The notes beneath the pieces were generated by a model. It ran no database searches. It was not told the origin of the DNA and saw only the letters and a program-made list of their open reading frames with translations. This document shows positions 1 through 64,000 of a stretch of 64,000 bases of DNA, in pieces. How positions within the stretch are numbered: the stretch's first letter is position 1; each line of letters begins with the position of its first letter. Position numbers and translations under genes: made by a program. Source of the DNA: an uncultured Clostridia bacterium (GTDB lineage Bacteria > Bacillota > Clostridia > TANB77 > CAG-508); assembly GCA_934167165.1 (NCBI GenBank), contig CAKPKG010000001.1, positions 29,282 to 93,281 of the forward strand, in the 5' to 3' direction.

Positions 1-9869: not shown

Positions 9870-11036
9870 TTATTCCTTTTCTAATTTTTTTGCATCGTCT
9901 ATTTGTTTTAATCCTAAATTTATAAAGTATACTATTACAAGCCAAGCAAGAACAGTCATTATAATTTGTATCAAATAGTATGGAGCCTCAATAGGCATAT
10001 CCCAAATTCCATGTAATACAACAGGAATTAAACATATTAATAAAAATCTTTTATCATTTAAATGTTTTTTGTCTAATTTATCAAAACCTTTTACATACAT
10101 TAAAGCTGCACCTTCTATAGCTGCCCAAGCAACATGGCCACCAGGAGCCAAGAAACCACGCAATTTAATAATTTCTAACATTGCTTGCAATCCGCTGTTA
10201 AGTCCAAATTTTAAAATATATCCAGCTGTTTCAAATGCCGCGAAACCGGCACCAACAGCAGCTCCAATTAATAATCCATCTAGTATATAATTGCTTTTTT
10301 TACTCTTAAATAAGAAAACTGCAACTATAACAGCTTTAGCTACTTCTTCTACTAATCCAATCAGTAAAGCACCTGTGTATGTTTGAGTTGTTGCATTAAC
10401 TTCAAAATATGGCAAAGAGAAATATAGAATTGCCAAAATCAATGATAATGCTCCACCCAGTATGAAATATTTTATTACTTTATAAAAAGGTATATTTCTA
10501 AATAAGTTAATTTCAAAGAAGAAAATAAGTACAGTTACAGGAATAGCGAATGCTGCTAACATAATCATAATTGGTAAAAAGTTTACATTTCCATAATCTA
10601 TAAAGCCTATACGTGTAGGTATATATGCAATTATAAAAAATACTAGTATTTTAAAATACACCCATGCACTTGCCTTGGTTGGGTCAATATCTTTTATTTT
10701 TGGAGTTGTTTTTTCCGAACCACAAATAAAAACTTCATCCAAATCTTCTTCAGTATGTTTTTTAAAGGTGTTTTTAAATAAATCCTTAAATGTTACATAG
10801 CTTTTTGATTTAGCACCTGTTATTTTATCTAAATGCTCAGTTATTACATTTGTAGCATTCTTTTTATTAATAGGATATCCACATTCTGGACAATTGGTTT
10901 CATCACCTTTTAATTTTTTACCACATTCAGGACAAGTTTCCAAATTAATTTTAATTCCACAATGAGGACAAGTTTTGGCACTTGATGATATGCTTTCTCC
11001 ACATTCTTCACATTTTATTAATGCCATATTATGCAC
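9870..11036 (-). CDS. zinc-ribbon plus PrsW-like intramembrane protease family protein
   Basis: Three N-terminal CxxC pairs, then a polytopic domain with EEVAKA and FAAFETAGY motifs typical of PrsW. Confidence 0.45.
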
Positions 11037-11763
11037 CCCTTTCTGTCAAAGTAGATAAAATATGTTCTACTACACTATTAATTTCGGCAGAATTTGTATT
11101 TTCTTCTACAGAACCAACCATATATACTTTACCATTTATGATAACAGCATATCTATTATCAACAACGGAATGGCCACTACTAGTGTAATTGTATGCAAGT
11201 CCATAAACAGTTCTATTCCCAATAACACCTGAAACTAAATCAATTGTAATTTTTAAGTCAGGATAATATCCTCTCATATAGTCTGTAAAACTATTTAAAA
11301 ATTGTGTTTCATTATTAAATTGATCATATCTACCAACAATTATATATGGAGCTATAGGCCCTTGACTATCCATATTTTGACCTACATATATATAACCTTC
11401 TTTATCTGTAGTTACTTTATAAGTGCTTGGCACTTCAAAAGAAATTCCTAAATAAGCATCTGTGTAAACAGAATATCCATTGTTTGTTGATGGAGTTGAT
11501 GGATTAGAAGGATTTGATGGGTTTTGAGTACCAGTTCCCGTATTTGTATTATTTTTATTTGATTGTTGAAAAAATAAAAGGACAGCCACTACTATAACTA
11601 GCACTATTGCTACATATTTAAAGTTAAATTTATTTGTAAGAGTAGTACTTGAATTGTTAGTAGAAGTTTCCTTTTTGCTTTTTAATTCATAACCACATTT
11701 AGGACAAGAGTCGGCTTGATCACTTATTTGGCTATTGCATTCAGGGCATTTTATTAATGCCAT
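11029..11763 (-). CDS. zinc-ribbon membrane-anchored protein with Pro/Ser/Asn-rich linker
   Basis: CPECNSQ...CPKCG, one TM segment, then a low-complexity region and a globular domain. Confidence 0.4.
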
Positions 11764-11954
11764 AACATCACCTTCCTTTAAAACATATATATTTTAAAGT
11801 ATATACTATTTGTAAAGGAAATTAAATAGAACTACCAGAAAAGTCAATGACATTTTGGTAAAAATAGCAATTATTTTTAAGGGCAATAAAATAAATGTGA
11901 TTGACAGATTAGTGAAAATATAGTAGCATAAAATTAAGTAAAGGGGATAAATGT

Positions 11955-12692
11955 ATGTTTAGAAATCGTGGTGAAGTTCCTAATATTAATGTAGGCAAAG
12001 GAATTGATTTAGGTGAAAATGAAGGGTATAGTGCTCCACATTATAGCCATTATTGGAATGGAAGATTTATTATTATAAAATATGATAAGACTTTTGTAGC
12101 AATAGAATTAATTGCAGTACTGTTAATGCTAATAATTGCTTCTGCTACATATTTATTTACATATAAAGTTAGATTTGAAGATCCTATAGCTACAGTAAAA
12201 AGCAATTTCTTAACAGCTCAATTAATTTCAATAATAACCTCAATGGGTCTAATAGCAGTAGTAACATTTTTTACAAAAAGTAGTAAAGAAAAGTTAATAA
12301 GAAACTTAAAAATAATTTCAATTATATGTAGTGTAGCAATTATAGTGTTTTTAGGTATAAAAATCAGTATGGATAAAAAATATAATAAAAATGTTTTTGC
12401 GGAATTTTACGAAAAATATGAAAAAGTGAATAATACAAAGAACGCAAGTAAAATAAAAGTAGGAATAACAGGAGTTGAAATCCTAAATTCTAAAGAATCT
12501 TATATAGAAGATAGTACAAAAGCATACAATGTTTTTACAGTAAAAACTGTATTGTACATGGTTTTGCAAGTATTAATTGTAATTCTAACTATTTATTTAT
12601 CATATAGGTTAACTAATATAGAAATAAAAAAAGAGAGACTTGCAAAAGATGATGAGGTTTTGTATGACGAAGAACAAAATGTAAAGTATTAA
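11955..12692 (+). CDS. hypothetical membrane protein
   Basis: 245 aa with multiple TM segments. Promoter TTGACA-17-TAAAAT upstream. Confidence 0.35.
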   Translation: MFRNRGEVPNINVGKGIDLGENEGYSAPHYSHYWNGRFIIIKYDKTFVAIELIAVLLMLIIASATYLFTYKVRFEDPIATVKSNFLTAQLISIITSMGLIAVVTFFTKSSKEKLIRNLKIISIICSVAIIVFLGIKISMDKKYNKNVFAEFYEKYEKVNNTKNASKIKVGITGVEILNSKESYIEDSTKAYNVFTVKTVLYMVLQVLIVILTIYLSYRLTNIEIKKERLAKDDEVLYDEEQNVKY

Positions 12693-12778
12693 TAAAAAAA
12701 GAAAAACAGGAATATTCCTGTTTTTTTTGTATATAAAGTTTAAAAATTTTACGTATATAATAAGATTAGAATTCTTTT

Positions 12779-13282
12779 CTATAATTCATCATAAAATGTA
12801 TCTACATAAGTTGTTGCTTTTTCTGTTCCATCTGCTCTATTTATAGAAGAGCGAGCCATATTAAGTAAAGCAACAATTGCTATAAGAGTAACATCCACCA
12901 AACATGGTAGTAGATAATAAAAATAGCTATCTCCTGAAATGTAATAAATAGAAATTTGAAAAAGTACTTCTTTTATGTTTACAATTAAATTAATAAAGTC
13001 ATAAACAATTAACCATCCAACAGAAAGCATTGCTATAACGATATTTCTTTTTCCTACAATAAAATCTTTTGAAACAAGTTTGTTTAATGCTAATATAATA
13101 AAAACAAATGATACTGCTTCGAAAATCAATCCGAAATCAAAATTTTTATATAAAAGGATAGGAATTAGATAAGTTAAACCGTCAAATATCAATATTCCTA
13201 TACATATTTTTAAAATATTGATAGCTTTCTCTAAATAAACTTTTTCTATATGTTTTTTATTTTTTTGCTCTTCATAATCCAT
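12779..13282 (-). CDS. hypothetical membrane protein
   Basis: 167 aa with 4 TM segments. Confidence 0.35.
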   Translation of the reverse strand: MDYEEQKNKKHIEKVYLEKAINILKICIGILIFDGLTYLIPILLYKNFDFGLIFEAVSFVFIILALNKLVSKDFIVGKRNIVIAMLSVGWLIVYDFINLIVNIKEVLFQISIYYISGDSYFYYLLPCLVDVTLIAIVALLNMARSSINRADGTEKATTYVDTFYDEL

Positions 13283-13302
13283 TAAATGTCCCTACTTTCT
13301 TT

Positions 13303-15546
13303 TTAATATCCACCAGTTTCTTGTTGTAATGTAAGAGTAACAACAGTACCTTGCTCTACAGATTTTCCAGAAGCTACGTCTTGAGCAATTACAATTCCAG
13401 AACCATTTATTACTAAATTTAAATTAGAGGCTTCAGCGGAATTAACAGCACTTGCAGCCGACATTCCTTTAAAATTAGGAACCGTAGTTTCGCTTCTTTC
13501 ATTTGATTTTTCTGTAAATAAGTGTACAGTAGAATTTTCTATTAAAGATACACCAGGTTTTGGCAACTGGTCTGTTATTACCGTAGTAGAGGCATCTTCG
13601 TCACTAGCAATTTTAACAGAGAAACCAGCATCTTTTAGTATTTGTCTTGCTTCTGAAATTGTCTTACCTGTAACATCAGGAAGAACTGTTGTTGTATAAG
13701 TAGAACTTGTAGAACTACTTGCAATTTCATTGTTAGAAGGGATTCCTAAATATGGCAACACTTCTGATAAAATTTGTGATACAACTGGACCAGCTACTTG
13801 GCTACCTTGGAAGCTAAATCCTTTTGGATTATATATAGTAACTAGTACAACCACTTGAGTGTTTACAGTAGGGGCAAGGCCAATAAATGATGCAACATAA
13901 CCCTCATCTTCACTTCCAGATAAAGGTTCTGATGTACCAGTTTTACCACCAACAGAGTAACCTTGAACTCTAGCATATTTACCAGTACCTTCTGCAACAA
14001 CATACTCTAGCATATCCATTAACTTATCTGCAGTTTCTTTTGATACAACTTGTCTAATTTCTTTTGGCTCAACAGTGGTTACAGAATTTGTATCTGTGTT
14101 TCTAATTTCTTTAACTATTCTTGGTTGCATAAGAACTCCCTCATTTGCAATAGAAGATACTGCAGTAATCAATTGGATAGGAGTAATTGTGAATCTTTGC
14201 CCAAATGACATTGTAGCGACATTGAATTCATTAATACTGTTTTCTGGGAAAAATACACTATTTGATTCCCCATAAAAATATGGGCTAGTTTTATTAAATA
14301 GGCCAAAAGCTCTATAATATTTATACAATGTTTTAGCTCCTATTTTTGTACCTAATTGTATAAAAGCAGGGTTACAAGAGTTTGCTAAAGCATCTCTTAA
14401 ACTTTCTGAACCATGAGGATTATTGTGCCTCCAGCAGTTCATTGTAACACTAGAAACTTGCTCTGAACCAGAACAATAGAAATCACCGCGGTGGTCTGTA
14501 GTAATAATTCCCTCTTCTAATCCAGCAGCAGCAGTAATAATTTTAAATGTAGAACCAGGCTCGTATGTGCTTTGAACAGCACTGTTATTCCACATTTTAT
14601 AAAGTGCAGAGTCTTTTTCTTGAGCAGATAAAGTATCCCATTTTTCTTTTAATTCTTCAGAATTTATTGTATAAGGTGTGTTTAAATCATAGTCAGGATA
14701 TGTAGACATTGCTAAAATATCTCCATTAGATGGATTCATTACAATAACATTTCCACCATCTGCTTTATTATCAATAACTGCTTGAGAAAGATATTTATCT
14801 ACTATTAATTGAATATTTGCATCTAAAGTAAGAGTAACATCATTACCATTTTGAGCTGGAACATAAGAAATTTCACCATTAGGGATTTCTCCATTTATTG
14901 AGTCTGTTGTAGAAAGAAGTTTACCAGCAGTTCCAGATAGAAGGTTATCAAGACTATATTCCAATCCCATAGCACCAGAACCATCAGAACGAGTAAATCC
15001 GATTAGGTTAGAAGCAAGATTGTTGTATGGATAAGATCTTTTATTATCATCTTCTATTCTAATTCCATAATCAATTTTATTATCAGAAAGCCAACTTTCA
15101 AGCAACACGATTTTTTCATGATCTACTTTTTCAACTATTTTAAAAGAATTAGTTTTAGTATTAAGCTTGTCTAATGTTTCTGTATAATCAAGCTCAAAAA
15201 TTTCGCTAAATTTATGTGCTAAAATTTCTTTATTCACTTCAGTCTTATCTCTATATTTCACTTCAGGAGGATTTACATATACAGTGTCAACACTAGTGCT
15301 TTTTGCAAGAATTTTACCAGTAGAATCAAATATTGTGCCTCTAGAAGGATTAATGACTTTATTAGCAATTTGCCTTTGAACAGCTTCTTCTTTTAGTTGA
15401 GAGCCTTGAACAAATTGAAGTACACATAAACGTAAAACTAACAAAATAAGTAGAACAAAGCCAATTATAAGAGAGGTACGTAATCTCTTTTTACCTTTAT
15501 TATCTATTTGAATAATCTTTGATTTTCTTTTCATAAAACTAATCAC
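13303..15546 (-). CDS. class B penicillin-binding protein with PASTA domains (SpoVD/PBP2B-like)
   Basis: N-terminal TM, dimerisation domain, transpeptidase domain (STFK, SCN, KTG motifs) and C-terminal PASTA repeats. Confidence 0.75.
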   Translation of the reverse strand: MISFMKRKSKIIQIDNKGKKRLRTSLIIGFVLLILLVLRLCVLQFVQGSQLKEEAVQRQIANKVINPSRGTIFDSTGKILAKSTSVDTVYVNPPEVKYRDKTEVNKEILAHKFSEIFELDYTETLDKLNTKTNSFKIVEKVDHEKIVLLESWLSDNKIDYGIRIEDDNKRSYPYNNLASNLIGFTRSDGSGAMGLEYSLDNLLSGTAGKLLSTTDSINGEIPNGEISYVPAQNGNDVTLTLDANIQLIVDKYLSQAVIDNKADGGNVIVMNPSNGDILAMSTYPDYDLNTPYTINSEELKEKWDTLSAQEKDSALYKMWNNSAVQSTYEPGSTFKIITAAAGLEEGIITTDHRGDFYCSGSEQVSSVTMNCWRHNNPHGSESLRDALANSCNPAFIQLGTKIGAKTLYKYYRAFGLFNKTSPYFYGESNSVFFPENSINEFNVATMSFGQRFTITPIQLITAVSSIANEGVLMQPRIVKEIRNTDTNSVTTVEPKEIRQVVSKETADKLMDMLEYVVAEGTGKYARVQGYSVGGKTGTSEPLSGSEDEGYVASFIGLAPTVNTQVVVLVTIYNPKGFSFQGSQVAGPVVSQILSEVLPYLGIPSNNEIASSSTSSTYTTTVLPDVTGKTISEARQILKDAGFSVKIASDEDASTTVITDQLPKPGVSLIENSTVHLFTEKSNERSETTVPNFKGMSAASAVNSAEASNLNLVINGSGIVIAQDVASGKSVEQGTVVTLTLQQETGGY

Positions 15547-15666
15547 CTATATAATTAATTTAATATAAAGAAATTGTATATTAACAAACAAAAAAAATCA
15601 ATAAAATTACTAAAAAACAATGGAATAAAAAAAGTATATAGTGTATAATTATAAAGGTGAATTTTA

Positions 15667-16522
15667 GTGAATTTATATGAAGAAACAAAATATATTTTAA
15701 AAAAGTATAACATTACAGCAAATAAAAAGTTAGGACAAAATTTTTTGATAGACGAAAATGCAATAGAAAAAACAATAGAAGGCAGTAAAGCAAATAAAAA
15801 TGATTTAATAATAGAAATAGGCCCAGGACTTCGGAACTCTTACAAAAGCATTACTAGAAGCAGCAGGAAAAGTTATATGTATAGAATTAGATACTAGAAT
15901 GATACAAATTTTAAATGACAGATTTTCTATTTACAATAATTTTGAATTAATAAACAATGATGTATTAAAAGTAGATTTAAAAAAATTAATAAAAGAGAAT
16001 AAAAAAGATAAAATAAAAAATGTTAAAATAGTAGCTAATTTGCCATATTATATTACAACACCTATAATAATGAAATTATTAGAAGAACGTTTGGAAATAG
16101 AAAGTATTACAGTAATGGTTCAAAAAGAAGTTGCAGATAGATTGGTTGCAAAACCAGGAGAAAAAAATTCAGGAGCTATAACATGTGCAATTAGCTATTT
16201 TGCAGAAGCGGAAAAAGTACTAGAGGTACCAAACACTTCGTTTATGCCAGCTCCAGAGGTTAATTCAAGTATTATAAAGCTAAACATACTAAAAGAACCT
16301 TCTGTTAAAGTAGAAGATGAAGAAATGTTATTTAAAGTAATAAGACTTGCTTTTGCTCAAAAGAGAAAAACACTTTTAAATGCACTAACAAATGGAAAGT
16401 TGGCAAGCAAAGAGCAAATAGAAAAAATGCTTATGGATTTAAATTTAGACTTAAGAATTAGAGGCGAGAAATTATCCTTACAAGATTTTGCAAATATTGC
16501 AGATTATATGCAAAATATATAA
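15667..16522 (+). CDS. rsmA: 16S rRNA (adenine1518/1519-N6)-dimethyltransferase RsmA/KsgA; contains an in-frame CGGA at the GPGLG motif
   Basis: QNFLIDENAIEKTIE...IIEIGPGL then CGGA at 15832. The +1 frame continues GTLTKALLEAAGKVICIELD. Confidence 0.8.
15832..15835 (+). other. in-frame CGGA where conserved Gly (GGA) is required: KsgA GPGL-G-TLT
   Basis: The triplet frame stops after 22 codons. The quadruplet read restores full KsgA. Confidence 0.7.
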
Positions 16523-16537
16523 ATTAGGAGGAAACAA

Positions 16538-16888
16538 ATGAAAAAAGAAAGAGGAATAACTTTAGTTGCATTAATAGCAACAGTAATAGTAATGTTAATT
16601 CTTTTAACAGTAACAGTGACTGTGTCTGTTAAAAAAGGAGGACTAGTAGATACATCAAGAGAAGCTGCAGATTCTACAAGAGCGCTTGAAGTTGATAAAG
16701 CTAAAGAATTATGGTTAATGGAAAAAGAAGAAGATGAAGATGATGGAGTAGAAGCTAAATCTTTAAAAGAACTATTAACAGAATTGCAAGACCAGGAATT
16801 GCTTACAAAAGAAGAGGCACAAACAATAGAAGCAACAGGAACAATAACAATAGCAGGAAGAACAATAACATTTTCAAGAGATGAATAA
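16538..16888 (+). CDS. small pilin-like protein (class III signal-like N-terminus KERGITLVALIATVIV, no Glu5)
   Basis: N-terminal prepilin-like hydrophobic helix followed by an acidic, coiled C-terminus. Confidence 0.45.
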   Translation: MKKERGITLVALIATVIVMLILLTVTVTVSVKKGGLVDTSREAADSTRALEVDKAKELWLMEKEEDEDDGVEAKSLKELLTELQDQELLTKEEAQTIEATGTITIAGRTITFSRDE

Positions 16889-17015
16889 TTTGAAAAGGGA
16901 ATCACAAAGTATAGTGGTTCCTTTTTTGAACACATTCGGGCATAGAAATTGACAAAATAGCCATTTTGAGGTACAATTATAATGTTTTGATTATAAAAAG
17001 GAGAGATAAAAATAT

Positions 17016-19023
17016 ATGTCAAATTTTAATATTAAATTGCTAAAAAATCTAGAATCAAAAACAAAAGTATATTTAACAATAATAGCAATTATCTTAATAG
17101 CATTATGTGTAAACAATATAGCATATATAGTTCCAAGCATAAGCGGATATGTACTAATAATTGTATATACAGTGTGGGTTTATAAAAGAAGAAAAAGTGA
17201 AATATCAGATTATATAACAGATTTAACAATAAATGTGGATTCAGCTGCAAAAAACACATTAATAAATTCACCATTTCCACTAATAATATTAGAAACAGAT
17301 GGAAATGTTATATGGAAAAGTTCAAAATTTAATAAAGAGTTTGCAAATGTTGGTATAAATTCATATATAGACGATATTGCAAAAGAAATAAAAATGGATA
17401 TAGAAAACCAAAAAAAGGTTGAAATAGATAAAGAGATAAACATAGAAGATAAAGTTTATCATGTAATTGGAAACTTTGTAAAAATAAAACAAAAAAACCT
17501 TAAAAAAACAAGTAAATATATGACAATATTATATTTTATGGACATAACAGAAAAACAAGAGACATTAAAAAAATATGAAGACTCAAAAGCATGTATAGGA
17601 ATAATAATGATAGACAACTATGAAGAAATAATACAAAGAATTCAAGCAGAAGAAAGACCTCAAATAATGGCAGAAATAGAAAAAGACTTATATGATTGGG
17701 CAAGTGAGTCAGAAGGGGTTATGATAAAAAAGGAAAGAGATACATTTGTATTTGTCTTTGAACAAAAATTCCTAGAAAAAATGAAAGAAGAAAAATTCTC
17801 TATACTAGATAAAATAAAAGAAATAAGAAATGACGAAAGATTACAAATAACATTAAGTATAGCAATTTCAAATGAAGGAAATACAAATTATGAAAAATAC
17901 AAATCAGCAACAGATGCAATGGATATTGCATTAGGTAGAGGTGGAGACCAAGCTGTTATTAAAACAGAAGGAAAATATTTATTCTTTGGTGGAAGAGCAC
18001 AAGAGTTAGAAAAAAGAACAAAAGTAAAAGCAAGAGTTGTAGCACACGCACTTGAAGAATTAATTGAAGGTTCACAAAATGTAATAATAATGGGGCATTT
18101 GAATGCAGATATAGATTCAATGGGATCAAGTCTTGGATTATATAGGTTTGCAAAAAATCTAAATAAAGATGCTTATATAGTAAATAACAAAACAGGTTTA
18201 TCTTTAGATAGTTTTATAGAAACATTAGAAAAACAAGAAGAATATAAAGATATATTAGTTGACAAAAACAAAGCATTATCACTAATTACAGAAAATACTT
18301 TGCTTATAATAACAGATACTCATAAAAAAAGTTATGTAGAGGTACCAGAGTTACTAGATAAAACAGAAAGAATAGTAGTTGTTGATCACCATAGAAGAGG
18401 AACAGATTATATAGAGAATGCAACACTTACTTTCCATGAAGCATATGCCTCTTCAGCAGCAGAATTAGTAACAGAAATTATAGAATATGCAACAAATGAT
18501 ATTGTACTAAATCAAATAGAAGCAGAAAGTTTGTATGCAGGAATTATGGTAGATACAAAGAATTTTACATTTAAAACCGGTGTAAGAACATTTGAAGCCG
18601 CAGCATATTTAAGAAAATATGGTATAGATATAATAAAAATAAAAAAATGGTTCCAAAGCGATTTGGAAAGTTATAATGTTATTGCAGACATTGTAAAAAA
18701 AGCAGAGGTAATAAACGAAACAATAGGAATTTCTGAATATGAAGAAAAAGATAAAAATGCAAATTTAATATGTGCAAAAGCAGCAGACGAGCTTCTTACA
18801 ATAAGTAATATAACTGCATCATTTGTAATAGGAAACTTGGGAGATAAAATATGTATTAGTGGACGTTCAATAGGTGATATAAATGTTCAAATAATACTAG
18901 AAAAACTTCGGAGGCGGAGGACATATTACACTTGCAGGAGCACAATTGGAAGGAATGACTATGGAAGAAGCAAAACACGAATTGGTAATAAGAATAAATG
19001 AATATTTTACAGAACAATCTTAA
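17016..19023 (+). CDS. gdpP: c-di-AMP phosphodiesterase GdpP (2TM-PAS-GGDEF-like-DHH-DHHA1); in-frame CGGA at the GGGH motif
   Basis: DHH motif VVVDHHRRG. The DHHA1 motif EKL-[CGGA]-GGGH requires a quadruplet read at 18909. Confidence 0.75.
18909..18912 (+). other. in-frame CGGA at the GdpP DHHA1 GGGH glycine
   Basis: ctt CGGA ggc gga gga cat reads L G G G G H if CGGA is Gly. Confidence 0.7.
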
Positions 19024-19243
19024 AATATACAATAAACCACTAAAAAAGATAAAATTTAAGAGACAAAAGAGAAATATTTAAGTAATTATATCACAAAATG
19101 CAAAAAACTTTTTCTTATTTGACAACTATATACGACAAAAAAATAAGCTTAGAAATGGTAGAATAACTAAACGTAAGGATGGACTAGCATAATGTTAGTC
19201 CAAATACACAAAAGAATAGAAAGAGTGTGAAGGTGGTAAAAGG

Positions 19244-21462
19244 ATGTTTCAAAATTTATCAGATGAAAATCAAGAAGAATATATAGAAGAACAAAACGAA
19301 GAGATAGAAAACAAAAAGAAAATTAATCTTAAAGAATTATTTTCAATATCTAATATAATTTTATATGCAATATCATTTATGGCATCAATGGTCAGCTTTG
19401 GAGGAGAATTTGCTCCATTTGGACTGGCAATATTTGCAGCAGTATGTAGCAATGAAATACCATCAGGGCTAGTATACATTTTTGCGGGAATAGGTACACT
19501 TATAGGTTTTGGGCCAGGTGGATTTTTATCGTACTTATTGAGTTCATTAATATTTATAGCATTGCTATTAATATTTAAACCTAAAAGAAGATATCCAGCT
19601 AGAAATGAGAAGCAAAAACTAGGCTTTTATGTTTTTATTTCTACTCTTATAGTACAAGCTGGCAAAATGTTTTTTACAATGTTTTTAGTATATGACCTAT
19701 TGGCAAGTATTGTTTTTGCCTTAATATCATATATGTTTTATAAGATATTTACAAATTCAATTACAGTTGTAAAAGAATACGGAAAAAAGATGGCATTTAC
19801 AGTAGAAGAGGTAATGGGAGCAAGTTTATTAGTATCAATTGCTTTATATTCTTTACATGGATTAAAAGTATTTGGATTATCAATTAGTAATATATTAAGC
19901 ATAATGTTGGTATTATTCCTAGGTTGGAAAAATGGGATGTTAGTAGGAGCTACATCTGGTATAACAATAGGAATGGTTTTGGGAATAATTGGATCAAGCA
20001 GTCCAGTGTTAGTTGCATCTTACGCAATATCTCGGAATGTTTGCAGGAATGTTAAACAAATTAGGAAAAATAGGAGTTATAGTAGGATTTTGTTTGGGAA
20101 ATGCAATACTTACATATGTTGCAAATGGGAATACAATAGCAGTAATTACAATAAGAGAAATATTAATAGCTTCGTTAGGATTATTATTAATACCTAAAAA
20201 TGTAAATATAGATATTTCAGATATTGTTGGAAAAACAAAGCTTTTACCAGTAACAGGTGGAGCTCTAAATGAAGGAACCAAAACAGCAGAAAAATTAAAT
20301 ACAGTTTCAGAAACAATTTCGGAAATAGCAAGAAGCTATCAAGAAGTTGCGGCAACAACAGTGGAAACAGAAGAAGAGCTTGAAAAAGAGGCAAAAAAAC
20401 AATTTAGAGAAGAATTATTAAATAATTTAGAAGATTTTTCAGATAATTTACTTTATGAAGATTTTATGGAAATGGAAGATGACTTATTAGACAATATATA
20501 CGAAGTGCTAGAAAAAGATGAAGAAATAAACAAAGAAAAGCTATTAGAGTTATTGGAAACCAACAATAACTATATAATTGGGTTAGATAATGAAGAGACT
20601 AAAAAAGAAATAGAAGATAATTTAGAGCAAATAGCAAAAACAATAAATCATACATATAGAATAAATAAGCTAAATTTAGTATGGAAACAAAGAGAAGCAA
20701 GCAATAAAAAAACTTTAGCAAATCAATTAGGTGGAGTTTCAAAAGTAATATCTTCATTAGCAGATGACATAGAAGAAAAAGAAGAAAAGAAAAAAGAAGA
20801 AATTAAGTTTAATTTAAAAATAACATCAGCAAAAGTAACAAAAAGTAAAAGCGAAGTATCAGGAGATACAAGCATACAAACTAAACTACATGATGGAAAA
20901 TTTATGATGGCAATAAGTGATGGAATGGGATCACGGGCCAAGAGCTAAAAAAAGTAGTTCAACAGTTATAAAAATGCTAGAAAGATTATTAAAAACAGGA
21001 TTTGATAAAGATGTTTCAATAGGACTAATAAATTCATCTGTTAACTTAAATTCAAATGAAGAAACATATGCAACAATAGACATATCTGTTTTTAATAGAA
21101 ATACAGGAAATATAGAATTTGTAAAAAATGGCGCATGTCCAACATTTATAAAATCAAAAAACAAAGTAGAAGTAATAAAAGCTATATCATTACCAGCAGG
21201 AATTGTAGACAAAATAGACCTAGTAGTATATGACAAGGATTTAAAAGGTGGAGAAATTGTTGTAATGTGCAGTGATGGAATATTAGAATCTAACCAAGAG
21301 CTAGAGAATAAAGAATTATGGGTAAAAGATATGTTAGAGAACATAGAAACAGATGATGTTCAAAAAATAGCCGATATAGTATTACAAGAAGCAATAGACA
21401 ATGATTATGGAATACCAAAAGACGACATGACAGTACTAGTTGCAAAAATTGAGAAAATATAA
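19244..21462 (+). CDS. spoIIE: stage II sporulation protein E (membrane PP2C phosphatase); two in-frame CGGR sites
   Basis: About 10 N-terminal TM segments and a C-terminal PP2C domain (ISDGMGSG.RAK). Sites at 20033 (CGGA) and 20934 (CGGG). Confidence 0.75.
20033..20036 (+). other. in-frame CGGA in the SpoIIE TM region (AIS-G-MFAGML)
   Basis: Joins the 19244 ORF and the 20013 ORF. Confidence 0.65.
20934..20937 (+). other. in-frame CGGG at the SpoIIE PP2C motif DGMGS-G-PRAK
   Basis: Joins the 20013 ORF and the 20917 ORF. Confidence 0.7.
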
Positions 21463-21605
21463 AATTTGTCAAAAAGTATTTACAAAATTTGAAAATATGT
21501 TATAATAAAAATAGGAAATGGAGAACCACAAACGTGGTTTGCCAGTCTTTTGTGAAGAACACATCTAACTGCCAAGTTTACAGATGTGTTTTTTGTTGGA
21601 AATAA
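21463..21605 (+). promoter_or_regulatory. duplicated promoter and small-RNA module, copy 1 (starts at the spoIIE stop codon)
   Basis: aatttgtcaaaaagtatttacaaaa...tataat promoter, transcript ggagaaccacaaacgtggtttgcc..., terminator aacacatct..agatgtgtttttt. Near-identical copy at 44682. Confidence 0.5.
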
Positions 21606-21694
21606 AAGTCAATAAAAATTGCCAAAAAAACAACAAAAAATATAATATATAAATAATTGACAAAAGAGTAAAAAAATTATAAAATATAATACAG

Positions 21695-21880
21695 TAAAAA
21701 GCGTTTGATAAATGGAAATAATTAAAAATTATTTTGTGACACATTTAGAGCTATATAAAAAAATCAAAAAAAGTGGGATTACAATCCAATAAGGGTGGCA
21801 CCGCGGAGAATAAAGAATCTTCGTCCCTGTATACTAGTGTATACAGGGACTTTTTGTGTGTAAAAGATGCTTTTTTCTAA
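21695..21880 (+). promoter_or_regulatory. T-box riboswitch leader of aspS
   Basis: Promoter TTGACA-17-TAAAAT, T-box motif aataagggtggcaccgcgg, terminator tccctgtatac...gtatacaggga plus Ts. Confidence 0.8.
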
Positions 21881-21895
21881 AGGGAGGAAAAAAAT

Positions 21896-23647
21896 ATGAG
21901 CAAATACAGAACTAATAACTGTGGAGAATTAAGAATAAGTGATGTTGGAAAAACAGTAAAACTAGCAGGTTGGGTACAAACAATAAGAAATTTAGGAGCA
22001 ATGAAATTTATAGATTTAAGAGATGAGGACGGAATTACACAAGTAGTTGTATCTGCAGAAATGGATTTAAAAGATATAGTAACAGAAAGCGCAATTGGAG
22101 TTACAGGAACTGTAATAGAAAGAGCAAGTAAAAACAATAAAATTCCAACAGGAGATATAGAAATTGAAGCAAAAGAAATAGAAATATTAGGTAAATGCAA
22201 AAATGTTTTACCATTTGAAATAAATTCAGAGAAAACAGGAGAAGCAAGAGAAGATTTAAGATTAGAATATAGATTTTTGGACTTAAGAAACAATAAATTA
22301 CATCAAACAATTAAACTTCGTTCTGAAATAATGAAAACATTAAGAAGCAAAATGGATGAATTAGGTTTTACAGAAATACAAACACCAATACTTGCAAACT
22401 CATCACCAGAAGGAGCAAGAGACTTTTTAGTACCAAGTAGAATACATCCAGGAGAATTTTATGCACTTCCACAGGCACCACAACAATTTAAACAATTATT
22501 AATGGTTAGTGGATTTAATAAATATTATCAAATAGCACCATGTTTTAGAGATGAAGATCCAAGAGCAGATAGAGCACCAGGAGAATTTTATCAATTAGAT
22601 TTTGAAATGAGCTTTGCAGAACAAGAAGATGTATTAAAAGTTTTAGAAGAAATATTTACAACAGTATTTACAAAACATACAAATTGGAAAGTAGACCAAG
22701 CACCATTTATTAGAATTCCATATTTAGAAGCAATGGAAAAATACGGTTCAGACAAGCCAGATTTAAGAAATCCACTTATAATACAAGATGTAACCGAAGT
22801 GTTTGAAAATACAGAATTCAATGCATTTAAAGACAAAACAATAAAAGCAATTGTAGTGCCAAATGGCGGGGCACAAACTAGAAAATTCTTTGATAGTATG
22901 ACCGAATTTGCAGTTCAAGAAGCAGGTGCAAAAGGTTTAGCCTGGGTAAAATTTGATGAAGCAAACACCCCAGTTGGAGGAATTGCAAAATTTATAGATG
23001 AAGAAACAAAAACAAAATTACAAGAAAAATTGGAAGCAAAAAAAGAAGATTCAATATTCTTTATAGCTGATGAATTTAAGACAGCGCAAAAAGTTGCGGG
23101 AGCAGTAAGAATAGAACTTGGAAACAGATTAGATTTAATTAAAAAAGGCGAATATAAATTATGCTTTATAGTAGATTTCCCAATGTATGAATTATCTGAT
23201 GAAGGAAAAATAGATTTTTGCCATAATCCATTCTCAATGCCACAAGGTGAAATGGAAGCATTAGAAACAATGAATCCACTAGATATTTTGGCATATCAAT
23301 ATGATGTGGTTTGCAACGGATATGAAGTAGCATCAGGAGCAGTAAGAAACCATAATCCAGAAATAATGGTAAAAGCATTTGAGATTGCAGGATATCAAGA
23401 AGAAGATATAAAAAATAGATTTGGAGCATTATATACAGCATTCCAATATGGAGCACCACCACATGCTGGAGCAGCACCTGGATTAGATAGAATGGTAATG
23501 CTTGTAGCAGACTCAAACAATATTAGAGAAGTAATAGCATTCCCTAAAAATAAAAAAGCAAGAGACCTACTTATGAGAGCCCCAAGCAAAGTAACAGAAG
23601 AACAATTAAGAGATGTTCATATAAAAATAGACACAGATAGAGAGTAA
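21896..23647 (+). CDS. aspS: aspartyl-tRNA synthetase
   Basis: Class II aaRS motifs (FRDEDPRADR, GGGIGLDR-like GAAPGLDRMVM) and a 583-aa bacterial-type N-terminal OB fold. Confidence 0.85.
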   Translation: MSKYRTNNCGELRISDVGKTVKLAGWVQTIRNLGAMKFIDLRDEDGITQVVVSAEMDLKDIVTESAIGVTGTVIERASKNNKIPTGDIEIEAKEIEILGKCKNVLPFEINSEKTGEAREDLRLEYRFLDLRNNKLHQTIKLRSEIMKTLRSKMDELGFTEIQTPILANSSPEGARDFLVPSRIHPGEFYALPQAPQQFKQLLMVSGFNKYYQIAPCFRDEDPRADRAPGEFYQLDFEMSFAEQEDVLKVLEEIFTTVFTKHTNWKVDQAPFIRIPYLEAMEKYGSDKPDLRNPLIIQDVTEVFENTEFNAFKDKTIKAIVVPNGGAQTRKFFDSMTEFAVQEAGAKGLAWVKFDEANTPVGGIAKFIDEETKTKLQEKLEAKKEDSIFFIADEFKTAQKVAGAVRIELGNRLDLIKKGEYKLCFIVDFPMYELSDEGKIDFCHNPFSMPQGEMEALETMNPLDILAYQYDVVCNGYEVASGAVRNHNPEIMVKAFEIAGYQEEDIKNRFGALYTAFQYGAPPHAGAAPGLDRMVMLVADSNNIREVIAFPKNKKARDLLMRAPSKVTEEQLRDVHIKIDTDRE

Positions 23648-23650
23648 TTT

Positions 23651-23760
23651 GTAAAATGGAAGTGTGCGGTGTGATGTGGGAAGTGTGATTTATAGGACTA
23701 AGGCTTCGCAGGCCTTTCTCTATTCTTCTCACTTCTCACTTCGCACTTCGTGAAAACCCA
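23651..23760 (+). repeat. purine-rich GAAGTG/GTGAGGTG-type intergenic repeat (copy R1)
   Basis: ggaagtgtgcggtgtgatgtgggaagtgtg ... ctattcttctcacttctcacttcgcacttcg. Inverted copy at 38222, related copies at 45395 and 52545. Confidence 0.6.
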
Positions 23761-23798
23761 ATTTATCAACTCAATTAAAAATTATATAGGATGAAGAT

Positions 23799-25742
23799 AT
23801 GAAAAAGATACTAATTACAGAGAAACCATCTGTTGCGATGGAATTTGCAAAAGCTTTAAAAATTAATACAAATAGAAAAAATGGTTATTTAGAGTCAGAA
23901 GAGTGGATAATCACTTGGTGTGTTGGGCATTTAGTTACTATGTCATATCCAGAAAAATATGATGAAAAACTAAAACAATGGAGATTAGATACTCTTCCAT
24001 TTATGCCTAAAGAGTGGAAATATGAGATAATACCACAAGTTGCAAATCAATTTAATATAATCCAAGGCTTATTGCAAAGAGAAGATATAAGCGAAATATA
24101 TAATGCAGGTGACTCGGGACGAGAAGGAGAGTATATACAAAGACTTGTGTTAATGATGGCAAAACCAAATCCAAGCATAAAAATAAAACGTGTTTGGATA
24201 GATTCGCAAACAGAAGAAGAAATTTTAAGAGGAATAAGAGAAGCGAAAGATGCTTCAGAATATGATAGCCTATCTGATTCTGCATATTTAAGAGCAAAAG
24301 AAGATTATTTAATAGGAATAAATTTTTCTAGACTGCTTTCAATTACACAAGGAAGAATGGTAGCAAAACAAGTAAATGAAGAAAGAACTTCTATTGCAAT
24401 AGGACGAGTTATGACATGTGTTTTAGGAATGGTAGTTGCAAGAGAGAGAGAAATAAGAAACTTTGTTAAAACCAAATACTATAAAATTACAGGAAAATTT
24501 GGTGAAGAGCAAAGCTTTTGCGAGGCAGAATGGAAGGTAAATGAAAAATCAATAGAATACAATTCTGCAAAACTATACAATGAAACAGGATTTAAGAAAA
24601 AACAAGATGCAGAAGAATTTATAAATAAAATAAAAGATAAAGTGGCAGTAGTAAAAGAAATAAAAAAATCAAAACAAAAAGAAAATCCCCCACTTTTATT
24701 TAACTTGGCAGAAATTCAAAATGAATGCTCAAAAAAATTTAAAATAAAACCAGATGAAACACTTGCAGTAATTCAAGAGTTATATGAGAAAAAGTTAGTT
24801 ACATACCCAAGAACAGATGCAAGAGTGCTTTCAACAGCAGTTGCAAAAGAGATTACCAAAAACTTAAATGGAATAGCAAAAGGATTTAAGGATGACGAAG
24901 TTCAAAAATACATTAATAAAATGAAAGAAGAAAAATATTCTACAAACCTAGTAAAGACAAAATATGTAAATGATAGTAAAATAACAGACCACTATGCAAT
25001 AATCCCAACAGGTCAAGGCTATGAGAATTATGAAAAATTAAATCAATTGCAAAAAGACATTTATAAAATAATAGTAAAAAGATTTTTGGCCATATTCTAT
25101 CCAGCGGCAGAGTTTAACAAACTAAACATAACTATAAATATAGAGAATGAAATATTTACAGCAAGCCAAAAAGTTTGTATAAAACAAGGGTATTTAGAAA
25201 TATTAAAACCAAATGTAAATACAGATACATCCAAAAAGAATGCAGAGGTAGAGGGCACACTTCAAAGTGACCAACAAGCAAGTACACTTTTAAGCACACT
25301 AAAAAAAGGACAAGAAATAAAGATACTAGAGTTAACAACAAAAGAAGCTGAAACATCTCCACCAACAAGATATAATTCAGGCTCTATGATTTTAGCAATG
25401 GAGAATGCAGGAAAATTAATAGAGGATGAAGAGTTAAGAGAGCAAATAAAAGGAGCAGGGATAGGAACAAGTGCAACAAGAGCAGAAATAATAAAAAAGT
25501 TAGAAAAAATAAGTTATATTGCAATAAATAATAAAACGCAAATAATTACACCAACACTAAAAGGAGAAGCAATATATGATGTAGTAAATAAAACTATGCC
25601 AGATATGCTTAATCCAAAATTAACAGCAAGTTGGGAAAAAGGATTGGATATGGTAGCAAAAAAAGAAATACCACCAAACGAGTTTATGACAAAGCTAGAA
25701 ACATACATAAATTCAAAATTTGATAAATTGATAATGAGGTAG
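23799..25742 (+). CDS. topB: DNA topoisomerase III
   Basis: Toprim N-terminus (ILITEKPSVA) and type IA topoisomerase core, 647 aa. Confidence 0.7.
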   Translation: MKKILITEKPSVAMEFAKALKINTNRKNGYLESEEWIITWCVGHLVTMSYPEKYDEKLKQWRLDTLPFMPKEWKYEIIPQVANQFNIIQGLLQREDISEIYNAGDSGREGEYIQRLVLMMAKPNPSIKIKRVWIDSQTEEEILRGIREAKDASEYDSLSDSAYLRAKEDYLIGINFSRLLSITQGRMVAKQVNEERTSIAIGRVMTCVLGMVVAREREIRNFVKTKYYKITGKFGEEQSFCEAEWKVNEKSIEYNSAKLYNETGFKKKQDAEEFINKIKDKVAVVKEIKKSKQKENPPLLFNLAEIQNECSKKFKIKPDETLAVIQELYEKKLVTYPRTDARVLSTAVAKEITKNLNGIAKGFKDDEVQKYINKMKEEKYSTNLVKTKYVNDSKITDHYAIIPTGQGYENYEKLNQLQKDIYKIIVKRFLAIFYPAAEFNKLNITINIENEIFTASQKVCIKQGYLEILKPNVNTDTSKKNAEVEGTLQSDQQASTLLSTLKKGQEIKILELTTKEAETSPPTRYNSGSMILAMENAGKLIEDEELREQIKGAGIGTSATRAEIIKKLEKISYIAINNKTQIITPTLKGEAIYDVVNKTMPDMLNPKLTASWEKGLDMVAKKEIPPNEFMTKLETYINSKFDKLIMR

Positions 25743-25801
25743 ACTAATAATAACTTTATGATATAATATAGAAAAAATTTAAAAGGAAGAGGAAAAAAGT
25801 A

Positions 25802-26338
25802 ATGGTAGGATTTATTATTTTTATAATTATATTATATATTGTAATTTCTAAAAATGTAATGTACAAGTATAATGAAGGAGTTAGTGTGACTAAATTAATA
25901 AATTTATTAAAGAAACAGAGATTTTCAGAGATAAAAACTAAACAACTTAATGGAAATATTACAATTATTACTGCAAATAATTTAGGAGAAAACTTTTTAT
26001 ATGCAATGAGAAATGATATAACTTCAATAATTCCAAGTAATATAGAAACTATTTATGAATATTCAAAAAAAGCACACATTCATAATACTACAGTAGTAGT
26101 TAAATCCCTAACTGGTGGAATAACTGCCAATGCAGAAAGTAAGGCAAAAGAATATAATTTAGATGTAATAGAGGGAAATGAACTAGTAAAAATGTTAGAT
26201 CAAGAGAAAGCTTCAATATTGAAAACGAGTGATACATCTGACGACACATGTGAGATAGACTATTCTCAAAATGAAGATCCAATATCTGATAAAACAAGTA
26301 TATTGAAAAAGATATTCAAAGGCCCAGATAGGCTATAA
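25802..26338 (+). CDS. hypothetical membrane-anchored protein (possible Mrr-cat-like nuclease fold)
   Basis: N-terminal TM segment. Weak similarity pattern to restriction-endonuclease-like domains. Confidence 0.3.
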   Translation: MVGFIIFIIILYIVISKNVMYKYNEGVSVTKLINLLKKQRFSEIKTKQLNGNITIITANNLGENFLYAMRNDITSIIPSNIETIYEYSKKAHIHNTTVVVKSLTGGITANAESKAKEYNLDVIEGNELVKMLDQEKASILKTSDTSDDTCEIDYSQNEDPISDKTSILKKIFKGPDRL

Positions 26339-26359
26339 TCAAAAGACTTAACACATTGT

Positions 26360-26536
26360 TTGACATATTATGTAAAGTATGATATAATAATAATACAACT
26401 AGCATATGTTAGAAGTAACAATCTAGTTGATTATATAGATACTCTTCTTTAAGTAATAAAAAGAAACAAGGAGGTTTTGATGGAAGAGGTTAATTAGAAA
26501 AGGAACATTTGTTAAGAGTAATAAATGTTCCTTTTC
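26360..26536 (+). ncRNA. orphan transcription unit: strong promoter, about 100-nt RNA with AAGGAGG plus a 5-codon ORF (MEEVN), bidirectional terminator
   Basis: TTGACA 26360-26365, 17 nt spacer, TATAAT 26383-26388. atg gaa gag gtt aat tag at 26480-26497. Hairpin aaaaggaacatttgttaagagtaataaatgttcctttt. Confidence 0.4.
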
Positions 26537-26550
26537 ATTTATATTAAATA

Positions 26551-27936
26551 TTAAAAATCACAATTTTTTGGAGTTCTTGAGAATGGAATTACATCTCTAA
26601 TATTTTGCATACCTGTTAAATACATCATCATTCTTTCAAAGCCCAATCCAAAACCTGCATGTCTTACACTACCATATTTTCTTAAATCCAAATACCACCA
26701 ATAGTCTGATTCTTTCATTCCTAATTCCTTTATTTTGGCTTTTAAAACGTCTAAATTGTCTTCTCTTTGACTACCACCAATTATTTCTCCAATTCCAGGA
26801 GCTAAAAGGTCAGCTGCTGCAACAGTTTTGCCATCTGGGTTTTGTTTCATATAAAAGGCTTTTATTTCAGCTGGATAATCTGTTACAAATACAGGTTTTT
26901 TAAATAATACTTCACATAGATATCTTTCATGTTCTGTTTGTAAATCAGACCCCCAATGAACTGGAAATTCAAATTTATCATTGTTTTTTTCTAATTCTTT
27001 AATTGCATCAGTGTATGTTATTCTTGCAAAGTCAGAATTTATAACATTATTTAGTTTTTCAAATAAACCTTTGTCTATAAAGTTATTAAAAAATTCCATT
27101 TCTTCTGGACAGTTGTCCATTACATATTTAATAATATATTTAACCATATCTTCAGCTAAATCCATATCATCTTTTAGGTCTGCAAAACATATTTCTGGTT
27201 CAATCATCCAAAATTCAGAAGCGTGTTTTACTGTATTTGAGTTTTCTGATCTAAATGTAGGACCAAATGTATAAACATTTCTAAATGCAAATGCAAATGT
27301 TTCTACATTTAATTGACCACTTACAGTAAGATGAGCAGGTTTACCAAAAAAGTCTTTTGAATAGTCAACATTACCATCTTCTGTTTTAGGTAGGTTATTC
27401 AAATCAAAAGTATTTACGTTAAACATTTCTCCAGCACCTTCACAGTCACTAGAAGTAATTATTGGTGTATGAACGTACACAAATCCTCTTTCTTGAAAGA
27501 ATTTATGAATTGCATATGATAAAACAGAACGTACTCTAAATACTGCATTAAAAGTATTTGTTCTAGGTCTTAAATGTGAGATTGTTCTTAAATATTCAAA
27601 AGAATGTCTTTTCTTTTGTAAAGGATAATCTAAATCAGAAGCAAATTCTAAATCTACTTTGTTTGCTTTTATTTCAAAAGGCTGTTTTGCACCTTCTGTT
27701 CTTACAAATGTTCCTGTAACTTTTATTGATGAACTAAGTGGTAATTTGCAAAGATCATCAAAATTATCTAAAGTGTTATCAAAAACAATTTGAATGTTTT
27801 TAAAAAAACTTCCATCATTTAATTCTATAAAACCAAAAGTTTTAGAATCTCTAATTGTTTTTACCCAACCTTCTACAACAATTTCCTTTCCTTCATATTT
27901 GCTCATGTCTGAAAATAAGTCTTTAATAATTTCCAT
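26551..27936 (-). CDS. asnS: asparaginyl-tRNA synthetase
   Basis: 461 aa. N-terminal anticodon-binding OB fold and class IIb catalytic core. Confidence 0.8.
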
Positions 27937-27961
27937 AAGAAACCCTCCTTTTTATATTAGC

Positions 27962-28071
27962 AAAGGGATGCAAGAAAAGTGGCTTTGCCATGCTTTTCTT
28001 CTCGCCGATTTGAGTTCCCAAATGAAATAAGGAAACCTCAAAGGCAATAGCGATTATAGCATTTTTGTTGA
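27962..28071 (-). promoter_or_regulatory. conserved roughly 90-nt leader element (copy 1) in the asnS 5' UTR, downstream of the T-box
   Basis: The minus strand reads tgctataatcgctattgcctttgaggtttccttatttcatttgggaactcaaatcggcgagaa plus hairpin plus SD. Copies at 30576 and 34068. Confidence 0.55.
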
Positions 28072-28084
28072 ATATGAAAAATCT

Positions 28085-28330
28085 TTGATTTTTTTTATTC
28101 AACAAAAAAAGCCCTCTGCAAACTGCAGGGACGAAAATAATTTCCGCGGTACCACCCTAACTTAAAAATCATAAAATGATTTTTCTCTCTATTGATGTGC
28201 TTCCAATGTGTTTCGTATAGCAATGTTCGCTAAAAGGGCTTTCAGCCTATGACCCTTATTCTCTAATAGTAACTTATTGCAACTTTGCATTGTACTAACG
28301 CACTTATATAATATTTTTTATTTTACAATA
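28085..28330 (-). promoter_or_regulatory. T-box riboswitch leader of asnS
   Basis: Minus-strand aagttagggtggtaccgcgg T-box motif, terminator ccctgcagtttgcagaggg plus Ts, promoter TTGACA-18-TAAAAT near 28335-28362. Confidence 0.75.
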
Positions 28331-28426
28331 GTATTGGCTATTTTGTCAATCATTATTAAAAAATAAATACTTTCTTTTATTTTTTTATTTAATGTGTTAA
28401 TATAATACTGTAAAAAGGAGGTTACC

Positions 28427-29542
28427 ATGCCAAATATAATTGATTATATAGAATGGAGGGGAGACTTAAGTTTTGAGAACTCTCCAATAAATGAAATAGA
28501 TGATATTATTTTTGCTAGATTTTCATATTTACCATTCAAATGTATAAATTTATCTGAAATTGACACTATTGAAAACATCGCATTAAAAATGAAAGAACTG
28601 GACATAGCTAATTATTTGTGGGAAGATGATAAAAATTTTATTCAAAAAATAGGAAATTGTAGAAGATTTAAAGATATAAAAGTTTCTGATTATATAGAAA
28701 TTTTTGATAAGGCTGCAGAAAAACAATTTGCAGCTATAACACTATGGATTCAGGAGAACAGAAAATACATATCTTTTAGAGGAACAGATTCATCTCTTGT
28801 CGGATGGAAAGAAGATATAAATATGGGATTTAAAAAAGATGTTCCATCACAAAAAGAAGCTGTTAAATACTTAAATTCAATGGCAGAAAAATATAAAGAA
28901 AAACTTATTGTAGGGGGCCATTCTAAAGGAGGAAATCTAGCAGTTTATTCGGCAGTATTTTGTAAGGATAGTGTTAAAAATAGGATTGAAAGAGTTATAA
29001 ATGCAGATGGACCAGGGTTTGACGAAAGTGTAATTTTAACCGAGAACTATAAGAAAATATTAGATAAAATCCAAACTTATATACCACAATCCTCAATAGT
29101 TGGAAGATTACTAGAGCACAAAGAAGAATATCAAGTAGTAAAAAGCATTCAAAAGGGAATTATGCAACACGATATATATTCATGGGAAATTGAACCTACA
29201 AAGTTAATTAGAATACCAACTGTTACAAATAATAGTGAGATTTTTAATGGAATAGTAAGTGATTGGCTTACGAATACAACACCAGAACAAAGAGAGAATT
29301 TTATAAATATAATATATGATATAATAATGGAAACACAGGCCCAAAAAACTAGTGATTTTAGAGTAGAAACAGCAAAAAAAATAGGTATAATTCTAAGCGG
29401 ATATATGAATGTAAATCCAGAAGATAAAAAAGAAATTGAGCATATGGTAAAATTAATAGTTGAAAGTACATTTAAGATTTTAAAAGAAAATAGGAATGCG
29501 AATAAGCTTATAGAAAAGGAAAAGAAACAAAAAAATAAATAA
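28427..29542 (+). CDS. alpha/beta-hydrolase, DUF2974/Mbeg1-like (lipase-like GHSKGG motif)
   Basis: IVGGHSKGGNLAVYSA nucleophile elbow, 371 aa. Confidence 0.5.
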   Translation: MPNIIDYIEWRGDLSFENSPINEIDDIIFARFSYLPFKCINLSEIDTIENIALKMKELDIANYLWEDDKNFIQKIGNCRRFKDIKVSDYIEIFDKAAEKQFAAITLWIQENRKYISFRGTDSSLVGWKEDINMGFKKDVPSQKEAVKYLNSMAEKYKEKLIVGGHSKGGNLAVYSAVFCKDSVKNRIERVINADGPGFDESVILTENYKKILDKIQTYIPQSSIVGRLLEHKEEYQVVKSIQKGIMQHDIYSWEIEPTKLIRIPTVTNNSEIFNGIVSDWLTNTTPEQRENFINIIYDIIMETQAQKTSDFRVETAKKIGIILSGYMNVNPEDKKEIEHMVKLIVESTFKILKENRNANKLIEKEKKQKNK

Positions 29543-29556
29543 GGGAGAAAAGTTTT

Positions 29557-30441
29557 ATGAATGTTAGCTTAGATTGGTATAAAATATTTTATGAAGTAGC
29601 AAAAAAACAGAATATAACAGTAGCAGCAGAAAACTTGTGCATTTCTCAACCAGCAGTTAGTCAAACAATAAAACAGCTAGAAGAAAGTCTAAATGCAGAA
29701 TTGTTTTTAAGAACAAAAAAAGGAGTAACTTTAACTAAAGAAGGAGAGGTATTATATTCATATATCTCGGAAGCAATGGAAAAAATTAAGTTGGGAGAGG
29801 CAAAAGTTTTAGAGCAAGTTAATTTGGAAAGTGGAGAAATAAGAATAGGTTCAAGTGATATGTGTTTGCAATTTTTTTTGCTTCAATACTTAGAAGAATT
29901 TCAAAAAATATATCCTAAAATCAAGATAAGTATTACAAATGGACCTACACCAGAAACTATAAAACTTTTAAAAGAAGACAAAATAGATTTTGGTTTGGTA
30001 AGTGAACCATTTGAACTAGAGGAAAAATTTAAAGCAATAGAAGTATGTAAAATTAAAGATATATTTGTTTGTGGTGAAAAATATAAAGATTTATCAAAAC
30101 AAAAAGTGAGCTTAAAAGAACTAGAAAAATATCCATTAATATGTTTAGAAGAGCATACAAGTACAAGAAAATACATAGACGAAAAATTTAAAGAGAATAA
30201 TGCAGAATGCAATCCAAAATATGAGCTTGCAACAAGTAATTTAATAGTAGATTTTGCTAAAAGAAATTTTGGAATTGGAGTTGTAGTTGATAAATTTGCA
30301 GAAGAAAAATTAGAAAATAAAGAAATATACCAGATTAATATAAAAGAAAAGATAGAACCAAGAAATATATGTATAATAAAGAAAGATAAGTTAATATCAA
30401 AAGCTTCAAATGAATTGCTTAAATTTATTATCAATAAGTAA
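29557..30441 (+). CDS. LysR-family transcriptional regulator
   Basis: N-terminal HTH (AAENLCISQPAVSQTIKQLEESLNAELF) and a LysR substrate-binding domain. Confidence 0.75.
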   Translation: MNVSLDWYKIFYEVAKKQNITVAAENLCISQPAVSQTIKQLEESLNAELFLRTKKGVTLTKEGEVLYSYISEAMEKIKLGEAKVLEQVNLESGEIRIGSSDMCLQFFLLQYLEEFQKIYPKIKISITNGPTPETIKLLKEDKIDFGLVSEPFELEEKFKAIEVCKIKDIFVCGEKYKDLSKQKVSLKELEKYPLICLEEHTSTRKYIDEKFKENNAECNPKYELATSNLIVDFAKRNFGIGVVVDKFAEEKLENKEIYQINIKEKIEPRNICIIKKDKLISKASNELLKFIINK

Positions 30442-30500
30442 GACTTATTGATACCATAAATAATATATATTTTACTTATATAAAGAAAGGCGTTAAAATA

Positions 30501-30572
30501 GATAATGTAGTAAGAATTCTACATTATCTATTTTTTATATACTAGGAAATTTCTCATTTCCTAGTATATAAA
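30501..30572 (+). terminator. two tandem perfect-palindrome terminators
   Basis: gataatgtag..ctacattatc plus T6, and tatatactaggaaat..atttcctagtatata plus A/T run. Confidence 0.55.
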
Positions 30573-30575
30573 AAA

Positions 30576-30665
30576 TGCTATAATCGCTATTGCCTTTGAG
30601 ATTTCCTCATTACATTCGGAAACTCAAATCGGCGAGAACAAAGGGCGACTAAAGTCGCTTTGTTA
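30576..30665 (+). promoter_or_regulatory. conserved roughly 90-nt leader element (copy 2) forming the purA 5' UTR
   Basis: TGcTATAAT -10 box, then cgctattgcctttgagatttcctcattacattcggaaactcaaatcggcgagaa, hairpin caaagggcgac..gtcgctttg abutting the SD AGGAGG. Confidence 0.55.
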
Positions 30666-30678
30666 GGAGGTAATATTT

Positions 30679-31950
30679 ATGGTAAGTGCAATTGTTGGAG
30701 GAAACTGGGGAGACGAAGGAAAAGGAAAGATGTGTGATATCTTATCAAAAGATGCAGATGTAGTTATTAGATTTCAAGGAGGAGCAAATGCAGGACATAC
30801 AATAGTAAATGAATATGGAAAAACTGCTTTACACATGTTACCATCAGGAATTTTTAGACAAGATGTTATAAATGTAATTGGACAAGGAGTTGCTTTTGAT
30901 ATCAATGCATTCTTTGAAGAGCTAGAATCTGTTAAAGAAAAAGGAATGAAAAATCCAAACATAGTTATTTCAGATAGAGTTCAAATATTAATGCCATATC
31001 ATATTAAATTAGATGAGTTAGAAGAGCAAAGATTAGGAAAAGCAAGTTTTGGTTCAACAAAATCAGGAATTGCACCATTCTATTCTGATAAATACGCAAA
31101 AATAGGAATACAAATTTCAGAGATATATGATGATGAGCACTTAAAAAATAGGCTAACAAATATTTTAACTGCAAAAAATAAAATAATATCAGCTTTATAT
31201 GGAGAAGAAAATCAAGTAGATATTGAAGAGATGTATGAATTCTTGATAAACTCAAGAGATAAACTAAAACCATATTTATGCAATGTAGTTAAATTAGTAA
31301 ATGAAAAAATAAAAGAAAATAAAAATATAATAATAGAAGGACAATTAGGAACATTAAGAGATATAGACAATGGAATATATCCATTTACAACTTCATCTTC
31401 ACCACTTGCAGGATTTGGAGCAGTGGGAGCAGGTATTCCACCTTATGAAATTAAAAAGATATATACAATAGTAAAAGCATATTCTACATGTGTTGGAGCA
31501 GGAGCCTTTACAACAGAAATATCTGGAGAAGAAGCAAAAGAATTAAGAGATAGAGGCGGAGAATATGGAGCAAAAACAGGAAGACCAAGAAGAGTAGGTT
31601 GGTTTGATACAGTTGCAACAAGATATGGGTGTATGGTACAAGGAGCAACAGATGTTGTTTTGTCATTAGTAGATGTATTAGGATATCTTGACAAAATACC
31701 AGTATGTACAGCATACGAAATTGATGGAAAAATAGTAAAAGACTTTCCAACTACAATAGAATTAAACAAAGCAAAACCAGTATATGAATATTTGGATGGT
31801 TGGAAATGTGATATAAGCAATATTAAAAAATATGAAGACTTACCAGAGAATACAAAAAAATATATTGAATTTATAGAAAAGAAAATAGAACGCCCAATAA
31901 AAATAATAGGAAACGGACCTAGAAGAGAAGATATAATTGTGTGCAAATAA
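30679..31950 (+). CDS. purA: adenylosuccinate synthetase
   Basis: GGNWGDEGKGK P-loop, GGANAGHT, 423 aa. Confidence 0.9.
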   Translation: MVSAIVGGNWGDEGKGKMCDILSKDADVVIRFQGGANAGHTIVNEYGKTALHMLPSGIFRQDVINVIGQGVAFDINAFFEELESVKEKGMKNPNIVISDRVQILMPYHIKLDELEEQRLGKASFGSTKSGIAPFYSDKYAKIGIQISEIYDDEHLKNRLTNILTAKNKIISALYGEENQVDIEEMYEFLINSRDKLKPYLCNVVKLVNEKIKENKNIIIEGQLGTLRDIDNGIYPFTTSSSPLAGFGAVGAGIPPYEIKKIYTIVKAYSTCVGAGAFTTEISGEEAKELRDRGGEYGAKTGRPRRVGWFDTVATRYGCMVQGATDVVLSLVDVLGYLDKIPVCTAYEIDGKIVKDFPTTIELNKAKPVYEYLDGWKCDISNIKKYEDLPENTKKYIEFIEKKIERPIKIIGNGPRREDIIVCK

Positions 31951-31954
31951 AAGC

Positions 31955-32016
31955 GACGAATGGGGACAGACCCCTTTTGTTTAATTTAAAACAAAAGGGG
32001 TCTGTCCCCATTTGTG
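31955..32016 (+). repeat. REP-like palindromic pair (family 2: caaaaggggtctgtccccatttg) immediately after the purA stop
   Basis: gaatggggacagaccccttttg, 12-nt spacer, caaaaggggtctgtccccatttg. Likely also the purA terminator. Confidence 0.65.
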
Positions 32017-32079
32017 CCTTTAAAATATTGATACACTCAAATGCGTATGATATAATGCACTCAAAGGAGTTGAAAGACT

Positions 32080-32826
32080 TTGGGCAGAAACAAAAGAAAT
32101 AAAAATATAAGTACAAAAAAGGCAATATATGTTTTAATTATTTTTGCAATTATAACTGTATTTACATATTGGAATGAAAAAAACGATTATAATTCGAAAA
32201 ACATACAAAATAGTGAAAATACCTTTGGAAAAACCACATATTCTACCTTACAAGACATACCAGAATATAATGGGGAAATATGTGTAATGATAAATGAAAA
32301 CAAACCATATTTTACTGAGGCAGATTATAGTACAGAAGTTTTCGAGAATTACAGCGATTTAGATTATTTACAAAGGTGTGGGGTAGCTTACGCAAATATA
32401 TGTAAAGAAATAATGCCACCAGAAGGAGACGAAAGAGGAGACATTAGCTCTATTTATCCAACAGGATGGAAACAAGCAAAATTTAATGGAGAATATTTAT
32501 ATAATAGGTGCCATTTAATAGCTCATAGCCTTTCAGATGAGGACGCAAATAAACAGAACTTAATTACAGGGACAAGATATTTTAATGTTCAAGGAATGTT
32601 GCCAATTGAAAGATTAGTGCTTGAATATATGAATAAAAATCAAAATAATCATGTTCTTTATAGAGTTACTCCTATTTTTAAAGGAGAGAATCTTTTAGCA
32701 ACTGGAGTAGAAATGGAAGCATATTCTGTAGAAGACAATGGAAAACTATCCTTTAATGTGTTTATTTACAACATACAACCAGGAGCAAATATTAATTATA
32801 CAACAGGAGAATTGTTAAACAATTAG
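32080..32826 (+). CDS. membrane-anchored DNA/RNA non-specific endonuclease (NucA/EndA-like)
   Basis: N-terminal TM segment. NRCHLIAHSL corresponds to the DRGHL active-site motif. Confidence 0.6.
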   Translation: MGRNKRNKNISTKKAIYVLIIFAIITVFTYWNEKNDYNSKNIQNSENTFGKTTYSTLQDIPEYNGEICVMINENKPYFTEADYSTEVFENYSDLDYLQRCGVAYANICKEIMPPEGDERGDISSIYPTGWKQAKFNGEYLYNRCHLIAHSLSDEDANKQNLITGTRYFNVQGMLPIERLVLEYMNKNQNNHVLYRVTPIFKGENLLATGVEMEAYSVEDNGKLSFNVFIYNIQPGANINYTTGELLNN

Positions 32827-32933
32827 TTGACAAATTATGTAAAAAAATATATAATCGCTCTAAATTTAAGTCTTTTTACTATATTTCTATAGTAAATTTC
32901 CTAAGAAAAACAAAAACTTAAATAGGAGAGTGA

Positions 32934-33617
32934 TTGTTATTGAGATTAGATTTTATTAATAACATAGTTAATAATGCAAAAAACAATAAATTTTTTCTAG
33001 AGGAGTTACAAAATAGCATAACAAAAAACAAATATTTTAATAGTGAAAAGGAGGATATACCTTTGACTAATCCTACTTATAGTGGAAATAGAATAATTAC
33101 AAAATATAGAGACAAAATGCTTATTGAGAGAGCTAACATCTTAAATAATTATGCAAAACAAACATTAAATAAAGGAGAAATGTATTACATATATAGTAAA
33201 AATTCTAAAATTATAGATGACTATAACTTATGTATCTGTAGAGAAGGAATGAGTTACACTATTATAGAGATAAATAAAGCCAACCTACCAAACGAAGCTA
33301 AAATAGGAAGTGTGTTAAGAAAATTTGGTAATAGCTACATACTGGATGAAGAAGCAACCAAAGAGGTTGAAGAAAAAATATATAACATGAAAGCTGAATT
33401 ATTAAAAGAACAAACGGAATATTTAAAAAGCAAAAGAATGGAAGGGCATATTTATGAAATGTCAGAAAATAATGGAGACAGAGCATGGCTATTTGATATT
33501 ACAAGTGGCAGTAATGAAGGCGTAGAAGAAATAGATTTTGATATAGATTTGTTGAAAACTATTAAAGAAGGAGATTTATTTATATACAAAAATGGGAAAT
33601 ATCAAAAATACCAATAG
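32934..33617 (+). CDS. hypothetical protein
   Basis: 227 aa with no recognisable motif. Confidence 0.3.
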   Translation: MLLRLDFINNIVNNAKNNKFFLEELQNSITKNKYFNSEKEDIPLTNPTYSGNRIITKYRDKMLIERANILNNYAKQTLNKGEMYYIYSKNSKIIDDYNLCICREGMSYTIIEINKANLPNEAKIGSVLRKFGNSYILDEEATKEVEEKIYNMKAELLKEQTEYLKSKRMEGHIYEMSENNGDRAWLFDITSGSNEGVEEIDFDIDLLKTIKEGDLFIYKNGKYQKYQ

Positions 33618-33652
33618 GTGCCAATGCCAAAAGGGACGGGGAATTTTGGCAC
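33618..33652 (+). repeat. degenerate REP-like hairpin related to the IS200/RAYT ends
   Basis: gtgccaatgccaaaagggacggggaattttggcac shares the gggacgg core and flanking inverted arms. Confidence 0.4.
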
Positions 33653-33739
33653 AATGAAATAGCAATAAAATAAAATTCATAAACACACCTCTGTGCGAAT
33701 ACAATTAAACAAATGTATTCGTATGGAGGTTTTGCTTTT

Positions 33740-34006
33740 ATGAGAGGAGTTTCAATAGAAGAAAGAGCAGTAGCTCTAGCACAATATATAATAGATTCAA
33801 AAGATACAGTACGTGGAGCAGCTAAAAAATTTGGAATTTCAAAGTCAACAGTACACAAAGACGTAAGTGAAAGGCTAATACATATAAATCATGCATTAGC
33901 AATAGAAGTTAGAAAAGTATTAGACGAGAATAAGGCGGAAAGGCACATAAGAGGAGGAATGGCTACTAAATTAAAATATAGCCATGAAAAAGATATAGCA
34001 GGTTAA
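33740..34006 (+). CDS. spoIIID: stage III sporulation protein D (SpoIIID transcription factor)
   Basis: IEERAV.LAQYII, KSTVHKDV.ERL, RHIRGG.ATKLKY. Start at 33740 behind GGAGG, not at 33713. Confidence 0.8.
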   Translation: MRGVSIEERAVALAQYIIDSKDTVRGAAKKFGISKSTVHKDVSERLIHINHALAIEVRKVLDENKAERHIRGGMATKLKYSHEKDIAG

Positions 34007-34067
34007 TATAAAAACGTAAATTTATTTATTAAATAAAAATTCCAAGAAAGTTTCTTGGAATTTTTTT

Positions 34068-34165
34068 ATATACTATAATCGCTATTGCCTTTGAGATTTC
34101 CTCATTTCATTCAGAAACTCAAATCGGCGAGAAGAAAAGTGTGGCAAATCCACTTTTCTTGTGCT
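34068..34165 (+). promoter_or_regulatory. conserved roughly 90-nt leader element (copy 3), convergent on a small minus-strand gene
   Basis: TATAAT, then cgctattgcctttgagatttcctcatttcattcagaaactcaaatcggcgagaag, then hairpin gaaaagtgtggcaaatccacttttc. Confidence 0.5.
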
Positions 34166-34167
34166 TA

Positions 34168-34326
34168 CTAGAAATTATTTCTTCTTTGTTGTTTTCTTGC
34201 TTTTCTACATTCTGGGCATCTTACAGGATCATTTTCAAATCCTTTTTCTGCATAAAAAGCTTGTTCACCTTCTGTGAAAACAAATTCAGCACCACAATCT
34301 TTGCATGTTAATGTTTTGTCTGCCAT
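34168..34326 (-). CDS. small zinc-ribbon protein (52 aa, CxxC-x25-CxxC), missing from the ORF track
   Basis: MADKTLTCKDCGAEFVFTEGEQAFYAEKGFENDPVRCPECRKARKQQRRNNF with SD GGAGG 8 nt upstream. Confidence 0.6.
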   Translation of the reverse strand: MADKTLTCKDCGAEFVFTEGEQAFYAEKGFENDPVRCPECRKARKQQRRNNF

Positions 34327-34549
34327 TGTATAATACCTCCTTCTTAGAAATTCTAATTTAATTATTTTGACACAAATGATCCTATCTAAAAAGAAGGGTA
34401 AAAGTCTCTAATAAATTAAATCGGTTGGGCTTTACAACCATTCACAGTATAACATTAAAAAAAATAAAAAACAATAGTAAAGAAAAATAAAATAACGCAC
34501 ATTTCGCCAAAAAGCGACATAAGATATATTAGCCAAAAATTTTTTTGAG

Positions 34550-35380
34550 GTGATAAATGTGAATATAAAAAAAGGAGATATAGTAGGAAGAAAATCATAT
34601 GGAAAAGATATATATTTTATAGTAAATCAAATTTTGACTACTACTAGAAATCATAAATTTGCAATATTAAAAGGATTAAATATTAGAATTGAGGCAGACA
34701 GCCCAATTGAAGATTTAGAAATAATAGGGAAAGATGAAATAATAAACAGTATAAAAAAATATGATAGTTTTTTAGAAGAAAGAATAAAAAAAAATAGAAT
34801 CTATGAAAGCAATGAAAAAAACTTTACTAGGCAAAAAATATATTTAGGCAAAATATTGCATCTAGATGGTGACAGAAGATATAGTGATAAATCCGCAAAA
34901 TACTATAATAAAGCAGGTTTGAATGCAATAGTAAAAAATGTGCCAGAAAATAGGCAAGCAAGTATTGTAGTACCGCTTTTAAAAAAATATAATCCAGATA
35001 TATTAATAGTTACAGGGCATGATGCAATGCTAAAAAAAGGAACTAATTACAATAATATATATAATTATAGAAATTCGAGACATTTTATAAATACAGTAAA
35101 AGAAGCAAGAAGATGGGGACCTTCTTCCGATAAACTTGTAATATTTGCAGGTGCATGCCAAAGTTTTTACGAAGCAATAATAGCATCTGGAGCAGACTTT
35201 GCATCATCACCTGGAAGGATTTTAATAGATTTTGTTGATCCATTAATTGTGGCGGAAAGAATAGCTATTACAGACGAATATAGATTTGTTACAAGCAATG
35301 AAATTTCAAGAGAAATAAAAGAAGGTGTAAAAGGAGTAAGTGGCGTTGGAGCCAGGGGAAAAAAGAAAATTATAGGTTAG
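34550..35380 (+). CDS. yabG: sporulation-specific protease YabG (alternative GTG start at 34559)
   Basis: N-terminus IKKGDIVGRKSYGKDIYF..I matches YabG. Conserved neighbourhood with veg. Confidence 0.7.
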   Translation: MINVNIKKGDIVGRKSYGKDIYFIVNQILTTTRNHKFAILKGLNIRIEADSPIEDLEIIGKDEIINSIKKYDSFLEERIKKNRIYESNEKNFTRQKIYLGKILHLDGDRRYSDKSAKYYNKAGLNAIVKNVPENRQASIVVPLLKKYNPDILIVTGHDAMLKKGTNYNNIYNYRNSRHFINTVKEARRWGPSSDKLVIFAGACQSFYEAIIASGADFASSPGRILIDFVDPLIVAERIAITDEYRFVTSNEISREIKEGVKGVSGVGARGKKKIIG

Positions 35381-35550
35381 TAATAACAATGTAATAATAA
35401 TGTAACATAAATGTAATAAAGCAAAAATAAAGCACAAAAACACCTACAGTACCAATAATTACAAAAGATAAACAAACTCCATTCTTTTTTGACATTTTTC
35501 ATACCCAATGATATAATAACGCTAACTAAAATAGTGAAGGTGCGTGATTA

Positions 35551-35824
35551 TATGATCTACAAAAATGATATTTCTTCATTAAAAGAAGAAATAGGAGAAA
35601 AAATTGGACAAAAGATAATTGTTAAAGGATCACTTGGGAGAAACAAACCTTTTGAAGAGGAAGCTGTTATTAAAGAAACATACCCTAACATTTTTGTGGT
35701 AAAGTATGAAGAGCATGACACAAATGTAAGTTACAGATATACAGACATACTTACAAGAGATTTAGAGGTTTCCGTTTTTGATGGAGAAGGATATTGTCCT
35801 TTAATTCCACCAATACAAAAGTAA
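35551..35824 (+). CDS. veg: Veg-like protein (DUF1021)
   Basis: IIVKGSLGRNK..ETYPNIFVVKYE...VSYRYTDILTRDLEV matches Veg. Strong promoter TTGACA..TGATATAAT upstream. Start at 35551 (internal Met of the listed ORF). Confidence 0.65.
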
Positions 35825-35867
35825 GATAATTGGCTGTTAGCGAAATCAAAGATTTCGACAGCCGTGA

Positions 35868-35902
35868 AAAAATTCCTAATTTATTAGGAATTTTTTTTGT
35901 CC
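35868..35902 (+). terminator. rho-independent terminator
   Basis: aattcctaatttattaggaatt plus T8. Confidence 0.6.
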
Positions 35903-35948
35903 TTCTTAATATAATATATATTATTAAACTTTTAAGGAGGGATTTTAT

Positions 35949-37490
35949 ATGCCAGTAGAAACAGAAAAAGAGAATGTATGTATAAACCAAATAATTGGAC
36001 AAAAGAGAGCAGAAACATTCGTAGAGGGAGATGTTATTGTAAATGATGTTAAACCAGATGTCTTAAATATAATAAGCGCAAATGGAATAGCATGCGTATA
36101 TAAAAAAGAAGTAATGGATGGAAAGATAAGAATAGATGGTAGTGTAAATACATACATTATATACCTAGCAGACAGTGAAAACGGCAATATTAGAAGTCTA
36201 AATACAGTATTAGACTTTACTCAAATAATCGATATTGATAATTGTAGACCAGATATGATTTTAAACGAAAGTGTTTCAGTTAAAAATATTGATTGCAGAA
36301 TTATAAATGAAAGGAAAATAAGTATAAAAGCAAGTTTGGATGTAGAAGCAAAACTATACTCTAATGAGCAAACAGATATTATTACTGGCATAACAAATTT
36401 TGATGATATGCAAACATTAAGTAACAATAAATGCATTAGTTCATTGGTAGGAGAAGGAAATACAAGAGTATATGCAAAAGATACACTTTCAGTAGACAGT
36501 GTAGACGATTTAGCAGAAATAATGAATGCAAGTTTAAAAATAGTTAATAAAGAAGTAAAGTTAAGTTATAATAAAGTGTTGGCAAAGGCAGAGGCAGAAA
36601 TTTGGATAATGTATTTAACAGAGGACAATAGAATAAATAATGTTAGCACAAAAATACCTATAATGGGATTTATAGATATAGAAAATATAAATGATAATAA
36701 TATTTGTGATGTTGATTACAAATTAAAAAATTTAATAATAAAACCAAACAATGGGGAAACTCATTCAATTTATGTGGAAGCGGAAATGGAATTAAGTTGC
36801 TTTGCGTATGAAAGTAAAGAAATTAATTTAATAGAAGATATGTATAGCATATCACAGGATGTTGAATTTAATAAAAAGAATATAACAACAATAGCAGGAA
36901 AACAAAATATCAGACAAGATTGCAATATAAGAGAGCAAATTTCAATGCCAGAAGTAGGCTCAAATAAAATATATTGTGCAAATACAAAACCAATTATAAA
37001 TGATACAAAAGTAATGAATGGAAAAATACTGTATAGTGGAGAATTAAGTATAGAGTTCTTGTATGAAGTTAGCAATGGCATGGAAGCTAAAAGAATAAAC
37101 TTGCCATTTAATTTTGAAGCACAATCAGACCTTATAGAAGCAAACAACAATGTAGATACAGACTTGACAGTAGAACAAGATAACTTCGTTATTGTGTCAG
37201 ATGGAAACATAGAAGCAAATATAACAATGCAATTTAATATAGGCATTTCAAAAACAGAAAAAATAAGCATAATTGATGATTTAGAAGTTAAAGAATGTAG
37301 ACAAAACAACATTTATAGTATGATAATCTATTTTGTAAAACCAGGAGATACTTTATGGAAAATTGCTAAAAAGTTTAGAAGTACAGTCGAAGACATTGCA
37401 AGAGTAAATGAAATAGAAGACGAAAACAAGATTTATGTAGGACAGCAATTATATATACCAAAATATATAAAGAAAAGAATAGCAGTGTAA
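35949..37490 (+). CDS. sipL: SipL-like sporulation protein (DUF3794 with C-terminal LysM)
   Basis: 513 aa. C-terminal LysM (GDTLWKIAKKF...NEIEDENKIYVGQQLYIP). Domain order as in clostridial SipL. Confidence 0.6.
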   Translation: MPVETEKENVCINQIIGQKRAETFVEGDVIVNDVKPDVLNIISANGIACVYKKEVMDGKIRIDGSVNTYIIYLADSENGNIRSLNTVLDFTQIIDIDNCRPDMILNESVSVKNIDCRIINERKISIKASLDVEAKLYSNEQTDIITGITNFDDMQTLSNNKCISSLVGEGNTRVYAKDTLSVDSVDDLAEIMNASLKIVNKEVKLSYNKVLAKAEAEIWIMYLTEDNRINNVSTKIPIMGFIDIENINDNNICDVDYKLKNLIIKPNNGETHSIYVEAEMELSCFAYESKEINLIEDMYSISQDVEFNKKNITTIAGKQNIRQDCNIREQISMPEVGSNKIYCANTKPIINDTKVMNGKILYSGELSIEFLYEVSNGMEAKRINLPFNFEAQSDLIEANNNVDTDLTVEQDNFVIVSDGNIEANITMQFNIGISKTEKISIIDDLEVKECRQNNIYSMIIYFVKPGDTLWKIAKKFRSTVEDIARVNEIEDENKIYVGQQLYIPKYIKKRIAV

Positions 37491-37493
37491 AAA

Positions 37494-38204
37494 ATGGATA
37501 GTATTTATTCACGTAAAAGAATAAACATTCCTAAAATAAAAGGATTTTATACAAAAAACAATAATAAAAACAAAAAAATCTTAACAGTTTGCGTAATAGT
37601 ATGCATAAGTGTATTAACATTTTACAGTATATTAAAGTCAATTGATCCAATATTTGATGGCTTATGCATACAAAAAGCAAAAACAATTGCAACAGAAATA
37701 GTAAATGCACAAAGTAGTGTTGCATTAGACAATATAGACTATAAAGACATTGTATCAGTAGTAAAGGACGAAGCCAATAATACAAATATATTAAAAACAG
37801 ATGTGGTGGTTATAAATAAAATTGCCTCAGATGTAGCTTTAAAAATAGAAAAAGAACTCCAAAATCTAAAAAACGAAGAAATACGTATTCCAATTGGTGC
37901 ATTAACTGGTAATAAATATTTAGCTGGTATGGGCCCGGGAGTAAAGATAAAAATTATACCAACAGGAAATATAACAACAGAATTAAAAACAGAGTTTCAA
38001 GCACAAGGAATAAATCAAACAATGTATAGAATATATTTAGAGTTAAAATGTGATACAAATATTTTAACTCCATATAAAACAATACATGAAGAAATTGTAA
38101 ATCAAGTATTGTTAGTAGAAACATTAATAGTGGGAGATGTGCCACAGACTTACTATAATTTGGAAGGATTAGACAACAAGAATACAGTTGATATAATAGA
38201 ATAA
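37494..38204 (+). CDS. yunB: sporulation protein YunB
   Basis: N-terminal TM segment and the YunB family pattern (IPIGALTGNKYLAGMGPGVKIKIIPTG). Confidence 0.6.
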   Translation: MDSIYSRKRINIPKIKGFYTKNNNKNKKILTVCVIVCISVLTFYSILKSIDPIFDGLCIQKAKTIATEIVNAQSSVALDNIDYKDIVSVVKDEANNTNILKTDVVVINKIASDVALKIEKELQNLKNEEIRIPIGALTGNKYLAGMGPGVKIKIIPTGNITTELKTEFQAQGINQTMYRIYLELKCDTNILTPYKTIHEEIVNQVLLVETLIVGDVPQTYYNLEGLDNKNTVDIIE

Positions 38205-38221
38205 AAATATATGAGCACTAT

Positions 38222-38345
38222 TAGATAAATTGTAATTTTGCGAAGTGTGAAGTGTGAGGTGAGAAGTGCGAAGAATAGGGAAAGGACTACGAAGCTTTGG
38301 CCCTATAAATCACACTTCTCACCTCACATTTCACACTTCAAAATA
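38222..38345 (+). repeat. purine-rich GAAGTG-type repeat, copy R2 (inverted relative to R1)
   Basis: cgaagtgtgaagtgtgaggtgagaagtgcgaagaatag ... cacacttctcacctcacatttcacacttc. Confidence 0.6.
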
Positions 38346-38426
38346 AAATTCAAAATTTTGCTTGCTTTTAATTCTAGTATGTGATAATTTATAAATTATA
38401 AGAATAGAATTTAGGAGGAATGTAAA

Positions 38427-38966
38427 ATGGCAGATTTAAAAGGAACAAAAACAGAAAAAAATTTAATGCAAGCTTTTGCAGGAGAATCACAAGCAAGAAA
38501 TAAATATACATATTTTGCTAGCAAAGCAAAAAAAGAAGGGTATGAACAAATAGCAGCAATATTCCAAGAAACAGCAGATAATGAAAAAGAACATGCAAAA
38601 ATGTGGTTTAAATTATTAAACAATGGAATATCATCAACAGCAGAAAATTTGAAAGCTGCAGCAGAGGGGGAAAATTTTGAATGGACAGATATGTATGACA
38701 AAATGGCACAAGAAGCAAGAGAAGAAGGATTTGATCACATAGCTGATTTGTTTGAAGGTGTAGCAAAAATAGAAAAAGAACATGAAGAAAGATATAAAAA
38801 ACTACTAGAAAATCTAGAAAACGGATTAGTATTTAGCAAAGATGGAGATAAGATTTGGAAATGTAGAAATTGCGGACATATATGTGTTGGAAAAGAAGCA
38901 CCAGAGGTATGCCCAGTATGTGCACATCCAAGAGCATATTTTGAAATTAAAGCAGAAAATTATTAA
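38427..38966 (+). CDS. rbr: rubrerythrin
   Basis: Ferritin-like diiron domain (two E..H pairs) and a C-terminal rubredoxin-like CRNCGH...CPVC. Confidence 0.85.
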
Positions 38967-39011
38967 AAGCAACAAAAAGAAGTGAACTTTATATGGTTCA
39001 CTTCTTTTGTT

Positions 39012-39746
39012 TTAATATAACTTTACAATAGCATGTAATTTGCTATCTAGTTTATCTTTAATAGAAATTATATATTCATTATTACTTGTGTGAGCACAGA
39101 AAAGACTAAGAGTATCACCAAGAGTAGCTTGATGCTTATACATAATTTCTACATTTAAAAATTTGTTATTTTTAAATACTTCTAAAGGTAATGCTTCATA
39201 AGCATAATCTAAATAATATAAATTATTTACATGATGATTTGTGTCAATATCCCTTCTTTGAACAGCGTAATCCAAAACAAATTCAGAGTTTATAGGCTCT
39301 TTTATTTTTTCTTCAAATTTTTCAGGGAAAACTTCTTTATTAACTTGAATGTATTTTTCATTTACTCCATCTGTAACTCTACTAATAGATTTATTATTTA
39401 CATTAAATAAAACCCATTTAGAACTTGCAACTGCAACAAGATTATAATCGTTATCATAAACTTCAAAATCTCTATATACAAATAGAGGAGTTTTCTTTCT
39501 AGTCCAAGTTTTAATTAAAAGATTAGTATTAGTTTTTGGACGAGTAAAAACTTTAAGTTTCCAATTTAAAAGAATCCATGCAAGACCTGTTCTAGGAGTA
39601 TCATTTACACCATAACCTAAAAGCCCACAGTGAATACCTGCAACTTCTTGCAATAAACGCAATAATCCTTTATTAGTTACTTGGTTATTTTCATCAACAT
39701 CAGAATAATTAATTGTTAAATTGTGAGAGTAAATATCAAGATTCAT
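39012..39746 (-). CDS. acyl-ACP thioesterase (FatA-like)
   Basis: Acyl-ACP thioesterase family pattern. Probable start at the internal Met (MNLDIY) behind AAGAAGG. Confidence 0.55.
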   Translation of the reverse strand: MNLDIYSHNLTINYSDVDENNQVTNKGLLRLLQEVAGIHCGLLGYGVNDTPRTGLAWILLNWKLKVFTRPKTNTNLLIKTWTRKKTPLFVYRDFEVYDNDYNLVAVASSKWVLFNVNNKSISRVTDGVNEKYIQVNKEVFPEKFEEKIKEPINSEFVLDYAVQRRDIDTNHHVNNLYYLDYAYEALPLEVFKNNKFLNVEIMYKHQATLGDTLSLFCAHTSNNEYIISIKDKLDSKLHAIVKLY

Positions 39747-39896
39747 AAAAGCCCTTCTTTCTTTATATAAAAATATATCATAAATCATAATTCTTTTCAA
39801 ACAAATATAATAAAATAGAATTATTAAATTTGTGTGAACTGCAATCTAATAATTGACATTAGCTTATATAAAATATAAAATTAGTTAATAATAGAA

Positions 39897-42328
39897 ATGA
39901 ACAGGAGTAAAAAGTTGAAAGTAAAGTTTAATGTAATTGGCATGTCATGTAGTGCATGTAGTAATCATGTAGAAAAAATAGTATCAAAACAAAAAGGCGT
40001 AAATAGCGTAAATGTTAGTTTAATAAATAACAATATGATAGTAGATTTCGACAAGAAGATAATTACAGAACAAGAGATTATAAAAGCAGTGCAAAGTATA
40101 GGATATGATGCAAATACAAAAGGAGGACAAAATAAAAGCAACCTAGATAAAATGAAGCACAGAGTTATAATATCATTTGTATTTCTAATTCCACTTATGT
40201 ATGTTGCAATGGGACACATGGCAGGATTGCCACTACCACATATATTCCATAAAAACTTAGTTCTATTTAGCTTTGTACAATTAATATTAGTTGCACCAAT
40301 AGTATATGTAAATAGAAAATATTATACTTCTGGTTTTAAAGCACTAATAAAAAGAGCACCAAATATGGATTCACTAATTGCAATAGGTTCATTTGCTTCA
40401 ATTGTATATGGAATTTTTGCAATATATAAAATATGGCAGGGAGAAAGTAGCTATGCAATGAACTTGTATTTTGAATCTGCTGGAATGATATTAACATTAA
40501 TAACTTTTGGAAAATACTTAGAAACAAAAGCAAAAGATAAAACTTCAAATGCAATTAATAAATTATTAGATTTAACTCCTAAAAAAGTTACAATTTTAAA
40601 AGAGCAAAAAGAAATAGAGATTCCAATAGAAGAAGTGAAAGTTGGAGATATAATTGTTGTAAAGCCAGGGGAAACTATTGCAGTAGATGGAGTAATAATA
40701 AAAGGTCAAACATATATAGATGAGTCAACAATTACAGGAGAGCATATACCAGTAAAAAAAGAAATAGGAAGTAAAGTAATCTCTGGAAGTATTAATAAAA
40801 ATGGAGCAATAGAGTTTAAAGCAGAAAAAGTAGGAGAAGATACAACAATATCACAAATAATAAAACTAGTGGAAGAGGCAAGTGCCTCAAAAGCACCAAT
40901 TGGAAGATTAGCAGATAAAGTAAGTCGGGGTGTTTGTACCAATTGTAATTACGATTGCAGTAATTGCTACAATTATTTGGATACTATTAGGATATCCATT
41001 TGAATTTGCACTTTCTATTGGAATCTCAGTTTTAGTAATATCTTGTCCTTGTTCTTTAGGACTTGCTACACCTGTTTCTATTATGGTAGGTACAGGAAAA
41101 GCTGCTGAAAATGGAATATTAATAAAATCAGCAGAAAGCTTAGAACTTGCACATTCAATAAATGCAATAGTTTTAGATAAGACAGGAACAATAACAGTAG
41201 GAAAACCACAAGTAAATGACATATTTGTATTTAACAATATGCAAGAGGACGAACTACTAAAAATAGTAGGAGCAATAGAATCAAAATCTGAACATCCAAT
41301 AGCAAAAGCTATATTAGAAAAAACAAAAGAAGTTGAGGATTTAGAAGCACAAAATTTTGAAGCGATTGAAGGAAAAGGAATAAAAGCAAACATAAATAAC
41401 AATACCTATTTTGCTGGAAATGAAAGTTTGATGAAAGAAAACAACATTAAACTATCAGAGTCAGAAGGCATATATCAAAAATTATATGAACAAGCTAAAA
41501 CAGTAATATTTGTATCAGATGATGAAAAATTGCTAGGAATTATTGCAATATCAGATACAGTAAAACAAACAAGCATAGAAGCAATAAATGGTTTTAAAGA
41601 TATGAAAATAGAAACATATATGCTAACAGGAGATAATACAACATCAGCACAAGCAATTGGAAAAATGGTAGGAATAGATAATATTATTTCTGAGGTTTTA
41701 CCACAAGAAAAAGAAAGTAAAGTACGTAGTCTGCAAGAACAAGGTAAAATTGTTGCAATGATAGGAGACCGGAATAAACGATTCACCAGCACTTTCAAGA
41801 GCAAACGTAGGAATTGCAATTGGTGCAGGAACAGATATTGCAATAGAATCTGCAGATGTTGTTTTAATAAAAAGTAATTTGACAGATGTAGTATACTTAT
41901 TAAGGTTAAGTAAAGCAGTTATAAAAAATATAAAAATGAATTTGTTTTGGGCATTTTTCTATAACACTATTGGAATTCCACTTGCATGTGGTGTGCTATA
42001 TAAATCATTTGGAATATTGCTAAACCCAATGATAGCAGCATTAGCAATGAGCTTAAGTTCAATATGTGTTGTAACAAATGCATTAACATTAAGAAAATTT
42101 AAAATAAAAAAAGAGGTGAGAAATATGACAAAAACAATATATGTAAAAGGAATGCAATGTGAACATTGTTCAAATGCAGTAAAAAGGGAATTACTAACAT
42201 TAGAAGAAGTAAACAATGTAGATGTAGACTTAAAAACAGGAAGAGTAGATTTAGAGTTATCTAAAGATATAGATAATGAAGTATTAAAGAAAAAAATAGA
42301 AGAAGTAGGATACGAAATAAATGAGTAA
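39897..42328 (+). CDS. copA: copper-translocating P-type ATPase CopA with N-terminal and in-frame C-terminal HMA domains; two in-frame CGGR sites
   Basis: [33 protein letters not shown] (needs CGGA at 41770), plus site 40926 (CGGG). C-terminal GMQCEHC HMA in frame. Confidence 0.75.
40926..40929 (+). other. in-frame CGGG in CopA (ADKVS-G-VFVPIV)
   Basis: Joins the 39897 ORF and the 40930 ORF. Confidence 0.65.
41770..41773 (+). other. in-frame CGGA at the Cop[11 protein letters not shown] motif
   Basis: gac CGGA ata aac gat tca cca gca ctt. Confidence 0.75.

Positions 42329-64000: not shown

What the first reader, a model, noticed from the sequence alone, without database searches (positions are those of the whole stretch)
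27962..34165. Conserved roughly 90-nt promoter-proximal RNA element in three copies: 5' UTRs of asnS and purA and after spoIIID
Each copy starts with a TGnTATAAT -10 box followed by cgctattgcctttgagRtttcctYatttcattYRgRaactcaaatcggcgagaa, which folds into a conserved stem (gcc-tttgag / ctcaaa-tcggc) around a variable 22-nt loop. Each then has a copy-specific hairpin directly against the downstream SD (asnS, purA) or a converging gene (34168..34326). In asnS the element lies between the T-box terminator and the RBS, so two leader devices are stacked. The stem is conserved while the loop varies, which points to RNA-level function such as attenuation or binding of a protein or sRNA. Two of the three downstream genes use aspartate or asparagine, hinting at a shared signal.
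Basis: seen in the sequence. Interest (0 to 1): 0.6.

Follow-up and report, generated by a model that had tools for sequence, protein, structure and literature searches.

The report
Mobile repeat that lands behind terminators
The three look-alike "leaders" are copies of a roughly 130-base mobile repeat, found at least 127 times in the DNA sampled from uncultured gut Clostridia, that inserts directly behind transcription-terminator hairpins, so its position before asnS and purA reflects where it lands and not a shared amino-acid switch.

Summary
Three about 90% identical copies lie at 27970-28103 (-), 30537-30664 (+) and 34068-34161 (+); chance expects none.

The interpretation as a shared Asp/Asn leader does not hold. 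The unit is one member of a dispersed, modular repeat family of about 130 nt:
- H0, an AT-rich palindrome
- an A-run, then TGnTATAAT-CGCTATT
- H1, a bulged hairpin
- H2, a symmetric terminator-like hairpin

I found at least 127 copies in about 0.8 Mb sampled from dozens of uncultured gut Clostridia MAGs. They sit next to unrelated genes. Nothing matches in Rfam.

Copies lie almost always in intergenic DNA, in a fixed orientation, directly after the T-run of a resident intrinsic terminator or leader hairpin.

Related genomes give clean empty sites. asnS relatives at 96-97% identity and purA relatives at 85-86% identity keep the same promoter, hairpin and T-run, which then run straight into the RBS. 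There are no target-site duplications, no terminal inverted repeats and no linked ORF.

H1 and H2 show strong compensatory variation, so structure is selected. Whether it acts as RNA or as single-stranded DNA is unresolved.

The embedded extended -10 box may fire and may feed downstream genes. That is inferred, not shown.

Verdict: a new member of the small interspersed-repeat kind, with unusual homing to terminators.

The parts
27970..28103 (-). Copy 1, a full unit of about 134 nt, inserted between the T-run of the asnS T-box terminator and the asnS RBS region
   Evidence: Boundaries come from the filled/empty alignment with L125 and L126, whose AsnS is 96-97% identical and whose neighbours are the same (alignment A5). 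CM hit 27966-28067, 91.5 bits.
28067..28103 (-). Copy 1, module H0: AT-rich palindrome, type B (GTTGAATAAAAAAAATCAAAGATTTTTCATATTCAAC). Its stem is extended by pairing of the target T-run (28104-28110) with the element's A-run.
   Evidence: Sequence. RNAfold of 27968-28112 gives MFE -45.1 kcal/mol, z -5.76. 97 of 106 family copies carry such a palindrome at a fixed distance.
28053..28061 (-). Copy 1, extended -10-like box TGCTATAAT. The scan pairs it with a weak -35, TTTTCA, at 16-nt spacing.
   Evidence: Family conservation: G(-14) 0.89; hexamer T .93, A .89, T .66, A .95, A .90, T .94.
28004..28045 (-). Copy 1, module H1: GCC / UUUGAG / bulged G / UUUCC / internal loop / apical 2 bp and triloop / GGGAA / CUCAAA / UC bulge / GGC
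27971..28001 (-). Copy 1, module H2, type B: symmetric A-tract/GC-core/T-tract hairpin (AAGAAAAGCAUGGC-AAA-GCCACUUUUCUU). It looks like a terminator on both strands.
   Evidence: The terminator scan flags it on the opposite strand at 27979-27991.
30537..30664 (+). Copy 2, a full unit of about 128 nt, inserted between the T-run of the purA leader hairpin and the purA RBS (AGGAGG, 30665-30670)
   Evidence: Filled/empty comparison with L130 and L131, whose PurA is 85-86% identical. There the same promoter, hairpin and T-run are followed directly by GGAGG. CM hit, 114.6 bits.
30537..30569 (+). Copy 2, module H0, type A (ATATACTAGGAAATTTCTCATTTCCTAGTATAT)
   Evidence: fold z -8.08.
30576..30584 (+). 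Copy 2, extended -10-like box TGCTATAAT
30592..30633 (+). Copy 2, module H1
30636..30664 (+). Copy 2, module H2, type A (GAACAAAGGGCGAC-UAAA-GUCGCUUUGUU)
   Evidence: Flagged as terminator-like on the minus strand at 30658-30645.
34068..34161 (+). Copy 3, directly after the spoIIID terminator (hairpin 34040-34060, T-run 34061-34067). H0 is reduced to ATATA by an internal deletion. H2 ends 7 nt before the stop codon of the converging zinc-ribbon gene (34168-34326, minus strand).
   Evidence: The same copy is present in L097 and L102. A full copy with H0 occupies the same intergenic site in L041, where flank identity is 77%.
34087..34128 (+). Copy 3, module H1
34131..34160 (+). Copy 3, module H2, type B
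28104..28135 (-). Target of copy 1: the T-box terminator hairpin and its T-run. This is resident sequence, not part of the element.
   Evidence: Rfam T-box alignment. The same terminator and T-run occur without the element in L125-L127.
30471..30536 (+). Target of copy 2: the native purA promoter (TTTACT-17-TAAAAT, 30471-30499), the leader hairpin (30501-30528) and its T-run (30531-30536). This is resident sequence.
   Evidence: Promoter scan. Conserved in the empty sites L130 and L131.
52528..52562 (+). Solo H0 module, type B, directly after the terminator of the rpsR-like gene. The orthologous site in L003 carries H0 type A, the core and H2; L088 carries a full unit directly after its own, unrelated terminator downstream of the orthologous gene.

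Best explanation
The three copies belong to a family of small, non-autonomous, modular interspersed repeats of about 130 nt. The family is specific to a clade of uncultured, low-GC gut Clostridia related to 'Clostridium sp. CAG:452'; the two assemblies labelled as chromosomes are 1.6-1.7 Mb.

The unit is H0 (AT-rich palindrome), an A-run, TGnTATAAT-CGCTATT, H1 (a bulged hairpin with invariant unpaired bases), GAGAA, and H2 (a symmetric terminator-like hairpin).

Shown:
- The unit is an insertion. It lands in one orientation immediately 3' of the T-run that follows a resident hairpin. That hairpin can be a gene's intrinsic terminator, the T-box terminator of asnS, or the purA leader hairpin.
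- It has no target duplication, no terminal inverted repeats and no coding capacity.
- It is polymorphic between close relatives, and it decays in place.
- Its presence in the asnS and purA 5' UTRs is therefore a by-product of target choice, not a shared regulatory device.

Inferred:
- After insertion the target T-run pairs with the element's A-run and extends H0. This suggests target recognition by base pairing in a single-stranded intermediate, by a mechanism in the style of HUH/Y1 transposases or of reverse splicing. The mobilising enzyme is unknown.
- Most copies carry a near-consensus extended -10 box about 7 nt before H1. If it fires, it would give a transcript that begins with a 5'-terminal stem-loop (H1) and either ends at H2 or reads through it.
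- Where a gene follows at once, the element then becomes part of that gene's 5' UTR, or its promoter. In asnS and purA this would place a promoter downstream of the native attenuator hairpin.
For: Census:
Nearly all are uncultured gut Clostridia MAGs, with many per MAG.
- 136 nhmmer hits and 127 CM hits in the sampled loci, including truncated and degenerate copies.
- 2 predicted viral contigs carry the element.

Not a known RNA: nothing in Rfam at gathering threshold or at E up to 10.

Insertion shown by empty sites:
- asnS: L125, L126 and L127 share the promoter, leader terminator and T-run, then continue straight into the RBS region.
- purA: L130 and L131 behave likewise.
- The rubrerythrin-like gene at 38427-38966 has a bare terminator in the window but a full element in L114 and L087.
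- In the window and L003 the same rpsR terminator carries different H0 types; L088 has a full element behind its own terminator at the orthologous site.

Target:
- 72 of 116 copies have a G+C-containing hairpin with at least 5 T in 8.
- In 63 of them the stem ends 55-69 nt before H1.
- Only 7 of 317 control windows have such a hairpin.
- The terminator stems are unique to each locus.

Orientation: the upstream gene is co-oriented in 81 of 103 copies. Counts are (same,same) 57 and (opp,opp) 11; convergent 24 and divergent 11 (one search is similar).

No linked gene: flanking ORFs cluster only as orthologues.

Structure selected: covariation statistics, and conserved unpaired bases in H1 at 0.91 or above.

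Promoter-like box: the conservation profile fits an extended -10. 15 of 121 copies have SD and start codon within 45 nt of H2. In L031 and L099 the left arm of H2 runs into an RBS, GAGAACAAAGGAGG.
Against: - No transposase, reverse transcriptase or other mobilising gene could be tied to the element.
- The two Y1 (REP-associated-type) transposase genes in the window are flanked by a different hairpin, TGTCAATGGGGACGGAGTTTTTTGACA.
- H0 and H2 do not resemble each other, unlike the two ends of IS200/IS605 elements.
- Copies occupy the same intergenic site in species whose flanks are only about 72-82% identical (spoIIID, the rpsR-like gene, the rubrerythrin-like gene). This could mean long-term retention under selection, that is a host function, and not repeated homing.
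- Promoter activity is not shown. One subfamily (GCTAAACGC...) lacks the -10 consensus. A constitutive promoter downstream of the asnS T-box would defeat that T-box.
- Mismatches in H1 show no G.U excess over A.C (16 against 15). H1 folds slightly better on the antisense strand. So an RNA-level role for H1 is not supported by strand asymmetry; only H2 favours the sense strand.
Confidence: 0.8

Rival explanations
1. Dedicated cis-regulatory leader RNA (attenuator or riboswitch-like) sensing an Asp/Asn- or purine-related signal in the 5' UTRs of asnS and purA.
For: Two of the three window copies lie between a leader hairpin and an RBS. The hairpins covary.
Against: - At least 127 copies sit next to unrelated genes, with no neighbour-family enrichment.
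- Most copies follow the 3' end of a gene, and 35 of 103 face a converging gene.
- asnS relatives at 96-97% identity and purA relatives at 85-86% identity lack the element but keep their own promoter and leader hairpin.
- asnS relatives at 85-92% identity have neither a T-box nor the element.
Confidence: 0.03
2. A multi-copy small-RNA gene. Each copy would be a self-contained transcription unit (extended -10, H1, H2 as terminator) making an RNA of about 75 nt. That RNA would act in trans, for example through the C/U-rich apical region of H1 (UUUCCUC / CCUCCUUU, which resembles an anti-Shine-Dalgarno sequence), or would serve the element's own propagation.
For: - TGnTATAAT lies about 7 nt before H1, and H2 is a G+C-core hairpin followed by UUUGUU or UUUUCUU.
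- H2 is more stable on the sense strand in 90 of 111 copies whose two strands differ in stability.
- The unpaired bases of H1 are highly conserved, as expected for a recognition surface.
- In converging contexts, 14 of the 28 copies that face an opposing gene have H2 ending within -6 to +13 nt of that gene's end, so it would close both transcripts.
Against: - There are no expression data.
- The C/U-rich segment is largely base-paired inside H1.
- H0 and the promoter box would lie outside the RNA yet are part of the mobile unit.
- One subfamily lacks the -10 consensus.
- H1 shows no G.U over A.C tolerance.
- H2 must be leaky, because asnS and purA have to be transcribed through it.
Confidence: 0.15
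3. A domesticated transcription-punctuation module. The host would keep the unit behind terminators as a back-up bidirectional terminator (H2) plus a restart promoter, or as an RNA-stability element.
For: - Fixed position behind terminators.
- H2 is terminator-like on both strands.
- H2 ends at the stop codon of converging genes.
- The same intergenic sites are occupied in diverged species while the flanks are unalignable.
- The -10 hexamer is retained somewhat better than its flanks in old copies: 0.73 against 0.63-0.65.
Against: - Presence or absence varies between close relatives, with no sign of compensation.
- Decayed and truncated copies are common.
- Different H0 types sit behind the same terminator in related genomes, which indicates independent arrivals.
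- Insertion inside attenuator-controlled leaders is hard to see as beneficial.
Confidence: 0.15
4. A double-stranded DNA site for a host protein, such as a nucleoid protein, a regulator, or a replication or segregation factor. The palindromes would be dimer-binding sites and not folded strands.
For: H0 and H1 show no strand asymmetry, whether in G.T against A.C mismatches (H1) or in sense against antisense folding energy (H0). H0 is a near-perfect palindrome sitting over the -35 position of the -10-like box.
Against: - The arms of H0, H1 and H2 change by compensatory substitutions while the loop and bulge bases stay fixed. This is the signature of a folded strand and not of a conserved half-site.
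- H1 has asymmetric bulges that a dimer site would not need.
Confidence: 0.05

Closest known systems
Pneumococcal small interspersed repeats BOX, RUP and SPRITE (Croucher et al. 2011, PMC3049150)
   Same: - Short, non-coding, multi-copy and intergenic in a Firmicute.
- Modular: BOX has A, B and C modules; here the modules are H0, linker, H1 and H2.
- Strongly folded.
- Orientation mirrors the coding bias.
- Enriched downstream of genes.
- SPRITE resembles a Rho-independent terminator, and H2 does too.
- Can alter the expression of neighbouring genes.
   Different: - No sequence similarity was detected; Rfam holds nothing for this element.
- BOX and RUP have terminal inverted repeats and are thought to be moved by IS transposases. 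This element has neither TIR nor TSD.
- It joins precisely to the T-run of a resident terminator.
- It carries a consensus extended -10 box.
REP/BIME elements and REPINs mobilised by REP-associated tyrosine transposases (RAYT). Statements about these elements rest on my own knowledge.
   Same: - Extragenic palindromes combined with other motifs in mosaics.
- Mostly at the 3' ends of genes.
- Hairpins recognised as single strands.
- No TSD.
- A RAYT-like gene pair is present in this very window (5150-5827 and 8526-9173).
   Different: - The RAYT genes here are flanked by a different hairpin, of the GGGGACGG type.
- The element is a fixed four-module unit of about 130 nt and not a palindrome of 20-40 nt.
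- No conserved unpaired GTAG sits at a hairpin foot.
IS200/IS605-family derivatives (palindrome-associated transposable elements). Statements about these elements rest on my own knowledge.
   Same: - No TIR and no TSD.
- Hairpins at both ends.
- Strictly oriented insertion 3' of a short target on one strand.
- Target-element base pairing is part of the mechanism. Here the analogue would be T-run:A-run pairing.
   Different: - The end hairpins H0 and H2 do not resemble each other.
- They are terminal and not sub-terminal.
- No cognate tnpA or tnpB lies next to any copy.
Class C bacterial group II introns, which insert after intrinsic terminators (Robart, Seo and Zimmerly 2007, recalled from memory)
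   Same: The target is the DNA just downstream of a Rho-independent terminator stem-loop, in the sense orientation.
   Different: Those are ribozymes of 0.7-2 kb, usually with a reverse-transcriptase ORF. This unit is about 130 nt and has no Rfam hit, neither to group II intron families nor to any other family.
Neisseria Correia elements and ERIC elements, cited in PMC3049150
   Same: Small repeats that can create promoters, terminators or RNase sites next to host genes.
   Different: Correia elements have TIRs and TA duplications and are found in Proteobacteria. There is no sequence relation.

Membership tests
Any Rfam 15 family (riboswitch, leader, sRNA) | Covariance-model match at or near the gathering score | tested here: not met
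   At gathering threshold the whole window gives only a tRNA. With E up to 10 over 27800-34400, nothing overlaps H1 or H2, and only chance-level microRNA-model hits (E 0.23-9.5) touch the H0 palindromes and the spoIIID terminator. The T-box next to copy 1 is a separate, resident feature.
   Flanking ORFs of 136 copies form only small orthologue clusters. 15 of 121 copies abut a gene start. 35 of 103 face an opposing gene.
   Absent from asnS leaders at 96-97% protein identity. Absent from purA leaders at 85-86%.
MITE (derivative of a DDE-transposase IS) | Terminal inverted repeats | tested here: not met
   Left ends (ATATACTAGG / GTTGAATA / TGTAATAGG) and right ends (...GCTTTGTTC / ...CTTTTCTTG) are not complementary.
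MITE (derivative of a DDE-transposase IS) | Target-site duplication | tested here: not met
   The filled/empty alignments at asnS and purA show no duplicated bases at the junctions.
REP/REPIN with a RAYT | The same palindrome flanks a single-copy RAYT gene in inverted orientation | tested here: not met
   The RAYT-like genes at 5150-5827 and 8526-9173 match Pfam Y1_Tnp. They score 78.8 bits against NCBIfam REP_Tyr_transpos, just below the cut-off of 80. They are flanked by TGTCAATGGGGACGGAGTTTTTTGACA, which resembles none of H0, H1 or H2. Other RAYT paralogues elsewhere in the genome could not be examined.
IS200/IS605-type element (single-strand 'peel and paste') | No TIR, no TSD, and oriented insertion 3' of a short conserved target | tested here: met
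   Junctions lie directly after a T-run. Strong orientation bias.
IS200/IS605-type element (single-strand 'peel and paste') | Similar sub-terminal hairpins at both ends, bound by one TnpA, and a cognate tnpA | tested here: not met
   H0 is AT-rich with arms of about 15 bp. H2 has a G+C core of 5 bp with A/T tracts. They are dissimilar and terminal. No transposase lies next to any copy.
Small structured interspersed repeats of Firmicutes (BOX/SPRITE-like kind) | Short, non-coding, multi-copy, intergenic, modular, stably folded, and variable between strains | tested here: met
   This is a kind defined by behaviour, not a homology family.
Independent sRNA gene | Own promoter and own terminator | tested here: inconclusive
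   Sequence-level matches only. One subfamily lacks the -10 consensus.
Independent sRNA gene | A discrete transcript | not testable with these tools
   No transcriptome data are available for these uncultured organisms.
Class C group II intron | Group II ribozyme domains, about 0.7 kb or more | tested here: not met
   The unit is about 130 nt. No Rfam intron hit.

The most novel reading that the evidence does not exclude
The element is a new type of minimal mobile DNA that homes to intrinsic terminators. Its A-run would base-pair with the terminator's T-run in a single-stranded DNA or RNA-DNA intermediate. H1, with its invariant bulges, would be the handle for an as yet unidentified trans-acting enzyme. 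Because it carries a portable extended -10 promoter and a 5' stem-loop, each hop behind an attenuator hairpin, as at asnS and purA, would rewire a regulated gene to constitutive expression.
Probability: 0.15. Interest if true: 0.7.

Novelty: new member of a known kind. Interest (0 to 1): 0.4.

Why it matters
For annotation, this removes a false riboswitch or leader candidate and explains why two "leader devices" appear stacked before asnS. The second is an insertion that targets the terminator of the first.

For biology, it documents a repeat family that I could not find described, in an abundant but uncultured gut clade. Its insertion rule is unusually precise: immediately after the T-tract of a terminator-type hairpin, in one orientation, without duplication.

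Such elements can add promoters, terminators or stable 5' structures to host genes, and they can split attenuators from the genes they control. They are also useful strain markers.

If the homing mechanism proved to be new, it would interest the mobile-DNA field. It might also be exploitable for site-directed insertion behind terminators.

Tried and rejected
1. Strand test for RNA against DNA. Unbiased counts in H1 gave G.T 16 against A.C 15. Sense-minus-antisense folding energy was nil for H0, favoured the antisense strand for H1, and favoured the sense strand for H2. The test is inconclusive. An earlier count was biased by my scoring and another was misregistered; both are discarded.

2. Search for a linked mobilising gene by clustering all flanking ORFs. 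Only orthologue groups emerged.

3. tblastn with the window's Y1 transposase against all fetched loci. No hits outside the window.

4. A possible extra hairpin within GCTATAATCGCTATTGC. The commonest variants (TACAAT, TGAAAT) break it without compensation, so I rejected it.

5. asnS homologues at 85-92% identity, used to look for empty sites. They have neither a T-box nor the element and so do not inform on boundaries. Homologues at 96-97% gave the answer.

6. My first inference that purA has no promoter other than the element's was wrong. The empty sites show a native promoter upstream of the leader hairpin.

7. Literature. I found no description of this family. The element's core strings (GCCTTTGAG, CTCAAATCGGC and their RNA spellings) are absent from the 200 searchable supplementary files, of 408, of the human-microbiome structured-RNA survey PMC8040213.

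8. No similarity in the GenBank phage or PLSDB plasmid collections.

9. RNAalifold on the MAFFT alignment recovered only H1, because H2 has indels between its types. I supplied a hand-drawn structure to the covariance model instead.

Full report

Yes. The window holds three related stretches. They appear as arms 27971-28062 / 34070-34161 (92 nt, 90% complementary) and 27976-28066 / 30571-30661 (91 nt, 84%). They also appear as the direct repeat 30575-30642 / 34070-34137 (94%). TTGCCTTTGAG-N22-CTCAAATCGGC matches exactly three times, against 0.00 expected in dinucleotide shuffles.

The T-box in front of asnS is genuine although below Rfam's gathering score (28124-28307 minus strand, 55.7 bits, E 2e-10). 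Copy 1 lies between its terminator and the asnS RBS.

Copy 3 has TACTATAAT and not TGnTATAAT.

**2. Anatomy**

It has these parts, in order:

- H0, an AT-rich near-perfect palindrome of about 35 nt. Type A is TATATACTAGGAAATTTCTCATTTCCTAGTATATA. Type B is TTGAATAGGAAAAATCGAAGATTTTTCTATTCAA. Further types exist.
- A run of about 5 A.
- TGCTATAAT-CGCTATT.
- H1, made of: GCC, UUUGAG, a bulged A, UUUCC, an internal loop UC/UC, two apical pairs closing a triloop, GGAAA, CUCAAA, a UC bulge, and GGC.
- GAGAA.
- H2, a symmetric hairpin with an A-tract, a G+C core and a T-tract. It is GAACAAAGGGCGAC-TAAA-GTCGCTTTGTTC or AAGAAAAGTGTGGC-AAA-GCCACTTTTCTT.

97 of 106 copies have the H0 palindrome at a fixed distance. 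Copy 3 has lost it through an internal deletion: TTTTTTTATATA|CTATAAT.

RNAfold recovers the three hairpins. H0 is extended by pairing of the upstream T-run with the element's A-run. The z-scores are -5.8, -8.1 and -2.5.

**3. Is the structure selected?**

I built a covariance model from 105 copies with a hand-drawn structure. It finds 127 copies in 807 kb of fetched loci plus the window. On its alignment:

- 95.4% of cells pair, against 85.5% in shuffles.
- 21 of 28 pairs carry changes on both sides.
- The covariation score is 0.273, against 0.100 in shuffles (0 of 500 reach it) and at most 0.064 for slid registers.

An alignment fitted to the model leans towards the structure. An independent, anchor-based count shows the same exchanges. 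For example, one inner H1 pair is CG 34 / GC 10 / TA 12, and one apical pair is CG 24 / AT 33.

The unpaired bases of H1 are conserved at 0.91-0.99 while paired positions vary. That is typical of a specific recognition hairpin.

**4. RNA or DNA?**

Unresolved.

- H1 mismatches are G.T 16 against A.C 15.
- H0 folds equally well on both strands.
- H1 folds slightly better on the antisense strand.
- H2 folds better on the sense strand, 90 copies against 21.

Equal G.T and A.C counts are what neutral decay of dead copies would give. They do not support RNA-level selection on individual copies.

**5. Known family?**

Nothing in Rfam 15 matches the element, at gathering threshold or at E up to 10. 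There is no similarity in GenBank phages or PLSDB plasmids.

I found no description in the searchable literature. The element's core strings (GCCTTTGAG, CTCAAATCGGC and their RNA spellings) are absent from the searchable part of the supplements of a large survey of human-microbiome structured RNAs.

**6. Census and host range**

About a dozen are chance hits in high-GC genomes. All the rest are uncultured gut Clostridia MAGs from human (including Hadza), rabbit and mouse samples. They include 'Clostridium sp. CAG:452' and two assemblies labelled as chromosomes, of 1.57 and 1.70 Mb.

Several MAGs give more than 10 copies in the sampled pieces alone.

The window is 98.4% identical to MAG HGM13686 and 96.5% to CAG:452 over shared segments.

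nhmmer adds 23 diverged, truncated or degenerate copies. Two IMG/VR contigs carry full units.

Relatives whose AsnS is 85-92% identical have essentially none in about 20 kb around asnS. The family is therefore clade-specific.

**7. Where the copies sit**

Of 127 CM hits, 8 overlap a crude ORF call, 16 lie at a locus edge and 103 are intergenic with both neighbours visible:

| Upstream gene / downstream gene, relative to the element | Copies |
|---|---|
| same / same | 57 |
| same / opposite (convergent region) | 24 |
| opposite / same (divergent region) | 11 |
| opposite / opposite | 11 |

(the pattern-only set gives 53 / 18 / 7 / 8).

So the element follows a co-oriented gene in 79% of cases. 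Convergent regions are favoured over divergent ones. That is the opposite of what a promoter-proximal device would show.

72 of 116 copies have a G+C-containing hairpin followed by at least 5 T in 8. In 63 of them the stem ends 55-69 nt before H1, which means it directly abuts H0. Only 7 of 317 control windows have such a hairpin. These terminator stems differ at every locus, so they are resident targets and not part of the repeat.

Flanking genes are heterogeneous; they include an S18-like gene, spoIIID, purA, a rubrerythrin-like gene and an SMC-like gene. No family recurs beyond orthologues.

Only 15 of 121 copies have a co-oriented SD and start codon within 45 nt of H2.

**8. Proof of insertion: filled and empty sites**

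(a) asnS. Contigs L125, L126 and L127 have AsnS 96-97% identical. L126 and L127 have the same Mbeg1-like, LysR and topA neighbours. All three share the window's promoter and leader terminator. Then they read ...GCAGAGACATTTTTT|ATATTTATTTGCTATTAAGGGGG..ATG. The window reads ...GCAGAGGGCTTTTTTT|GTTGAATA...[134 nt]...CTTTTCTTGC|ATCCCTTTGCTAATATAAAAAGGAGGG..ATG.

(b) purA. L130 and L131 (PurA 85-86% identical, with a LysR gene upstream) have a TTTACT...TGATATAAA promoter, the hairpin AATAATGTAG...CTACATTATT and a T-run, followed at once by GGAGG. In the window the element sits exactly between that T-run and AGGAGG. purA therefore keeps its own promoter (window 30471-30499) upstream of the leader hairpin. 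My earlier assumption that the element had to be its promoter was wrong.

(c) The gene at 38427-38966 ends in a bare terminator in the window. L114 and L087 have a full element behind their own terminators.

(d) Behind the rpsR-like gene, the window and L003 share one terminator, followed by a solo H0 of type B in the window (52528-52562) and by H0 type A, the core and H2 in L003. L088 has a full element behind its own terminator. These are independent arrivals at one site.

(e) Behind spoIIID the element is present in the window, L097 and L102. It is also present, with an intact H0, in L041. There the gene is only 77% identical and the flanking intergenic DNA is unalignable, yet the element is still about 90% identical.

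No junction shows a target duplication or terminal inverted repeats.

**9. What follows for the finding**

All three window copies obey one rule: a hairpin, then a T-run, then the element. The hairpin is the T-box terminator, the purA leader hairpin or the spoIIID terminator.

The "stacking of two leader devices" at asnS is an insertion that used the first device's terminator as its landing pad.

The link to aspartate or asparagine is coincidental.

**10. How it most likely works**

Shown:
- It is a non-autonomous repeat that has inserted recently enough to be polymorphic among near relatives.
- It inserts orientation-specifically after terminator-type T-runs.
- Its hairpins are maintained by compensatory change at the family level.
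- It decays in place.

Inferred:
- The A-run next to H0 is complementary to the target T-run. This suggests recognition of the target by base pairing in a single-stranded intermediate. The sense strand of genes co-oriented with replication is the lagging-strand template, so a single-strand Y1/HUH-type mechanism would fit the orientation bias.
- The window encodes two RAYT-like Y1 transposases, but their flanking hairpins are different. The mobilising enzyme remains unknown.

Also inferred, on the -10-like box:
- Its conservation profile looks like a real extended -10 (G-14 0.89; T .93, A .89, T .66, A .95, A .90, T .94).
- It is kept somewhat better than its flanks in old copies (0.73 against about 0.64).
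- In L031 and L099 the left arm of H2 has become the RBS of the next gene, GAGAACAAAGGAGG.

So the element probably can drive, or at least be part of, downstream transcripts. H1 would sit at the very 5' end, and H2 would act as a leaky terminator on both strands.

Against a universal promoter role:
- One subfamily lacks the consensus.
- A third of copies face converging genes.
- A constitutive promoter behind the asnS T-box would cancel that T-box.

**11. Comparison with known systems**

It behaves like the small structured interspersed repeats of other bacteria. These include BOX, RUP and SPRITE in pneumococci (PMC3049150), REP/BIME mosaics, ERIC and Correia elements.

It is not a MITE in the strict sense, because it has no TIR and no TSD.

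It shares the no-TIR, no-TSD, oriented-insertion logic of IS200/IS605 derivatives. It does not share their paired, similar end hairpins or a cognate transposase.

Its choice of target recalls class C group II introns (from my own knowledge), but it is far too small and has no ribozyme.

**12. Verdict**

The regulatory interpretation is not upheld, except for the point that the hairpins are structurally constrained.

The feature is a previously unrecorded member of a known kind, with an unusually precise terminator-homing rule. It is of moderate interest.

Noticed in passing
window 5150-5827 (-) and 8526-9173 (-); hairpins at 5120-5146, 5931-5965, 8477-8502, 9279-9313, 203-229 and 33625-33651: There are two near-identical genes for a Y1 (IS200-like) transposase. 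They match Pfam Y1_Tnp and score 78.8 bits against NCBIfam 'REP-associated tyrosine transposase', whose cut-off is 80. Each is flanked by inverted copies of a REP-like hairpin, TGTCAATGGGGACGGAGTTTTTTGACA. There are 6 copies of the hairpin in the window against 0.08 expected, and it also occurs in other fetched loci. This is a separate RAYT/REP-type system in the same genome.
   Followed up: partly
window 23659-23749, 38242-38339 and 52565-52640; also next to the element in L003, L033 and L045: A second dispersed repeat family forms long hairpins whose arms are strings of GAAGTGTGA / TCACACTTC-like units around a central G+C-rich loop (I2 and I6). It often lies beside the element or beside a solo H0, so the intergenic regions of this genome are mosaics of several repeat modules.
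   Followed up: partly
window 28124-28307 (-), compared with L125:430-657 and L126:1190-1512: The asnS T-box is intact in the window. Strains with 96-97% identical AsnS keep the promoter and the terminator but lack the T-box body (stem I through the GGUGGUACCGCG box), and give no Rfam hit. That leaves a leader terminator with no visible antiterminator. Relatives at 85-92% identity have no T-box at all.
   Followed up: partly
window 30471-30536; L130:1380-1512; L131:1370-1512: purA has a conserved short leader: a promoter, then a hairpin of about 28 nt and a T-run that ends 0-1 nt before the RBS. This is a candidate attenuator with no Rfam match. It is present with or without the repeat.
   Followed up: no
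window 52528-52562: A solo H0 palindrome, type B, lies directly after the terminator of the rpsR-like gene. The same site carries full elements in L003 and L088; clustering of the upstream ORFs groups L021 with them. Solo H0 modules are rare: my detector found 8 palindromes away from any core, but only 2 or 3 of them are true H0 modules, against 67 next to a core.
   Followed up: yes
L122:3580-3800 and L124:420-640 (IMG/VR contigs): Two contigs classed as viral carry complete elements. In L124 an H0 module lies on both sides. I did not examine whether these are real phages or host fragments.
   Followed up: no
window 49932-51259: Three tandem copies of a unit of about 517 nt, 82-97% identical, lie inside the ORF at 49440-51272. 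This suggests a protein with repeated domains (D1, D3, D4).
   Followed up: no
window 21457-21524 / 44676-44743, 21597-21653 / 45019-45075 and 16536-16599 / 46620-46683: Pairs of 57-68 nt repeats, 80-84% identical, include TTTACA...TATAAT promoter-like stretches. One pair encodes similar hydrophobic N-termini (MKKERGITLVALIATVIVML...), suggesting duplicated upstream and 5' regions of paralogous genes (D12, D17, D20).
   Followed up: no
window 26551-29553, compared with L031:4080-4234: In the related MAG CAKOVK (92-93% identity in the flanks), the whole asnS / T-box / Mbeg1-like segment of 3 kb is absent. Its place is taken by one diverged copy of the element between the upstream gene and the LysR gene.
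   Followed up: partly
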